IMG/VR virus record: IMGVR_UViG_2526164632_000040
DNA: 30,163 nucleotides
Source of the DNA: a virus
Lineage: Duplodnaviria; Heunggongvirae; Uroviricota; Caudoviricetes
Strand: one strand, 5' to 3'
In this document: positions 1 to 30,163 of the stretch, piece by piece
Position numbering within the stretch: the stretch's first letter is position 1
How the letters are laid out: each line of letters begins with the position of its first letter
The notes under the pieces: generated by a model
Told to the model about the DNA's origin: nothing
The model's input: only the letters and a program-made list of their open reading frames with translations
Database searches by the model: none
Position numbers and translations under genes: made by a program

Positions 1-999
1 GAGGTGACCGTGAGAGCACTACTGACCCCTGAAATTGCCCCGCGTATGGGGATCGTATTGTTCAGGCCCGGTTCAGAGCTGATGCCCCTGTTTATGCAGG
101 GGCGTGTCCTGCTGGAGCCTGAGCCGGAACGTTATTCATCTTTCGCCAGTGGTGCCGTACCGGCGGCATCACAACCGCTGGCAGATGATCCTGCCGTTCG
201 GGCCGTGTTCCGCAATGAGGCAGTGATCCGTCGTGCTGGTGGCGTGGAATGTCTTGAAAGCTGGTTACTTCGTGAAAAAGGCTGCCAGTGGCCTCATTCC
301 GACTGGCACAGCGAGAACATGACAACAATGCGACACGCGCCGGGCGCAATCCGTCTGTGCTGGCACTGCGATAACCAGCTGCGCGATCAGTTCACGGAAC
401 GGCTGGAATCAATGGCAACGGATAACTGTGCCCGCTGGGTGTTGTCTGTTGTGCGTCGGGATCTCGGTTTTGATGACAGTCACGTTGTGACAATGCCGGA
501 ACTGTGCTGGTGGCTGGTTCGTAATGATCTGGCGGATGCCTTACCGGAAAGCGCAGCCCGTAAGGCACTGAGATTACCGAATCCTGTTGTGCCGTCTGTC
601 ACCCGGGAAAGTGACCTTGTGCCTTCGGTTCCTGCCACCAGCATCATCCAGGATAAGGCGAAAAAGGTGCTGGCGCTGAAAGTGGATCCGGAGTCGCCGG
701 AGTCTTTTATGTTACGCCCAAAACGTCGCCGCTGGGTTAATGAAAAGTACACGCGCTGGGTTAAGACACAGCCGTGCGCATGTTGTGGAAAGCCTGCTGA
801 TGATCCTCACCACCTGATAGGCCACGGTCAGGGGGGAATGGGTACAAAAGCGCATGACCTCTTTGTGTTGCCTTTGTGCAGAAAGCATCACGACGAGCTG
901 CATGCGGATACCGTGGCATTTGAAGAGAAGTATGGCTCCCAGCTGGAGCTGATATTTCGTTTTATCGATCGTGCGCTGGCAATAGGCGTACTGGCGTAA
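1..999 (+). CDS. DUF968-family prophage protein (YdfU-like), probably 5'-partial at window edge
   Basis: ORF 4..999 is open from base 1. C-terminal Cys/His-rich motif (CACCGKP...HHLIGHG...CRKHHDELH) resembles the YdfU/DUF968 family found next to Q in lambdoid prophages. Assignment from memory, not searched. Confidence 0.5.
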   Translation, partial: EVTVRALLTPEIAPRMGIVLFRPGSELMPLFMQGRVLLEPEPERYSSFASGAVPAASQPLADDPAVRAVFRNEAVIRRAGGVECLESWLLREKGCQWPHSDWHSENMTTMRHAPGAIRLCWHCDNQLRDQFTERLESMATDNCARWVLSVVRRDLGFDDSHVVTMPELCWWLVRNDLADALPESAARKALRLPNPVVPSVTRESDLVPSVPATSIIQDKAKKVLALKVDPESPESFMLRPKRRRWVNEKYTRWVKTQPCACCGKPADDPHHLIGHGQGGMGTKAHDLFVLPLCRKHHDELHADTVAFEEKYGSQLELIFRFIDRALAIGVLA

Positions 1000-1012
1000 G
1001 TGGAGAACGAGC

Positions 1013-1765
1013 ATGAACCTTGAAGCCTTACCAAAATATTACTCCCCAAAATCTCCAAAACTGAGCGATGACGCACCGGCGACAGGCTCGGGTGGTTTAA
1101 CGATTACGGATGTGATGGCTGCGCAGGGGATGGTGCAGTCGAAAGCACCGCTTGGATTTGCCTTATTCCTGGCAAAAGTTGGTGTTCAGGATCCTCAGTT
1201 TGCGATTGAAGGTCTGCTCAATTACGCGATGGCACTGGATAATCCGACATTGAATAAATTGAGTGAAGAAACCCGGTTACAGCTCATCCCTTACCTTGTG
1301 AATTTTGCCTTTGCTGATTATTCCAGGTCTGCGGCAAGTAAGGCTCGCTGTGAGCATTGTGCTGGTACTGGATTTCATAATGTATTGCGCGAAGTGGTGA
1401 AACACTCCAGAAGCGGGGAATCTGTTATCAAGGAAGAGTGGGTGAAGGAACTATGTCAGCATTGTCATGGTAAGGGAGAAGTCAGCACAGCGTGCAGAGG
1501 GTGTAAGGGTAAAGGTATTGTCCTGGATGAAAAAAGAACCCGGCTTCATGGCACGCCTGTTTATAAGATTTGTGGGCGTTGCAATGGAAACCGGTTTAGC
1601 CGTTTGCCAACCACACTGGCGCGGCATCATGTCCAGAAGCTGGTACCAGACCTGACGGATTATCAGTGGTACAAAGGATATGCAGATGTCATTGATAAAC
1701 TGGTGACAAAGTGCTGGCAGGAAGAAGCATATGCTGAGGCGCAATTAAGAAAAGTGACGAGATAA
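1013..1765 (+). CDS. Q-type late-gene antiterminator (QuuQ/phage-82-like)
   Basis: 250 aa with several CxxC zinc-binding motifs (CEHCAG, CQHCHG, CRGCKG, CGRCNG). Sits directly after the DUF968 gene and upstream of a terminator and the lysis cassette. GGAGA Shine-Dalgarno before ATG 1013. Confidence 0.6.
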   Translation: MNLEALPKYYSPKSPKLSDDAPATGSGGLTITDVMAAQGMVQSKAPLGFALFLAKVGVQDPQFAIEGLLNYAMALDNPTLNKLSEETRLQLIPYLVNFAFADYSRSAASKARCEHCAGTGFHNVLREVVKHSRSGESVIKEEWVKELCQHCHGKGEVSTACRGCKGKGIVLDEKRTRLHGTPVYKICGRCNGNRFSRLPTTLARHHVQKLVPDLTDYQWYKGYADVIDKLVTKCWQEEAYAEAQLRKVTR

Positions 1766-1794
1766 ATGATTTTCGCCGAAGATGGCGACATGAT

Positions 1795-1872
1795 TCTTGC
1801 ATTTTTCAAAAAATCTGGTTAGGATTCTCCTAACGATGGGCTTTGCATGTCTGCCGTTAACGAAATCATAAC
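1795..1872 (+). promoter_or_regulatory. candidate Q-dependent late promoter / qut region
   Basis: TTGCAT motifs with roughly 17-nt spacing to weak -10-like hexamers (TAGGAT, TCATAA) between the Q gene and the downstream terminator. Position is typical of PR'/qut; exact promoter not resolved. Confidence 0.25.
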
Positions 1873-1904
1873 AAACCTCGCTTCGGCGGGGTTTTTGCTT
1901 TTCT
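1873..1904 (+). terminator. rho-independent terminator (tR'-like) downstream of Q
   Basis: Hairpin CCTCGC-TTCG-GCGGGG (one G.U pair) followed by TTTTTGCTTTT. Confidence 0.5.
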
Positions 1905-1956
1905 GGAGGTCAATAATGCAGGGCGAAAAGCAGCAGCCATATTTTTTAACCCTGGT

Positions 1957-2160
1957 ATGACTGTTGAACAGCTTGAAGACTGGCTGGAGCAGCAAAAGCT
2001 TCATCTAAGCCGCTATAACCGTCTGGTAAAAGAAAAAGCAGAGCTTGAAGAACGGCTCAGTGATATTTCTGTGGAAATTGAACGAATGTCTGCTGGTGGT
2101 TTTAACGGAAAGTTGAGTTTCCCTTGGGAGTCAAGTTCGCTTCTGAGAAATCATCAATAG
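1957..2160 (+). CDS. hypothetical small charged protein (67 aa)
   Basis: ORF between the tR'-like terminator and the holin gene; no clear Shine-Dalgarno. May be non-coding leader. Confidence 0.2.
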   Translation: MTVEQLEDWLEQQKLHLSRYNRLVKEKAELEERLSDISVEIERMSAGGFNGKLSFPWESSSLLRNHQ

Positions 2161-2251
2161 GGTAGTATTTGACTGAAATAATAAACAGACTGTCATTAAG
2201 ATCCCTTCCCCTCATATCTGAGAGGACCAACAGCAATTAAGAGGGGGCTAA

Positions 2252-2638
2252 ATGTCCGATCCGATTTCCGGTACTGGGCTGGCTGGTGGTGCCCTGACGG
2301 GTGCCAGTGTTTATGGACTGCTGACCGGAACTGATTACGGCGTTGTATTTGGCGCATTTGCAGGGGCTGTATTCTACATAGCAACAGCAGCAGATCTGAG
2401 TGCATCGCGCCGACTGGCATATTTTATCGTGTCATATATTGCCGGGATTCTTTGCTCTGGGTTGGTTGGCTCCAAGCTGGCGAACTTGACCGGATACAGT
2501 GATAAACCTCTGGATGCTATTGGTGCCGTAATCGTCTCTGCTTTAGCCGTTAAAATCCTGACGTTCCTGAATAATCAGGATATCGGCTCGCTGGTGGCGC
2601 TCATAACGCGCCGGGGAGGTTCAGGTGGAGCTAAATGA
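2252..2638 (+). CDS. phage holin (putative)
   Basis: 128-aa Gly/Ala-rich protein with several hydrophobic segments, first gene of the lysis cassette. Strong Shine-Dalgarno GAGGGGG before ATG 2252. Confidence 0.55.
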   Translation: MSDPISGTGLAGGALTGASVYGLLTGTDYGVVFGAFAGAVFYIATAADLSASRRLAYFIVSYIAGILCSGLVGSKLANLTGYSDKPLDAIGAVIVSALAVKILTFLNNQDIGSLVALITRRGGSGGAK

Positions 2639-2906
2639 CCCGACAGCAACTATAAATGCGCTGTTATGTGCTTGTGTTGTTATTACTCTGATGTTTTATC
2701 GTCGTGGTGATTCGCGGCATCGTCCTTGGGTTTCACGTTTAGCCTGGCTGATTACTGTTACATACAGTGCTGTTCCGTTGGCCTATCTCTGTGGGATTTA
2801 TCCTCATTCCTCATGGCCCATTATCGTGGCGAACACTATTTTTCTTTCCGTGCTGGTGGCCGTCAGAGGCAACGTTGCACGTCTGGTTGATCATCTGAGG
2901 CACTAA
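2625..2906 (+). CDS. small membrane protein of lysis cassette (holin/antiholin-like)
   Basis: 93 aa with three predicted transmembrane stretches. GTG start overlaps the holin 3' end, and its stop overlaps the endolysin start. Confidence 0.35.
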   Translation: MELNDPTATINALLCACVVITLMFYRRGDSRHRPWVSRLAWLITVTYSAVPLAYLCGIYPHSSWPIIVANTIFLSVLVAVRGNVARLVDHLRH

Positions 2907-3520
2907 TGAACCAACAATTATTTCAAAAGGCGGCTGGTATTAGCGCCGGGCTGGCTGCGCGCTGGTTTCCGCACATTGATGCGGCGATGAAGGAATTCGG
3001 CATTACAGCACCAGCGGATCAGGCAATGTTTATTGCTCAGGTAGGCCATGAGTCGATGGGGTTTAGCGCCGTAGTTGAAAATTTTAACTACACACCATCT
3101 GCGCTTGTGGCGACGTTCGGAAAGAGGATCACACAGCAGCAGGCTGATGCCCTTGGCAGAACATCCGGACATGCAGCTCGTCAGGATGCTATTGCCAATC
3201 TTGTGTATAGCAACCGGCTGGGTAACAAAGCACCCGGTGATGGCTGGAAATATCGCGGTAGAGGATTAATTCAAATCACTGGCCTCCATAATTATCGCAT
3301 CTGTGGCGCGGCGCTGAAGTTAGATCTGGTGACTTCACCTGAACAACTGGAGCAGGATCTACAGGCCGCGCGCTCAGCTGCATGGTTCTACACATCTAAA
3401 GGCTGCATGGTCTACGGTGCCGATATTAATCGTGTTACGCGCATCATTAACGGCGGTCTGAACGGTATTGAGGATCGTAAGATTCGATACAACAAGGCGC
3501 GGGCGGCGCTGCTGGTATGA
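2906..3520 (+). CDS. endolysin, glycoside hydrolase family 19 (chitinase-like lysozyme)
   Basis: 204 aa with GH19-type motifs (FIAQVGHES, YRGRGLIQITG, INGGLNG). Lies between holin and Rz. Confidence 0.7.
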   Translation: MNQQLFQKAAGISAGLAARWFPHIDAAMKEFGITAPADQAMFIAQVGHESMGFSAVVENFNYTPSALVATFGKRITQQQADALGRTSGHAARQDAIANLVYSNRLGNKAPGDGWKYRGRGLIQITGLHNYRICGAALKLDLVTSPEQLEQDLQAARSAAWFYTSKGCMVYGADINRVTRIINGGLNGIEDRKIRYNKARAALLV

Positions 3521-3978
3521 AGACGAGTTATTGGGCGCTCATTTTAACGTTTATTGCTTGTATTGCTGGTGGTCTTGTCTGGTCAGCTAATCATTACCAC
3601 AATAAAGCCATTGAATACAAAAAACAGCGCGATGAAAACGCTATGGCATTAGATTCGGCTATGGCGACGATCTCTGATATGCAGAAGCGTCAACGTGACG
3701 TAGCAGAACTCGATGCCAGATATACAAAGGAGCTTGCTGATGCTAACGCCACTATCGAAAGTCTCCGTGCTGATGTTTCTGCTGGTCGTAAGCGCCTGCA
3801 AGTCTCCGCCACCTGTGCAAAGTCAACGACCGGAGCCAGCAGCATGGGCGATGGAGAAAGCCCAAGACTTACAGCAGATGCTGAACTCAATTATTACCGT
3901 CTCCGAAGTGGAATAGACAGGATAACCGCGCAGGTTAACTACCTGCAGGAGTACATCAGGGCTCAGTGCCTGAAATAA
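3517..3978 (+). CDS. Rz-like i-spanin
   Basis: 153 aa with N-terminal transmembrane anchor and coiled-coil-like periplasmic part. ATGA overlap with the endolysin stop. Confidence 0.65.
   Translation: MKTSYWALILTFIACIAGGLVWSANHYHNKAIEYKKQRDENAMALDSAMATISDMQKRQRDVAELDARYTKELADANATIESLRADVSAGRKRLQVSATCAKSTTGASSMGDGESPRLTADAELNYYRLRSGIDRITAQVNYLQEYIRAQCLK
3740..3916 (+). CDS. Rz1-like o-spanin lipoprotein, embedded in Rz in the +1 frame
   Basis: ORF 3713..3916 lies wholly inside Rz. Internal ATG 3740 has AGGAG 8 nt upstream. Product has a signal peptide ending in lipobox VSAC and a proline-rich mature part. Confidence 0.6.
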   Translation: MLTPLSKVSVLMFLLVVSACKSPPPVQSQRPEPAAWAMEKAQDLQQMLNSIITVSEVE

Positions 3979-4007
3979 TTTTTTTGCAAATCACAAAGTC
4001 CATTTAA

Positions 4008-4034
4008 TGAGCCTCGCGATGCGGGGCTTTTTTA
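4008..4034 (+). terminator. rho-independent terminator after lysis cassette
   Basis: Hairpin GCCTCGC-GAT-GCGGGGC followed by TTTTTT. Confidence 0.5.
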
Positions 4035-4180
4035 TGTCCGCAGTAAACGCGCTTCACACGCGCGACTTATGAACACAGAACCTTTCAGGATGACCCTTGA
4101 GGATGCCGGTTTGGTGATCGGTACCTTTCTGTGGGCCGGAATCCTGTGTGACAAGGTTCATCACTAAAAGGTAATTACTG

Positions 4181-4711
4181 ATGAAGTACCCAACAGTTAT
4201 TGTCAATGGTGTGTCCGTTCGTGTTGATGAGGATGGACGCTACAACTTAAACGATCTCCATGCAGCAGCAGTTGCAAATGGAGAGGCTACAGAGCAACAG
4301 CGCCCAAGCCAGTTTTTGCGTAGCGCGCAGATAAAACGCTTCATAAAAGCACTGGAGGCCAAAGTGCAAAAAAGCACTTTGGAACAAATTCAGCCACTTA
4401 AAATAATCAAAGGTGGTGCAGAACCAGGTGTGTGGGGTGTTGAACTTCTGGCAATCAGATATGCAGCATGGATTAAGCCGGAATTTGAAATCGAAGTTTA
4501 TGAAGTTTTCAAAACGGTTGTCCGTCTCGGCGTTGGCGCAATGTCCCGTCTGAATAGAATCGATCACATCATCAATACTGAAACCAAAGCGATAAGCCAG
4601 TGCGCAAGCCAAATGGCTAAGTGGGGCGTTGGTGGGCGAAAAAGATTGCTTCATGTTGCACGTGAGAGAGCGGCAAATGAAGTGCAAATGTATTTGCCCG
4701 GAATGGTGTGA
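4181..4711 (+). CDS. KilA-N domain protein
   Basis: N-terminal region matches the KilA-N pattern as recalled (VDEDGRYNLNDLHAAA..., RPSQFLR, GVWGVELLAIRYAAWIKPEFEIEV). Isolated gene flanked by non-coding DNA. Confidence 0.6.
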   Translation: MKYPTVIVNGVSVRVDEDGRYNLNDLHAAAVANGEATEQQRPSQFLRSAQIKRFIKALEAKVQKSTLEQIQPLKIIKGGAEPGVWGVELLAIRYAAWIKPEFEIEVYEVFKTVVRLGVGAMSRLNRIDHIINTETKAISQCASQMAKWGVGGRKRLLHVARERAANEVQMYLPGMV

Positions 4712-5026
4712 TTTCGCAGGTTAATCCAGTTTTTGCATTACGGCAGTACAGCGAAACAACCCAAGCCAGTAAGTGGGGAAATAACACTGGCAGCCACTGA
4801 AAGATGAACCTCCAGCCTTATGGCAAAAAAGATTCTTTGTGGTGGCGGACTGATGGAAAGACATCGGTTATTGCAGAGGCCATTCAATGAGTGGTCTCGA
4901 CAATGGCTTATACCCTGCACGGGATAACTTAACTGATATCCATTTTAACGGATAAACGGAGCCAATAATGGCAGAGAATGTCGGCATTATGGCAATGAAA
5001 TTTGGATAAATCGGAGATTAGTACAT

Positions 5027-5377
5027 ATGCCGCCACGAATCCCAAAAGCCTGCCGTGTTCGCGGTTGCCGCCATACCACCACAGATCCGTCAGGCTATTG
5101 TGAAAGCCACAAAAGCGAAGGCTGGAAGCAATACAAACCTGGACAATCCCGTCATCAGCGCGGCTACGGTTCGAAGTGGGACAGTATCCGCGTGCGCATA
5201 TTGAAGCGTGACAAAGGCCTGTGTCAGTTATGTCTGCGTGCTGGTGTGGTGCGTGAGGCGAAAACCGTTGACCACATCATTCCTAAAGCGCATGGCGGCA
5301 CTGATGCCGACAGTAATCTGCAGAGTCTGTGCTGGCCCTGCCATAAGGCGAAGACGGCCCGTGAACGGTTAAAGTGA
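5027..5377 (+). CDS. HNH endonuclease (terminase-associated)
   Basis: 116 aa with Cys-rich N-terminus and HNH motif (DHIIPKAHGG...NLQSLCWPCH). Sits immediately upstream of terS/terL as in cos-type HK97-like phages. Confidence 0.75.
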   Translation: MPPRIPKACRVRGCRHTTTDPSGYCESHKSEGWKQYKPGQSRHQRGYGSKWDSIRVRILKRDKGLCQLCLRAGVVREAKTVDHIIPKAHGGTDADSNLQSLCWPCHKAKTARERLK

Positions 5378-5502
5378 TAATAATTCTCAACTGTCTGAGG
5401 GGAGGGGCGGGTCAAATCCCTGTGACCTGACGTCTTCCGGACTGCCCGCCCCATCGTTTTTTTATACCCGCGAAAAATGAAATTTAACCAGGAGTGCCGC
5501 AT

Positions 5503-5997
5503 ATGGCTGGAACGGCGGGGCGTTCCGGGCGTCGCCCCAAGCCAACGGCGCGCAAGGCGCTGGCCGGAAACCCCGGCAAGCGAGCCCTGAATAAAGATGA
5601 ACCTGTTTTTACGCCCATCAAAGGTGTTGAGCCACCGGAGTGGTTCGCTGAAGAAGATCTCCCTCTCGCTACGATCATGTGGCAACTGACAACTAAAGAA
5701 CTCTGCGGTCAGGGCCTGCTGTGCGTGACTGACCTTGCGGTGCTTGAGCGGTGGTGCGTGGCCTACGAGTTCTGGCGACGTGCCGTGAAAAATATTGCCA
5801 GACAGGGCAACACCATCACCGGTGCAATGGGCGGCAGGGTCAAAAATCCGGAGCTGACTGCCAAAAAAGAACAGGAGTCCGAGATGAGCAGTACGGGGGC
5901 AATGCTCGGACTCGACCCCAGCAGCCGCCAGCGTCTGATTGGCCTGGCGGGGAAGAAGAAAGCCACTAACCCGTTTCTGAAAATTATCGAATCATGA
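5503..5997 (+). CDS. terminase small subunit (P27-family-like)
   Basis: Basic N-terminus ([18 protein letters not shown]). ATG 5503 is preferred over GTG 5494 because of AGGAG upstream. ATGA overlap with terL. Confidence 0.65.
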
Positions 5998-7727
5998 GCC
6001 GGAAATCTTACCCCAACGTAAATGCTGCCAATCAGTATGCCCGTGATGTCGTGCGCGGAAAGATTGTGGCCTGCCAGTTTGTGATTCAGGCCTGCCAGCG
6101 CCATCTTGATGACCTGATGGCGGAAAAAAGTAAGTCGTTTCGTTACCGCTTCGACAAGGACCTGGCTGAACGGGCCGCCAAATTTATTCAGCTGTTGCCG
6201 CACACCAAGGGTGAGTGGGCATTCAAGAGGATGCCCATCACGCTGGAGCCGTGGCAGCTATTTGTGGTCTGCTGTGCGTTTGGCTGGGTCAATAAAGGGT
6301 CCCGGCTGCGCCGCTTCCGGGAGGTGTATACCGAAATCCCCCGTAAGAACGGCAAATCGGCAATCTCTGCCGGTGTTGCCCTGTATTGTTTTGCCTGTGA
6401 TAACGAGTTCGGCGCGGAAGTGTATTCCGGTGCCACGACAGAGAAACAGGCGTGGGAAGTCTTTCGCCCGGCGCGACTGATGTGTAAACGCACCCCCATG
6501 CTGACGGAAGCGTTCGGGATTGAGGTTAACGCCTCAAACATGAACCGTCCGGAGGATGGCGCGCGGTTTGAACCGCTGATCGGCAACCCAGGTGATGGTT
6601 CATCACCCCACTGTGCCGTGGTTGATGAATATCACGAGCATGCCACCGATGCGCTTTATACCACAATGCTTACCGGGATGGGGGCGCGACGTCAGCCACT
6701 GATGTGGGCCATCACCACCGCCGGGTACAACATTGAGGGGCCGTGCTACGACAAGCGGCGGGAAGTCATCGAGATGCTCAACGGCTCGGTGCCTAACGAT
6801 GAACTGTTCGGGATCATCTATACCGTTGATGAAGGTGACGACTGGACCGACCCGCAGGTGCTGGAAAAAGCCAATCCAAATATTGGCGTGTCGGTTTATC
6901 GCGAATTTTTGTTAAGTCAGCAGCAGCGTGCGAAAAATAACGCCCGTCTGGCAAACGTCTTTAAAACAAAACACCTCAATATCTGGGTGTCGGCGCGTTC
7001 GGCGTATTTCAACCTGGTGAGCTGGCAGAGCTGCGAGGATAAATCACTGACCCTTGAGCAGTTCGAGGGGCAGCCGTGCATTCTGGCCTTTGACCTGGCG
7101 CGTAAGCTGGATATGAACAGCATGGCGCGACTTTATACCCGCGAGATTGACGGTAAAACGCATTACTACAGTGTGGCCCCGCGCTTCTGGGTACCGTATG
7201 ACACGGTGTACAGCGTCGAGAAAAATGAAGATAGACGGACAGCCGAACGCTTTCAGAAATGGGTGAAAATGGGCGTCCTGACCGTTACCGATGGTGCAGA
7301 GGTGGATTATCGCTACATCCTCGAGGAGGCCAAAGCGGCGAACAAAATCAGCCCGGTCAGTGAGTCACCCATCGACCCCTTCGGGGCGACCGGGCTGTCA
7401 CATGACCTTGCTGATGAAGATCTGAATCCCGTCACTATCGTCCAGAACTTCGCCAATATGTCCGATCCGATGAAAGAGCTGGAAGCAGCGATTGAATCGG
7501 GACGCTTTCATCATGACGGCAATCCCATCATGACCTGGTGTATCGGCAATGTGGTCGGCAAAAACATGCCAGGTAACGATGATTTAGTGAAGCCCGTCAA
7601 GGAGCAGGCGGAAAACAAAATCGATGGTGCGGTTGCACTGATTATGACGATCGGTCGGGCAATGCTCAAAGAACCTGACGATTTCCTCTCATCTCTTGAT
7701 CCGGACGATGATCTCTTAATTCTATGA
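5994..7727 (+). CDS. terminase large subunit
   Basis: 577 aa, the size and position expected for a large terminase. Follows terS with start/stop overlap. Confidence 0.85.
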
Positions 7728-7885
7728 AATCACTAATTGCTGATGTTATCGGGCTGGCTGGTTTTGGCCTGCTTACGTGCGGGGTTTACCTGCAGTTTGG
7801 TATGGCTCCGGCTCTGATTTTGTCCGGTGCTTTACTGCTGGTGGGCGCACTGGCTATGGCCAGAAGGGGGACGCGTGCTGCTTGA
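7724..7885 (+). CDS. hypothetical small membrane protein (53 aa)
   Basis: Hand-translated [56 protein letters not shown], absent from the >=60 aa track. ATG overlaps the terL stop (ATGA) and the 3' end overlaps the portal start. Two hydrophobic helices. Confidence 0.3.
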
Positions 7886-9101
7886 TGCTCTGTTCAGAAG
7901 TAAATCACTGGAGAATCCTTCCACCCCGATAACCGGTGATGCCGTTGATACTGATGGGCTGTTCCGGGCAGACGTTTATGTCAGTCCTGAGACTGCGATG
8001 AAACTGGCTGCGGTGTATTCCTGTATCTATGTCCTGTCTTCCAGCCTTGCCCAGATGCCGTTGCATGTTATGCGCAGGCACAAGGGGAAGGTTGAACCCG
8101 CACGCGATCATCCGGCGTTTTATCTGGTTCATGATGAGCCCAATACCTGGCAAACCAGCTACAAATGGCGCGAACTGAAGCAACGTCACATCCTTGGCTG
8201 GGGGAATGGGTATACCTGGGTGAAACGTAATCGTCGCGGTGAAGTTATATCCCTGGATTGCTGTATGCCGTGGGAAACGACGCTGATGAATACTGGTGGC
8301 CGATATACCTACGGTTTGTACAACGAATATGGGGCGTTTGCGATCAGTCCGGACGATATGATCCACATCCGTGCGCTGGGTAATAATCAGAAGATGGGGC
8401 TGAGTCCGATTATGCAACATGCCGAAACAATAGGCATGGGGATGAGCGGTCAGAAGTACACAGAAAGCTTCTTCAGCGGTAATGCCCGTCCGGCGGGGAT
8501 AGTATCCGTTAAAAGCGGACTCAATAAGGAAAGCTGGGGCTGGCTTAAAGATCAGTGGCAGAAGGCATCGCAGGCGTTACGCCGCCAGGAAAACAAAACC
8601 ATGCTGCTGCCAGCCGATCTGGATTACAAGGCACTGACTGTGTCGCCAGTTGACGCTCAGATCATTGACATGATGAAGCTGAACCGTTCAATGATCGCCG
8701 GTATTTTCAATATTCCTGCGCACATGATTAATGACCTCGAAAAAGCCACCTTCTCCAATATTTCTGCGCAGGCGATTCAGTTTGTCCGCTACACGATGAT
8801 GCCGTGGGTGACGAACTGGGAGCAGGAGCTTAACCGTCGCTTGTTTACCCGCGCTGAGTTAGCCGCCGGGTATTACGTCAGGTTCAATCTGACGGGGCTT
8901 TTACGCGGAACTCCGCAGGAGCGCGCGCAATTCTATCACTTCGCTATTACCGATGGATGGATGAGCCGTAATGAGGCCCGCGCATTCGAGGATATGAATC
9001 CGGTTGAAGGGCTGGACGAGATGCTGGTAAGCGTGAATGCTGCTAACCCGGCAGGAGATTTTAAGCCCCCAAAAAACGATGAGGGAAAAACCAATGAATG
9101 A
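7875..9101 (+). CDS. portal protein (HK97-family-like)
   Basis: About 409 aa between terminase and prohead protease. GTG 7875 is preferred because of AGAAGGGGG just upstream; the track's ATG 7827 is an alternative. Confidence 0.8.
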   Translation: MLLDALFRSKSLENPSTPITGDAVDTDGLFRADVYVSPETAMKLAAVYSCIYVLSSSLAQMPLHVMRRHKGKVEPARDHPAFYLVHDEPNTWQTSYKWRELKQRHILGWGNGYTWVKRNRRGEVISLDCCMPWETTLMNTGGRYTYGLYNEYGAFAISPDDMIHIRALGNNQKMGLSPIMQHAETIGMGMSGQKYTESFFSGNARPAGIVSVKSGLNKESWGWLKDQWQKASQALRRQENKTMLLPADLDYKALTVSPVDAQIIDMMKLNRSMIAGIFNIPAHMINDLEKATFSNISAQAIQFVRYTMMPWVTNWEQELNRRLFTRAELAAGYYVRFNLTGLLRGTPQERAQFYHFAITDGWMSRNEARAFEDMNPVEGLDEMLVSVNAANPAGDFKPPKNDEGKTNE

Positions 9102-9696
9102 CCGTGAAATCCGTTGTTACAGCGGTGAGGTGCGTGCTGAGAGGCATGACGATAACCCGGCGCACATTATCGGTTATGGATCGGTGTTTGACTGTCGTTC
9201 TGAGCTGATATTCGGTTCATTCCGCGAAATCATCCGGCCCGGCGCTTTTGACGATGTGCTTGGTGATGATGTACGCGCACTGTTTAACCACGATCCTAAT
9301 TTTATTCTTGGGCGTAGTGCAGCAGGCACGCTGAATCTTTCAGTTGATGAGCGCGGATTACGCTATGACATCCAGGCTCCGGAGACACAGACCATTCGTG
9401 ATCTGGTGCTGGCCCCGATGCAACGTGGAGATATTAACCAGTCATCTTTCGCTTTCCGTGTCGCCCGTGACGGTGAGGAGTGGTATCAGGATGAGGACGG
9501 GGTTGTTATTCGCGAGATAACCCGCTTTTCCCGTCTGCTGGATGTCAGTCCTGTGACATATCCTGCCTATCAGGAGGCTGACTCGGCTGTTCGCTCCATG
9601 AAAGCATGGCAGGAGGCGCGCAACAGCGGCGCGCTACAGAAAGCCATTAATCAACGTATGGCGCGTGAACGCGTCCTGACCCTTCTTAACGCGTAA
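9094..9696 (+). CDS. prohead protease (HK97-family-like)
   Basis: Position between portal and major capsid. ATG 9094 has GAGGG upstream and overlaps the portal stop. Confidence 0.7.
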   Translation: MNDREIRCYSGEVRAERHDDNPAHIIGYGSVFDCRSELIFGSFREIIRPGAFDDVLGDDVRALFNHDPNFILGRSAAGTLNLSVDERGLRYDIQAPETQTIRDLVLAPMQRGDINQSSFAFRVARDGEEWYQDEDGVVIREITRFSRLLDVSPVTYPAYQEADSAVRSMKAWQEARNSGALQKAINQRMARERVLTLLNA

Positions 9697-9706
9697 AGGA
9701 AACATC

Positions 9707-10936
9707 ATGAAACTGCATGAACTGAAACAGAAACGTAATACTATCGCAACTGACATGCGCGCCCTGAATGAAAAAATTGGTGATAACGCATGGACGGAAG
9801 AGCAGCGCACTGAGTGGAACAAAGCAAAATCCGAACTGGAAGCGCTTGATGAACGAATTGCACGCGAAGAAGAACTGCGTCGTCAGGATCAGGCGTACAT
9901 TGAAAGCAATGAGGAAGAGCAGCGTCAGAATCTTGATCCGGAAAACAATTCGCAACAGGATGAGAAACGAGCTCAGGTTTTTGATAAGTGGATGCGTCAC
10001 GGTGCCAGTGAGCTGACATCAGAAGAGCGAAAGGCGTTGCGTGAACTTCGTGCCCAGGGTGTAGCTCAGGATGAAAAGGGCGGATATACCGTACCAGAAA
10101 CATTCCTGGCGAAAGTTGTTGAGAAGATGAAATCCTACGGTGGCATCGCCAGTGTGGCGCAGATTCTGACCACTTCTGACGGTCGCACCATGGAGTGGGC
10201 AACAGCTGATGGTACTTCCGAAGTTGGTGTTCTGCTGGGCGAAAATGAAGAAGCCGGTGAAGAAGACACCGATTTCGGTATGGGAAGTCTTGGGGCGCTC
10301 AAAATGACATCGAAAATCATTCGTGTGTCTAATGAGTTGCTGCAGGACAGCGCGATCGATATGGAAGCTTATCTTGCCCGTCGCATTGCTGAACGTATTG
10401 GTCGTGGTGAAGCCCGTTATCTGATTCAGGGGACTGGTGCTGGTACGCCTAAACAACCCAAAGGGCTGGCAGCATCAGTGACCGGCACAACACAGACTGC
10501 CGCGGCAAATGCGGTGAAGTGGCAGGAAATTCTGGCTCTGAAACACAGCATTGATCCTGCATATCGTCGCGGACCGAAATTCCGCCTGGCATTTAACGAT
10601 AATACGCTGAAACTGATCAGTGAGATGGAAGACGGTCAGGGACGCCCTTTATGGTTGCCGGATATTGTTGGTGTGGCACCTGCTTCAGTGTTGAATGTAC
10701 CTTATGTCATTGATCAGGAAATTGATGATATCGGGGCGGGTAAAAAATTCATGTTCTGTGGTGACTTTGATCGCTTCATTATCCGTCGTGTGCGATACAT
10801 GATTCTTAAACGTCTGGTTGAGCGTTACGCGGAATATGATCAGACCGGTTTTCTGGCCTTCCATCGTTTTGACTGTATCCTGGAAGACACCTCTGCCATT
10901 AAAGCGCTGGTGGGGAAAGGTAGCGTTGGTGGTTGA
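9707..10936 (+). CDS. major capsid protein (HK97 fold, with N-terminal coiled-coil delta domain)
   Basis: 409 aa. The first ~100 residues are highly charged and coiled-coil-like, as in a scaffold/delta domain. AAAGGA Shine-Dalgarno. Confidence 0.8.
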   Translation: MKLHELKQKRNTIATDMRALNEKIGDNAWTEEQRTEWNKAKSELEALDERIAREEELRRQDQAYIESNEEEQRQNLDPENNSQQDEKRAQVFDKWMRHGASELTSEERKALRELRAQGVAQDEKGGYTVPETFLAKVVEKMKSYGGIASVAQILTTSDGRTMEWATADGTSEVGVLLGENEEAGEEDTDFGMGSLGALKMTSKIIRVSNELLQDSAIDMEAYLARRIAERIGRGEARYLIQGTGAGTPKQPKGLAASVTGTTQTAAANAVKWQEILALKHSIDPAYRRGPKFRLAFNDNTLKLISEMEDGQGRPLWLPDIVGVAPASVLNVPYVIDQEIDDIGAGKKFMFCGDFDRFIIRRVRYMILKRLVERYAEYDQTGFLAFHRFDCILEDTSAIKALVGKGSVGG

Positions 10937-10960
10937 TTAGTCTTTTTACGTAATACAGCA

Positions 10961-11004
10961 CGCCGCGTAATGCGGTTTTTTTGTGCCCGCGTTCTGGCGG
11001 GCAC
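10961..11004 (+). terminator. tandem hairpins / partial terminator between capsid and connector genes
   Basis: Weak hairpin CCGC-GTAAT-GCGG followed by T7, then a perfect 8-bp GC-rich hairpin GTGCCCGC-GTTCTG-GCGGGCAC ending just before the connector gene's AGGAGG. Confidence 0.3.
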
Positions 11005-11014
11005 AGGAGGTTTT

Positions 11015-11338
11015 ATGCTGTTAAAAATGGAAGAGATTAAGCTTCAGCTTCGTCTGGATGATGATTTCTCTGATGAAGATGAGTTGCTTGAACTACTTGG
11101 GAAGGCCGCTCAGAGTCGGACGGAAAACTTCCTTAACCGTACGTTGTATGCAACCGCAGATGACAGGCCTGCGGATGATCCTGATGGGCTTGTGATATCT
11201 GATGATGTGAAGCTGGCGCTCCTGCTACTTGTCAGCCATTTCTACGAAAACCGCTCAACGGTTACAGACGTTGAGAAAATGGAGTTGCCAATGAGCTTTA
11301 ACTGGTTGGTTGCTCCTTATCGCCTTATACCACTATGA
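11015..11338 (+). CDS. head-tail connector protein (gp6-like)
   Basis: N-terminus MEEIKLQLRLDDDFSDEDELLELL matches the conserved start of gp6-like connector proteins as recalled. ATG 11015 has AGGAGG upstream. Confidence 0.55.
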   Translation: MLLKMEEIKLQLRLDDDFSDEDELLELLGKAAQSRTENFLNRTLYATADDRPADDPDGLVISDDVKLALLLLVSHFYENRSTVTDVEKMELPMSFNWLVAPYRLIPL

Positions 11339-11745
11339 AAATTCGTCAGGCGCAGACCAGCGCAACCTACATTCTGCCTGACCCCGGCGAGCTGAATAAA
11401 CGCGTCCTGATCCGCCAGCGGGTGGATATGCCCGCGGATAACTTTGGCGTGGAGCCTCAATACCCGGTTGTGTTCCGGGCATGGGCGAAGGTTATCCAGA
11501 CCAGTGCCACCACCTGGCAGGAAACAGCGCAGATCGGAGATGCCATCACCCATTACATCACCATTCGCTACCGCCGGGGGATCACTGCTGATTATGAGGT
11601 GGTCTGTGATGACAGTGTGTACCGGGTGAAACGTCAGCGTGATCTGAACGGGGCGCGGCGCTTTCTGCTGCTGGAGTGTACGGAACTGGGTGCCGAAGAA
11701 CAAATGGGAGGACGCAGTGGAGCAGACAGCATTTTTACACGTTGA
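11335..11745 (+). CDS. head closure / head-tail joining protein
   Basis: 136 aa immediately after the connector with ATGA overlap. Family assigned from position and size. Confidence 0.45.
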   Translation: MKIRQAQTSATYILPDPGELNKRVLIRQRVDMPADNFGVEPQYPVVFRAWAKVIQTSATTWQETAQIGDAITHYITIRYRRGITADYEVVCDDSVYRVKRQRDLNGARRFLLLECTELGAEEQMGGRSGADSIFTR

Positions 11746-12241
11746 TTTCAAACAACCGGAGGAGATGGAGTTTAATCGTGCCAGGCTCCGAAAGGCATTT
11801 GTTCAAATCGGGCGTGTCTATATGCGTGATGCCCGGCGGCTGGTGATGCGGCGTGGTCGGTCTGCTCCAGGTGAAAACCCCGGCTATCAGACCGGACGAC
11901 TTGCGCGTTCTATAGGTTATTACGTCCCCCGTAAAAGCTCCCGTCGTTCTGGCCTGATGGTCAGGATTTCCCCTAACCAGAAAAACGGGCAGGGTAACCG
12001 GCGTTTTCCTGAAGGTTCTGCGTATTATCCGGCGTTTCTGTATTACGGTGTGCGTTATGCCGCATACGGGATGAGCAAAAAGGATAAGCGCCAGAAAAAG
12101 CAGCATTCATCCCGCTGGCGGCTGGCACCACGTAATAACTTTATGGCTGATGTCATCGACCAGCGTCGTTACTGGACACAAAAGTTACTGTCCCGTGAGT
12201 TACAGCGGTCATTACGTCCTGTAAGAAGGAAAAAAACATGA
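11717..12241 (+). CDS. HK97 gp10-like phage protein (tail-completion candidate)
   Basis: Position after head closure. GTG 11717 preferred because of GGGAGG five nt upstream; track start is 11690. Confidence 0.4.
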   Translation: MEQTAFLHVDFKQPEEMEFNRARLRKAFVQIGRVYMRDARRLVMRRGRSAPGENPGYQTGRLARSIGYYVPRKSSRRSGLMVRISPNQKNGQGNRRFPEGSAYYPAFLYYGVRYAAYGMSKKDKRQKKQHSSRWRLAPRNNFMADVIDQRRYWTQKLLSRELQRSLRPVRRKKT

Positions 12242-12798
12242 AACTGACGCCTGTTATTGCTGCGCTGCGTGCCCGCTGCCCGTATTTTGAAAACCGGGTG
12301 GCAGGCGCGGCCCAGTTCAAAAATCTGCCGGAGGTCGGAAAGCTGAAACTCCCGGCGGCATATGTGGTACCGGGGGATGATTCTCCGGGAGAAAACAAAA
12401 GCCAGACCGACTACTGGCAGGAGCTGAAAGAGGGCTTCTCCGTGGTTGTCATACTGAGTAACGGGCGTGATGAGCGCGGTCAGTTTGCCTCGTATGATGT
12501 GGTGGACGATGTCCGGCAGATGCTCTTTAAGGCCCTGCTGGGCTGGAACCCGGAAGCGTGCGGTAACCCGATTACCTATGACGGCGGCACGCTGCTAGAT
12601 CTGAATCGTCATGAGCTGATTTATCAGTTCGATTTTTCGGTCATCAGCGAGCTGACCGAAGACGATACCCGCCAGCAGGATGAGCTGAACAGTCTGGATG
12701 AACTGCGAACGCTGGCGATTGATGTTGATTATCTCGATCCCGGTAACGGGCCTGACGGCGATATCGAACATCACACCGAAATAACCCTTCCTTCCTGA
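12238..12798 (+). CDS. hypothetical phage structural protein (neck / tail-terminator candidate)
   Basis: 186 aa, ATGA overlap with the upstream gene, in line with the structural operon. No motif recognised. Confidence 0.3.
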   Translation: MKLTPVIAALRARCPYFENRVAGAAQFKNLPEVGKLKLPAAYVVPGDDSPGENKSQTDYWQELKEGFSVVVILSNGRDERGQFASYDVVDDVRQMLFKALLGWNPEACGNPITYDGGTLLDLNRHELIYQFDFSVISELTEDDTRQQDELNSLDELRTLAIDVDYLDPGNGPDGDIEHHTEITLPS

Positions 12799-12806
12799 GA
12801 ATCTTC

Positions 12807-12977
12807 ATGTTTGTGAAACCTGTTAAAGGGCGGTCAGTGCCTGACCCTGCCCGCGGTGACCTTTTGCCCACCGAAGGGCGAAATGTTGACGAGAACAACT
12901 ACTGGCTGCGCCGTGAAGCAGCGGGTGATATCCGGCGCGTGAATAAAAAGGTGAACACCGATGACGATAAGCTTTAA
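12807..12977 (+). CDS. small conserved phage protein upstream of tail sheath (56 aa, possibly DUF2635-like)
   Basis: Hand-translated MFVKPVKGRSVPDPARGDLLPTEGRNVDENNYWLRREAAGDIRRVNKKVNTDDDKL; overlaps the sheath start by 17 nt. Family name is from memory and uncertain. Confidence 0.35.
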   Translation: MFVKPVKGRSVPDPARGDLLPTEGRNVDENNYWLRREAAGDIRRVNKKVNTDDDKL

Positions 12978-14457
12978 CACCATTCCGTCGAATACGCTGG
13001 TTCCGCTGTTTTATGCGGAAATGGATAACCAGGCGGCGAATACTGCACAGGACAGCGGGGCATCGTTGCTGATTGGTCACGCCAATAACGGTGCAGAGAT
13101 TGTTGCCAACAGTCTGGTGCTGATGCCGTCGGCAGACTATGCACGCCAGATTTGTGGTGCGGGAAGTCAGCTGGCGCGTATGGTCGAGGCTTATCGCCAG
13201 ACCGACCCGTTTGGCGAGCTGTATGTGATTGCCGTTCCGGAAGCCACAGGCGCGGCGGCAACGGTTACGCTGACGGTGACCGGGGCGGCAACCGAAACCG
13301 GCACGGTGAATGTTTATGTGGGACGTACCCGCGTGCAGGCACCGGTGACCAACGGCGATAACGTCGCGACGATTGCCAGCAGTATCAAAGATGCCATTAA
13401 TGCCGTTCCGGCCCTGCCGTTTACGGCCTCATCTTCGGCAGGCGTGGTCACGCTGACCGCGCGTCATAAGGGGCTTTGCGGGAATGAAATTCCTGTCAGC
13501 CTCAATTACTACGGCTTTGGTGGGGGCGAAGTGCTGCCAGCGGGCGTACAGATTGCCGTGGCGACGGGGAGCGCCGGAACGGGCGCTCCGGTTCTCACCG
13601 GTGCGGTGGCTGCAATGGCGGATGAGCCGTTTGATTATATTGGCCTGCCGTTCAACGACACGGCCTCCGTTAACACGCTGGTGACCGAGATGAACGATAC
13701 CAGCGGTCGCTGGAGCTATGCGCGTCAGCTGTATGGTCATGTGTATACGGCAAAGATCGGCACGCTGTCAGAACTGGTGACCGCAGGTGACCAGTTTAAC
13801 CAGCAGCACATTACCCTGGCGGGATACGAAAAAGACACTCAGACGCCAGCCGACGAGCTGGCGGCAAGCCGTACCGCCCGCGCAGCGGTGTTTATTCGCA
13901 ACGATCCGGCACGTCCCACGCAGACCGGTGAGCTGGTGGGTATGCTGCCTGCGCCGAAGGGGAAACGGTTCACGATGACCGAGCAACAGACCCTGCTGTC
14001 TCATGGCGTGGCAACGGCGTATGTCGAAAGCGGGGTGCTGCGCATTCAGCGTGATGTCACCACGTACAGGAAAAATGCTTACGGGGTTGCGGATAACAGC
14101 TACCTCGACAGCGAGACGCTGCATACCAGTGCGTATGTACTGCGCAAACTGAAATCCGTCATTACCAGTAAGTACGGGCGTCACAAGCTTGCCAGCGACG
14201 GTACCCGCTTTGGTCCCGGTCAGGCGATTGTCACCCCGGCGGTAATCAAAGGGGAACTGCTGGCAACCTACCGTCAGCTTGAGCGTGCGGGGATCGTGGA
14301 AAACTACGAACTGTTTAAGCAGTACCTGGTTGTGGAGCGTGATGCCAGCGATCCGAACCGCCTGAACACGCTGTTCCCGCCTGACTATGTTAACCAGTTG
14401 CGTGTTTTTGCCGTGGTTAACCAGTTCCGTCTTCAGTATTCAGAGGAGTCTGCATAA
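12961..14457 (+). CDS. contractile tail sheath protein (Mu gpL-like)
   Basis: 498 aa, followed directly by a ~118-aa tube protein. Size and order are typical of Mu-like myovirus tails. Confidence 0.8.
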   Translation: MTISFNTIPSNTLVPLFYAEMDNQAANTAQDSGASLLIGHANNGAEIVANSLVLMPSADYARQICGAGSQLARMVEAYRQTDPFGELYVIAVPEATGAAATVTLTVTGAATETGTVNVYVGRTRVQAPVTNGDNVATIASSIKDAINAVPALPFTASSSAGVVTLTARHKGLCGNEIPVSLNYYGFGGGEVLPAGVQIAVATGSAGTGAPVLTGAVAAMADEPFDYIGLPFNDTASVNTLVTEMNDTSGRWSYARQLYGHVYTAKIGTLSELVTAGDQFNQQHITLAGYEKDTQTPADELAASRTARAAVFIRNDPARPTQTGELVGMLPAPKGKRFTMTEQQTLLSHGVATAYVESGVLRIQRDVTTYRKNAYGVADNSYLDSETLHTSAYVLRKLKSVITSKYGRHKLASDGTRFGPGQAIVTPAVIKGELLATYRQLERAGIVENYELFKQYLVVERDASDPNRLNTLFPPDYVNQLRVFAVVNQFRLQYSEESA

Positions 14458-14813
14458 TGGCCCGTATCGGGGGAACCTGTTATTTCAAAATTGACGGTCA
14501 GCAGCTATCGCTGACCGGCGGCATTGAGGTGCCCATGAACAGGACGGTCAATGATGACATCATCGGCCTGGACGGTTCAGTGGACCGCAAGGAAACTCAC
14601 CGTGCGCCTTATGTCAAAGGGACCTTCAAGGTGCCGAAGAATTTTCCGGTGAGCAAAATCACCTCGTCTGATGAGATGACAATCACTGCCGAGCTGGCGA
14701 ACGGTCAGGTCTATGTATTGTCGTCAGCCTGGCTGCACGGCGAAGCGAACCATAATGCCGAAGAAGGTACGGTTGATCTTGAGTTCCACGGTGAAGAAGG
14801 GGATTACCAGTGA
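14457..14813 (+). CDS. tail tube protein (Mu gpM-like)
   Basis: 118 aa immediately after the sheath gene with start/stop overlap. Confidence 0.65.
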   Translation: MARIGGTCYFKIDGQQLSLTGGIEVPMNRTVNDDIIGLDGSVDRKETHRAPYVKGTFKVPKNFPVSKITSSDEMTITAELANGQVYVLSSAWLHGEANHNAEEGTVDLEFHGEEGDYQ

Positions 14814-15133
14814 TTGAGCTTGTACTTAAAAAACCGATCATCGCCCACAAAGAAACACTGCATGTGCTGGAAATACGTGAGCCTACGTATGACGAGATTG
14901 AGGCGCTGGGGTTCCCTTTCTCTGTTTCGCCTGATGGTGGTATGAAAATGGACAGTCAGGTAGCGCTGAAATATATCCCGCTTCTGGCCGGGATCCCGCG
15001 CTCGTCTGCAGCGCAGATGACGAAGCTGGATATTTTTAAGGCAGGCATGATTGTAATGCGTTTTTTTACCGGCTTGGAGACGGAAGAGACCTCCGGAAGC
15101 GATTCTACAATGTCGCGTGGTTCTGGAAATTAA
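14810..15133 (+). CDS. tail assembly chaperone (putative)
   Basis: 107 aa, acidic C-terminus, between tube and tape measure genes. Confidence 0.4.
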   Translation: MIELVLKKPIIAHKETLHVLEIREPTYDEIEALGFPFSVSPDGGMKMDSQVALKYIPLLAGIPRSSAAQMTKLDIFKAGMIVMRFFTGLETEETSGSDSTMSRGSGN

Positions 15134-15217
15134 ACCCCCTTGAACTTCGCCGGACGGCTATTTCCCACTTTGCTGATCTGGAGGCAGAGGCCGTCCGTAT
15201 AAATGAGGAGATGAAGC

Positions 15218-16229
15218 ATGGCTGATAATTTTCAGCTTAAAGCCATCATCACCGCCGTTGACAGGCTATCCGGCCCGCTTAAAGGTATGCAGCGTCAGCT
15301 TAAGGGGTTTCAGAAAGAAGTCTCCAGCCTTGCTCTGGGCGCTGCCGGGGCGGGTACTGCAATAATGGGGGCACTGGCACTCCCTGTAAAATCAGCCATC
15401 ACCCTTGAATCGAAGATGGCTGATGTCCGCAAAGTGGTGAACGGTCTGGATACGCCGGATGCGTTTAAGGCCATGACGGAGCAGGTACGCGCTTTGTCTA
15501 CTGAGCTTCCCATGTCTGCAGACGGGATCGCGGAAATTGTGGCGGCTGGCGGTCAGGCCGGGATTGCACGTGATGAACTGATGCAGTTTGCCACTGATGC
15601 GGTGAAGATGGGCGTGGCCTTTGATACCACGGCTGAAGAGTCCGGGCAGATGATGGCCCAGTGGCGTACTGCGTTTAATATGACGCAGGATGAAGTGGCC
15701 GGGCTGGCTGACAAAATCAACTACCTTGGTAATACCGGCCCGGCGAATGCGAAGAAAATCTCCGATATTGTTACGCGTATTGGTCCTTTAGGTGGTGTTG
15801 CAGGTGTGGCTTCCGGCGAAATCGCGGCAATGGGGGCAACCATTGCCGGGATGGGCGTGGAGTCAGAAATTGCCGCCACAGGGATCAAGAACTTCATGCT
15901 TTCCCTGACCGCGGGAAATTCCGCGACAAAATCGCAGAAACAGGCATTACGTTTTCTGCGGATCAATCCGAAGAAATTAGCTGCTGATATGCAGAAAGAT
16001 GCCCGGGGAACCATGCTGTCTGTACTGGATGCGATGGCTAAAGTGCCTAAAGAAAAACAGGCAGCTGTGCTGAATGCCCTGTTCGGGAAAGAGTCTCTGG
16101 GCGCGATAGCACCTCTGCTGACTAACCTTGATTTGTTGCGTACCAACTTCAGGCGGGTTGCGGATTCCCAGCAGTATGGCAGTTCGATGCAGAAGGAATA
16201 TGCTTCGAGGGCAGCGACGACGGAAAACC
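15218..16229 (+). pseudogene. tail tape measure protein, N-terminal fragment (interrupted by IS66-family element)
   Basis: Ala/Gly-rich helical protein with GAGGAG Shine-Dalgarno. The reading frame runs into the IS end at 16230. Confidence 0.7.
16222..16229. repeat. 8-bp target-site duplication GGAAAACC (left copy) of IS66 copy 1
   Basis: Identical 8-mer GGAAAACC lies directly outside both IS ends (16222-16229 and 18934-18941). Confidence 0.8.
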
Positions 16230-16259
16230 GTAAGCGGCTCGCCAGAACCGTATTGATAT

Positions 16260-17831
16260 TTACTGAGAGGTCAGATCAACTTTCCAGGGCAACAGATCGC
16301 GTACCCGGTTTGCCGGCCAATCCTGGATATGCTCAATGACGTAACGCAGCCATTTTTCTGGTTCCACATTGTTCAGACGGCATGTGCCGATCAGCGAGTA
16401 CAACACCGCCGCATGTTCGCCACCGCTGTCGGAACCCGCGAACAGCCAGTTTTTCCGGCCTACGGCCACTCCCCGTAAGGCGTTCTCTGCGATGTTGTTG
16501 TCGATTTCCACCCAGCCATTACTGCAGTACACGTTCAGGCCATCCCACTGTTTCAGCAGGTATGCGAACGCTTTTGCCGTATCCGAGTGACGCGACAGTG
16601 TTTTCATCTGAGTCTGTATCCAGTCATACAGTGACTGCATCAGTGGCGCAGCTCTGGCTTTTCTTGCCGCCAGACGCTGTTCTGCTGTACATCCCCGGAC
16701 TTCTGCCTCTATGGCATACAGTTCACCGATACGCTGCAGGGCTTCCGTGGTGATGTCGGTGGGCACTCTTGCATGCACATCGTGGATTTTTCTCCGGGCA
16801 TGAGCCATACACGCGGCTTCCGTTATTCTGCCGGATTCGTATAACACCCGGTAACCACCGTAAGCATCGGCCTGAAGCACACCGCTGTAACCGGCCAGAT
16901 GATTTTGTGGATGGATACCTTTCCGGTCCGGTGAGTACGCGAACCAGACCGCCGGGGGCATTTCCGAACCGGCGTTACGGTCATCACGGACGTAGACCCA
17001 CAGCCGGGCGGTCCGGGTTTTACCGCTGCCCGGCTCCTGGACCGGGACGGGGATATCATCAGCATGGACTTTACCGGGCATCAGCACATACTGGCGCAGG
17101 ACGTCATACAGCGGCTCCAGCAGTTCAGCAACGGCACCTGTCCAGCGCCCCAGCGTGGCGCGGCTCAGCTCCACGCCCTGGCGACGGTATATTTCTGACT
17201 GGCGGTATAACGGCAGATGGTCTGCATATTTCCCGGTAACAACATGGGCCAGAAGCCCCGCTCCGGCATAACTGCGTGCAATGGGTTTTGAAGGTACTGT
17301 TGCCTGCACGATATGGTCGCACCGACAACAGGCCAGTTTCGGACGTTGTGTTTCGATAACCTTAAAGGCGCTGCTGATAAGCTCCAGTTGCTCTGACACA
17401 TCACACCCCAGAGGACTGAGGTCACCACCACAGGCCGGGCAGCATTCCTCTTCCGGCCGGATGACCCGGGTTTCACGGGGAAGTGAGGCCGGTAACGGTT
17501 TACGGGCTGAAGACTGGCGCAGGGCGGATGGCAGTACCGGGTCATATTGCTCACCCAGCGTTTCCGCCATTTCTTCCTGAAGTGCGCTGATTCGCTCCTG
17601 TGCTTCCTGTATCTGCCGTTCGGTTTTAGCGCGAAGTTTTTCTGAGCTTTTACCGAACTGCATGCGCTGCAGTTTCGCAACCAGCGCCTTCAGCCGGTTG
17701 ATTTCGGAAGCATAAGCCGCCACCCGCTGTGAGAGCAGGCGGTTGTATTTCGCCATCTGGCGGATGGTGTCCTGTTGCGTCTGCAACAGTGCCCGCAGGC
17801 GGGCATTCTCATGAGCAAGTGAGGTGTCCAT
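16260..17831 (-). CDS. tnpC: IS66-family transposase TnpC
   Basis: 523 aa with N-terminal coiled coil, CxxC...CxxC zinc-finger motif (CCPACGG...CCRCDH) and a large catalytic region. Confidence 0.8.
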
Positions 17832-17850
17832 ATCCTCACTTTACAACGGG

Positions 17851-18198
17851 TTATATGCGGATGCCAGCGCGTTCCGTTCGTTTCGGGTGCTTCCAGTCGA
17901 TGCCTTCGAGAAGCATGGACAACTGAGCCGGAGTAAGGTGAACCTTTCCATCGCGGGTGACCGGCCAGACGAAGCGGCCCCGCTCCAGGCGTTTGGTGAA
18001 GAGGCACAGTCCGTCACTGTCAGCCCACAACACTTTTATCTGGTCACCCCGGCGTCCGCGGAAGATGAACAGGTGTCCGGAGAACGGGTCATCCTTCAGG
18101 ACGTTCTGAACTTTTGAGGCCAGGCCGTTAAAGCCATTTCGCATATCGGTGATACCGGCAACCAGCCAGATACGCGAACCGGCAGGGAGAGATATCAT
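17851..18198 (-). CDS. tnpB: IS66-family accessory protein TnpB (Orf2)
   Basis: 115 aa with the motif LVAGITDMRNGFNGLA characteristic of IS66 Orf2 as recalled. Confidence 0.8.
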   Translation of the reverse strand: MISLPAGSRIWLVAGITDMRNGFNGLASKVQNVLKDDPFSGHLFIFRGRRGDQIKVLWADSDGLCLFTKRLERGRFVWPVTRDGKVHLTPAQLSMLLEGIDWKHPKRTERAGIRI

Positions 18199-18848
18199 CA
18201 GTGGCTGCTCCCTTTCATTTCGCGGATAAGTGTCTGTAATAACGCCGGTGTCAGTTCACCTTTCAGCCTGAGAGTTCCGGCCGGCAGAACCAGCTCGCAG
18301 CACAGACTGTCTGGCAGTGTATTTATCTGTTCAGGTATCTGCACTGGTGCCGGGATTTTATTATCCGGCTCCGGAGTTAACGTCACGGGAAGTAGCGATG
18401 TTTCATGTTCGCCGGGCGGTTGCAGGCCACCGTTACGCCAGAGATGCCGCCAGTTAAAGAGCAGGTTATCGTTAATTCCATTCTCTCGAGCTATTTGTGC
18501 GACACAGGCACCGGGTAAAAGAGTTTGCTGAACCAGTCTCCATTTAAACTCCGGTGAAAATCGGTTCCGGCGGGGTTTCTCTGCTTTCACAGGCTGAGTC
18601 ACGGTCGGGGCTGAAGGGTATCGCCCCGGGAAAAGAGCCCGGGCCAGTTGCCCGCAGGAATATTCACCGGAAAGAGGCCAGTCAGTGAATACCTGGTGAA
18701 ATCGCCTCACCAGAGAAAAAATGGCGGTTTTGCTGACACCAGTCTGCGCAGAAATGCGCGGGTACGACAGTGACTCGTCAAATCTCAGCTGTAGCACACG
18801 CAGGATCAATTCTGGATTATCTGCCAGTACCGCTTTTCGTGCATTCAT
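18198..18848 (-). CDS. tnpA: IS66-family accessory protein TnpA (Orf1), HTH-containing
   Basis: 216 aa. First ORF of the IS; its stop overlaps the tnpB start. Confidence 0.7.
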   Translation of the reverse strand: MNARKAVLADNPELILRVLQLRFDESLSYPRISAQTGVSKTAIFSLVRRFHQVFTDWPLSGEYSCGQLARALFPGRYPSAPTVTQPVKAEKPRRNRFSPEFKWRLVQQTLLPGACVAQIARENGINDNLLFNWRHLWRNGGLQPPGEHETSLLPVTLTPEPDNKIPAPVQIPEQINTLPDSLCCELVLPAGTLRLKGELTPALLQTLIREMKGSSH

Positions 18849-18933
18849 CTTAAATGTCCTTTTACTGCGAAAATGGACATTAGTATCGGAAACAGGAAAG
18901 GGAGGCGAAAGACGGTTTAAATGATGCGCTTAC

Positions 18934-18941
18934 GGAAAACC
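18934..18941. repeat. 8-bp target-site duplication GGAAAACC (right copy) of IS66 copy 1
   Basis: Direct repeat of 16222-16229. Confidence 0.8.
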
Positions 18942-19831
18942 AGCTTTTACTTCTGCAAAATCAACTTGATGCCATTTCTTCCACTCTGGGGGAAACGTTT
19001 CTTCCTGAGGTTAATGATGGTCTTGAAGCGGTAAAACCGCTCCTTGAGGAAGTGAGAACGTTTGTCCGTGAAAACCCGGAGCTCGTTAAGACCATTGCTA
19101 AAATCGGTCTGGCTTTACTGACAGTGGGGGCCGCTGCAGGCTCTTTGTCCAGAATCATGAAAGTTCTCGGCGGTGTGATGAATATGACGCCTGCTAAGGG
19201 GCTGATTGCTCTTCTGGTTGGTGGCGCTTACCTCATTATTGATAATTGGGAAACCGTAGGTCCTGTCATAAAAAAAGTCTGGCACGTGGTGGATGAAACG
19301 GCGCAGGCGATGGGGGGATGGGAAACTGTTCTGAAAGCGATTGCCCTGTTTATGGCAACCAAATGGGTTGCTGACGTTACCAAATCCATTACCGCAGTGA
19401 CCAGAGAGATGCGTACGCTGGGGAAGGTATCGGCAGAAACGGGATTGATGGGGAAAGGCCGCGGCTTTATCGGGAAGGCCGGGGTATATGGTTTTCTGGG
19501 AACCCTGATGTATGAGCCGGTTAAAGATACTTTGGAAAGTGTTGTTCCTGAAGATACGGTTAACTGGCTGGATAATAAAGGGCTGTTTCTGGCTTCAGAC
19601 TGGACGCCTTTTTTTGATCGTAAAGAGTACGAGCAGTATCAGGCCAGCCTGAGTCAGTACAAACCCAATGTTCCGCTGTTGAATCCATCTTCTTCCATGA
19701 CACAGCACAGCGAGCTGAAAGTCACGTTCGAGAATGCTCCGCCAGGTATGAAGATAATTGATGTACCGGGCAAAGCCGATCCCCTGATGAAAATCACGCA
19801 CGATGTGGGGTATTCTCCATTCAGACGATAA
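18942..19831 (+). pseudogene. tail tape measure protein, C-terminal fragment
   Basis: Frame is open from 18944 to the stop at 19829-19831. It is in phase with the N-terminal fragment once the IS and one duplication copy are removed (junction codon C16229+AG18942-18943 = CAG). Hydrophobic/Gly-rich sequence typical of tape measure proteins. Confidence 0.7.
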
Positions 19832-19895
19832 TATAACTACTTTAATCAAGTAGGGTTATTGAGTGGTAAAGTTTGTGCTGAATGTAGGAGAGAAT

Positions 19896-20383
19896 ATGAA
19901 GAAAATGTTTATATTGTTGTTGGCTGTAGGACTGCCATTAAACTCCTTTGCGAAGCCAGTAACGGAAAAGCAGCTTGCTACATACTTTATAGATAACGTT
20001 AAAACTTCAGCGGATAAGAATATAGATCTAGATGTAGAGGGAATAAATAGACTGTCTGTAATATGCCCAGCAAAGTCGGCAAGTGGAACTCTTTTAATAA
20101 AAAAGCATCCTACGAGTTTAATAAAAGCATTGGTGCTTTTGATTTTGAAAATAACTCACAATCTGCACCATTGACTTTTATTGTACCAATTAGTGAGGAT
20201 GAAAATAACTTTGACTCGGAAATTATTGGTTTCTCTTTTGCATTTAAAATGCCAAGAGGGCAATTCTTTGTTGATGTTACGAAAACAGGGAAGGTAAAGG
20301 CTGGCGTAAATATTAGTGGTGAAAGCGGAATTACTTATTCATCATGTAGAATAGATACTCATAATGTTGATTATGATCGTTAA
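19896..20383 (+). pseudogene. AT-rich cargo gene for a secreted protein, apparently frameshifted at an A6 run
   Basis: ATG 19896 with AGGAGA Shine-Dalgarno. Signal peptide MKKMFILLLAVGLPLNSFA. The frame (codon phase 0) stops at 20174 while an overlapping ORF in phase 2 runs 20051-20383. A6 run at 20099-20104 lies in the overlap. Markedly AT-rich. Confidence 0.4.
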
Positions 20384-20397
20384 TTTTATTACCTAAT

Positions 20398-20428
20398 AAA
20401 AAACCGCGTTTACACGCGGTTTTTATTT
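20398..20428 (+). terminator. rho-independent terminator after the cargo gene
   Basis: Hairpin AAACCGCG-TTTACA-CGCGGTTT followed by a T-run. Confidence 0.55.
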
Positions 20429-20439
20429 GAGGTGACGCC

Positions 20440-21813
20440 ATGGATTTTTCTCATATTTCTTCGTACCTATCCTCTGATTCTCGAAGTGGCTGGCGTGAAA
20501 AGCTACTTGAAGCATCATTTCGAGGTGTGCCGTTTAAGGTTGAAGAAGAAAGTGCGGGAACCGGTCGCCGTGTGGAAACACATGAATACCCGAACCGCGA
20601 CAAGCCCTATACCGAAGATCTGGGAAAAGTCACTTTCCGCCCGTCCATCACAGCTTATGTGGTGGGAGATGACTGCTTTGACCAGCGCGATCGCCTGATT
20701 GAAGCGCTGAATAAACCCGGTCCCGGCACGCTTGTCCACCCGACATATGGTGAGCTGAAAGTCTGTGTTGACGGGGAAGTTCGGGTCAGCACATCGAAAA
20801 GTGAAGGGCGTATTGTCCGCTTTGACCTGAAGTTTGTCGAAGCAGGAGAACTCTCTTACCCCACATCAGGTGCGGCGACGGCGCAGACGCTGATGTCATC
20901 CTGTTCTGCACTGGATGACTGCATCAGTGACAGCTTCAGCGGTTTCAGTATCGATGGTGTAGCGGATTTCGTGCAGAACGACGTTATCGGTAATGCCAGC
21001 ATAATGCTGGGGTATGTTTCTGATGCGATGAAAGTGGTGGATTCTGCCGTATCGGATGCCGCCAGGCTGTTGCAGGGGGATATCTCGGTACTTCTGCCGC
21101 CGCCATCGTCAGGCAAAAATTTCGTTGAGCAGGTGCAGAAAATGTGGCGTACCGGGAAACGCCTTTATGGTAACGCCAGCGACCTGGTCACCATGATCAA
21201 AACGCTTTCCGGTGTCAGCCTCGGCAGCGATCTGCAACCGCGCGGCGTCTGGAAAACGGACAGTAAAACCACCGCCACGGCGACGCAGCAGCGTAACGTG
21301 GTTGCCAGCACCCTTCGTACGACCGCAATCAGCGAAGCGGCGTATGCCGTCACCCGATTGCCTGCGCCAACAACTTCCGCGGTGATGCAGAATTCCGCAG
21401 TGGGGCAGGCAACAACACCCGCGCAGAGCACTGGCTGGCCTTCCGTCACGCATCCGGCACTGAACAATGCACCGGCGGTGAAAAACACGGTTGACCTGCC
21501 GACGTGGGAAGAACTGACTGACATTCGCGACACACTGAATACGGCAATTGATAAGGAGTTGTCCCGTACAACCAGCGATGCGCTGTTTCTGGCGCTGCGC
21601 CGGGTGAAAGCAGATCTGAATGCGGATATCAACACGCGCCTTGAACAGTCTGCACGGATCATTCAGCGCACACCGGATGAGGTTTTACCCGCGCTGGTGC
21701 TGGCGGCGACCTGGTTTGATAACGCGGCGCGTGACGCGGACATTATCCGGCGTAATGCCATTACGCATCCCGGCTTTGTGCCGGTGATCCCTCTGAAGGT
21801 GCCAGTGCAATGA
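20440..21813 (+). CDS. Mu gpN-like DNA circularization protein
   Basis: N-terminal motif WREKLLEASFRGVPFKVEEE...GRRVETHEYPNRDKPYTEDLG matches the conserved N domain of Mu N as recalled. Confidence 0.65.
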   Translation: MDFSHISSYLSSDSRSGWREKLLEASFRGVPFKVEEESAGTGRRVETHEYPNRDKPYTEDLGKVTFRPSITAYVVGDDCFDQRDRLIEALNKPGPGTLVHPTYGELKVCVDGEVRVSTSKSEGRIVRFDLKFVEAGELSYPTSGAATAQTLMSSCSALDDCISDSFSGFSIDGVADFVQNDVIGNASIMLGYVSDAMKVVDSAVSDAARLLQGDISVLLPPPSSGKNFVEQVQKMWRTGKRLYGNASDLVTMIKTLSGVSLGSDLQPRGVWKTDSKTTATATQQRNVVASTLRTTAISEAAYAVTRLPAPTTSAVMQNSAVGQATTPAQSTGWPSVTHPALNNAPAVKNTVDLPTWEELTDIRDTLNTAIDKELSRTTSDALFLALRRVKADLNADINTRLEQSARIIQRTPDEVLPALVLAATWFDNAARDADIIRRNAITHPGFVPVIPLKVPVQ

Positions 21814-22889
21814 ACGACAATGTCACGCTACGGGTAAATGGCCGGGAGTGGAATGGCTGGACATCGGTGCGCATCGGTGCCGGTATTGAACGGCTGGCGC
21901 GGGATTTCAGTGTGGAGATCACCCGCCAGTGGCCGGGAGATGAGGGCATCACTACGCTTCAGCCGCGCATTAAAAACGGTTCAAAAGTGGAGGTACTGAT
22001 TGGTGATGAGCTGGTGATCACCGGCTGGGTGGAGGCGACGCCCGTTCGTTACGATGCCCGTTCGGTCAGTACCGGTATTGCCGGACGCAGTCTGACGGCT
22101 GACCTGATTGACTGTGCAGCCGAACCGACACAGTTTAACGGACGCTCGCTGGTGCAGATTGCGCAGGCGCTTGCTGCGCCTTTCGGCATTGAGGTGGTGA
22201 ACAGCGGTGCGCCGTCGGGTGTTATTCCTGATGTTCAGCCTGATCACGGTGAAACGGTGATTGAGGTAATCAACAAAATACTCGGTCAGCAGCAGGCACT
22301 GGCTTACGACGACCCGCACGGCAGGCTGGTGATTGGCGGTATTGGCTCAACGCGGGCACATACTGCGCTGGTACTCGGGGAAAATATCCTTTCCTGTGAT
22401 ACGGAGAAGAGTATCCGGGAGCGGTTTTCAGTTTACCAGGTGGCGGGGCAGCGTGCCGGAAACGACGATGATTTCGGTGAGGCCACCACCACCGCGCTGC
22501 GGGCCCGCACAGAGGACGCATTTATTGCCCGTTACCGTCCGATGTATATCAGGCAGCCAGGGCAGGCTACGGGGGCAGGCTGTATTGCCCGTGCGGACTT
22601 TGAAGCCCGGCAACGGGCGGCGCGGACGGATGAAACCACCTATGTGGTGCAGGGCTGGCGACAGGGTAACGGTACGCTGTGGCAGCCCAACCAGCGGGTG
22701 ATTGTCTTCGATCCGGTCTGTGGTTTCGACAATACCGAACTGCTTGTCTCGGAAGTCACGTTTACTCAGGACCAGAATGGCACCCTGACGGAAATCCGTG
22801 TCGGCCCACCTGATGCTTATCTGCCTGAACCCGAAGCCCCCGGCGCGCGGAAAAAGAAAAAAGCCAGAGTACAGGAGGACCCGTTCTGA
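21810..22889 (+). CDS. Mu gpP-like tail/baseplate protein
   Basis: 359 aa following N with ATGA overlap; size and order as in Mu-like tails. Confidence 0.6.
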   Translation: MNDNVTLRVNGREWNGWTSVRIGAGIERLARDFSVEITRQWPGDEGITTLQPRIKNGSKVEVLIGDELVITGWVEATPVRYDARSVSTGIAGRSLTADLIDCAAEPTQFNGRSLVQIAQALAAPFGIEVVNSGAPSGVIPDVQPDHGETVIEVINKILGQQQALAYDDPHGRLVIGGIGSTRAHTALVLGENILSCDTEKSIRERFSVYQVAGQRAGNDDDFGEATTTALRARTEDAFIARYRPMYIRQPGQATGAGCIARADFEARQRAARTDETTYVVQGWRQGNGTLWQPNQRVIVFDPVCGFDNTELLVSEVTFTQDQNGTLTEIRVGPPDAYLPEPEAPGARKKKKARVQEDPF

Positions 22890-23437
22890 TGAAGGCGATT
22901 GAAACCATACAGCGACAACTCCTCGGCCTGATTGGGCGGGCCGTGGTGAAAAGCATCAGTGCCGCCACGAAATGTCAGACCGTGGATGTGTCCCTGATTG
23001 CCGGTGAACCCAAAGCCGGGGTTGAACATCTTGAACCCTACGGTTTTACCGCAAGGGCAAACAGCGGTGCGGAAGCGGTGGTGTTGTTTCCGGATGGCGA
23101 CCGTTCTCATGCGGTGGTTGTTACGGTGTCGGACCGGCGCTACCGCCTGAAAGGGCTGCAGACGGGTGAGGTGGCTGTCTATGACGATCAGGGGCAGTCC
23201 GTGACGCTGACCCGGGAGGGGATCGTGGTGGACGGTGCAGGTAAAACGATCACGTTTCGCAATTCACCTAAAGCACGTTTTGAAATGGACCTGGAAGTGA
23301 CAGGACAGGTGAAAGACCTGTGCGACTCCAGCGGCACTACCATGTCAGCGATGCGGCTTGCCTATAACGGGCATCGTCACAGAGAGAACGGTCAGGGCAG
23401 TAACACCGACAAACCTGATAAAGCGATGGAGGCATGA
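22889..23437 (+). CDS. baseplate assembly protein (Mu gp45 / gpV-like spike)
   Basis: 182 aa in conserved position; start/stop overlap with neighbours. Confidence 0.55.
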   Translation: MKAIETIQRQLLGLIGRAVVKSISAATKCQTVDVSLIAGEPKAGVEHLEPYGFTARANSGAEAVVLFPDGDRSHAVVVTVSDRRYRLKGLQTGEVAVYDDQGQSVTLTREGIVVDGAGKTITFRNSPKARFEMDLEVTGQVKDLCDSSGTTMSAMRLAYNGHRHRENGQGSNTDKPDKAMEA

Positions 23438-23862
23438 TGGAACTGTGGCTGACGGTGAACGGTAAACGCACCTGCGCCAGCGCACCGCTGGATCCGCTGA
23501 CCCGCGCCGTGGTGATTTCCCTGTTTACCTGGCGGCGGGCGGAGCCTGATAACAACGCCGACGTCCCGATGGGATGGTGGGGGGATACCTGGCCTGCGGT
23601 ACAGAATGACCGTTACGGCTCCCGACTGTGGCTGCTTCAGCGCAGCAAACTGACCAATCAGCTGGTGCAGACGGTAAGGGGGTATATCCGCGAATGCCTG
23701 CAATGGATGATTGATGACGGCGTGGTGTCCCGTATTGATCTGGATATCCGCCGCACCGGGATTAATGAGCTGGGTAACAGTATCACCCTCTGGCGTCGTG
23801 ACGGACCGGTAATGATTTCTTTTGATGATCTGTGGAGTGCGATAACGCATGGCGGACAGTGA
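23434..23862 (+). CDS. Mu gp46-like baseplate protein (gp25/gpW-like)
   Basis: 142 aa in conserved position between the gp45-like and gp47-like genes. Confidence 0.55.
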   Translation: MMELWLTVNGKRTCASAPLDPLTRAVVISLFTWRRAEPDNNADVPMGWWGDTWPAVQNDRYGSRLWLLQRSKLTNQLVQTVRGYIRECLQWMIDDGVVSRIDLDIRRTGINELGNSITLWRRDGPVMISFDDLWSAITHGGQ

Positions 23863-24907
23863 ATTTCAGCGCCCGACGCTGGCAGAAAATATCAGTATGC
23901 TCCGTAACGATTTATTCGCCAGGCTGGACGTCAGCGACACGCTCCGGCGCATGGATGAAGACGTGCGGGCAAAGGTGTATGCGGCGGCGCTGCATACGGT
24001 TTACGGGTACATCGATTATCTGGCAATGAATATGCTGCCTGACCTGTGCGATGAGTCCTGGCTGGCGCGACATGCTGCGATGAAACGGTGTCCGCGCAAG
24101 GGGGCCACGGCTGCCAGCGGGTATATGCGTTGGGAAGATGTCAGCGATGGCCTGAAGGTGACCGCCGGGAGTGTTATTCAGCGCGATGACCTGGTTCAGT
24201 ACACGGCAACTGCCGATGCAACCAGCTCCGGTGGTGTCCTGCGCGTGCCGATCGCCTGCTCAAGTGCAGGAGCGGTCGGTAACGCTGACGACGGTACGTC
24301 ATTAATCCTGGTCACGCCGGTTAATGGTCTGCCGTCTTCCGGCGTGGCAGATACCCTGACAGGCGGATTTGATACTGAAGAGCTGGAAACGTGGCGCGCC
24401 CGCGTCATTGAGCGGTATTACTGGACGCCTCAGGGCGGGGCTGACGGGGACTATGTCGTCTGGGCTAAAGAAGTGCCCGGCATTACCCGCGCATGGACAT
24501 ACCGTCACTGGATGGGAACGGGAACTGTCGGTGTGATGATTGCCGGCAGTGACCTGATTAATCCCATTCCGGAAGAATCAACGGAAACGGCGGCAAGACA
24601 ACATATCGGGCCACTGGCCCCGGTGGCAGGCTCTGATTTGTATGTGTTCAGGCCGGTGGCGCATAAAGTGGATTTTCATATCCGCGTGACGCCGGACACA
24701 CCGGAAATACGGGCTGCCATCACCGCCGAGTTGCGTTCGTTCCTGCTGCGTGATGGTTATCCGCAGGGAGAACTGAAGGTGTCGCGTATCAGTGAGGCGA
24801 TTTCCGGTGCGAACGGGGAATACAGCCATCAGTTGCTTGCACCGGTGGACAATATCTCCATTGCGAAAAACGAACTGGCGGTTCTGGGGACGATTTCATG
24901 GACGTGA
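23849..24907 (+). CDS. baseplate J-like protein (Mu gp47-like)
   Basis: 352 aa; size and order match gpJ/gp47-family baseplate wedge proteins. Confidence 0.65.
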
Positions 24908-25482
24908 CAAACGATGATTACATCCGTCTGTTGTCGGCACTGCTGCCGCCCGGTCCGGCGTGGTCAGCCAGCGATCCGGCGATTGCAGGTGCGGCACCGT
25001 CATTAACCCGTGTTCATCAGCGTGCGGATGCCCTGATGCGGGAGCTGGATCCGCGCACCACCACCGAACTGATAAACCGCTGGGAGCGTCTGTGCGGCCT
25101 GCCGGATGAATGTATTCCCGCAGGGACACAGACCCTTCGCCAGCGTCAGCAACGGCTGGATGCGAAGGTTAACCTGGCGGGCGGCATCAACGAGGATTTT
25201 TATCTTGCACAGCTTGCTGCCCTGGGCAGACCAGATGCCACCATCACGCGATACGACAAAAGCACCTTCACCTGCTCATCGGCCTGTACTGACGCGGTGA
25301 ATGCGCCGGAATGGCGGTATTACTGGCAGGTCAACATGCCAGCTGCCACCAACACCACCTGGATGACATGTGGTGATCCCTGTGATTCCGCACTGCGTAT
25401 CTGGGGCGACACCGTTGTCGAGTGTGTGCTTAACAAACTCTGCCCTTCGCATACCTACGTAATTTTTAAATATCCGGAGTAA
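24898..25482 (+). CDS. Mu gp48-like tail protein (DUF2313 / YmfQ-like)
   Basis: 194 aa, Cys-rich C-terminus, immediately upstream of the tail fiber as in the e14 prophage. Confidence 0.6.
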
Positions 25483-25485
25483 TCC

Positions 25486-26585
25486 ATGCATCGTATAGAC
25501 ACGAAAACCGCGCAGAAGGATAAGTTCGGCGCGGGTAAGAACGGTTTTACCCGTGGTAACCCCCAGACCGGCACGCCTGCCACCGTTCTGGATGATGACT
25601 ACTTTGACATGTTGCAGGAAGAACTCTGCAGCGTGGTGGAGGCATCCGGTGCCAGCCTGGAGAAGGGGCGGCACGATCAGCTTCTTACCGCGCTTCGTGC
25701 GCTGCTGTTAAGCCGCAAGAATCCGTTTGGCGATATCAAATCGGATGGCACTGTGCAAACGGCTCTCGAAAACCTGGGAATGACAGACATTCTGAATGAT
25801 AAACAGGATAAAAATGATAATCTGACATCATTGTCGAGCTTAACAGGAATACCGGATGGGCTGGCATTTTTTACAGGTGCCGGAACAATGGATATGACAG
25901 CGCTGACTCAAAATGGCAGGGAAATTTTAAGTAAAAAAACGTATCGGAAACTCTAAAATATTTAACACTTGGGGATGGAACAGGAAGGCTTTTGGGGGTT
26001 CAGGCATTTGGATCATCTGGGACTTATATCAAATCACCTGGTGTAACGAAAATTATAGTGGAAGCCGTTGGCGGAGGTGGTGCCAGTGGTAATTTGTCGG
26101 CAACTGCATCTGGTAACTGTGGTGTAAGTGCTGCCGGTTCCAACGGGGCATATGCTAAAGCATTTTTTTATCAGTCTATACCTGAATCCGTGCAAGTAAC
26201 TATTGGAAGCGGTGGTGTAGCAGGAACAGGACCAGGAGGCTCTGGAGGTGACGGCGGGAATACAAGCTTTGGTGATTTGCTTGTATGTCCGGGAGGAAGG
26301 GGATCAACTCAAGTTCAGCAGGTACCTCCATTTTCAGGGGGAAGTGCAACAGAAGCACCAATTCCTACAGGGCAAGGGATTCTGTTCCATTCAGTTTCAC
26401 GATCAAATTTATGTGGGGCACTTGGACTTGGTGATGATCAGGCGATTGGCGTTGAAAGTATAACCACTACTATGCTTGGGATATACGGTATTGGCGGGAC
26501 AGGTAAATACAATAAGGCGTCATCAGGTCCAGCGACAGGAAATAATGGAAATCAGGGATATATTCTTGTGTGGGAGTATCAGTAA
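25486..26585 (+). pseudogene. tail fiber protein: conserved N-terminal domain plus glycine-rich C-terminal domain, split by an apparent -1 frameshift at an A7 run
   Basis: N-terminal part (25486-25956) has the motif MHRIDT...[28 protein letters not shown] and ends in stop TAA 25954-25956. The glycine-rich ORF is open in the -1 frame from 25935 to 26585. A7 run at 25933-25939. GC content drops from about 25790 onward. Confidence 0.55.
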
Positions 26586-26791
26586 TGAGCGATATTTATG
26601 CAGTCGTACAAAATGGTGTCGTTACAAATCTTGTTGTATGGGATGGTAAGTCAGAGTTTAAGTCAGAAAAAGCGGATATAGTTAAATGTGTTGGAGATGT
26701 TGGTATTGGCTGGTCATATGACGGTAAAAAATTCATCAAGCCTTCCTTAAAACCAGATGTAGTTACTCCTCAAGATGAGTTAGTCAGTTAA
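26585..26791 (+). CDS. hypothetical small protein downstream of tail fiber (68 aa)
   Basis: ATG 26585 with GGGAG 8 nt upstream, overlapping the tail-fiber stop. AT-rich. Followed by a terminator. No family recognised. Confidence 0.35.
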   Translation: MSDIYAVVQNGVVTNLVVWDGKSEFKSEKADIVKCVGDVGIGWSYDGKKFIKPSLKPDVVTPQDELVS

Positions 26792-26800
26792 TTGCTAGTA

Positions 26801-26836
26801 CGCTGGAGATTTTGATAATTTCCAGCGCATTTTTCC
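26801..26836 (+). terminator. rho-independent terminator ending the tail operon
   Basis: Hairpin CGCTGGAGATT-TTGAT-AATTTCCAGCG (one mismatch) followed by CATTTTT. Confidence 0.5.
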
Positions 26837-27202
26837 TTCTGCAGTAATGGATGAAATACCGCGAGTATAATGTTTTTATGCATATGAACCGTTTAAACCA
26901 GAGGAATCCTGACGAAATTGGTTATTGCGCCGAGAGTTGTCGGAGGGGGTGATATAGGTTATCTAATGGAGTAATCATTTTAACATTAATCAGTTTCCCC
27001 ATGACATCCTCTAAACCCTATATAAACGATTTCCTGCTACTGGCATTCAAACGAAATAATTTGAAAGCAATTTAAAGAGTTATTTGTCTAATGTTGGAAG
27101 CCGCAGCCACGTCGTATGCAAGAACGTGCTGCGGCTGGCTGGCGAACTTTCGATAGTGCGAGTATTGAATGATTTCCAGCCGTTACCGATTTTACGTGTT
27201 AA

Positions 27203-27362
27203 TTAGTGAACAAACCACTCGTCAGCAGATTCCCAGGTATCTTTCAGAGTCTCCTGAACAAAAGTTTTTGCAGAATCCTTATCTGCGGTGCGTGTAACAG
27301 AAAGGCCATCGTTGCTGGTGGCTTTTACGATCACCTCTACATCGTCATAACGTTTACTGATG
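27203..27362 (-). pseudogene. dinI: dinI-like gene, C-terminal fragment (interrupted by IS66 copy 2)
   Basis: Reverse-strand translation ...[50 protein letters not shown] matches the DinI C-terminus (ETWESADDWFV) as recalled. Confidence 0.6.
27355..27362. repeat. 8-bp target-site duplication TACTGATG (left copy) of IS66 copy 2
   Basis: Identical 8-mer TACTGATG lies outside both IS ends (27355-27362 and 30067-30074). Confidence 0.8.
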
Positions 27363-27392
27363 GTAAGCGGCTCGCCAGAACCGTATTGATAT

Positions 27393-28964
27393 TTACTGAG
27401 AGGTCAGATCAACTTTCCAGGGCAACAGATCGCGTACCCGGTTTGCCGGCCAATCCTGGATATGCTCAATGACGTAACGCAGCCATTTTTCTGGTTCCAC
27501 ATTGTTCAGACGGCATGTGCCGATCAGCGAGTACAACACCGCCGCATGTTCGCCACCGCTGTCGGAACCCGCGAACAGCCAGTTTTTCCGGCCTACGGCC
27601 ACTCCCCGTAAGGCGTTCTCTGCGATGTTGTTGTCGATTTCCACCCAGCCATTACTGCAGTACACGTTCAGGCCATCCCACTGTTTCAGCAGGTATGCGA
27701 ACGCTTTTGCCGTATCCGAGTGACGCGACAGTGTTTTCATCTGAGTCTGTATCCAGTCATACAGTGACTGCATCAGTGGCGCAGCTCTGGCTTTTCTTGC
27801 CGCCAGACGCTGTTCTGCTGTACATCCCCGGACTTCTGCCTCTATGGCATACAGTTCACCGATACGCTGCAGGGCTTCCGTGGTGATGTCGGTGGGCACT
27901 CTTGCATGCACATCGTGGATTTTTCTCCGGGCATGAGCCATACACGCGGCTTCCGTTATTCTGCCGGATTCGTATAACACCCGGTAACCACCGTAAGCAT
28001 CGGCCTGAAGCACACCGCTGTAACCGGCCAGATGATTTTGTGGATGGATACCTTTCCGGTCCGGTGAGTACGCGAACCAGACCGCCGGGGGCATTTCCGA
28101 ACCGGCGTTACGGTCATCACGGACGTAGACCCACAGCCGGGCGGTCCGGGTTTTACCGCTGCCCGGCTCCTGGACCGGGACGGGGATATCATCAGCATGG
28201 ACTTTACCGGGCATCAGCACATACTGGCGCAGGACGTCATACAGCGGCTCCAGCAGTTCAGCAACGGCACCTGTCCAGCGCCCCAGCGTGGCGCGGCTCA
28301 GCTCCACGCCCTGGCGACGGTATATTTCTGACTGGCGGTATAACGGCAGATGGTCTGCATATTTCCCGGTAACAACATGGGCCAGAAGCCCCGCTCCGGC
28401 ATAACTGCGTGCAATGGGTTTTGAAGGTACTGTTGCCTGCACGATATGGTCGCACCGACAACAGGCCAGTTTCGGACGTTGTGTTTCGATAACCTTAAAG
28501 GCGCTGCTGATAAGCTCCAGTTGCTCTGACACATCACACCCCAGAGGACTGAGGTCACCACCACAGGCCGGGCAGCATTCCTCTTCCGGCCGGATGACCC
28601 GGGTTTCACGGGGAAGTGAGGCCGGTAACGGTTTACGGGCTGAAGACTGGCGCAGGGCGGATGGCAGTACCGGGTCATATTGCTCACCCAGCGTTTCCGC
28701 CATTTCTTCCTGAAGTGCGCTGATTCGCTCCTGTGCTTCCTGTATCTGCCGTTCGGTTTTAGCGCGAAGTTTTTCTGAGCTTTTACCGAACTGCATGCGC
28801 TGCAGTTTCGCAACCAGCGCCTTCAGCCGGTTGATTTCGGAAGCATAAGCCGCCACCCGCTGTGAGAGCAGGCGGTTGTATTTCGCCATCTGGCGGATGG
28901 TGTCCTGTTGCGTCTGCAACAGTGCCCGCAGGCGGGCATTCTCATGAGCAAGTGAGGTGTCCAT
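27393..28964 (-). CDS. tnpC: IS66-family transposase TnpC
   Basis: Translation identical to copy 1 TnpC (523 aa). Confidence 0.8.
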
Positions 28965-28983
28965 ATCCTCACTTTACAACGGG

Positions 28984-30163: not shown

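Follow-up and report, generated by a model that had tools for sequence, protein, structure and literature searches.

The KilA-N gene and its surroundings

The open reading frame at positions 4181-4711 (plus strand) begins with ATG, is preceded by an AAGG Shine-Dalgarno (SD) sequence 9 nt upstream, and encodes a protein of 176 amino acids. It belongs to a lambdoid prophage of E. coli, represented here by a window of 30,163 nt (the whole stretch of DNA analysed), and occupies the slot between Rz and the HNH and terminase genes. Rz (3517-3978) lies directly 5' of this slot, with a GH19 endolysin gene and two holin genes further upstream, and on the 3' side the HNH gene (5027-5377) is followed by genes for a P27-type TerS and for TerL; the neighbours are thus those named in a preliminary description of this DNA, which had placed the gene between lysis and HNH/terminase functions. 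The same description had reported two flanking non-coding gaps. Their sizes hold (202 nt at 3979-4180 on the 5' side, where ~145 nt separate a T-run from the ATG; 315 nt at 4712-5026 on the 3' side), but the 5' gap is not plain non-coding DNA, as it contains a conserved structured leader. The reading frame itself is confirmed as a real gene by 458 homologues at E<=1e-3 and by its membership in a conserved family of ~170-180 residues that is spread over the Enterobacterales.

Assignment of the product to the KilA-N proteins, which in the preliminary description was to stand or fall by profile searches, is borne out by profile and fold alike. Pfam PF04383 matches residues 9-113 (nt 4205-4519, plus strand) with 64.8 bits, the cut-off being 23.8 (E 7.3e-18), and is found in all 20 aligned members of the subfamily; PHROG 129 matches with E 1.6e-60. 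An AlphaFold model (pLDDT 83.6) retrieves viral KilA-N proteins from BFVD (E 3e-11 to 1e-5), and its best matches in the PDB, weak ones, are the APSES domains of Mbp1/PCG2 (E 0.07-0.2). A MarR match in a PDB sequence search was rejected as being at the level of chance, and NCBIfam profiles returned nothing useful for this protein.

The C-terminal half had been singled out for a profile check, and the comparison identifies the C-terminal third (about residues 121-175; nt 4541-4705, plus strand) as a probable, divergent ORF11CD3-like helical tail, on grounds of profile similarity. PF10549 (ORF11CD3) gives no match at E<=1 to the prophage's own protein taken alone, and matches 8 of the 20 subfamily members (best E 1e-5); an hhalign comparison of the family with the Rha+ORF11CD3 protein of POCJ13 is collinear to the C-terminus (E 2.3e-5, probability 76%). 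BLASTP found no match between the tail and an ORF11CD3 tail, so that profile comparison was needed. AlphaFold builds this region into two long helices (residues 100-148 and 153-171). Possession of both KilA-N and an ORF11CD3-like tail would make this a "Bro-network" protein, a grouping that reportedly goes back to Iyer et al. in 2002. Two of the domains by which the network is defined, at the level of protein (PMC10111431), appear here to be combined in one chain.

Taken alone, the gene is ordinary, since RefSeq already names it (WP_000877024.1, E. coli) and since P22-like Salmonella phages carry the cassette at ~95% DNA identity, likewise after Rz. The WP_000877024.1 gene is present in E. coli FDAARGOS_1059 at 100% identity, and KilA-N genes in the same slot are annotated as orf45 of Salmonella phage ST104, in SE1, as "KilA" in MG40 and as sb54 of ST64B. 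As to the role of the protein, our best guess is a DNA-binding regulator, or a factor of the antirepressor type, that is expressed late, or else a selfish passenger.

That the gene sits at a cargo position, as previously claimed, agrees with the contents of the Rz-to-terminase slot in related phages, which may be Rha, a T5orf172/GIY-YIG-like gene, an anti-CRISPR-annotated ORF (phage Louie) or DUF2560. Irrespective of the cargo, the right-hand flank of the slot (4739-4977, plus strand) is nearly invariant in alignments with HK106, Louie, POCJ13 and ST104, and BLAST finds this block in 161 loci, mostly at >=95% identity. It contains, all on the plus strand, a 28-codon ORF (4804-4890), interrupted by stop codons in some copies, and a 22-codon ORF overlapping it (4887-4955). 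The start of DUF2560/orf80 survives there as a remnant of 13 codons beginning at 4968.

A terminator-like hairpin and a structured leader

The left edge of the slot is marked by a hairpin (4009-4035, plus strand) consisting of the GC stem GAGCCUCGC-GAU-GCGGGGCUU and a following U-run; a terminator scan delimits the stem-loop to 4009-4029, with 9 bp including 6 GC pairs, and places the T-run behind it. HK106 carries the same sequence, there annotated as a rho-independent terminator. Among 55 diverse loci, about 43 have a comparable hairpin with a T-run 150-220 nt before the ATG, the stems changing in compensatory fashion, and a terminator precedes the leader in 211 of 232 copies from viral contigs (91%). 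Stem-loop, U-run and compensatory stem changes together identify this element as a predicted intrinsic terminator. It had been ascribed to the lysis cassette, but it also travels with leader and cargo to other positions in late operons. Between it and the leader lies a second, small GC hairpin (4048-4064, plus strand; CGCGC-uucacac-GCGCG), conserved in two alignments (A4 and A5). Its covariation is weak to moderate, as 84.5% of cells are paired where shuffles give 81.2%, and 6 cells show double changes where shuffles give 1.2.

The leader proper (4072-4183, plus strand) comprises ~110 nt, ends at the ATG and folds with 28 nested pairs. Its outer helix, P1 (4080-4085 with 4167-4172), contains the SD sequence; within it are stacked P2/P3 (4087-4099 with 4152-4165), P4 (4100-4104 with 4141-4145) and P5 (4106-4110 with 4135-4139), with a 6-nt bulge, GUGUGA, at 4146-4151 and an apical hairpin at 4113-4125, all on the plus strand. 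The bulge is conserved in sequence, as a 6-7-nt GUGYGA(A). A first, protein-based search of viral contigs yielded only relatives of >=90% identity, which were uninformative for covariation; RNAalifold recovered just 5 pairs from plain MAFFT alignments, because these misaligned the divergent leader subgroups, and a structure-guided Needleman-Wunsch alignment was rejected as too gappy for RNAalifold. A covariance model, R1, seeded from one leader subgroup, overcame this failure, and it scores the copy at 4072-4183 with 51.5 bits (E about 2e-9).

In 59 leader sequences 96.9% of cells are paired, against 75.7% in shuffles and 40-52% in slid controls, and double-change cells number 275, against 66 and 10-33, respectively, in an alignment that was fitted by the covariance model and is to that extent biased to structure, a bias mitigated by the slid controls and by single folds. 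Both sides change in 26 of the 28 pairs (covariation score 0.575 against 0.207), and about 45 of 48 divergent leaders, when folded singly, adopt the same architecture; the copy examined here folds with -36.3 kcal/mol (z = -2.05). P1, with its SD, is paired in 98.2% of cells, with changes to both partners in 4 of the 5 pairs. The leader thus pairs the SD in a conserved, covarying helix and is a predicted translational leader.

A pseudoknot is added to the nested fold by the 5' flank (4074-4080, CACAGAA), which pairs with 4127-4133 (UUCUGUG), a part of the apical internal loop that directly precedes the 3' strand of P5; both segments are on the plus strand. This helix, of 6-8 bp, covaries across 30 distinct core sequences, exemplified by CGAGAG/CUCUCG, CCAAGA/UCUUGG, CCCGAG/CUCGGG and CGCAGAG/CUCUGCG. 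In an alignment-free comparison, the mean helix between flank and loop is 6.4 bp (-8.9 kcal/mol) when both come from one leader and 4.6 bp (-5.3 kcal/mol) when they are taken from different ones, and a helix of >=6 bp is formed by 86% of the former combinations and 21% of the latter.

These observations bear on the notion that only the DNA is conserved, for instance as homology arms or target sites at which HNH and GIY-YIG-like cargo nucleases would exchange cassettes, the RNA fold being incidental. The nearly invariant flanks of the slot, the homing-endonuclease-like nature of some cargo and a recombination scar found in the first ~9 codons of POCJ13 gp45 are all in keeping with it; however, it predicts neither compensatory change in 26 of 28 pairs nor pairing that tolerates G-U on the sense strand specifically (the covariance model scores far lower on the reverse strand), and the pseudoknot covaries as well. 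The covariation data render conservation of DNA very improbable as the sole explanation.

The leader is an apparently undescribed conserved folded RNA. All 4227 families of Rfam 15, including C4, isrK, riboswitches and ribozymes, were searched against the window and 17 loci at the leader position, with no gathering-level match at the leader. Two hits at E<=1, asX2 (4009-4087, minus strand) and Proteo-phage-1 (4724-4795), fall far below the gathering score and are treated as chance, in view of their low scores and of their failure to recur in the 17 loci. Inspected records of KilA-N genes in the same slot leave the leader unannotated, HK106 marking the terminator only, and no description was found in the literature, where an unnamed entry in the 10,006-motif IMG/VR catalogue is possible (PMC10690425).

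Genes that follow the leader

Leader copies in viral contigs number 241, and a complete ORF follows in 219 of these. The commonest are Rha (86), KilA-N (63), KilA-N+P63C (19) and Ant (16), with about 10 T5orf172 and about 14 HNH genes; overall the leader precedes at least eight unrelated families, among them Rha, KilA-N, KilA-N+P63C, P22_AR_N "Ant", ANT/KilAC, T5orf172/GIY-YIG-like proteins and several HNH_3 nucleases. Almost all of this cargo belongs to the Bro-network or consists of nucleases associated with it. The published descriptions of that network which we examined mention neither a shared 5' RNA leader nor defined slots in late operons.

Insertion occurs after differing late genes (Rz, endolysin or tail genes) and even within a lysis cassette. 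The ORF upstream of the leader is co-oriented in 200 of 216 cases (93%), and upstream neighbours that can be identified are late genes without exception. Leaders of the 4072-4183 type are present in 806 of 5426 complete E. coli genomes (15%), and O157:H7 prophages carry several copies.

Expression of the cassette and comparison with known systems

The preliminary description had proposed the interval 3979-4180 for promoter mapping. No sigma-70 consensus site was found there, nor any sigma-70-like promoter in the leader region of the gene; of 230 distinct upstream regions, 1 has such a site, compared with 11.7% of shuffled sequences, in a scan directed at the sigma-70 consensus. A weak, activator-dependent or alternative-sigma promoter may therefore still exist. 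One leader subgroup carries a perfect TATAAT without a -35 element. Promoters of the T4 late type are not known to operate in lambdoid phages.

We regard as the most likely reading, with a probability of roughly 0.6, that the gene is cargo in a swappable late-operon cassette of temperate enterobacterial phages, which would be transcribed by antiterminated read-through and throttled in translation by its leader. Its elements stand in the order intrinsic terminator, small GC hairpin, pseudoknotted SD-pairing leader of ~110 nt and ORF. The unit would lack a promoter of its own and depend for transcription entirely on RNA polymerase that Q has rendered terminator-resistant and that reads through from the late promoter. 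In the lysogen, terminator and masked SD would together silence a DNA-binding or nuclease cargo that might do harm, and in lytic growth the leader may limit or delay its translation. Cargo would be exchanged by recombination between the left flank (end of Rz, terminator and leader) and the right flank at 4739-4977.

A precedent exists in the homing endonuclease genes of T-even phages, which lie on polycistronic transcripts behind hairpins that sequester the ribosome-binding site and terminators at the 5' end: I-TevI, segB and mobE combine such a hairpin with an intrinsic terminator near the 5' end and are expressed at low level or late, and in T4 mobE and segF a terminator lies inside the 5' coding region (PMC2988022). 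The present cassettes share the polycistronic transcript, the masked ribosome-binding site and the upstream terminator, and some of their cargo is HNH- or GIY-YIG-like. In T-even phages, however, a late promoter inside the hairpin yields transcripts that lack the inhibitory strand (PMC2988022), an arrangement to which the near absence of sigma-70-like sites here offers no counterpart. Moreover, the T-even hairpins are simple and gene-specific, whereas the leader is one conserved pseudoknotted family, which temperate phages of the lambdoid and P22-like kinds place before cargo genes that are unrelated to each other.

A different account would make the gene a classical moron, or a defence or exclusion gene expressed from the prophage, with its own promoter and an insulating terminator, acting by BstA-like abortive infection or superinfection exclusion. 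Lambdoid morons of the classical type are promoter-gene-terminator units (Juhala et al. 2000, cited in PMC4104026), and the present gene resembles them in being optional, variable among relatives and placed between essential modules; a terminator directly upstream could pass for the insulation of an autonomous unit, and the anti-CRISPR-annotated ORF of Louie is an instance of conflict-type cargo in the slot. Yet the terminator comes first in the cassette, no terminator-like site was detected in the gap that separates the gene from HNH, and the promoter expected of such a unit was not found. Cassettes are, moreover, situated inside late operons and overwhelmingly co-oriented with them. BstA of prophage BTP1, likewise prophage-encoded, has a KilA-N-like N-terminal domain (PMC8585504) but is a two-domain protein of 307 residues with another C-terminal domain, rather than one of 176 with an ORF11CD3-like tail, and PADLOC defence models matched our protein with no family at E<=1. 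We consider an autonomous moron or defence gene unlikely.

The amount of structure conserved in the leader is not explained by SD masking alone. Opening of the SD costs a median of 5.3 kcal/mol in leaders (4.4 kcal/mol in the copy at 4072-4183) against 3.2 kcal/mol at ordinary starts of the window; masking by itself appears a modest brake, as the nested fold adds merely about 1-2 kcal/mol over ordinary genes. It is conceivable, if doubtful, that the leader is a true switch, riboswitch-like or responsive to a protein or sRNA, in which the pseudoknot locks the OFF state and a signal favours an alternative helix that frees the SD. The 28 nested pairs, the pseudoknot and the conserved bulge exceed what masking requires, nucleotides of a loop are conserved as well, and an alternative helix, formed by the 5' flank with the 3' strand of P3 to the exclusion of both P1 and P3, was found independently by RNAalifold and covaries somewhat (24 double-change cells against 9.4 in shuffles, with G-C to A-U changes at one pair). 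Support for this helix is nevertheless modest, as pairing reaches 87% of cells where shuffles give 80%, and covariation is absent from 2 of its 6 pairs; the very varied cargo suggests no ligand or partner, and the Rfam search revealed no similarity to riboswitches. Opening of the SD is mildly temperature-dependent, which lends no specific support to an RNA thermometer, and that candidate was set aside.

Long irregular hairpins on phage transcripts serve as RNase III substrates in T7 and lambda, and the leader resembles these in being a long, irregular hairpin of ~25 bp that is interrupted by internal loops and borne on a polycistronic transcript. Processing by RNase III or RNase E, or by self-cleavage, could then excise the cargo, protect the lysis mRNA or, through removal of the anti-SD strand, activate the cargo mRNA, and processing of the RNase E type is reported for the transcripts of T4 segB and Aeh1 mobE (PMC2988022). 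Against this, the location of the SD in P1, with compensatory changes, and the short, fixed distance from helix to ATG across eight cargo families point to translation initiation, and no ribozyme of Rfam matches; a processing or stability element seems distinctly improbable.

RNA-level control beside Bro-network genes is familiar from the immunity RNAs C4 / P4 CI and isrK/seqA (RF01695, RF01394), which control ant and other genes of the network (PMC10111431). Those RNAs are of the antisense type, arise by processing and have separate targets in the immunity region, whereas the leader matches neither Rfam model; at one locus (L113), C4 and isrK matches both lie about 3.5 kb from the leader.

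The new part of this locus is, then, the leader upstream of a gene already catalogued. Few phage genes to which no role is assigned are as common as those of the KilA-N, Rha and Ant types, which here appear not as loose insertions but as genes socketed at defined slots in late operons, the "socket" being an RNA composed of terminator, structured leader and masked ribosome-binding site. A shared socket of this kind would explain how unrelated cargo is swapped with lysis and packaging left undisturbed. There is a small chance that the leader represents an RNA switch of a new class, responsive to a signal and serving temperate enterobacterial phages as a common "expression socket" that times the translation of interchangeable cargo; if so, translation of Bro-network regulators and homing-type nucleases would be tied to one particular condition of the infected cell. 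In annotation, the element should be looked for wherever a "non-coding" gap follows Rz or tail genes. As a widespread and readily testable candidate RNA family, the leader offers a way into the question of when genes of the KilA-N, Rha and Ant types are expressed, and why.

The KilA-N gene and its neighbours

The ORF at 4181-4711 (+) is an intact frame of 176 codons with an AAGG Shine-Dalgarno (SD) sequence 9 nt 5' of its ATG. Its assignment as a KilA-N protein, made in the preliminary description from sequence alone, withstood profile searches (Pfam KilA-N, 64.8 bits against a cut-off of 23.8, E 7.3e-18, residues 9-113; PHROG 129, E 1.6e-60). With an AlphaFold model (pLDDT 83.6) as query, BFVD gave viral KilA-N proteins at E values as low as 3e-11, and the PDB gave only weak matches to the APSES domains of Mbp1/PCG2. 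The proposed location between lysis and packaging modules is likewise borne out: Q antiterminator, two holins, GH19 endolysin and Rz with an embedded Rz1 lie upstream, HNH, P27-type TerS, TerL and portal genes downstream, and the flanking gaps measure 202 nt (5') and 315 nt (3'). At the left edge, where a terminator had been placed, a terminator-like hairpin (hairpin 1) with a T-run was found at 4009-4035.

Several features of this neighbourhood deserve mention in their own right. The Rz1-type o-spanin ORF (3713-3916, +1 frame within Rz) has a lipoprotein-like signal (…LLVVSACKS) and the same position as the Rz1 annotated in ST104 and MG40. The HNH endonuclease gene (5027-5377) lies directly 5' of TerS and TerL. 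This order is HK97 gp74-like, and in that arrangement the HNH protein presumably assists cos cleavage; the gene would thus belong to the packaging module and not to the cargo. The same prophage has a second KilA-N gene of unrelated length (269 aa; L001:1293-2102) shortly before the window begins, in the nin region 5' of DUF968.

The conserved motif IDHII..ISxCAxxMxKWGVGGRKxLL..EVQxxLPG occupies residues ~121-175, a segment for which a Pfam search with the window protein alone matched no family. ORF11CD3 was matched by 8 of 20 subfamily members (best E 1e-5), and the HHpred-type comparison envisaged earlier for the C-terminal part gave a collinear hhalign alignment, extending to the C-terminus, with the Rha+ORF11CD3 protein of POCJ13 (E 2.3e-5, probability 76%). 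On these grounds the protein is a KilA-N domain joined to what is probably a divergent ORF11CD3-like helical tail. Its domain architecture is not BstA-like, and no PADLOC defence model matched it.

On its own the gene is ordinary, being already known and annotated. E. coli chromosomes carry the 1.2-kb region at 100% identity, with the RefSeq product name "KilA-N domain-containing protein", and at least 80% of it is present in 63 of 5426 complete genomes. The cassette (4011-4915) is ~95% identical in Salmonella P22-like phages (ST104 orf45, SE1, PS119 and MG40 "KilA") and ~89% identical in ST64B. The protein family is tight (~170-180 aa) across Enterobacterales, with 458 homologues at E<=1e-3 and full-length relatives reaching down to ~31-47% identity.

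A structured leader RNA in front of the gene

The upstream flank, previously regarded as non-coding DNA, instead carries a conserved structured leader. Homologues at 70-76% identity occupy other late-operon positions, between endolysin and spanin in Plesiomonas and among tail genes in Enterobacter; both are co-oriented with late genes and have ~180-200 nt in front of them, and the upstream stretch, including a hairpin and T-run, is conserved together with the gene. In a survey drawn from one-genome-per-species data, a GC hairpin with T-run, showing compensatory stem changes, was found 150-220 nt 5' of the ATG in ~43 of ~55 loci, and ~48 divergent leaders folded singly gave the same long irregular hairpin in nearly all cases. 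A covariance model built from one subgroup and searched against other loci matched 4072-4183 (51.5 bits, E about 2e-9). It also hit upstream of the gene in nearly all family members, and every such match ended at the ATG. Before the 269-aa nin-region KilA-N gene the model found no leader.

Pair statistics were taken from a 59-sequence alignment obtained with this model, with shuffled sequences and slid partners as controls. Leader cells were paired in 96.9% of cases (shuffled 75.7%, slid 40-52%) and changed on both sides in 275 (66 and 10-33, respectively), with a covariation score of 0.575 (0.207 and 0.04-0.09); both-side changes occurred in 26 of the 28 pairs. The SD lies inside the outermost helix, P1 (4080-4085 with 4167-4172). 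In a pseudoknot helix, CACAGAA of the 5' flank (4074-4080) pairs with UUCUGUG of the apical internal loop (4127-4133): across 30 distinct core sequences, flank and loop from the same leader pair over a mean of 6.4 bp, against 4.6 bp for mismatched combinations, and reach at least 6 bp in 86% versus 21%. Since P4, P5 and the pseudoknot together have about the same length as P1, P2 and P3 together (roughly 16 bp in either case), it would be sterically plausible for the two to fold side by side. An alternative helix excluding P1 and P3 is moderately supported, and the small conserved GC hairpin at 4048-4064 weakly so as a structural element.

At the leader position, neither the window nor any of 17 diverse loci matches an Rfam 15 family. 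Weak matches to Proteo-phage-1 (4724-4795, +; 23 bits, cut-off 42) and asX2 (4009-4087, -; 26.5 bits, cut-off 70) are probably due to chance, as 17 related loci gave no gathering-level match to either. A Symbiopectobacterium prophage has the isrK and C4 immunity RNAs next to each other (L113:202-390) ~3.5 kb upstream of a leader-bearing KilA-N cassette; both differ from the leader itself. Within the reach of Rfam 15 and literature searches the leader is undescribed, and it is possibly an unnamed entry in the 10,006-motif IMG/VR catalogue (PMC10690425).

Many cargo genes behind one leader

The view of this site as a cargo slot proved correct: in the same Rz-to-terminase position related phages carry Rha (POCJ13), a T5orf172/GIY-YIG-like gene (HK106), an ORF annotated as anti-CRISPR (Louie) or DUF2560. 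Further leader copies precede POCJ13 gp42 "Ant" (P22_AR_N + ORF11CD3), between lysozyme and Rz, POCJ13 gp45 (Rha + ORF11CD3), HK106 gp64 (T5orf172/MUG113), an HNH_3 + HTH protein, KilA-N + P63C proteins and still other genes. Two sequence-pattern scans of viral contigs yielded at least 241 copies. Among the matches listed, a complete ORF stands at SD-ATG distance behind 219 of 241, the cargo being Rha (86 copies), KilA-N + ORF11CD3 (63), KilA-N + P63C (19), Ant (16), HNH_3 (~14), T5orf172 (~10) or, in a few, ANT/KilAC and others. Among these same listed matches, 211 of 232 have a terminator-like hairpin no more than ~130 nt upstream and 200 of 216 follow a co-oriented ORF; identifiable upstream neighbours are late genes (Rz spanins ~117, DUF6246 28, lysozyme 16, together with tail tube, tail fibre, gpK-like tail-tip protein and tail assembly chaperone). 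The window-type leader alone was found in 806 of the 5426 complete E. coli genomes (2280 places, up to 8 copies per genome). It abuts genes annotated KilA-N, Rha or antirepressor, and several such copies are in O157:H7 strains. One orphan copy (L114:3575-3685, 61.9 bits), followed by only an 11-codon ORF and directly upstream of a KilA-N cassette, has the appearance of a socket that decayed or was emptied, arranged in tandem with a full one.

The slot has conserved edges. On the left, phages that have the leader and phages that lack it share an identical Rz end and hairpin 1, and the Louie junction falls directly after the T-run. On the right, a block at ~4739-4977 shows about 97-100% identity in HK106, Louie, POCJ13 and ST104, whichever cargo each carries, and is found in 161 loci, mostly at >=95% identity. 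It holds a 28-codon ORF with SD (4804-4890; MNLQPYGKKDSLWWRTDGKTSVIAEAIQ), whose frame has stop codons in some copies elsewhere, and an overlapping 22-codon ORF (4887-4955). The ATG at 4968 starts the DUF2560/orf80 gene in P22-like phages, HK106 and Louie; the window has a 13-codon remnant (4968-5009), then divergence towards the HNH gene, with the junction at ~4977. POCJ13 gp45 (L169:1782-2324, Shigella phage) begins with MNYPTIVNG, the KilA-N family N-terminus, and continues as Rha, a recombination scar in the opening ~9 codons after the shared leader. Given this scar and the conserved flanks, exchange of cargo by recombination between those flanks is the natural reading.

Proposed working of the cassette

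No sigma-70-like site was found within the window's leader, and among the matches listed only 1 of 230 distinct terminator-to-ATG regions has one, against 11.7% of shuffled controls. This depletion (4036-4180 and the 230 related regions) suggests selection against internal promoters. Transcription of the cassette would depend wholly on Q-modified late RNA polymerase that passes hairpin 1; terminator and masked SD would keep the cargo silent in lysogens, and the leader would limit or delay translation late in infection. The nested fold is predicted to raise the cost of opening the SD modestly (median 5.3 kcal/mol, window copy 4.4, ordinary start sites 3.2). The extent of conserved leader structure suggests that SD masking is not the whole story; the leader may also serve as a switch, as a processing site or as a platform for protein binding.

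Functionally, the nearest precedent comes from T-even phages, whose homing endonuclease genes on polycistronic transcripts are under multilayer control by RBS-sequestering hairpins and terminators (PMC2988022); in the present cassettes, some of the cargo is HNH or GIY-YIG-like. Our best guess for the KilA-N protein is a late DNA-binding regulator or antirepressor-type factor, or else a selfish passenger. The element in front of it we rate as a putative pseudoknotted translational-control leader, a modular socket common to cargo of the Bro network (KilA-N, Rha and Ant-type domains) and of homing type.

Follow-up and report, generated by a model that had tools for sequence, protein, structure and literature searches.

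The closest described relatives of the gene analysed here are the members of PHROG 7105, an uncharacterised phage protein family that carries no name and for which neither Pfam nor NCBIfam holds a model. Homologues of the Ralstonia, Vibrio and Halomonas type also match this family, and its form is that of a stand-alone protein of about 50 residues, made up of two hydrophobic helices followed by a basic C-terminal tail. Elsewhere among phages, HK97 encodes gp15, a membrane superinfection-exclusion protein, in its structural operon, and gpW from lambda, which is soluble, binds to the portal once packaging is complete. To our knowledge, no membrane step is known in HK97-type prohead assembly. T4 is not an HK97-type phage. 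Its portal initiator, gp20, is membrane-bound and depends on a viral factor, gp40 (PMC9958956).

The window, a stretch of 30,163 nucleotides from a Caudoviricetes record (IMGVR_UViG_2526164632_000040), is 99.8% identical to Shigella phage SfV and is essentially SfV. Its operon is ordered terS-terL-X-portal-protease-capsid, where X is a small gene (7724..7885, plus strand) encoding a 53-residue helical hairpin with two predicted transmembrane helices. As indicated by the open reading frame itself, its match to PHROG 7105, its conservation, its dN/dS and the AlphaFold model of its product, this is a genuine late gene of an SfV-type prophage. It is preceded by the large terminase gene, terL (5994..7727, plus strand; Pfam TerL_ATPase and TerL_nuclease; orf2 of SfV), whose stop overlaps the small-gene start, and it is followed by the portal gene. 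The layout described in the first-pass annotation can be read directly in the sequence: the frame opens with an ATG (7724-7726) that forms an ATGA (7724..7727, plus strand) with the terL stop (TGA 7725-7727), runs for 53 codons and ends in a TGA at 7883-7885, with its 3' end overlapping the portal-frame GTG at 7875 by 11 nt. At the junction with terL, ATGA or GTGA is found in all 35 distinct contexts, and inspection of the sequence upstream of the small-gene ATG revealed no Shine-Dalgarno sequence. Translational coupling of the small gene to terL via the ATGA is supported by this layout, and its expression is probably both low and late because it lacks a Shine-Dalgarno sequence at its start.

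The 162-nt frame is uninterrupted in each of the 80 loci collected by way of the portal alone, a set that consists of close relatives (90-100% identity) and is suited to dN/dS rather than to estimates of breadth. By the NG86 method, dN/dS was 0.26 in the small frame, as opposed to 1.0 in the portal frame and 2.1 in the remaining one, and the most variable sites are the third codon positions of the small frame. The comparison of the small frame with a portal-extension frame, which had been proposed earlier as a check, therefore came out in favor of the small frame. Side by side with its neighbors, the small gene (dN/dS 0.24) is under weaker selection than both the end of terL (0.11-0.21) and the start of the portal gene (0.05-0.06). 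Judged from this pattern of substitution, the small frame is preserved far beyond chance and is a real gene.

The gene had been called unannotated, which holds for the GenBank and RefSeq records of SfV, where it is omitted, but not more generally: several phage records annotate a homologue, and the identical 53-residue sequence is already known as the RefSeq hypothetical protein WP_000838376.1, which PGAP annotates in E. coli genomes. The E. coli DNA that encodes WP_000838376.1 is 100% identical to the window over 7600-8000, and there, too, the gene lies between terL and portal. Nor is the protein as unusual as was first supposed, since it is a member of an existing uncharacterised family. Its residues 1-52 align with positions 1-52 of the 52 in the PHROG 7105 profile (E 3.2e-22, 79 bits), it fits the form of that family, and a search with the family profile retrieved 355 clusters (at 50% identity), nearly all of them 45-60 residues long. 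Homologues occupy the same position in phages of Edwardsiella, Salmonella, Klebsiella, Escherichia, Ralstonia, Halomonas and Vibrio. Scans of the 53-residue protein against Pfam (no family at E <= 1), NCBIfam and PADLOC returned nothing significant.

The strongly hydrophobic, two-helix character first ascribed to the protein is borne out by its hydropathy (GRAVY 1.25; hydrophobic stretches at approximately residues 3-24 and 25-46) and by AlphaFold, which yields a confident helical hairpin (pLDDT 87.7) with helices at residues 2-25 and 27-52. From hydropathy, conserved columns and this model, the first transmembrane helix is predicted to span approximately residues 4-24 (7733..7795, plus strand) and bears the conserved residues D7, G10, G13, G15 and G20. 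A short turn, F25-G26-M27 (7796..7804, plus strand), coincides with the point, residue 26, at which the modelled helix breaks and is predicted to form a periplasmic loop, while the second predicted transmembrane helix, at approximately residues 28-46 (7805..7861, plus strand), contains the hydropathy maximum of 2.48 and the invariant residues G35 and A42. Conservation is complete or almost complete at D7, G13, G20, G26 and G35. The protein is predicted to reside in the inner membrane, and the N-terminal lysine together with the arginine-rich C-terminal tail would place both termini in the cytoplasm. A Foldseek search of the model against the PDB and BFVD gave no match at E <= 0.001, as is expected for a bare helical hairpin, and a sequence search of the PDB with the family profile returned nothing.

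The basic tail of the protein is encoded by a segment with a second function. The sequence AGAAGGGGGA (7862..7871, plus strand) is the portal Shine-Dalgarno sequence, and its codons AGA AGG GGG simultaneously specify the Arg-Arg-Gly of the tail. The ribosome-binding site before GTG 7875 reads AGAAGGGGG, and a purine-rich Shine-Dalgarno sequence before the portal is kept in 35 of 35 contexts, as well as in distant lineages; no RNA structure that would sequester it was predicted (z 0.47). These signals bear on the position of the portal start, for which the first-pass annotation had offered an alternative, namely an ATG at 7827 that would make the hydrophobic stretch the N-terminus of the portal. 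The codon at 7827 is in fact GTG, homologous portals start at the equivalent of 7875, and relatives often lack a start codon at 7827 and often have stops in the portal frame upstream. A related reading retains GTG 7827 as the portal start, treats the small frame as no gene at all, and has the hydrophobic stretch overlap an N-terminal portal extension in the other frame. In its favor, the GenBank and RefSeq records of SfV start the portal (orf3) at the 7827 equivalent, the portal frame of the window has no stop for 57 nt before 7875, and the resulting portal of 424 residues would match the length of the closest solved portal, 8cez_A. However, its N-terminal residues do not align with 8cez_A, and of 35 sequence variants only 15 have a start codon at the 7827 equivalent, the other 20 having GCG, GCT, GCA or GAA there. 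Stops in the portal frame lie between the two positions in 8 of the 35, and in some relatives the portal frame is open for no more than 9 nt before the ATG at which the portal starts. Conversely, every one of the 35 has GTG or ATG at the 7875 equivalent, PGAP and phage records place the portal start there, and the conserved Shine-Dalgarno sequence precedes 7875, with none before 7827. Furthermore, within the disputed 48 nt, variability peaks at the third codon positions of the small frame, sites that fall second in the portal codons, and the portal frame has the dN/dS of 1.0 noted above. A start at 7827 is very improbable on these grounds and can be considered effectively refuted. Comparison of the variants indicates that the true portal start is GTG 7875, giving a portal of 408 residues (7875..9101, plus strand; Pfam Phage_portal, E 3e-98). 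The start in the SfV reference record is therefore 16 codons too long for orf3, and the same record is missing a conserved gene. Expression or modelling of SfV-type portals should begin at GTG 7875.

Association with the portal extends well beyond the close relatives of SfV. All homologues examined lie directly 5' of a portal homologue, at portal identities of 28-92%, and in every lineage examined the small-gene stop overlaps, abuts or falls within approximately 10 nt of the portal start. In a set of 20 genomes ascertained by a degenerate DNA motif scan, with the portal start taken from the tblastn match, the distance from small-gene end to portal start was -11 to +10 nt in all 20. A position 5' of an HK97-family portal is a rule derived in this analysis rather than part of the definition of PHROG 7105, and the window conforms to it. 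Two loci, L105 and L106, have five genes between terL and the small gene, and the 11-nt overlap with the portal is still present. Loci such as L118, L004 and L005 have a terL of about 35% identity but a portal of 83-85%. Across the set, the identity of the small gene to that of SfV follows portal identity (Spearman 0.78, p 3e-5) and shows no correlation with terL identity (Spearman 0.21, p 0.36). By its pattern of co-divergence, then, the small gene is part of the portal/head module and not of the terminase module. The initial link to the packaging genes stands insofar as the ATGA couples the gene to terL; its emphasis needs a small correction, since it is with the portal gene, rather than with the terminase, that the small gene is consistently paired.

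The small gene is absent from many phages with related portals, namely mEp234, PhiBP82.1, TMCBR4, D14B, Gamma, phi3626 and NatCom_19828, so that many HK97-type lineages can evidently dispense with it. At the same junction between terL and portal, accessory genes are found elsewhere: phd/doc in Streptococcus suis phages, and a methylase in Mcat19.

As to function, the small protein may be, in the likeliest reading, which still has less than an even chance, a low-abundance membrane partner of the portal, which at the inner membrane would recruit or nucleate the portal ring or the initiation of proheads. Such a role as a membrane-side helper is put forward tentatively, as it is drawn solely from gene adjacency and co-divergence, given that we found no experiment on any member of the family in the searchable literature. 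The same literature contained nothing on the function of DUF1056 or on small membrane proteins encoded next to a portal. Since many HK97-type lineages do without the gene, its product would be an accessory rather than a core factor. The adjacency could instead reflect the portal ribosome-binding site that is shared with the tail codons of the small gene, as this sharing by itself would hinder recombination from parting the two genes, irrespective of what the protein does. A more elaborate version, rather unlikely in its full form, holds that head assembly in this clade would start at the inner membrane, where the hairpin would oligomerise via the faces formed by G10, G13, G15, G20 and G35 and dock or template the portal dodecamer; the pair would be a minimal, portal-coupled analogue of T4 gp40-gp20, with the genes held inseparable by tail codons that are also the portal ribosome-binding site. 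Taken as a whole, the explanation that combines a genuine gene, a portal start at 7875, membership of the portal module and a portal-helper role seems somewhat probable.

The main competing account accepts a real membrane protein but gives it a job unrelated to the portal, such as superinfection exclusion, lysis timing or some other effect on the envelope, and attributes the adjacency only to the shared ribosome-binding region. It agrees with the match of the protein to PHROG 502 (E 6e-6), a family annotated as "membrane protein" in the category "moron, auxiliary metabolic gene and host takeover", and with the lineages, many in number, that do without the gene; the phd/doc genes and the Mcat19 methylase show that the terL-portal junction can hold accessory genes. 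Class II holins, moreover, are of comparable size and likewise have two transmembrane helices and a basic C-terminal tail. However, a scan of 7300-8200 found no promoter-like site on the plus strand and a single terminator-like site, which lies inside the small open reading frame and is at chance level, and the GC content of the gene (0.54) is like that of its flanks. With these tests negative and with divergence that follows the portal, identification as a moron was rejected. A low, late expression, which is probable here, fits neither an exclusion protein of the lysogen nor an abundant holin, and co-inheritance with portals down to 28% identity is unlike the sporadic occurrence of morons. 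The window also possesses a complete lysis cassette at 2252-3978, with two holins (Phage_holin_8 and Phage_holin_3_7), a GH19 endolysin and Rz/Rz1, which is approximately 3.7 kb upstream of the small gene in the head operon. For this reason, and because the protein matches no Pfam holin family, a holin identity was rejected; PADLOC gave no match either. A non-portal function is fairly unlikely on balance.

Two further accounts would make the peptide, or its independence, incidental. In one, the small frame is a translated leader, in which ribosomes leaving terL re-initiate and are carried to the portal start, setting the ratio of terL to portal, and the peptide itself is of little importance. 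The overlaps at both ends, which occur in almost all lineages (ATGA, TGATG, or 4-11 nt), would suit this arrangement, as would the missing Shine-Dalgarno sequence of the small gene. Yet the constraint is at the level of the protein, as seen in the dN/dS of 0.24-0.26, the Asp and Gly residues that are invariant across the 355 clusters and the length held to 45-60 residues. Furthermore, the portal has a strong Shine-Dalgarno sequence of its own that is not sequestered by RNA structure, and many relatives couple terL straight to portal with no leader between them, such that this account has only a small chance of being correct. In the other, a programmed frameshift in the 11-nt overlap would fuse the hairpin to the portal and anchor a fraction of its subunits in the membrane. 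The frames do overlap, and an AGGGGG ahead of a sense codon and a UGA loosely recalls the +1 site of prfB. However, the AGGGGG lies 9 nt from the last sense codon, GCU UGA provides no slippery context, and both the overlap and the relative frame vary among lineages (1, 4, 7, 10 or 11 nt, or none). This variable geometry is incompatible with a conserved shift site, and the fusion, the least probable of all the accounts considered, was rejected.

The small protein is one of many conserved but unstudied phage micro-proteins. The nucleation of a single portal vertex is still a poorly understood step in HK97-type phages, and the attachment of the small gene to the portal, which outlasts terminase swaps and insertions, makes its product a cheap candidate for a part in that step. 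Should it prove to tether the assembling portal to the membrane, the initiation of head assembly at a membrane would be extended to phages other than T4; should it be only an accessory membrane protein, the finding amounts to routine annotation.

Relative to known systems, the small protein does not differ from PHROG 7105 and WP_000838376.1, which are its own family. The nearest entries outside that family are PHROG 502 ("membrane protein"), PHROG 1142 and Pfam DUF1056, all of them small two-transmembrane proteins of Gram-positive phages. The small protein matches PHROG 502 (E 5.7e-6) but not DUF1056. A 72-residue open reading frame of Bacillus phage phi105 is similarly placed between terL and portal, with two hydrophobic helices and a basic tail; it matches PHROG 502 (E 3e-7) and PHROG 1142 (E 1e-16) and falls below threshold for DUF1056 (E 0.048; 14.4 bits, as compared with a cut-off of 22.2). 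Compared directly, as profile against sequence, the small-protein family and the phi105 frame are weakly similar (hhalign probability 25%), and common ancestry of the small protein with PHROG 502 and the phi105 frame is possible on these profile matches.

The remaining likenesses are of position, form or proposed role. Class II holins and pinholins, such as S68 from phage 21, share the small size, the two hydrophobic helices, a first helix rich in Gly and Ala, the basic C-terminal tail and late expression, whereas the small protein is shorter than is typical for them, is encoded outside the lysis cassette and belongs to no Pfam holin family. Morons of the HK97 gp15 type are, like the small protein as predicted here, small inner-membrane proteins among late structural genes; the small gene differs in having no promoter or terminator of its own, a GC content like that of its neighbors, an overlap with both of them, co-inheritance with the portal over deep divergence and no PADLOC match. 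Searches of the Pfam and PHROG libraries matched the protein to no named head-completion family, and from the 68-residue head completion protein gpW of lambda it differs in being strongly hydrophobic (GRAVY 1.25). The two nevertheless resemble each other in genomic position, as a small gene in the slot between the large terminase and the portal (A and B in lambda), and W adjoins B in a lambda-type phage recovered by the portal search (row H125). With T4 gp40, the likeness is confined to the proposed role: like gp40 (PMC9958956), the small protein would be a viral factor that assists the portal at the inner membrane when head assembly begins.

The region surrounding the small frame shares 99.8% identity with Shigella flexneri phage SfV, and its genes run from an HNH endonuclease (5027-5377) through a P27-type small terminase (5494-5997), the large terminase terL (5994-7727), the small frame (7724-7885, plus strand), the portal (7875, a GTG start, to 9101) and an S78 prohead protease (ending at 9696) to an HK97-type capsid protein (9707-10936). 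Upstream of the packaging genes, a complete lysis cassette occupies window positions 2252-3978: a tandem pair of holin-family genes overlapping by 14 nt (2252-2638, Phage_holin_8, 128 aa; 2625-2906, Phage_holin_3_7, 93 aa), a GH19-type endolysin (2906-3520), and Rz (3517-3978) with an embedded Rz1 lipoprotein frame (3713-3916). In E. coli strain 720632, a gene for a 'GrlR family regulatory protein' lies just 5' of the HNH gene (15-335 of its locus, L006). No plus-strand ORF of at least 50 aa is listed in the corresponding window stretch, 4600-5000, and the two prophages therefore differ there despite their identical packaging genes.

The first-pass annotation described a strongly hydrophobic frame wedged between terL and the portal, and inspection of the sequence bears this out. 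The ATG at 7724 lies within an ATGA shared with the terL stop, 53 codons lead to the TGA at 7883-7885, the product has two hydrophobic stretches and a GRAVY of 1.25, and the portal-frame GTG at 7875 sits 11 nt before the small-frame stop. That the frame is unannotated is true of the SfV GenBank and RefSeq records, which omit it, but not of the PGAP annotation of identical E. coli DNA or of four independent phage annotations, which include it. The protein is thus already known: an identical one is in RefSeq (WP_000838376.1), and its family is in PHROGs without a function.

To keep the sample unbiased towards retention of the small frame, 80 loci were gathered with the portal protein as sole bait, and the 162-nt frame is intact in every one. 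Together with five phage records (162 nt in four of them), these loci comprise 35 distinct 162-nt DNA variants. The pairwise Nei-Gojobori estimate of dN/dS for the small frame is 0.26, compared with 1.0 for the portal frame and 2.1 for the third; those two frames are interrupted by stops in 35 and 22 of the 35 variants. The most variable sites are third codon positions of the small frame, also within the disputed 7827-7874. At the same loci, dN/dS is 0.11-0.21 for the last 53 codons of terL, 0.24 for the small gene and 0.05-0.06 for portal codons 5-57. The peptide is therefore under purifying selection, somewhat weaker than that on its neighbours.

The alternative raised in the first-pass annotation, that the portal starts at an ATG at 7827 and the hydrophobic stretch is its N-terminus, fails on the same variants. 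The codon at 7827 is in fact GTG; it is a start in only 15 of 35 variants, being otherwise GCG, GCT, GCA or GAA, and portal-frame stops fall between 7827 and 7875 in eight. Conversely, the 7875 codon is GTG or ATG in all 35 and is always preceded by a purine-rich Shine-Dalgarno (SD) sequence (AGAAGGGGG, GAGGGGG or GAGGAG). In Klebsiella phage VIPKPNMC05 and Escherichia phage Evi, only 9 nt of portal frame are open 5' of the ATG aligned with 7875, and the equivalent start is used by PGAP on identical E. coli DNA and by the four phage annotations. Alignment to the nearest solved portal, 8cez_A, begins only at residue 40 of the long translation and is therefore uninformative on the N-terminus. 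The portal start is thus 7875; the alternative is refuted by the criterion that the first-pass annotation itself set, and the choice between gene and portal extension is settled for the gene. The SfV records (NC_003444.1 / U82619.2) begin orf3, the portal, at the 7827 equivalent, so that the deposited orf3 is 16 codons too long at its 5' end (window 7827-7874, record 2392-2439) and the conserved 53-aa gene is missing; both features are correct in RefSeq E. coli genomes that carry identical DNA.

Every small-gene homologue with readable context lies directly 5' of a portal homologue, its stop overlapping or abutting the portal start (ATGA, TGATG, or overlaps of 4, 7, 10 or 11 nt). This adjacency is seen in Ralstonia, Halomonas and Vibrio phages, 'Synechococcus' phage Ssp-JY37, Halomonadaceae and marine contigs, and seven distant clusters in which the portal shares only 28-60% identity with that of SfV. 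A degenerate DNA motif located 20 loci in species-representative genomes, and in all 20 the stop lies -11 to +10 nt from the portal start, as taken from the tblastn match.

The link to terL is looser. In two loci (L105 and L106), five genes separate terL from the small gene while the 11-nt portal overlap is kept; these genes (1325-3400) all lack a Pfam match, and this lineage has a 512-aa portal and an S49-type rather than S78 protease. In another, distant lineage (L103 and L104), about 180 nt 5' of the small gene hold no called gene. Immediately before the ATG in this lineage stands GGGTTTTGCGCCGGTTTTTTGTTTT (L103 509-534, L104 156-181), which resembles a terminator T-tract, and the small gene and portal may there begin their own transcription or translation unit. 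In Symbiopectobacterium, VIPKPNMC05 and Evi, terL shares only about 35% identity with that of SfV, against 83-85% for the portal and 55-70% for the small protein. Across 21 loci, which are phylogenetically non-independent so that p-values are illustrative, small-protein identity follows portal identity (Spearman 0.78, p 3e-5) and not terL identity (0.21, p 0.36). The mosaic boundary therefore falls on the terL side of the small gene, and the small gene belongs to the portal/head module. One Symbiopectobacterium purcellii chromosome (NZ_CP189882.1; L118, L128, L129, L130, L132) carries at least five copies of the module, whose small proteins are identical; in the four with terL in reach, terL is 34-35% identical to SfV's and the adjoining portal 84%.

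The small gene is absent, with terL joined directly to the portal, in HK97-like mEp234, Burkholderia PhiBP82.1, Caulobacter TMCBR4, Pseudomonas D14B, Bacillus Gamma, Clostridium phi3626 and phage NatCom_19828. A 53-aa ORF in phi3626 (Gp4, L114 2124-2285) lies on the other side of the portal, before the protease; it is hydrophilic and unrelated, its length a coincidence. Elsewhere the terL-portal junction carries accessory cargo (L092 429-1054, L113 229-854, L116 126-888), namely a phd/doc toxin-antitoxin pair in Streptococcus suis phages and, in Moraxella phage Mcat19, two methylase-fragment ORFs resembling a split DNA methyltransferase. This site appears to be a hot spot for insertion. The small gene itself is not a moron, since no plus-strand promoter-like site, above-chance terminator signal or GC anomaly was found around it.

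No SD precedes the small gene, whose start in the SfV group overlaps the terL stop as ATGA or GTGA (35/35 variants); it is therefore probably translated by re-initiation, at a low level. The strong portal SD is made up of the codons that encode the Arg/Gly/Lys tail of the small protein. In the window these read AGA AGG GGG; distant lineages have AGGGGG, AAGGAG or GGAGGT. No RNA structure conceals the portal SD (z 0.47). The same bases are thus predicted to act as both topology signal and ribosome-binding site, which would help explain why recombination rarely separates the two genes.

AlphaFold confidently predicts a hairpin (pLDDT 87.7, 25-sequence alignment) with helices at 2-25 and 27-52 and a break at G26. 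M1, G13, G20 and G35 are invariant across the family, D7 and G26 nearly so, and G10, G15 and A42 strongly conserved. With a basic residue at position 2-3, a basic C-terminal tail and a short uncharged turn, the positive-inside rule would place both termini in the cytoplasm. Fold searches with this model and a PDB sequence search gave no match, as expected for a bare hairpin, nor did Pfam, NCBIfam or PADLOC scans. PHROG 7105 matches along the entire protein (E 3e-22), and PHROG 502, 'membrane protein', more weakly (E 6e-6). Word-indexed searches found homologues, nearly all named 'hypothetical protein', in prophages of many Enterobacterales, Halomonadaceae, Ralstonia and Vibrio, and a profile search of 1.84 billion representatives returned 355 clusters (E <= 0.001), almost all of them 45-60 aa long and aligned over their full length. 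Positions 7600-8000 match in 1182 of 5426 complete E. coli genomes, with at least 80% of the stretch present in 260. In Halomonas phage QHHSV-1 (KX879752.1; L088 2501-2690), the gene is shortened to 30 codons and the remainder (LISSGALLLVLALAGARAAKR...) runs on in another frame, a 1-nt indel that is either a sequencing error or a recent pseudogene.

No experimental work on the family was found in the literature searched. Among the functions ranked, the likeliest, if still tentative, is that of a low-abundance inner-membrane partner of the portal, which would help to recruit or nucleate the portal ring or start prohead assembly. Strict synteny and co-divergence with the portal favour this role, as would the predicted coupled, low-level, late expression and the conserved glycine faces, which suggest helix packing or oligomerisation. 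Against it, we know of no membrane step in HK97-type assembly, the gene is often absent, and sharing of the SD could be what keeps it next to the portal. Ranked second, and possible rather than likely, is an accessory role at the membrane that does not involve the portal, for example in exclusion, in the timing of lysis or in some effect on the envelope.

That the frame is a mere coupling leader, ranked third, is improbable given the constraint on the protein itself. An N-terminal extension of the portal is refuted by the 35 variants and the short open frames of relatives, and we consider it very unlikely; a frameshift fusion of the small protein to the portal, which the variable overlap geometry contradicts, is very unlikely as well.

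In practical terms, the analysis corrects the portal start of the SfV reference and identifies this micro-protein as a portal-module gene; the interest of these results is modest, and would rise if a role in portal assembly at the membrane were demonstrated. A 72-aa two-helix ORF of Bacillus phage phi105 occupies the same terL-portal slot, matching PHROG 1142 and PHROG 502 and, below threshold, DUF1056. Compared directly with the SfV family, it shows weak similarity (hhalign probability 25%). The proposed role as a portal partner is itself patterned on T4, in which the membrane-bound gp20 initiator depends on the viral gp40 (PMC9958956).

Follow-up and report, generated by a model that had tools for sequence, protein, structure and literature searches.

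In an SfIV/SfV-type prophage of Escherichia coli, the tail tape measure gene and a dinI-like gene have almost certainly each been hit recently by the insertion sequence IS679, and the prophage has probably lost the ability to build tails. The window (the whole 30,163-nt stretch of DNA analysed) is the start of draft contig AIHC01000087.1 (100% identity over 14,678 nt), from an enteropathogenic E. coli (EPEC) of the O111:H2 lineage with a genome of ~5.3 Mb, and the accession series is presumably that of strain DEC12C. It holds the late-gene half of a temperate myovirus prophage of SfIV/SfV type, whose tail module is Mu-like and whose integration site adjoins dusA. With the IS copies removed, it is colinear with the dusA prophage of E. 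coli FDAARGOS_1059 (3 substitutions and 3 one-base gaps over 24,739 nt). An Rfam search of the window gave no matches. Feature coordinates are collected in Table 1.

Table 1. Features of the interrupted loci, in window coordinates
Feature	Coordinates	Strand	Remarks
Tail assembly chaperone (Phage_TAC_7; ORF 14810-15133)	14810-15221	+	PF10109; frame analysis
Tape measure 5' part (codons 1-337 and base 1 of codon 338)	15218-16229	+	Translation; PF10145; TIGR01760
Target-site duplication GGAAAACC, left copy	16222-16229		8 bp, perfect
Tape measure read-through into IS (36 foreign residues to stop)	16230-16339	+	ORF translation
IS679 copy 1 (IS66 family)	16230-18933	-	2,704 bp; transposition genes on minus strand
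tnpC, IS66 DDE transposase	16260-17831	-	523 aa, intact; PF03050, PF13005, PF13007, PF13817; NF033517
tnpB, IS66 accessory protein	17851-18198	-	115 aa, intact; PF05717; NF033819
tnpA, IS66 accessory helix-turn-helix protein	18198-18848	-	216 aa, intact; PF01527; NF038385
Target-site duplication GGAAAACC, right copy	18934-18941		8 bp, perfect
Tape measure 3' part (codons 338-633 and stop)	18942-19831	+	Same phase as 5' part
dinI-like 3' fragment	27203-27362	-	Split by IS copy 2; PF06183
Target-site duplication TACTGATG, left copy	27355-27362		Flanks IS copy 2
IS679 copy 2	27363-30066	-	2,704 bp, oriented as copy 1; 3 nt differences from copy 1
Target-site duplication TACTGATG, right copy	30067-30074		Flanks IS copy 2
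dinI-like 5' fragment	30067-30163	-	Start codon is the window's final codon

The interrupted tape measure gene

Joining 15218-16229 to 18942-19831 gave 1,902 nt (633 codons plus stop, no internal stops), in which codon 338 is a CAG made up of C16229 and the AG at 18942-18943. An earlier note, made from the DNA letters alone, had described a tape measure frame at 15218-19831 split by an IS at 16230-18933 and restored on excision; its coordinates and its reconstructed reading frame were reproduced exactly. The joined protein matched PF10145 (aa 88-290; 145.6 bits, cut-off 33.2), TIGR01760 (aa 46-399; 323 bits, cut-off 28.8), and phrog_28 (3e-142), and the intact allele is named tape measure protein by PGAP, all in keeping with the function that the note had proposed. 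Along its whole 1,902 nt the joined gene showed 100.0% identity to the gene for "phage tail tape measure protein" of NZ_CP066032, as to the intact FDAARGOS_1059 gene (WP_000774668); with phages SfIV and vB_EcoM-720R4 the identity was 99.0-99.4%, and the 3' part was 99.2% identical to SfIV gp13. The uninterrupted form that the note had proposed to look for among relatives exists: of 215 E. coli genomes with this allele, 214 have the gene unbroken. No top match terminated near residue 337, as homologues with a natural end near 16229, the note's own counter-case, would do.

As it stands, the interrupted ORF (15218-16339) encodes a 373-aa product with 337 tape measure residues followed by 36 encoded by the IS, and a second assembly codes for the identical 373-aa chimera. 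It lacks the C-terminal 296 residues, hydrophobic segments (~aa 385-440) among them, and the insertion falls within the conserved core domain (TIGR01760). Upstream, the tail assembly chaperone gene has a T7 slippery run at 15061, and from there the -1 frame is open as far as the start codon of the tape measure gene; downstream of the latter come DNA_circ_N and Mu gp44-48-like genes.

The two IS679 copies and their target sites

Copy 1 begins GTAAGCGGCTC and finishes GCGCTTAC, with imperfect terminal inverted repeats (17/25 positions match; ~16230-16254 and 18909-18933), and GTAAGCG, which marks members of IS66/IS679, opens both ends. Its genes run tnpA, tnpB, tnpC on one strand, and the tnpA stop overlaps the tnpB start as ATGA. 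TnpC (PF03050, 1e-103; NF033517 equivalog, 474 bits, cut-off 180) has domains of the IS66 catalytic, zinc-finger, and leucine-zipper types, and TnpB (NF033819, 129 bits, cut-off 50) and TnpA (NF038385, 284 bits, cut-off 150) also scored above their cut-offs, so that the Pfam and NCBIfam results bear out the IS66-family identity read earlier from the sequence. Copy 1 was 99.9% identical, over positions 1-2704, to copies labelled "IS66-like element IS679 family" by PGAP, and the assignment to IS679 stands on these labels of near-identical copies rather than on the pB171/ISfinder reference sequence. Because the full-length matches sit in unrelated flanking DNA and share the boundaries of copy 1, the element ends are fixed. 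IS679 is a common element of E. coli and occupies ~15 places in a sibling genome, and copy 1 is apparently transposition-competent.

The perfect 8-bp direct repeat reported earlier was recovered on both sides of copy 1, and the chance probability of an exact 8-mer at both IS ends is about 1.5e-5. The exact 60-nt empty site was found in six related sequences; GGAAAACC occurs once per empty site in L001, L002, L004, L006, L007, and L008, and GGAAAACC and TACTGATG are each single-copy in the empty sites. Copy 1 almost certainly landed in codons 335-338 of the tape measure gene, with staggered cleavage at GGAAAACC and subsequent gap repair generating the duplication.

The earlier note overlooked the second IS679 copy, its direct-repeat arrangement with the first (11.1 kb apart), and three frameshifts in the window. 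In-silico excision of copy 2 gave an intact 82-aa DinI-like protein (PF06183 match; NF007893, 73 bits, under the cut-off of 111), and copy 2 inserted independently into this prophage gene with a duplication of its own, TACTGATG. Three synonymous differences in tnpB separate the two copies, so neither is a simple daughter of the other. The tnpB segment holding these positions is common to many IS66-family elements, and allele comparison with the siblings is uninformative.

Recency and reality of the insertions

Both insertion sites are empty in three sibling drafts (AIHA, AIHB, AIHD) and in two complete genomes, those of 12A and FDAARGOS_1059, and a search of 5,426 complete E. coli genomes for the insertion junction found 0 carriers. 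An independent short-read assembly, GCA_002467565.1, has both the left junction between tape measure gene and IS and the right junction between dinI-like gene and IS, and its contigs break off exactly 127 nt into the IS, as they do characteristically where short-read assembly collapses a repeat. Because the sites are empty in siblings and complete genomes and the junctions recur in an independent assembly, the insertion is real and recent; its recency follows as well from the full identity of the reconstructed gene to the intact allele and from nearest siblings that lack the IS. On these comparisons both insertions are recent, at the strain level, which upholds the earlier reading of a recent event.

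The earlier statement that there was no secondary decay stood for the tape measure gene itself and failed for its neighbours, in which three one-base homopolymer frameshifts (~1941, ~20098, and ~25932) were found, the tail fibre gene included: at ~25932, an A9 run is shortened to A8 and the 367-aa tail fibre is cut to 156 aa. These frameshifts might be real, in a prophage that was already defective and that the IS struck later as a neutral hit. The A8 allele, present in the window and in all four sibling drafts, fits such a history, as do the frameshifts at ~1941 and ~20098, which occur in the window alone. We nonetheless consider it unlikely, because over 16,344 nt the AIHA contig and the complete 12A genome (O111:H2) differ solely in A8/A9, a near-identity expected of one strain sequenced twice; in both complete genomes the run is A9 and the 367-aa frame is open, and GCA_002467565.1, which carries both IS junctions, is absent among the contigs with a truncated fibre. 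All three indels are single-base losses in runs of at least 7, as is typical of pyrosequencing undercalls, and they are probably sequencing artefacts of the draft.

The same draft, of 2012-era origin and with homopolymer-length errors elsewhere, raises the question whether the tape measure IS itself is a repeat misplaced in the contig, the more so as the element occurs twice in the window and repeats present at many places in a genome (here the sibling) are a classic source of misassembly. This artefact, which the earlier note had named as one finding that would overturn it, is largely refuted and very improbable: a misplaced repeat would not yield a perfect 8-bp duplication of a single-copy target, the two copies bear distinct duplications, and the junctions were seen in the independent assembly, with contigs ending inside the repeat.

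Near-identical direct IS copies bracketing tail and baseplate genes recall a composite transposon that entered, with its intervening 8.4 kb, as one unit, but there is next to no chance of this, as each copy is flanked by a separate 8-bp duplication, the outer flanks are unmatched (GGAAAACC left, TACTGATG right), and the bracketed DNA is colinear and 99.98% identical with IS-free prophages. With no single duplication around the IS-cargo-IS arrangement, a composite-transposon origin was ruled out; the separate duplications and colinear bracketed DNA mean, therefore, that the copies inserted separately into pre-existing prophage DNA. The IS-8.4 kb-IS segment may in future be mobilised as a unit.

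Consequences for the prophage and comparison with known systems

In long-tailed phages, polymerisation of the tail tube and the setting of its length depend on the tape measure protein, and for that reason the tape measure insertion probably leaves the prophage unable to build tails unless complemented; the note's view that infectious tailed particles are probably lost is reasonable on these grounds. Strain 12A has this tape measure allele in a single copy, which makes a close, complementing paralogue unlikely; complementation might still come from a helper phage or, in trans, from a tape measure gene of divergent sequence. Rho-dependent polarity over the 2.6 kb of untranslated IS may also reduce expression of the downstream baseplate genes. 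When the IS was scanned for consensus promoters and terminators, their numbers did not exceed the shuffled expectation, and terminator signals did not rise above chance; the scan is uninformative on polarity and on outward promoters.

Reversion by precise excision, expected to be rare, would give back the exact tape measure gene. A likelier fate would be recombination between the two IS copies, which as direct repeats would lose the 11.1 kb of tail and baseplate genes. That two fresh IS679 hits 11 kb apart exceed chance, through local hopping, target bias for this prophage, or selection for grounding of the prophage, seems to us improbable. If they did exceed it, the direct-repeat pair would be an intermediate caught just before deletion of the tail module; were selection the cause, virion production would have been blocked while immunity, integrase, and morons were retained.

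For annotation, the tape measure and dinI fragment pairs are IS-interrupted pseudogenes, and the three homopolymer frameshifts of the draft should not be taken as real decay. Together, the strains could be used as a naturally occurring knockout and wild-type pair for the tape measure gene of an SfIV-like phage.

IS679 was reportedly first described by Han et al., in J Bacteriol in 2001, on plasmid pB171 of EPEC O111:NM strain B171. The window copies share with it the length of 2,704 bp, the tnpA-tnpB-tnpC order, the ATGA overlap, the GTAAGCG termini, and the 8-bp duplication; no difference of substance is apparent, and the copies vary mutually at the three synonymous tnpB positions.

The closest relatives of the interrupted gene are SfIV gp13 (NC_022749), to which the reconstructed gene is 99% identical at the nucleotide level, and its counterparts in the dusA prophages. 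The position is shared as well, downstream of the sheath, tube, and chaperone genes and upstream of a Mu gpN-like DNA circularisation gene and the baseplate genes. The window gene differs from those of SfIV and FDAARGOS_1059 in being broken after codon 337; compared with SfIV, the last 16 nt of the gene also differ, and a 0.6-kb moron lies 3' of it where SfIV has 25 nt. Tape measure proteins correspond to ~0.15 nm of tail per residue, which for 633 aa gives 95 nm. For SfIV, an inducible myovirus whose tape measure gene is 99% identical, the measured length of the contractile tail is 101 nm (PMC3851460).

The nearest parallels to the event itself are the IS-inactivated prophages of Shigella and EHEC O157, for example those whose structural genes have taken up IS629 or IS600. 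There, as probably here, an active IS of the host has broken a gene that the prophage needs for its virions, and the prophage is grounded but keeps its cargo genes and the functions of lysogeny. An insertion of this sort is a routine step in prophage decay, and the kind of event is already known. The window event differs from those cases in IS family and in prophage, and in being so recent that siblings retain the intact allele, which makes it a clean, datable example with the states before and after both available.

IS679 in the tail tape measure gene

The tail tape measure gene of the window is interrupted by an intact IS679 element (copy 1), inserted in the target GGAAAACC within the core domain. 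Joined, the two parts of the gene make 1,902 nt (633 codons plus stop) with zero internal stops and CAG as codon 338. Because the element and one repeat copy together span 2,712 nt, which is divisible by three, both parts share one frame, and they are kept apart by stop codons within the IS. The interrupted frame runs 36 codons into the element before a stop at 16339, so its product is a 373-aa chimera; as it stands, the gene encodes only the N-terminal 337 residues and a 36-residue foreign tail.

The joined protein matched PhageMin_Tail (aa 88 to 290) and TIGR01760 tape_meas_TP901 (aa 46 to 399, 323 bits) and also fell in phrog_28, the tail length tape measure family. The TIGR01760 match spans residue 337, placing the insertion inside the conserved core, and hydrophobic segments at approximately aa 385 to 440 are lost from the product. 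Sheath, tube, and tail-chaperone genes lie upstream, and a Mu gpN-like DNA circularisation gene and Mu gp44-48-like baseplate genes lie downstream. The −1 frame of the chaperone gene is open until its overlap with the tape measure start codon, the conserved G/GT-type layout of a predicted programmed frameshift. From end to end, the joined DNA matched at 100.0% the intact gene annotated "phage tail tape measure protein" in the complete Escherichia coli genome FDAARGOS_1059; 215 E. coli genomes carry the allele, 214 of them uninterrupted. All testable defining features of a tail tape measure gene were found.

The terminal inverted repeats of copy 1 match at 17 of 25 positions, and the chance probability of an exact 8-mer at both IS ends is ~1.5e-5. 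The stop codon of tnpA and the start codon of tnpB share bases (ATGA), and IS66 TnpA, TnpB, and transposase scored well over the cut-offs of the NCBIfam equivalog models. Copies named "IS66-like element IS679 family" by PGAP were 99.9% identical end to end over 2,704 bp; they are located on plasmids and chromosomes beside unrelated genes, so the ends of the mobile unit are exactly defined. The element has all testable defining features of the IS66 family, with assignment to IS679 made via PGAP-labelled copies. IS679 was reportedly first described on pB171 of an enteropathogenic E. coli O111 strain as a 2.7-kb element making 8-bp duplications. Of 4,662 E. coli records with a match, only 29 had a copy of at least 99% identity; among them are the two genomes closest to the window, FDAARGOS_1059 and O111:H2 strain 12A (16 and 15 IS66-type matches per chromosome, respectively).

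The earlier note had described an IS66-family element with a perfect 8-bp direct repeat in a tape measure gene whose frame is restored by excision. Our coordinates, the flanking GGAAAACC, the open 633-aa join, the family (Pfam domains and NCBIfam equivalogs for all three ORFs), and the identity of the gene agree with that description, and the uninterrupted allele that it proposed to seek in relatives is the one in FDAARGOS_1059.

Coordinates of features in the window
Feature	Position	Strand	Description
Frameshift	~1941		T7 to T6; breaks small ORF (81 aa)
Tail assembly chaperone (Phage_TAC_7)	14810-15221		T7 slippery run at 15061
Tape measure gene, 5' part	15218-16229
Target duplication, copy 1	16222-16229 and 18934-18941		GGAAAACC
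IS679 copy 1	16230-18933		2,704 bp; first bases GTAAGCGGCTC, last bases GCGCTTAC
tnpC	17831-16260	minus	Intact ORF, 523 aa; full set of IS66 transposase domains (Pfam)
tnpB	18198-17851	minus	Intact ORF, 115 aa; TnpB_IS66 (Pfam)
tnpA	18848-18198	minus	Intact ORF, 216 aa; HTH_Tnp_1 (Pfam)
Tape measure gene, 3' part	18942-19831
Frameshift	~20098		A7 to A6; ORFs 19863-20174 and 20063-20383; breaks 162-aa signal-peptide moron
Frameshift	~25932		A9 to A8; ORFs 25486-25956 (156 aa) and 25992-26585 (197 aa); tail fibre
Target duplication, copy 2	27355-27362 and 30067-30074		TACTGATG
IS679 copy 2	27363-30066		Full length; same orientation as copy 1; own 8-bp duplication

Related prophages and fidelity of the assembly

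With both IS copies removed, the window aligned to the dusA-adjacent prophage of FDAARGOS_1059 as one colinear block (3 substitutions and 3 one-base gaps in 24,739 nt). Positions 15486 to 30163 are identical to draft contig AIHC01000087.1 (GCA_000250255.2), and the window starts where that contig starts. The same prophage occupies the same location in sibling drafts AIHA, AIHB, and AIHD and in the complete genomes of strain 12A and FDAARGOS_1059; in all five, the 633-aa tape measure gene and DinI are intact. The exact 60-nt empty site was found in these five and in the Shigella temperate myovirus SfIV. Siblings differ from the window strain by 0 to 4 substitutions over ~16 kb of the region, so the insertion came later than the strain's split from them, bearing out the earlier view that it is recent. 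We take the AIHA to AIHD accession series to be strains DEC12A to DEC12D of a diarrhoeagenic E. coli collection; this mapping is supported only by the match of AIHA to the complete O111:H2 strain 12A genome at all but one homopolymer.

Misassembly of the IS, which the earlier note named as a possible refutation, is ruled out for practical purposes by an independent second assembly (GCA_002467565.1) and by the target duplications. That assembly, with one substitution in 11 kb against the window, encodes the identical 373-aa chimeric product and the identical 37-aa DinI N-terminal fragment. Its two contigs both break off exactly 127 nt into the IS, a hallmark of repeat collapse in short-read de Bruijn assembly. 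Both independent assemblies also break in or near a DUF968 gene (window position 1, the contig start; ~629, the start of NMLS01000069.1), suggesting that more than one prophage of this genome has the upstream late-regulatory region.

In a metagenomic copy of the prophage (ENA scaffold ERZ28648627, 1155-3058), the IS site is empty. The tape measure gene there was annotated as two overlapping ORFs of 410 aa and 224 aa, and the gene for DNA circularisation is split too; frameshifts are the likely cause and are probably assembly errors.

The three one-base gaps against FDAARGOS_1059, which the earlier note did not mention, are all losses in homopolymer runs of at least 7, each breaking an ORF. The unbroken tail fibre is 367 aa, glycine-rich, and matches PF21722. 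Its A8 run is common to all four drafts of one project, with A9 in both complete genomes, and since this base is the sole difference in 16,344 nt between the AIHA draft and the complete 12A genome, the tail-fibre frameshift is probably a sequencing undercall. The losses at ~20098, where the sibling drafts have A7, and at ~1941 are probably draft errors. We regard it as quite improbable that the three are real mutations; if they were, loss of the tail fibre would predate the IS insertion.

Second IS679 copy in a dinI-like gene

The second copy, also absent from the earlier note, splits a minus-strand dinI-like gene; excision in silico gives an 82-aa DinI-like protein, and the site is unoccupied in the five E. 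coli relatives that were examined. Joint arrival as a composite transposon was rejected, as the outer flanks are mismatched and ordinary prophage DNA lies between the copies. These are two separate insertions.

The copies differ at three positions only (18030, 18073, and 18076 versus 29163, 29206, and 29209), within 47 nt of tnpB and all synonymous, so neither is simply the daughter of the other. E. coli IS66-family elements commonly carry either allele of this stretch, making a short gene-conversion patch possible; such a patch or different donor copies are suggested as the source of the differences.

As direct repeats 11,133 nt apart, the copies could recombine, which would delete the tape measure 3' half, every baseplate and tail-fibre gene, and part of dinI, leaving a single IS whose flanks (GGAAAACC and TACTGATG) do not match. 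Two new copies in one prophage might point to local hopping, a target bias, or selection that grounds the prophage; this double landing is the least ordinary aspect of the case.

Predicted consequences and comparison with known phages

The tape measure protein determines tail length and is the scaffold on which the tube polymerises from the baseplate hub, so tails would not be assembled. From this established biology, the prophage is expected to have lost tail assembly and to yield tailless heads on induction. With translation ending at 16339 and 2.6 kb of IS in antisense beyond it, the baseplate genes could plausibly be subject to Rho-dependent polarity; a consensus terminator scan across the IS gave no signal above chance. 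The tape measure allele is single-copy in strain 12A, so complementation by a close paralogue appears unlikely, as judged on that strain. Precise excision would restore the gene exactly; such excision of IS elements is generally a rare, transposase-independent slippage event.

Resident prophages of E. coli and Shigella commonly have IS-disrupted structural genes, and the present case is ordinary; the finding of the earlier note is correct and well observed. Its value lies in annotation and in a natural pair of knockout and wild-type strains.

A moron-like gene (19896-20384) lies between the tape measure and DNA circularisation genes. Its intact product (162 aa) has an N-terminal signal peptide and belongs to phrog_5586 (unknown function), with no match in a Pfam and NCBIfam search. 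In SfIV, the moron is absent, with just 25 nt at that position.

The joined tape measure gene is 99.4% identical to that of phage vB_EcoM-720R4 and 99.0% identical to SfIV gp13. Its predicted tail is ~95 nm (633 residues at 0.15 nm per residue); SfIV, an isolated, lysogenising myovirus, has a contractile tail of 101 nm (PMC3851460).

Follow-up and report, generated by a model that had tools for sequence, protein, structure and literature searches.

IS679 is an insertion sequence of the IS66 family and is said to have been first described by Han et al. in J Bacteriol in 2001, from plasmid pB171 of the EPEC strain B171. Elements of the IS66 family typically carry the terminal motif GTAAGCG. A related element of the same family, ISCro1, has multiplied in Citrobacter rodentium ICC168, where 24 copies are present (PMC3072379).

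Gene conversion and mosaicism between copies of an insertion sequence have been described for Wolbachia (Cordaux 2009 Mol Biol Evol, as cited in PMC3205602). Wagner et al. (2007) stated that in their own earlier work the usual signatures of gene conversion were absent within IS families, the copies of which were highly homogeneous (PMC2018620). IS679, ISCro1 and the exchange of sequence among IS copies are thus all already known. Our literature searches on IS679 returned survey papers and no study of mosaics between IS679 and ISCro1.

The present work concerns a prophage stretch of 30,163 nucleotides (IMG/VR virus record IMGVR_UViG_2526164632_000040), referred to below as the window, which contains two copies of IS679. 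From the letters of the window alone it had been proposed that the two copies differ only by three clustered silent changes in tnpB, and that these reflect either a short gene-conversion patch from another IS66 copy or purifying selection on TnpB, rather than random decay. Here the two copies are compared with each other, with the IS679 and ISCro1 elements of sequenced genomes and with the unoccupied sites of related strains. The three changes form a contiguous ISCro1-type patch, bounded on both sides and unique to one of the two copies, which probably arose by a short ectopic gene conversion.

Results

The two elements lie in direct orientation at 16230-18933 (copy 1) and 27363-30066 (copy 2), both on the minus strand. 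Each is 2704 bp long, the offset between them is 11133 bp, and they align without gaps. Identity between the repeats ends abruptly at 16230 and 18933, so the element boundaries given in the original prediction were placed correctly, and no further long repeat turned up when the window was searched for repeats. Both repeats were assigned to IS679 of the IS66 family, their matches in a megablast search of 5,426 complete E. coli genomes being annotated as 'IS66-like element IS679 family transposase'. Copy 2 agrees at every one of its 2704 positions with IS679 of strain FDAARGOS_1059, both on the chromosome and on an 88-kb plasmid, and with IS679 of the O111:H2 strain 12A. Copy 1 is identical at 2701 of the 2704 positions to the canonical IS679 of RefSeq E. 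coli genomes, and in every record listed in both searches it scored about 17 bits below copy 2, which corresponds to three mismatches. Because copy 2 is canonical and copy 1 lies about three mismatches lower, copy 2 was taken as the parental state and copy 1 as the variant.

The genes tnpA, tnpB and tnpC are consecutive, as is usual for the IS66 type, and all three are intact in both copies. In copy 1, where they are likewise on the minus strand, tnpC (16260-17831) encodes a DDE transposase of 523 amino acids (Pfam DDE_Tnp_IS66, E = 1.3e-103), which also matches the Pfam families zf-IS66, LZ_Tnp_IS66 and DDE_Tnp_IS66_C. The tnpB gene (17851-18198), in which the patch lies, encodes 115 amino acids (Pfam TnpB_IS66, E = 2.8e-40), and tnpA (18198-18848) encodes 216 amino acids (Pfam HTH_Tnp_1, E = 7.5e-17). 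Both ends of the element start with GTAAGCG and form imperfect inverted repeats, with further matches over approximately 25 bp. A plus-strand open reading frame at 17824-18117, which overlaps the patch, was treated as spurious.

Copy 1 is inserted in the tail tape-measure gene of the prophage and is flanked by an 8-bp target-site duplication, GGAAAACC, at 16222-16229 on the left and 18934-18941 on the right. Copy 2 is inserted in a DinI-like gene, with 8-bp duplications of TACTGATG at 27355-27362 and 30067-30074. Both insertion sites are empty in the two closest complete E. coli genomes (L001 and L002), where each 8-bp target occurs once; the target of copy 1 is found in these unoccupied relatives at locus position 20001-20008, and the site of copy 2 falls inside the DinI-like gene at 28272-28520 of L001. 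As each copy has its own duplications and the sites are empty in the relatives, the insertions are recent, independent of each other and specific to the strain of the window. The matching duplications that flank each copy further indicate that no crossover between the copies has rearranged the locus.

The prophage is SfIV-like and has a contractile tail; its tape-measure gene and the one of Shigella phage SfIV share 99.2 % identity, and the same prophage adjoins dusA in the two closest complete genomes. Copy 1 splits the tape-measure gene into the parts 15218-16229 and 18942-19831, and copy 2 splits the DinI-like gene into 27205-27362 and 30075-30163. Both genes are uninterrupted in the closest genomes. 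The prophage of the window's strain is probably defective. The direct IS679 copies (16230-30066) bracket 8.4 kb of tail and baseplate genes in a layout resembling a composite transposon, and with each copy keeping its matching duplications, no deletion between the two has occurred.

Full pairwise alignment of 16230-18933 against 27363-30066 gave exactly three mismatches, 18030/29163 (A in copy 1, G in copy 2), 18073/29206 (G and A) and 18076/29209 (T and C), in agreement with the positions originally predicted. Further differences elsewhere in the elements, which the prediction had named as the observation that would speak against it, were looked for over the 2704 bp and none is present. In copy 2 the corresponding stretch, 29163-29209, has the canonical IS679 bases G, A and C. 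On the minus strand, 18030 is the first base of tnpB codon 57 (Leu, TTG in copy 1 and CTG in copy 2), 18073 is the third base of codon 42 (His, CAC and CAT) and 18076 is the third base of codon 41 (Gly, GGA and GGG). All three changes are synonymous and the TnpB protein is the same in the two copies, so that the predicted codons and the unchanged protein were borne out as well.

The sequence of the patch is widespread in another context. A segment of 127 bp around the patch of copy 1 was matched at an identity of at least 99 % in 2014 E. coli records, and was 100 % identical among the matches listed. The two matches that were fetched (L003 and L004) lie in tnpB of elements annotated as ISCro1, of the IS66 family. 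IS679 and ISCro1 are 94.9 % identical over 2286 bp in a gap-free alignment covering tnpC, tnpB and the 3' part of tnpA, and in this aligned part canonical IS679 and ISCro1 are distinguished by 120 sites. Copy 1 is of the ISCro1 type at 18030, 18073 and 18076, which follow directly upon one another in the series of distinguishing sites, and of the IS679 type at the other 117, among them the adjacent sites 17962 and 18118. Since these two neighbours are already of the IS679 type, the ISCro1-type tract on the minus strand is at least 47 bp (18030-18076, with A at 18030, G at 18073 and T at 18076) and at most 155 bp (17963-18117). The three sites are flanked, inside this longest possible tract, by blocks in which IS679 and ISCro1 are identical, 67 bp at 17963-18029 and 41 bp at 18077-18117.

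Several calculations bear on whether such a pattern could arise by chance. For three sites placed at random in 2704 bp, the probability of lying in a stretch of 47 bp is about 9e-4 (9.4e-4 when simulated and 9.0e-4 analytically). Three random substitutions would all give the ISCro1 base with P = 3.2e-6 if substitutions are uniform and 1.6e-5 if all are transitions, and three randomly chosen distinguishing sites would be consecutive with P = 4.2e-4. The view that the differences are not random decay was therefore correct, on the clustering as well as on the match to ISCro1.

The silence of the changes has a different explanation. Three random substitutions in tnpB would all be synonymous with P of about 0.015. 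The tnpB genes of IS679 and ISCro1 themselves differ at 16 positions, 15 of them synonymous and one non-synonymous (D101N), and the patch is silent because donor and recipient families differ almost solely at synonymous tnpB sites. Silence is thus to be expected of any short piece of sequence that ISCro1 donates to this gene. Of the two alternatives offered in the original prediction, the gene-conversion patch from another IS66 copy is thus strongly supported by the consecutive ISCro1 bases, the IS679 bases on both sides, the canonical state of copy 2 and the apparent presence of ISCro1-type tnpB copies in the closest relatives, while purifying selection on TnpB in these copies is not needed, given the 15 to 1 ratio between the parents. 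The three synonymous changes out of three are fully accounted for by the donor and carry no information on selection acting on tnpB after the divergence of the two copies; the silence reflects long-term selection in both parent lineages.

The chimeric combination itself was sought in several collections. The 395-bp chimeric segment 17863-18257 was not matched at 100 % by any of the 5,426 complete E. coli genomes, the best match having three mismatches (canonical IS679), or by any of 72,556 plasmids, where the best match also had three mismatches. The exact 178-nt chimera was absent from a set with one genome per prokaryotic species, from the IMG/VR viral contigs and from the JGI metagenomes. 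Searches for the window itself gave no match to an exact junction pattern in viral contigs and, by megablast against a phage collection, partial hits only. The chimeric allele appears to be private to the strain of the window.

Candidate donors were looked for with a 58-mer, positions 18046-18103 of copy 1, in which the two variant sites break up the identity to IS679, with no remaining block longer than 27 bases. As megablast needs an exact word of 28 bases, an IS679-type target cannot seed a match to this 58-mer. The 58-mer was appended to the 8.4-kb query between the IS copies, and the matching places were counted before and after. The count rose from 4 to 9 in the FDAARGOS_1059 chromosome, from 3 to 5 in O111:H2 strain 12A and from 6 to 19 in ETEC H10407, and was unchanged in the two controls, CFSAN061769 (3 and 3) and strain 998 (4 and 4). 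The extra places in FDAARGOS_1059 are not patched IS679 copies, because the best match there to the 395-bp chimera has three mismatches. The additional places, five in FDAARGOS_1059 and two in strain 12A as known from the counts alone, are most simply ISCro1-type elements, and judged from the counts in these two related strains the lineage appears to carry several possible donors beside its IS679 copies. Citrobacter rodentium also holds both elements, with 24 copies of ISCro1 and one of IS679 (PMC3072379). A 97-kb replicon of FDAARGOS_1059, 'plasmid unnamed1' (L014, NZ_CP066033.1, 1-50000), has the appearance of a phage-type plasmid: among its genes are those for portal and head, a lytic replication protein, a Phd/Doc toxin-antitoxin pair and the Thoeris anti-defence Tad2, and it has a tRNA cluster; no IS66-family element was present in its first 50 kb.

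Nine variants of IS679, 98.3-99.7 % identical to the element of the window, were compared with canonical IS679 and ISCro1. In the variant of plasmid pJSWP021_1 (L010, NZ_CP147076.1), 22 of the 23 differences are ISCro1 bases and form an uninterrupted run of approximately 650 bp (17463-18118), which takes in 18030, 18073 and 18076. A second variant (L012, NZ_AP041805.1) has ISCro1 bases at 25 of its 37 differences, distributed in patches between 17010 and 18264, and a third (L007) has a cluster at 17238-17335. Two further variants (L011, NZ_CP025918.1, and L013, NZ_CP122823.1) have differences packed closely together in tnpA and towards the 3' end of tnpC; these clusters match ISCro1 only in part, which suggests further donors of the IS66 family. 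On these alignments mosaicism is common among the elements, and copy 1 is the smallest and cleanest case among those compared.

Over the 24.7 kb that do not belong to the IS elements, three substitutions and three 1-bp deletions separate the window from its closest relative. The deletions are in A/T runs at 1941, 20098 and 25932, where the window has runs of 6 or 7 bases and the longer run is common to FDAARGOS_1059 and strain 12A. Two of the three cause frameshifts in hypothetical genes, starting at 1916 and 19896 in the window, which are intact in the relatives. These homopolymer deletions look like residual sequencing error, and decay of a dead prophage is also possible. Two of the three substitutions, at 66 and 69, lie in a prophage gene of the DUF968 type; the window reads G and C there and both closest genomes read A and A, and the 121 bp of the window around these positions are 100 % identical to the DUF968 genes of many other E. 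coli prophages. Either a related copy donated this two-site patch in a short conversion, or the patch is an artefact of polishing in repeated prophage DNA.

Discussion

The explanation that we consider probable, with good confidence, is that copy 1 is an IS679 element which received a short, non-reciprocal transfer, i.e. an ectopic gene conversion, from the tnpB of an ISCro1-type element. The differences are clustered, all three within 47 of 2704 bp, and they are consecutive donor bases with the bases of the recipient restored on both sides. RecA-dependent homologous recombination would have paired an IS679 with an ISCro1 copy of the same cell. The short heteroduplex arising between fully identical blocks would then have been resolved or mismatch-repaired without crossover, so that an IS679 which is canonical in all else would have kept three bases of ISCro1. 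The RecA and heteroduplex mechanism is our inference, and so is a co-resident donor, which we deduce from the counts in the two related strains. Recombination in E. coli requires approximately 20-40 bp of perfect homology, and the blocks of 67 and 41 bp would be long enough for pairing, as both exceed this threshold. Mismatch repair normally suppresses exchange at a divergence of 5 %, and the event should therefore be rare. No Chi site, looked for as a recombination hotspot, was found within the element.

The exchange could have taken place in copy 1 at its present locus or in a master copy before transposition. In the latter case another IS679 copy of the lineage, already patched, would have transposed into the tape-measure gene, and copy 2 would derive from a canonical master; the mosaic origin is the same, and this is a variant of the conversion explanation and not a contradiction to it. 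Both insertions are recent and independent, with their own 8-bp duplications and with empty sites in the relatives, and transposition is fast relative to point mutation (PMC2018620); we count both points in its favour. Against it, no patched IS679 was found in the two related complete genomes or in the other collections searched. Within the explanation by conversion, we give the master copy the minor share and regard it as somewhat doubtful.

The main competitor of gene conversion is an artefact of assembly or polishing, in which ISCro1 reads were misassigned, during consensus calling or short-read polishing, to a copy 1 that is really canonical. Short patches matching related copies are expected from gene conversion and from misassigned reads alike, and the tract of at most 155 bp is approximately one short-read length. 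The three homopolymer deletions, two of them frameshifting, are typical of residual sequencing error, and the second, two-site patch at 66 and 69 in a repeated prophage gene also matches the version that is common in other genomes. On the other hand, ISCro1 reads should map better to the ISCro1 copies, which they match perfectly, than to IS679. Sequence context is the same for both copies of IS679, so that a systematic base-calling error would affect both, and a random error would give the ISCro1 bases with P of at most 1.6e-5. Base calling disturbed by methylation was rejected as a source, as none of the three sites falls in a Dam or Dcm motif. Real mosaics of IS679 and ISCro1 occur, moreover, in independent finished genomes. 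We consider an artefact unlikely, while giving it more weight than the remaining alternatives. Among these, three independent point mutations or one multi-base event, retained because purifying selection lets silent changes through, would agree with the synonymous nature of all three changes. The closest relative differs by three substitutions over 24.7 kb of non-IS sequence, so that a few mutations are to be expected in the lineage, which also speaks for this reading. Mutation would nevertheless have to account for the clustering (P of about 9e-4), for the coincidence with ISCro1 bases (P from 3e-6 to 1.6e-5) and for the three sites being consecutive among the distinguishing ones (P of 4e-4), with the other 2701 bp, including the non-coding ends, unchanged. 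For practical purposes independent or single multi-base mutation is ruled out.

It is also conceivable that copy 1 represents an old IS679 lineage which retained ancestral, ISCro1-like bases, the canonical bases being derived; ISCro1 and the two long mosaics, L010 and L012, share some or all of the three bases. An old lineage should differ at other places too, and copy 1 is canonical at the other 2701 positions. Seven of the nine sampled IS679 variants are canonical at the three sites, and the two that are not, L010 (all three sites) and L012 (18030 only), carry the ISCro1 bases within long ISCro1-type tracts. Retained ancestry is for these reasons very improbable. A more speculative idea, to which we attach little probability, is that short exchange between IS679 and ISCro1 is routine, with tnpB as the preferred site, and that it occurs by template switching between elements of one cell during replicative transposition of the IS66 family and not by RecA-dependent conversion. 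Copy 1, L010 and L012 all have ISCro1 bases over part or all of 18030-18118. If this idea were true, mosaic alleles would be a by-product of transposition and a marker for the poorly understood IS66 mechanism. Ectopic gene conversion from ISCro1 remains the reading that we prefer.

Copy 1 provides a clean, minimal example of exchange between distinct but related insertion sequences, with a tract bounded to 47-155 bp and with copy 2 as the parental and copy 1 as the converted form 11 kb apart in one prophage. When copies of an insertion sequence are found to differ, related IS families should be checked before the differences are read as mutational age or as selection. Typing by SNPs in repeats and dating from IS copies can go wrong where such patches are present, and as these patches look exactly like polishing artefacts they provide a useful test case for quality control of assemblies. 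The value of the observation is modest: it is ordinary recombination between related jumping genes, though cleanly resolved. It is a new allele, produced by a known process on a known element, with no new element, gene or mechanism.

Compared with described IS679, both copies have the expected length of 2704 bp, the gene order tnpA-tnpB-tnpC, the 8-bp duplications and the GTAAGCG ends, and copy 1 departs from it only by the three ISCro1-type bases in tnpB. ISCro1 is identical to copy 1 across the whole maximal tract of 155 bp, and its TnpB differs from that of IS679 by the single residue D101N. It differs from IS679 most strongly at the tnpA end, where nucleotide similarity is undetectable over approximately 400 bp and the identity between the TnpA proteins is 59 %. 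This dissimilar part, located at 4027-4415 of L003 and at 18516-18910 of the window, hints at a module that was exchanged or has diverged fast. The patch resembles the ectopic gene conversion known among IS copies in being a short tract that looks non-reciprocal, has the bases of a related copy and is followed on both sides by the sequence of the recipient. In contrast to the IS families considered by Wagner et al. (2007), the tract is visible here because the donor is a different element, 5 % diverged from the recipient. The mosaic of L010 has a run of approximately 650 bp, compared to the very short tract of 47-155 bp in copy 1.

Follow-up and report, generated by a model that had tools for sequence, protein, structure and literature searches.

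An AT-rich insert interrupts the tail operon of a tailed-phage genome (Caudoviricetes; IMG/VR record IMGVR_UViG_2526164632_000040), and the gene that it carries changes reading frame at a run of six A residues. Two questions arise from this locus, namely whether the insert is a true cargo gene, and whether the frame break belongs to the phage or to the assembly. A preliminary description, made from the letters of the DNA without database searches, had read the insert as a cargo gene for a secreted protein of no recognised family, lying between the tape-measure and N genes and disrupted or recoded at the A-run. The whole stretch of DNA that was analysed, 30,163 nt in length, is referred to here as the window, and the features discussed below are located in Table 1.

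Table 1. Positions, in window coordinates, of the cassette, its signals and the surrounding features.
Feature	Position	Strand	Remarks
T6 run	1942		T7 in strain 12A
IS679 (IS66 family)	16230-18933	-	splits tape-measure gene; target duplication GGAAAACC
3' part of tape-measure gene (PF10145)	19052-19831	+	downstream of the IS
Moron cassette, AT-rich insert	19832-20439	+	between tape-measure stop (19829-19831) and N start (20440)
Shine-Dalgarno sequence AGGAG	19886-19890	+	5 nt upstream of ATG 19896; read from sequence
Coding region, PHROG 5586 protein	19896-20383	+	488 nt with frame break; 489 nt in relatives
Signal peptide MKKMFILLLAVGLPLNSFA	19896-19952	+	predicted SPase I cleavage after SFA
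A6 run (20099-20104) plus G	20099-20105	+	A7 in all comparators, strain 12A included; upstream-frame reading A.AAA.AAG
Imperfect inverted repeat (hairpin) in coding region	20119-20183	+	starts 14 nt after the heptamer
Stop codon of upstream frame	20172-20174	+	ends the frame from ATG 19896
Intrinsic terminator, hairpin plus U-tract	20398-20428	+	-20.4 kcal/mol, z = -5.0
Mu N-like DNA circulation protein gene (PF07157)	20440-21813	+
A7 run	25933		A8 in strain 12A

The window is contig AIHC01000087.1 of the draft assembly GCA_000250255.2, one of three sister drafts of the DEC12 series, and it holds an SfV-like prophage with lambdoid early genes, an HK97-type head and a Mu-type tail. This prophage is 99.96% identical to that of the complete O111:H2 strain 12A. 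Two copies of IS679 (2,704 bp, 99.9% identical, with tnpA, tnpB and tnpC on the minus strand) are present in the window; one splits the tape-measure gene, and the second, at 27363-30066, lies at the prophage end with the target duplication TACTGATG, where strain 12A has a DinI-like gene. Both copies are missing from the near-identical prophage of strain 12A. The tail-fibre gene is truncated as well (window 25486-25956; L037 25653-25949), and because the fibre is truncated in strain 12A too, where it is annotated as partial stfP, the prophage was already defective before the IS679 insertions. With the tape measure interrupted by an insertion sequence and the fibre cut short, the prophage of the window is, as far as its sequence tells, defective and clearly decaying.

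The insert has a GC content of 34.3% (19835-20435), compared to 52.8% for the window and 49-62% for the flanking tail genes, which bears out the AT-rich island of roughly 600 bp in the preliminary description; the genes on either side match PF10145 and PF07157, placing the island between the tape measure and N as described. The Shine-Dalgarno sequence and the start codon at 19896 that had been assigned to the gene were likewise read from the sequence. The strong terminator that had been proposed was tested against 200 shuffled sequences, and 0/200 folded as well. Its stem, CCGCG/CGCGG at 20404-20419, is extended by A5/U5 pairs and is followed by a U-tract that runs to 20428; a consensus scanner did not call a terminator at 20398-20428, probably because the A/U extension of the stem uses up the T-tract. 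The prophage carries a Q antiterminator gene, and late transcription may therefore read through the cassette terminator.

The frame limits of the gene were also found to be as first described. The frame that opens at ATG 19896 has, as written, a product of 92 aa, including an out-of-frame hydrophobic tail of 22 aa, and a second (-1) frame is open from 20051, after the TAG at 20048-20050, to the TAA at 20381-20383. The A6 run lies in the overlap of the two frames, and the addition of one A joins them in a single open reading frame, as the preliminary description had foreseen; the length that it gave for the fused protein, about 165 aa, was slightly too great, the actual product being 162 aa. 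The intact allele in relatives is of this same length (WP_000738065.1). The A-run had been named as the likely shift point; it is exactly where the frame changes, and one added A does give the form seen in every relative.

Taken together, the foreign composition of the locus, its own Shine-Dalgarno sequence and terminator, and its absence from close relatives mark it as what the preliminary description called it, a cargo gene: on these sequence features it is an add-on gene (moron) in the tail operon of an SfV-like E. coli prophage. The N genes of SfV, SfI, SfII, SfIV and vB_EcoM-689R6 are 96.6-98% identical to the N gene of the window. At the tape measure-N junctions that were inspected, those of SfV and vB_EcoM-689R6, the same position is empty, with a gap of 45-60 nt between the two genes and an N gene that is 97-98% identical; its absence from phages of the SfV type with so similar an N shows that the cassette gene is true extra DNA. 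Only one of 50,697 phage records, that of vB_EcoM-720R4, encodes the protein. In a distant clade, the cassette is also GC-poor (37% vs 52-54%) and likewise has a terminator. That the gene might be an integral component of the tail module was considered and rejected, since phages of the SfV type have nothing in the slot and the distant homologues are encoded elsewhere than in tail operons.

Gene 15 of phage HK97 is reportedly the moron prototype, a status said to go back to Juhala and colleagues in 2000 and to Cumby and colleagues in 2012. Morons in tail operons, with that gene as the prototype, have been reviewed (PMC3594210). Similar to gene 15, the cassette gene is extra DNA compared to close relatives, deviates in GC content, lies in a tail operon beside the tape-measure gene, has its own terminator, and encodes a small product that is targeted (here by prediction) to the envelope. 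Dissimilar from it, however, the product described here is predicted to be a β-barrel of soluble type with a cleavable signal peptide, encoded after the tape measure, whereas HK97 gp15 is a YebO-like inner-membrane protein whose gene is flanked by those of the tail chaperone and the tape measure; the two proteins showed no detected homology. Furthermore, a consensus scan of 19500-20700 found no promoter for the cassette, and a relaxed scan returned only a weak extended -10 element, TGgTAAAGT, ending at 19872.

Two further observations concern the junction itself. In SfV, the 45 nt that separate tape measure and N in the empty slot (L044 ~2535-2580) contain a good terminator-like hairpin, CCCACTCCGGTGGGATTTTTT, which means that phages with the moron are not alone in having a terminator here. 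In addition, a mosaic breakpoint was located at window 20440-20508: nucleotide homology with phages of the SfV type sets in at 20509, ~70 nt into the N gene, and so the 3' end of the tape-measure gene, the moron and the 5' end of N travel as one block.

In all of the closest relatives (the E. coli C3 prophage, phage vB_EcoM-720R4, and the DA33137 and WEM25 prophages), this slot is annotated with one 489-nt gene for a 162-aa hypothetical protein. Homologues beyond these are few. A clade at 49% identity in Shigella flexneri and a clade at 47% identity both occupy the slot after the tape measure, and members at 25-28% identity (L040, L041 and L043) reside in plasmid-prophage-like elements, in maintenance or immunity regions and not in tail operons. 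The neighbours of these last members are ParA, a cI/S24-type repressor and toxin-antitoxin pairs (Gp49/HTH, MazE/PemK), and in one case the family member adjoins an IncFII RepA. The picture is thus one of a moron with a predicted exported product that is conserved down to ~25% identity and is found in two accessory slots of temperate elements. The gene is 49% identical to its Shigella-clade counterpart, compared to 71-82% for the tail genes, and its dN/dS is 0.2-0.8 vs 0.08-0.2 for N; by both measures it is evolving faster than its tail neighbours. In one further locus (L042 2387-3423), the DNA downstream of a tape-measure gene holds a distant homologue side by side with a HIRAN-domain gene, which suggests that the slot after the tape measure is a general hot spot for cargo.

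The product of the intact gene was then considered. It begins with a segment that the preliminary description had taken for a Sec-type signal peptide without a lipobox, and sequence inspection agrees with this: the n-region is MKK, the h-region MFILLLAVGLPL has the ten or more residues expected and a mean Kyte-Doolittle hydropathy of 2.68, and small residues occupy positions -3 and -1 (S-F-A). The motif L-[AS]-[GA]-C is missing because the signal peptide has no Cys, and in the E. coli clade no Cys occurs within the first 56 residues; the signal region of the Shigella clade contains LTSC, but also AQA|K. Every full-length member of the family has a signal peptide; in the structural model, the segment has low pLDDT. 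The protein matches PHROG 5586 over its full length (E = 2.6e-85, residues 1-161 of 161), a family annotated as of unknown function, and sequence searches of Pfam, NCBIfam, PADLOC and the PDB returned nothing meaningful, in keeping with the earlier remark that no family was recognised. Specifically, none of 13 family members matched the Pfam MliC profile at E up to 10, and 0/13 matched a PADLOC defence model at E up to 1. A Pect-lyase match (E = 0.048, below the cut-off) and a Na/Ca-exchanger match (E = 0.77) were disregarded as weak, and a match to P0044 (1036 aa, E = 1.8e-4) was taken as a spurious hit to a repeat protein. Literature searches on the protein accessions, the phage name and the DECA genome announcement yielded nothing usable.

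Structure prediction, a step that the preliminary description had proposed, was carried out with AlphaFold on the natural A7 allele (P0002). The model has a mean pLDDT of 82, exceeds 90 over most of the mature part, and consists of one helix and a confident eight-stranded β-barrel. Two near-invariant cysteines, C57 and C151, and a GQFFVDV.K.GK..AGVN core occur in all full-length members. A Foldseek search returned nothing at an E of 1e-3 or better, and the matches from fold searches were to generic small barrels, with MoaF-like or calycin-type proteins (4q51, 5hal, avidins, FABP/lipocalins) among the closest known folds. The lysozyme inhibitors PliC/MliC and the inhibitor PhiA scored at the level of generic barrels, below the MoaF-like and avidin-type barrels, at 8-16% identity, and dissimilar from them, the PHROG 5586 protein has an extra N-terminal helix. 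Membership in MliC/PliC (PF09864) was rejected on the lack of a Pfam match and an hhalign probability of 1.5% against E. coli MliC.

From its sequence and model, the 162-aa pre-protein would be exported by the Sec pathway and cleaved by SPase I after residue 19 to a mature protein of ~143 aa, a helix plus an eight-stranded barrel that is probably pinned by a C57-C151 disulfide and that presumably acts in the periplasm. We infer periplasmic export, the disulfide and any role at the envelope, whereas gene structure, foreign composition, absence from close relatives, conservation of the family and the predicted fold were read out directly. One speculative role is superinfection exclusion, which the preliminary description had suggested alongside host interaction and for which HK97 gp15 (PMC3594210) offers an analogy; another is hydrolase inhibition. 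The protein is a reasonable but unremarkable candidate for a prophage envelope factor, with no match to a characterised family of defence or virulence.

Whether the frame break is real was approached through the length of the run in relatives. In a 601-nt alignment, the window differed from E. coli C3 and phage 720R4 by one base only, A6 against A7. The A7 run and an intact 162-aa open reading frame were present in 101/101 complete E. coli genomes with the gene, and only A7 was found in 12/12 metagenome contigs and 19/19 viral contigs, in censuses whose search pattern accepted A-runs of 5-8; no A8 allele was seen. Altogether, A6 occurred in 0/132 sequences of the unbiased censuses, and > 97% of the sampled alleles were A7 with a single open reading frame. 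The A6 form does exist elsewhere: an exact look-up placed the 106-aa downstream reading frame, which can arise from A6 only, on at least 21 contigs (a contig look-up gave 39 index blocks), compared to > 1,000 for the intact protein, and a 103-aa upstream reading frame on 10 contigs. When ten loci with frameshifted reading frames were fetched, A6 was found in 10/10.

Substitutions were counted over 3.8 kb of flanking sequence with the A-run excluded. The A6 alleles of the window and L011 are 0 substitutions from the nearest A7 allele (L022) and 21 from the nearest other A6; the corresponding numbers are 8 (L002) and 22 for L006, and 9 (L023) and 22 for L007 and L013. The proteins P0028 and P0029 represent the A6 frameshift on an ST131-type haplotype, which brings the haplotype backgrounds that carry A6 to at least four. 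Descent of all A6 alleles from one lineage was therefore rejected, given that the nearest neighbours are A7 alleles and that proteins of a second haplotype carry the frameshift. Two of the A6 loci (L008 and L012) contain many homopolymer deletions, and in at least six clean, unrelated A6 assemblies the A-run is the sole indel in 8.6-10.8 kb. Because A6 is the only indel in these clean assemblies, loss of an A from the tract evidently occurs in nature too, albeit infrequently.

The window itself, however, comes from a draft series in which such losses can be artificial. Compared to strain 12A, the window has three indels (Table 1), all of them one-base homopolymer differences in which the window is the shorter. 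Runs were shortened in 3/11 cases of 7 or more bases, 0/18 of 6 bases and 0/76 of 5 bases, and all run changes were shortenings, a pattern that is length-dependent and deletion-only. Length-dependent shortening of homopolymers is typical of flow-based sequencing. The draft was probably sequenced on the 454 platform, for which the use of 454 Titanium in a paper of that period from the same centre (PMC3491183) is indirect support. Furthermore, the sister draft DEC12A has 0 SNPs in 15,039 bp compared to strain 12A, and therefore evidently derives from the same strain; its two differences are both one-base homopolymer shortenings, a T7 to T6 and an A6 to A5 that splits the terminase large-subunit gene. 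In this sequence comparison, the split terminase gene is direct evidence of homopolymer under-calls specific to a draft. The A5 run lies at L078 ~14167 (window ~6124-6129), is A6 in 12A and in the sister drafts, and leaves a terminase of 498 aa instead of 577.

The other two shortened runs of the window were also followed. The T6 at 1942-1947 (reading frame 1916-2161) is T7 in 101/101 complete E. coli genomes, strain 12A included, and its shortening frameshifts a conserved hypothetical gene of 81-85 aa downstream of the Q antiterminator; T6 is common to the three DEC12-series drafts and to the Logan re-assembly of SRR124116. Among the EHX-series accessions listed for the cluster, the A6 downstream reading frame occurs once (EHX25102.1) and the T6-truncated reading frame three times, one per sister draft. 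The A7 at 25933-25939 is common to L011 and L022 and lies just past the truncated stfP-like tail-fibre gene.

Because the draft assembly under-counts long single-base runs, the break is more likely an artefact than biology, and on the sequence comparisons we lean, with no more than modest conviction, toward the missing A at 20099 being a homopolymer under-call in a true run of A7. In weighing the two, a per-run under-call rate of several percent or more in the draft was set against a natural A6 frequency of ~1-3%. A counterpoint to the artefact is that no indel other than those at the three homopolymer sites separates the window from its relatives over ~15-25 kb. A generally noisy assembly was considered and set aside, as there was 1 indel in ~15 kb compared to the phage and the errors were confined to runs of 6-7 bases or more. 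Regarding the preliminary wording "disrupted or recoded", the frame break at A6 thus stands as written in the assembly, the disruption is made doubtful by the homopolymer shortenings of the sister drafts, and the recoding does not hold. The frameshift is most likely an assembly artefact, the same draft carrying at least one other homopolymer shortening that breaks a reading frame, and calls of pseudogenes or recoding from this assembly series are not to be trusted without the reads.

A real and recent loss of function, in which replication slippage turned A7 into A6 and left a young pseudogene in a crippled prophage, is a credible but less probable account. The recurrence of A6 on its several backgrounds, each nearest to A7 alleles, and the six assemblies with no other indel speak for it. 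A true pseudogene is also plausible in a prophage that is visibly decaying, its tape measure interrupted by IS679 and its fibre gene cut short. Against this account stand the demonstrable under-calls of the draft series, the rarity of A6 in the unbiased censuses, and the lack of any secondary mutation, the window being identical to an A7 allele (L022) over 3.8 kb. If the frameshift were real, ribosomes would stop at 20174 after 92 aa; with the frame lost beyond residue 70, strands 3-8 and Cys151 would be missing, and the protein should therefore be inactive. Some wild-type protein (...LLIKK-ASYEF...) could still be made by a -1 slip on A.AAA.AAG, as the upstream frame reads ATA.AAA.AAG and so places an A_AAA_AAG slippery heptamer in the correct phase for a slip product that is the wild-type protein. 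This rescue would be small, however, because heptamers free of stimulators are weak and the sole nearby hairpin lies 14 nt downstream. Heptamers without stimulators reach only 2-10 times a background of ~0.055% (PMC4066793), and the heptamer would at most make a real A6 allele slightly leaky.

A broader reading that joins these elements seems to us unlikely, albeit worth setting out. PHROG 5586 would then be an uncharacterised class of periplasmic effector of prophages, a helix plus β-barrel stabilised by a disulfide, that protects the lysogen at the envelope, combined with a two-slot cassette and a leaky A7 tract. The effector would, for example, bind the tail-tip or tape-measure apparatus of an incoming phage, or a peptidoglycan hydrolase, and thereby bring about superinfection exclusion; the cassette would move between the slot after the tape measure in Mu-type tail operons and the maintenance or immunity region of phage-plasmids; and the A7 tract would allow recurrent, slightly leaky inactivation.

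Programmed -1 frameshifting or phase variation, by which the A-tract would act as a switch and short and full-length products would be made in a regulated manner, is very improbable. The correctly phased heptamer, the stable hairpin downstream of it and the recurrence of A6 in several backgrounds would fit such a switch, and the heptamer is identical to that of -1 sites of the dnaX and IS911 type. Unlike those sites, however, the heptamer occurs here in the rare A6 allele only and is not kept in homologues: in its standard form the gene has A7 and one reading frame, no A8 counterpart was seen, and the clades at 47-49% identity lack the run at this site, where the sequence is ATA TTG AGA AAA GCT (A4). 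Neither the heptamer nor the two-frame architecture is thus conserved in homologues, and the frame-0 tail is not a conserved peptide. Sequence inspection found no evident Shine-Dalgarno-like motif upstream of the heptamer, and no structure begins 5-9 nt downstream of it, whereas sites of the dnaX and IS911 type have a Shine-Dalgarno-like stimulator and a hairpin at a spacing of 5-8 nt. The hairpin in the coding region, at its distance of 14 nt, is an imperfect repeat of ~17 bp (-20.5 kcal/mol, z = -4.4) in which three substitutions of the ST131-type haplotype keep pairing through G-U wobble; it is missing from the 47-49%-identity clades (z > 0) and has no evident function.

The last reading, two separate genes for a 92-aa secreted peptide and a 106-aa cytoplasmic protein from ATG 20063, is excluded, because all relatives, which the preliminary description had proposed to check for this arrangement, have a single 489-nt gene or, down to 25% identity, one continuous protein across both parts; gene callers do annotate the 106-aa reading frame separately in A6 assemblies, but the modelled barrel needs both halves and no Shine-Dalgarno sequence precedes 20063. 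The slippery heptamer and the splitting of the tape-measure gene by IS679 are both additions to the preliminary description, in which neither was mentioned.

Follow-up and report, generated by a model that had tools for sequence, protein, structure and literature searches.

A mosaic glycine-rich tail fibre of an SfV-like Escherichia coli prophage, split at an adenine run that was probably undercalled

Introduction

Does a tail-fibre gene that is open in two overlapping reading frames encode one protein or two, and if one, what broke it? The window analysed here, by which we mean the whole stretch of 30,163 nucleotides in IMG/VR record IMGVR_UViG_2526164632_000040, carries such a gene at 25486..26585 (features lie on the plus strand unless the minus strand is named). 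The gene would encode 366 aa if its adenine run had eight letters (A8); with the seven present in the window (A7) it consists of a 156-aa open reading frame (ORF; 25486-25956) and an open -1 frame (25935-26585). The original prediction, made from the sequence alone, read both frames as one mosaic tail fibre and offered three causes for the break: a pseudogenising deletion, a homopolymer sequencing error, or slipped-strand phase variation of host range.

Results and discussion

One fibre gene in two frames

Re-reading the window recovered every position that had been predicted. From the ATG at 25486 the zero frame ran on the plus strand to a TAA at 25954..25956, a stop arising from the frameshift, and its codons across the run were AGT AAA AAA ACG. 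In translation, the -1 frame had a TAA at 25932-25934, was open from 25935 and ended at a TAA at 26583-26585. Both frames met at the A7 run itself (25933..25939).

Megablast found the distal half in 12 complete E. coli genome records, and in 12/12 the matched stretch exceeded the query by one base; A8 was read directly in four of these and inferred from the longer match in the other eight. A continuous ORF together with A8 was present in FDAARGOS_1059 (L001), CP52E (L002), EH08-18-36 (L003) and the O111:H2 strain 12A (L008), with a length of 366 aa in L001, L002 and L008 and 388 aa in L003. The halves belong together because in the A8 relatives one 366-aa ORF runs through the junction with an unchanged sequence, and the fused protein matched phrog_863, a tail family, end to end (residues 1-365, E 6.8e-70). 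Judged from these comparisons, the two halves form one protein, broken by the loss of one A in the homopolymer, as had been proposed. Two observations had been named in advance as speaking against a single fibre. The first, an authentic stop followed by a separately started glycine-rich protein, was looked for and was absent at this site in the homologues; the second, a -1 product unlike any fibre C-terminus, gave way to a likeness to a solved fibre tip, that of gp24 from cyanophage Pam3.

In complete genomes, the PGAP annotation labels the intact 366-aa ORF as a 297-nt pseudogene ('stfP, partial, missing C-terminus'), and the remainder is either unannotated or given as a 268-aa 'glycine-rich domain-containing protein' from an internal start (L001 6001-7101; L008 20001-21101; L002 3001-4101). 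The gene is intact, and the stfP pseudogene call is an artefact of annotation.

Distribution of the A7 and A8 states

The window was identical over 10,678 nt to draft contig AIHC01000087.1 (GCA_000250255.2). Its exact 156-aa product was recorded in only four assemblies, the DEC12 drafts with the consecutive accessions AIHA to AIHD, for which the source names shown were DEC12A and DEC12B. These records form part of the DECA collection of E. coli, a 2012 deposit. DEC14B had another allele whose frameshifted end was the same (...SKKTYRKL), a state read from its protein sequence. A7 was also present in one IMG/VR contig otherwise identical to 12A, and in the Logan assemblies of runs SRR124115 and SRR125865. 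A7 was thus confined to the 2012 DECA data (four DEC12 drafts, DEC14B, the IMG copy and two SRA-run assemblies), and every assembly examined from outside that project had A8.

A8 or an intact ORF was found in L001, L002, L003, L008-L011, L016 and L018-L020. Intact 366-aa members were present in the 90% clusters P0001 and P0002, the largest, P0135, being on 365 contigs; for cluster 2 this refers to the 15 of 51 members listed, so that a truncated copy from outside DECA could be missed. An exact-pattern scan over the A-run returned five loci among viral_contigs, four with A8 and one with A7, and nothing in genome_contigs or metagenome_contigs. The only lengths seen were A7 and A8, and A9 never occurred. 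One Logan contig (L015) begins 4 nt before the A-run.

Comparison with a finished genome and the cause of the frameshift

The closest comparison was offered by the finished genome of the O111:H2 strain 12A. One DEC12 draft (L004, AIHA01) equalled 12A over 12,471 nt bar this one A, and the other DEC12 drafts differed from 12A by one to three SNPs; the state of the A-run cut across this SNP grouping and tracked the sequencing project. Going by name, serotype, accession order and sequence identity, 12A is probably the same strain as a DEC12 draft, 12A being DEC12A and L004 its draft. Between the window and 12A there were six SNPs and three indels over about 24.8 kb. Each of the three indels took one letter out of a homopolymer in the window: T7 became T6 at 1942-1947, A7 became A6 at 20099-20104, and A8 became A7 at 25933-25939. 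The A8 run was the only 8-mer homopolymer in the 41 kb of the 12A locus.

The two other indels lie in hypothetical ORFs. At 1942-1947, the window has T6 and 12A has T7, within an 81-aa ORF (WP_001437320.1 in 12A) between the antiterminator and holin genes. At 20099-20104, the window has A6, compared to A7 in 12A, FDAARGOS_1059 and the other three DEC12 drafts, and the missing A cuts a 162-aa ORF between the tape-measure and DNA-circularisation genes to 106 aa; this A6 is probably another homopolymer undercall.

Since A7 follows the sequencing project and not phylogeny, and since all three indels against a near-identical finished genome are undercalls in runs of at least seven, it is very probable that the true sequence at 25933 is A8 and that the window's A7, and with it the frameshift, is an undercall artefact. 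We infer base-calling as the cause: in the 2012 DECA draft assemblies, which we take to be the product of flow-based (454-type) pyrosequencing, a homopolymer undercall would have turned A8 into A7 and so split a gene that is intact by design. Independent assemblies from the raw runs also gave A7, and the error, if it is one, must therefore be systematic at the level of the reads. Of the three causes originally offered, the homopolymer sequencing error is the one that best fits a state following the project and indels limited to homopolymers; the deletion and the phase variation fared worse.

A genuine deletion is the first of these. A real change from A8 to A7 may have pseudogenised the fibre twice, once in the DEC12 lineage and a second time, on its own, in DEC14B, as part of the decay of an already dead prophage. 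The A7 shared by DEC12A-D could be one real event, as these strains are close relatives and true replication slippage also prefers the longest homopolymer; the reproducibility of A7 in four drafts and in the raw-run assemblies would also fit a true deletion. Selection on the fibre may also be relaxed, because the window's prophage copy has suffered two IS66 insertions. An IS66-family element lies on the minus strand in the tape-measure gene (16230..18923), flanked by the 8-bp target duplication GGAAAACC at 16222-16229 and 18924-18931, where the alignment to 12A breaks. A second copy (27363-30056, minus strand) interrupts a dinI-like gene. Both carry tnpA, tnpB and tnpC on the minus strand and differ from one another at three positions. 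However, 12A and FDAARGOS_1059 had no IS66 at either site, and the three other DEC12 drafts, A7 like the window, had none in the stretch examined, from the end of the tape-measure gene to the integrase. A deletion would moreover call for a reversion or a difference of stock in finished 12A, which has A8 and is identical to one DEC12 draft over about 12.4 kb, and for a second identical event in DEC14B, yet none was found outside the DECA project; and the other two indels separating the window from 12A are likewise of the homopolymer-undercall type. We regard a genuine deletion as unlikely. The original prediction had counted the fibre as a second lesion in the same prophage. The first lesion stands, in that the IS66 in the tape-measure gene is a real lesion of this prophage copy, and with the insertions in the tape-measure and dinI-like genes this copy is defective whatever the state of its fibre; the fibre lesion is probably not real.

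Phase variation would make the A-tract a slipped-strand contingency switch, with the fibre, and with it host range or infectivity, ON at A8 and OFF at A7 at high frequency. A homopolymer of seven to eight adenines inside an ORF would suit such a switch, and both lengths occur in public data, with A7 in two alleles (DEC12 and DEC14B). Homopolymer contingency loci and flow-sequencing errors indeed look alike, as in both a 1-nt change in poly-A length switches the reading frame. Contingency loci, though, vary in length at the level of the population, whereas here the length varied in one sequencing project only, with no OFF state among the examined assemblies from others, and the three undercalls in the longest runs resemble flow-based base-calling errors. 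Only two lengths were seen, with no A9. Nor was the tract conserved, with diverged alleles reading SKEN, SKDS, GKNT or AKND in its place and 320-aa relatives lacking the whole segment. A high-frequency switch is on these grounds highly improbable, and it is quite improbable that the A8 is a real hypermutable site of which the DEC12 and DEC14B A7 alleles are genuine OFF states. If it were, slipped-strand mispairing would let SfV-like prophages turn the fibre that binds the receptor off and back on.

An out-of-frame gene may also be decoded as it stands, by -1 ribosomal frameshifting or by transcriptional slippage, yielding both the 156-aa product and the full fibre. A single slip of the P-site tRNA-Lys, from AAA at 25936-25938 to 25935-25937, would restore ...SKKNVSE..., and RNA polymerase is able to insert an extra A on runs of adenine. 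An A7 run is short for efficient transcriptional slippage, however, and the phase AAA AAA ACG does not form an X XXY YYZ heptamer, the A-site ACG being unable to re-pair with AAC. In homologues from other projects the gene is in frame, and the split arrangement is thus not a conserved one. We rejected programmed frameshifting on account of these in-frame homologues and the missing slippery heptamer, and consider it scarcely credible; a single P-site slip is the only one that the run allows. We therefore return to the undercalled A8 as the preferred reading, and treat the fibre below as the 366-aa protein of the A8 relatives.

Modular architecture of the fibre

From its homologies, the fused 366-aa protein is a mosaic tail fibre. 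It belongs to an SfV-like prophage that has integrated at dusA, where it adjoins dusA and an integrase, and whose head is of the HK97 type. The genes 5' of the fibre encode a Mu-type baseplate (gp44-, gp45-, gp46-, gp47/J- and gp48-like). The gp48-like baseplate gene, of the ymfQ family (24898..25482; PF10076, E 9.4e-27), lies directly upstream of the fibre.

The N-terminal block of the fibre (aa 1-98; 25486..25778; GC about 0.54-0.59) is of the baseplate-docking type found in Mu S and in ORF21 of SfV, SfI, SfII and SfIV. Nucleotide identity to these four Sf phages was 95-96% over query 1-293, and amino-acid identity of residues 1-98 to their ORF21 was 95-97%. A family profile of aa 31-120 matched residues 35-126 of Mu tail fibre S (E 2.7e-6). 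Both this homology and the place right after the gp48-like gene are those of an SfV/Mu-type docking N-terminus. The fibre resembles the ORF21 'short tail fiber' of SfV, SfI, SfII and SfIV in its first 98-99 residues and in its position after a Mu gp48-like gene, and differs from it in everything distal to 25778, which is unrelated. Likewise, it shares with Mu tail fibre S (PDB 5YVQ, 8JU3, 9KI1; chaperone Tfa) a homologous N-terminal region and Mu-type baseplate genes upstream, but its sequence matched nothing in the C-terminal half of that protein. No invertible cassette like the G segment of Mu was seen beside the fibre gene.

The end of the docking block is a conserved junction box (25711..25778), common to fibres with different sequences on its two sides. 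In complete E. coli genomes searched by megablast, matches to the distal cassette without the N-terminus began at query 226, matches to the N-terminus without the cassette stopped at about query 293, and about 1,800 genomes matched the first ~300 nt only. Other E. coli myophages (H93-H95) shared query 226-293 alone. In EH08-18-36 (L003), a different N-terminus was joined at the 25711-25778 box. These limits suggest that the 68-nt box is likely a point of recombinational exchange. The cassette that begins there (about 25711-26743) was found at 97.5-99.1% identity behind the other N-terminus of L003 and its relatives, whose baseplate also differs (DUF2612 plus baseplate J). By tblastn and blastn against a collection of 50,697 phage records, the glycine-rich C-terminal cassette was absent, and the N-terminus alone was matched.

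A linker (aa 99-173 of the fused protein; 25780..26003) follows the box and holds the A-run. It matched several otherwise unrelated tail-fibre PHROGs (2631, 454, 11303 and 7032) over aa 99-173, so the motif that the original prediction took for a conserved hinge does lie in a segment common to many tail-fibre families. Among relatives in the alignment, the linker was present or absent as a block. The 320-aa relatives (e.g. P0100 and P0102) join ENLGLGDASGY straight to VGRLL..., without the roughly 60-residue linker (alignment residues 104-165 of P0001). As these relatives lack the whole linker, the hinge is, on the alignment, dispensable for this fibre type. The predicted fall in GC content was also borne out, from 0.54-0.59 (25500-25800) to 0.40-0.45 (25800-26100), and the fall near 25800 coincides with the end of SfV-family homology in the fibre gene at 25778. 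The low-GC distal part is a cassette that also stands behind other phage N-termini, and the mosaic that had been proposed is borne out.

The glycine-rich tip

The distal part of the fused protein (aa 180-357; 26022..26555) is a putative glycine-rich receptor-binding domain. It matched Gly_rich_2 (PF21722) at 29.9 bits, above the gathering cut-off of 24.3, and the window's own 197-aa ORF also has PF21722 among precomputed matches. Its translation includes motifs of the GGGGxGG type (GGGGASG and GSGGVAGTGPGGSGGDGG), and glycine occupied 19 of the 28 invariant alignment columns.

We modelled the fibre with AlphaFold (AF2) from 36 homologues. Mean pLDDT was 60.8, with values of 83-90 at roughly aa 170-280 and below 50 at aa 280-331. 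The best Foldseek matches of the whole fibre model were to the fibre of Pam3, gp24 (7ypx_A, E 1.4e-6; 7yfw_a, E 2.1e-6; probability 1.0 each), with TM-scores of only 0.32/0.44 and 24% identity, followed by Bxb1 tail-tip chains and the TG domains of ALK/LTK (E 5e-3 to 1e-1). Sequence searches of the PDB returned nothing for the glycine-rich half or for the small ORF downstream, so the link to 7YPX was made by fold comparison, and NCBIfam held no model for either protein.

In Pam3 gp24, a docking helix at the N-terminus leads into a TNF-like and a glycine-rich domain, which bind the receptor and carry a GGGGxGG motif, and assembly of gp24 is helped by the chaperone gp25 (PMC9608196). The E. coli fibre would resemble it in being made of one protein and sitting on a minimal, Mu-like baseplate (PDB 7YPX; PMC9608196), with an N-terminal helical docking region and a TNF-like plus glycine-rich tip bearing GGGGxGG. 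It differs in that sequence identity is low, the model being one of moderate confidence overall, in an extra linker of about 70 aa, and in the host, an enterobacterium here compared to a cyanobacterium for Pam3. A glycine-rich lattice presenting variable distal loops is also shared with the gp38 adhesin of Salmonella phage S16 and T2-type phages and with the TG domain of ALK/LTK. Unlike the tip of this fibre, gp38 is a protein of its own, attached to gp37 and outside the fibre chain; the fold matches of our model did not include it, and it has been related to Pam3 gp24 (PMC9608196).

We postulate that the N-terminal domain docks on the Mu-type baseplate and is followed by the widely shared linker and a distal TNF-like plus glycine-rich tip, which presumably binds the host receptor. 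Trimerisation of the fibre is likewise presumed. The fibre gene itself is unremarkable within a type of fibre already known.

A small partner downstream

The ATG of a 68-aa ORF (26585..26791) overlaps the fibre stop (TAATG). The ORF matched phrog_14370, which has no function given (E 5e-26). In a shallow alignment its aa 1-53 were almost invariant and its tail varied with the downstream context; the cassette of about 25711-26743 takes in these first 53 codons. The small ORF adjoined the cassette in L001, L002, L003 and L009-L011.

Its AF2 model, from the shallow alignment, had a pLDDT of 75 and matched chain 7ypx_a, the Pam3 chaperone gp25, with E 0.049, a TMq of 0.59 and an rmsd of 2.4 Å over 55 columns. 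This match, weak alone, gains weight because two adjacent genes independently match two chains of one Pam3 complex. It covers a 55-residue beta-sandwich only, and the next fold match had E 3.5; in the PDB sequence search the ORF had no match to gp25. The part resembled is the N-terminal beta-sandwich of gp25, which grips the tip, while the downstream protein, at 59-68 aa, differs from gp25 in being without its C-terminal helical trimerisation domain.

The fold match suggests that the 68-aa protein, which travels with the glycine-rich cassette, is probably an accessory protein or minimal chaperone of the fibre. It would be translationally coupled to the fibre and probably helps the tip to fold, as the N-terminal domain of gp25 does.

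Implications

The out-of-frame fibre of the window mimics prophage decay or phase variation but tracks a sequencing project, which calls for caution with such loci: an A7 fibre should be counted neither as a prophage lesion nor as a host-range switch, and two other small ORFs of the window are broken in the same homopolymer manner. A likelier novelty than a phase switch is the 53-residue core of the downstream protein, which may be a minimal fibre chaperone without the trimerisation domain of Mu Tfa and Pam3 gp25. For the biology of these prophages, the locus means that E. coli prophages swap a Pam3-like glycine-rich tip and a tiny chaperone-like partner as one cassette, on at least two baseplate backgrounds.

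Follow-up and report, generated by a model that had tools for sequence, protein, structure and literature searches.

Gene content of the locus

The sequence analyzed here, a window of 30,163 nucleotides (by which we mean the whole stretch of DNA), is an SfV/e14-like Escherichia coli prophage occupying the dusA integration site. When the region between ymfQ and dinI is compared across related prophages, as the first-pass annotation had proposed, the relatives carry an invertible stf-tfa/tfa'-stf' segment together with the pin invertase. In the window, a cassette of low GC content, about 1.24 kb long, takes their place. The features of the region are collected in Table 1.

Table 1. Features between the tail-fiber gene and the end of the window
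Feature	Position	Strand	Remarks
Tail-fiber gene	25486-26585	+	SfV/e14 StfP-type N-terminal part, glycine-rich C-terminal tip; frameshifted into 25486-25956 and 25992-26585
Left boundary of the cassette	25770-25781	+	Where canonical relatives have the invertase inverted repeat; only the outer half retained
GGGAG Shine-Dalgarno of the small ORF	26572-26576	+	8 nt upstream of the ATG, inside the terminal W-E-Y codons of the fiber; read from sequence
Gene for a 68-aa single-domain protein	26585-26791	+	ATG 26585, TAA 26789-26791; core residues 1-53 (26585-26743), context-dependent tail 54-68; proposed fiber-tip-binding mini chaperone
Intrinsic terminator, end of the tail operon	26801-26837	+	11-bp stem 26801-26827, 5-nt loop, then T-run CATTTTTCCT
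Orphan AT-rich DNA, cassette tail (~180 bp)	26838-27013		GC ~0.39; includes a lone TATAAT at 26866-26871
Remnant of pin-type DNA invertase	27014-27059	+	Last 46 bp (15 codons), ..TLYKRFPATGIQTK and stop
pin-dinI intergenic region	27060-27202		GC-rich hairpin at ~27100-27135; conserved in many lambdoid and SfV-like prophages
dinI 3' part	27203-27362	-	Split by the insertion sequence; dinI 5' part at 30067-30163
IS66-family element in dinI	27363-30066	-	Ends GTAAGCG...CGCTTAC; 8-bp target duplication TACTGATG at 27355-27362 and 30067-30074

The tail-fiber gene matches phrog_1396 in its N-terminal part (1.8e-51), and both PF21722 Gly_rich_2 (6.8e-8) and phrog_863 (1.4e-41) in its C-terminal part. 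It is frameshifted at a run of seven A residues (25926-25932) where genomes with an intact fiber have eight; this is the sole difference from the related locus L007, in which the fiber is an intact 366-aa ORF. As a consequence, the pair formed by the fiber and the small protein may be non-functional in this strain. At the other end of the region, both parts of dinI are recognized by the DinI model PF06183 (C-terminal part 3.1e-8, N-terminal part 0.0044). L007 carries an intact 82-aa dinI, and the junctions of the insertion sequence were read against this uninterrupted locus. The inserted element contains ORFs of 523, 115 and 216 aa; its IS66 Pfam domains were assigned in an identical locus (L009). 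The tail fiber and the convergent dinI of the first-pass annotation are both found, the one frameshifted and the other split.

The 68-aa ORF directly behind the fiber is exactly as first described. Its ATG overlaps the fiber stop codon (TAA, 26583-26585) as TAATG and, with a Shine-Dalgarno sequence lying in the WEY codons of the fiber, its translation would be coupled to that of the fiber, as had been suggested. The end of the fiber and the small ORF do share a low GC content (0.37-0.39 over 26500-27100, versus 0.55-0.63 in the baseplate genes). Downstream, the spacer (26792-27202) measures 411 bp, and the longest ORF touching it has 40 aa, in line with an earlier description of some 410 bp with no ORF of 60 aa or more. 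The terminator also noted there is real: its predicted energy is -15.9 kcal/mol (z = -4.18), and none of 200 shuffled sequences was as stable.

The low-GC cassette, its junctions and the spacer

Canonical relatives resemble the Pin/Gin/Cin invertible segments (e14 P region, Mu G segment) in that 20-nt inverted repeats bracket stf-tfa/tfa'-stf' and a serine recombinase adjoins them. The arrangement is directly visible in ETEC H10407, where 20-nt inverted repeats at 1025-1044 and 2897-2916 of the locus bracket the stf/tfa segment beside a recombinase gene. Of such a segment, the window keeps the left repeat in its outer half only, along with 46 bp from the 3' end of pin. On the left, the window and another related locus, L055, match the H10407 repeat through AAACCT and diverge beyond it (GGGAATGACAGAC against TGGTTTGGGAGAAG). 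Our argument for this boundary is based on the inverted repeat seen in H10407 and not on AAACCNNGGTTT, the crossover-site pattern of gix/hix sites; that pattern was not found in the window or in L055. On the right, the pin remnant shares 97.9-99% identity with the 3' end of genes labeled 'recombinase family protein' or 'DNA invertase' that are carried by phage SKA5 and 88 E. coli genomes. The full 187-aa Pin of L055, which ends in ..STLYKRFPVTGIQTK, has a Resolvase catalytic domain and HTH_7; neither is present in the window, where only the last 15 codons are left. Since the window has no invertase, second repeat or alternative fiber arm, its fiber is locked to one tip type.

The fiber tip and the small ORF travel together: of 5426 E. 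coli genomes, 12 carry them, in at least two prophage backbones and six chromosomal sites. The DNA shared among these copies stops at 26743-26757, inside the small ORF, and the small protein therefore has three alternative C-terminal tails. In L055, the gene order is a glycine-rich fiber, a homologue of the 68-aa protein, an inverted Caudo_TAP tfa', an inverted gp53-like stf' and pin. The small ORF occupies here the Tfa place of an invertible fiber segment, and lies in one arm of a pin-associated segment as U does in the Mu G segment. We propose that the fiber tip and its putative mini-chaperone form a mobile two-gene cassette, which most likely displaced the usual invertible stf-tfa/tfa'-stf' segment and almost all of pin, with its left junction where the invertase inverted repeat would lie and its right junction within the 3' end of pin.

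Between the terminator and the pin remnant, the orphan DNA was seen only within this prophage lineage: besides drafts and IMG/VR copies, 2 of 5426 complete E. coli genomes carry it. An exact-pattern scan of IMG/VR for 26792-27013 returned the same three contigs only, and no match to this interval was seen in phages and plasmids or, beyond the same lineage, in E. coli. The orphan DNA has stops in all six frames, a six-frame tblastn against related loci produced nothing above noise (best E 0.27), and on neither strand does it fold better than shuffled sequences (z -0.77 and -0.49). MAFFT indicated a weak likeness to the equivalent DNA of two related loci (L015 and L016), but blastn at word size 7 found nothing, and the sequences were treated as non-homologous. 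Further on, the hairpin between pin and dinI has a predicted energy of -27.1 kcal/mol on the plus strand and -22.4 on the minus strand, and compensatory substitutions (A>G / T>C) occur in its stem in the related locus L019. It is probably a terminator between two convergent genes.

The first-pass annotation had pointed to the TATAAT behind the terminator and seen in the spacer a likely home for small RNAs, attachment-site remnants or cargo genes. An independent element driven by this hexamer could be a small RNA with its promoter or a micro-ORF (33 aa at 26851-26952; 26 aa at 26922-27002, minus strand). The hexamer is perfect and lies a short way behind the terminator, the DNA is AT-rich, and relatives have cargo in this slot, an acyltransferase or a GDSL esterase for instance. 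The region is also 96.7-100% conserved within the lineage, a degree of conservation explained by recent shared ancestry. Against such an element, TATAAT is under-represented rather than enriched in the window (3 seen versus 7.6 expected). A promoter scan (-10/-35 with 16-18 nt spacing), of the kind initially suggested, found for it neither a -35 partner nor an extended -10; the scan yielded a single promoter-like site versus 2.8 expected, a weak TTGCTA/GATAAT at 26792-26819 that overlaps the terminator. Rfam, scanned at permissive E-values over 26400-27500 and 26780-27260, returned only noise and a sub-threshold match to the small RNA CssrB (RF02799), which we rejected: it reached 22.4 bits versus a gathering score of 76, aligned only the terminator hairpin between pin and the 3' end of dinI, and missed 131 model positions. 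Together with the absence of any fold signal, of translated similarity and of homologues outside one recent lineage, and with a 1-bp indel in L019 that changes the end of the 33-aa ORF, this makes an independent spacer element quite improbable. The recombination remnant that the spacer does hold is the 3' end of pin and not an attachment site; small RNA, promoter and cargo all find no support.

Most likely, the spacer is for the most part a deletion scar with terminators rather than a hidden gene or small RNA. It would be the by-product of the cassette replacement, made up of the terminator of the tail operon, some 180 bp of orphan cassette tail, 46 bp of pin and the pin-dinI hairpin; no step in such a scheme would require a promoter, a small RNA or a cargo gene, and we would expect no transcription from the spacer. 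The region offers a worked example of how replacement of an invertible fiber segment leaves a locked fiber, an invertase stub and orphan DNA, which is useful for annotation if unsurprising.

The 68-aa protein and its relatives

The small protein belongs to phrog_14370, a PHROGs v4 family of unknown function (E 5.2e-26; residues 1-57 aligned with profile positions 1-61 of 63). A phmmer search of 1.84 billion representatives produced 297 relatives at E <= 1e-3, all aligned over residues ~1-55, and the ORF that had been singled out from its reading frame is thus a genuine gene. Every one of 58 sampled relatives matches phrog_14370; 13-14 also match tail-fiber-assembly PHROGs. We found no Pfam or NCBIfam family for the protein itself, a DUF5874 match in Pfam (E 0.0014, below threshold, 21 residues) being set aside. 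The RefSeq label for this family is 'hypothetical protein'.

Two architectures dominate the best 150 of the 297 matches: 80 are free-standing proteins of 50-80 aa, and in 39 the homologue of the small protein forms the N-terminus of a protein of 116-160 aa. In the longer relatives, PF02413 (Caudo_TAP) spans residues ~42-130, with E values down to 1.8e-32 and scores up to 112.7 bits; four other longer relatives carry DUF4376. A core of 53 residues is accordingly homologous to the N-terminal domain of tail-fiber assembly proteins of ~130 aa with Caudo_TAP, and also to that of DUF4376 proteins. As in the Caudo_TAP family (lambda Tfa, Mu U/U', P2 G), many of whose ~130-aa members have a homologous N-domain (49-55% identity, E to ~1e-11), the gene directly follows a fiber gene. 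Unlike these proteins, the 68-aa protein has no PF02413 match, even at E <= 1, and is without the conserved helical C-terminal domain that defines the family (..LQDAVDL..W..YR..L.RVD...WP..P): the ORF ends at residue 68, and this domain is aligned only in longer relatives. The protein had been judged too short for a classical tail-fiber assembly protein, and indeed it is so because it equals the N-terminal fiber-binding domain alone.

One may ask whether the ORF is merely a functionless, decayed piece of a two-domain Caudo_TAP gene, cut off when the cassette was inserted. Two-domain relatives are known, the shared cassette DNA stops within the 3' end of the ORF, the C-terminal tails vary with context, and the prophage shows other decay in its frameshifted fiber and its interrupted dinI. 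Yet the core of 53 residues is nearly invariant over 12 E. coli clusters, relatives at 51-60% identity have the same type of tail (PDVVT.. / PGVVT.. / PETVT..), and six-frame translation downstream of the ORF reveals no remnant of a Caudo_TAP C-domain. Free-standing forms also make up more than half of the top cluster representatives, over diverse taxa, and in Burkholderia, a Burkholderiaceae MAG and many viral contigs they occupy the same coupled position behind intact fibers. We therefore regard a decayed fragment as very improbable; the homologues, which the first-pass annotation had named as the place to look for degradation, are not degraded.

The genomic setting of these homologues is conserved. 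Among 59 distant loci, taken from Pseudomonas, Burkholderia, Kluyvera and IMG/VR contigs, 52 have the start codon of the homologue within -16 to +13 nt of the stop codon of another ORF on its strand, and 51 of those 52 upstream ORFs have a glycine-rich C-terminus ending in WEY/EEY/EW-type motifs. This bears on the idea that the protein has a role unrelated to the fiber, for instance as a lysogenic-conversion or superinfection-exclusion moron whose position is incidental. PHROG, Pfam and NCBIfam assign it no function and the slot directly downstream is often occupied by conversion genes, but the tight coupling to one fiber-tip type extends over Gamma- and Betaproteobacteria and uncultured phages, many relatives are fused to Tfa C-domains, the terminator stands after the small gene and not before it, and the protein sequence shows no signal peptide or membrane segment. 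A fiber-unrelated role has, in our view, very little chance of being correct.

An AF2 model of the protein (pLDDT 83) displays five short strands, at residues 3-9, 12-19 and 31-34 plus two short ones; residues 54-68, the tail that varies with genomic context, are modeled with low confidence (pLDDT 55-74). The top Foldseek match in the PDB is 7ypx_a, the Pam3 chaperone gp25 (probability 1.00, E 0.036, TMq 0.56, rmsd 2.7 A over 56 columns). This link is one of predicted fold alone, and an E value of 0.036 is modest for a 68-residue model. Searching the PDB with a profile made from the stand-alone proteins gave no match, neither to Pam3 gp25 nor to Mu Tfa; a mixed profile did match Mu Tfa U, but solely by way of the C-domain of its two-domain members, which is not evidence for the 68-aa protein itself.

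Comparison with fiber chaperones and a possible function

In Pam3, residues 1-55 of gp25 form a beta-sandwich that binds a TNF-like/glycine-rich fiber tip (PMC9608196). The system described here resembles that of Pam3 gp25/gp24 (PDB 7YPX) in several respects: the chaperone gene follows the fiber gene, the client-binding beta-sandwich has the same size as the conserved core of the small protein, and the client fiber has a TNF-like and glycine-rich tip, as judged by a profile match to gp24 and by PF21722. A profile built from 28 upstream fiber C-termini matches Pam3 fiber gp24 (7yfw_a, 7ypx_A) with an E value of 1.6e-9 over profile positions 5-220, the entire tip, in glycine-rich sequence of strong compositional bias. 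A search of solved structures with the single fiber sequence gave only a weak match to the N-terminal region of Mu S, and a literature search on PF21722, and on glycine-rich fibers with an invertase in prophages, found nothing. The systems also differ: gp25 has 162 aa with a C-terminal four-helix trimerizing domain, whereas the small protein ends after the beta-sandwich; the identity is only ~23%, and the sequence profile of the stand-alone proteins misses gp25.

Taken together, we consider it most likely, from homology and the modeled fold, that the 68-aa ORF encodes a single-domain tail-fiber assembly factor, and that this protein is the counterpart of the N-terminal fiber-binding beta-sandwich of two-domain Tfa-type chaperones such as Mu U, lambda Tfa and Pam3 gp25. 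The full reading, in which a single-domain fiber-tip assembly factor sits in a cassette that replaced the invertible segment and the spacer is a by-product of that replacement, we hold with a probability of about 0.7. The earlier suggestion that the ORF came in with the fiber C-terminus and may act as its chaperone is supported by the cassette mapping, the homology, the fold and the conserved synteny. We infer both the physical binding to the fiber and the chaperone activity. The small protein would be specific for one client, the TNF-like/glycine-rich tip of the fiber encoded directly upstream, and probably binds the side of each fiber-tip subunit during tip folding and trimerization. According to the modular Tfa model, derived from a Mu Tfa study as cited in PMC9608196, a variable N-domain binds the fiber tip and a conserved C-domain drives oligomerization. 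As the small protein is without the helical domain that trimerizes classical Tfa, trimerization would have to come from the fiber; a protein that fails the Pfam Caudo_TAP model and is without the domain thought to drive fiber trimerization is also not guaranteed to follow a purely Tfa-like mechanism.

The same synteny and homology would fit equally well a permanent accessory of the fiber tip, kept in the virion and aiding receptor binding or tip stability, in place of a transient folding chaperone. In Mu and Ur-lambda, the mature phage still contains its Tfa protein (PMC9608196), and a binding module without a trimerization domain could simply decorate the tip. We nevertheless find this alternative unlikely: gp25 of Pam3, the closest structural analogue, sits over the distal loops, for which receptor binding has been proposed, and went undetected in virions (PMC9608196).

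Returning to the assembly factor, if the assignment holds, it would provide a function for a PHROG family of unknown function, the link between phrog_14370 and fiber chaperones being made here. A fiber tip and its own binder would then be a two-gene unit, to be moved together in phage host-range engineering and prediction. In terms of mechanism, the case would put the current Tfa model to the test: that model makes the C-terminal domain the driver of fiber trimerization, and here the N-domain alone appears to be used. More tentatively, and at somewhat less than even odds, the free-standing phrog_14370 proteins of ~55-70 aa may be widespread, unannotated 'mini-Tfa' chaperones reduced to the client-binding beta-sandwich. 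Were this true, the helical trimerization domain of Tfa would be dispensable for folding TNF-like/glycine-rich fiber tips, and tip plus mini-chaperone would constitute a minimal host-range cassette, swappable among prophage backbones at invertase crossover sites.

A single-domain relative of tail-fibre assembly proteins

Translation from the ATG at 26585 to the TAA at 26791 gives the 68 residues quoted in the first-pass annotation, and the translational coupling noted there is borne out at sequence level by a TAATG in which the fibre stop overlaps the small-ORF start. A GGGAG lies 8 nt upstream of this ATG, within the last W-E-Y codons of the fibre. Low GC content was also correctly noted: 0.37-0.39 over 26500-27100 versus 0.55-0.63 in the baseplate genes.

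None of Pfam, PHROGs, NCBIfam and RefSeq gives the protein an annotation: no Pfam or NCBIfam family matches it, phrog_14370, which it does match (E = 5e-26), is of unknown function, and we found no paper describing it in open-access full text. An exhaustive phmmer search yielded 297 relatives, all aligned over residues ~1-55. In the best 150 cluster representatives, free-standing proteins of 50-80 aa account for 80, and lengths of 116-160 aa for another 39. Longer relatives carry PF02413 Caudo_TAP, the family of lambda Tfa, Mu U and P2 G, at residues ~42-130 (E-values down to 1.8e-32); in a few of ~180 aa, DUF4376 takes its place. As the alignments fall on the N-terminus of Caudo_TAP proteins, the 68-aa protein corresponds by sequence to the N-terminal domain found in one class of tail-fibre assembly protein (Tfa), without the conserved C-terminal domain; in this sense the remark that it is too short for a classical Tfa holds. 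With neither the Pfam match nor the C-domain that define Caudo_TAP, it is not classed here as belonging to that family but as a single-domain variant of this kind of chaperone.

One subgroup of homologues (~88-100 aa, in the environmental viral contigs L081, L084, L090-L093, L095, L097, L101 and L102) has an N-terminal YLVVENNVVTNxVVWDG, then a longer insert ending in ..IGFTW, and follows fibres ending in ..VFEW. These proteins may carry the same domain in enlarged form.

In the current Tfa model, attachment to the fibre tip is the task of the variable N-domain and trimerisation that of the conserved helical C-domain; this has been shown for cyanophage Pam3 gp25, whose beta-sandwich (residues 1-55) holds the TNF-like/glycine-rich tip of fibre gp24 (PMC9608196). 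Among PDB structures, only gp25 (7ypx_a) meaningfully resembles the AF2 model (pLDDT 83) of the 68-aa protein (prob 1.00, TMq 0.56, E = 0.036); in BFVD the model matches small phage proteins that are uncharacterised, a few of which are named tail assembly chaperones. Independently of this fold, a profile built from 28 upstream fibre tips aligns with Pam3 gp24 along the entire tip (E = 1.6e-9). There is thus a resemblance to the Pam3 fibre and chaperone on both sides: in sequence profile for the fibre, and in predicted fold only for the small protein. We infer that the 68-aa protein binds the tip and acts as a chaperone, with a mode of trimerisation that would dispense with the helical domain. 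Its being a retained tip accessory, to which tip binding would also be suited, is unlikely.

A fibre-tip cassette

The synteny survey covered 59 distant loci (Pseudomonas, Burkholderia, Kluyvera, a Burkholderiaceae MAG and numerous IMG/VR contigs). The start of the homologue lies -16 to +13 nt from the end of an ORF on the same strand in 52, most commonly with a 1-nt overlap. All but one of these 52 upstream ORFs have 22-41% glycine in their last 200 residues and end in ..(I/V)(I/V)WEY, EEY or FEW. Free-standing and two-domain homologues alike occupy this coupled position behind a glycine-rich ORF. In L055, a related locus with full pin (the DNA invertase gene), the order is glycine-rich fibre, 68-aa homologue (60% identical), inverted Caudo_TAP gene, inverted gp53-like fibre tip, pin; the small ORF there is in the Tfa position of a pin-associated segment.

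The Shine-Dalgarno sequence of the small gene is supplied by the conserved C-terminal W-E-Y codons of the fibre, TGG GAG TAT (within 26570-26587); this motif and the 1-nt overlap recur in many distant loci (among L035-L109).

Among 5426 complete E. coli genomes, 12 carry the glycine-rich tip and small ORF, on at least two prophage backbones (YmfQ and DUF2612 types) and at six chromosomal sites, with acyltransferase, GDSL esterase or small unknown genes downstream. The common DNA always stops at 26743-26757, within the 3' end of the small ORF, so that the product has a nearly invariant 53-residue core and three different C-terminal tails. The window's tail type also occurs in relatives of 51-60% identity and is therefore a native form. 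That the ORF is a decayed Tfa fragment is very improbable. The observed homology, fold similarity, client homology, synteny and junctions agree with the earlier suggestion of a fibre-tip cassette with a possible fibre chaperone, and leave an unrelated moron a similarly slight chance.

The position after the small ORF is the usual cargo-gene slot. In the E. coli prophages L002, L003 and L004 (~5378-6397 in L002), a convergent acyltransferase family gene lies 11 bp beyond a 59-aa form of the small ORF, and further downstream comes a frameshifted S24 peptidase (repressor-like) gene fragment. Downstream of the same cassette in two other strains, a perfect 10-bp tandem repeat, AAGCCCTGCA, lies directly 3' of an ATG, with 5.9 copies in one (L015 5138-5196, upstream of the GDSL esterase gene) and 3.9 in the other (L016 5212-5250): possibly a phase-variation switch for a cargo gene.

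Probable displacement of the invertible segment and its scar

Integrated at dusA, the prophage of the window is SfV/e14-like and has a Mu-type baseplate (gp45-48, YmfQ). Canonical relatives (ETEC H10407, phage SKA5) read ymfQ, stf, tfa, inverted tfa', inverted stf', pin (+), dinI (-), int (-), dusA, the stf/tfa segment being bounded by 20-nt inverted repeats (1025-1044 and 2897-2916 in L006, the H10407 locus). Here, a ~1.24-kb low-GC cassette stands in place of the invertible segment and nearly all of pin; it begins halfway through the left repeat (25776-25781) and reaches to within 46 bp of where pin stops (~27010-27014). This configuration is exactly matched in only 2 of the 5426 complete genomes, and in some drafts.

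The left cassette edge (25770-25781) falls midway in the canonical repeat, which suggests that the tip cassette was exchanged at, or directly beside, the invertase crossover site. This hybrid left site recurs in L055, where pin is intact.

Features downstream of the small ORF
Feature	Coordinates	Description
Intrinsic terminator	26801-26837	Stem 26801-26827 and T-run; -15.9 kcal/mol, z = -4.2
Orphan AT-rich DNA	26838-27013	Piece of the spacer
pin remnant	27014-27059	Last 15 codons (..TLYKRFPATGIQTK*); 98-99% identical to intact genes
Conserved pin-dinI intergenic region	27060-27202	GC-rich hairpin ~27100-27135
IS66-family element	27363-30066	2704 bp; splits dinI; ends GTAAGCG...CGCTTAC

The spacer (26792-27202) measures 411 bp, as described (410 bp in the first-pass annotation); it contains the terminator announced for it, which is strong, and the longest ORF touching it has 40 aa, in line with the reported absence of any of 60 aa or more. 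The TATAAT at 26866-26871 is present but not above chance (3 in the window versus 7.6 expected), and promoter prediction on the spacer gave it no -35 partner. The orphan DNA has no homologue outside this prophage lineage in E. coli genomes, phages, plasmids or IMG/VR, and shows stops in all frames, no translated similarity and no fold signal. The pin-dinI hairpin is backed by one compensatory change in L019. Rfam CssrB, a Shigella sRNA family, scores 22.4 bits at 27078-27133, far below its gathering score: only its 3' hairpin aligns, to the probable pin-dinI terminator hairpin, and the remainder of that RNA is absent. The idea of a small RNA or cargo gene here thus found no support, nor did a promoter; the spacer is probably untranscribed, and an independent function for it is quite improbable. 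The guess of an attachment-site remnant was near in spirit, since the spacer does hold a recombination scar, one left by an invertase gene instead of an att site.

The fibre gene is frameshifted in the window at an A7 run (25926-25932), common to several draft assemblies; complete genomes (CP066032; also L010, L011 and L013) carry A8, and their 366-aa ORF is intact. Either a sequencing error in the homopolymer or genuine slippage could account for the A7. Draft E. coli contig AIHC01000087.1 (L009), compared over 25486-27392, shows no difference from the window there. The IS66-family element encodes ORFs of 216, 115 and 523 aa, all on the minus strand, and is flanked by the 8-bp target duplication TACTGATG (27355-30074 in all); the dinI start codon is the exact end of the window.

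With a probability of roughly two in three, the 68-aa protein is a single-domain, tip-specific fibre assembly factor whose translation would be coupled to that of its client fibre. The small ORF would have been acquired together with the fibre tip as one cassette, which would have displaced the invertible segment and left the spacer as a scar.
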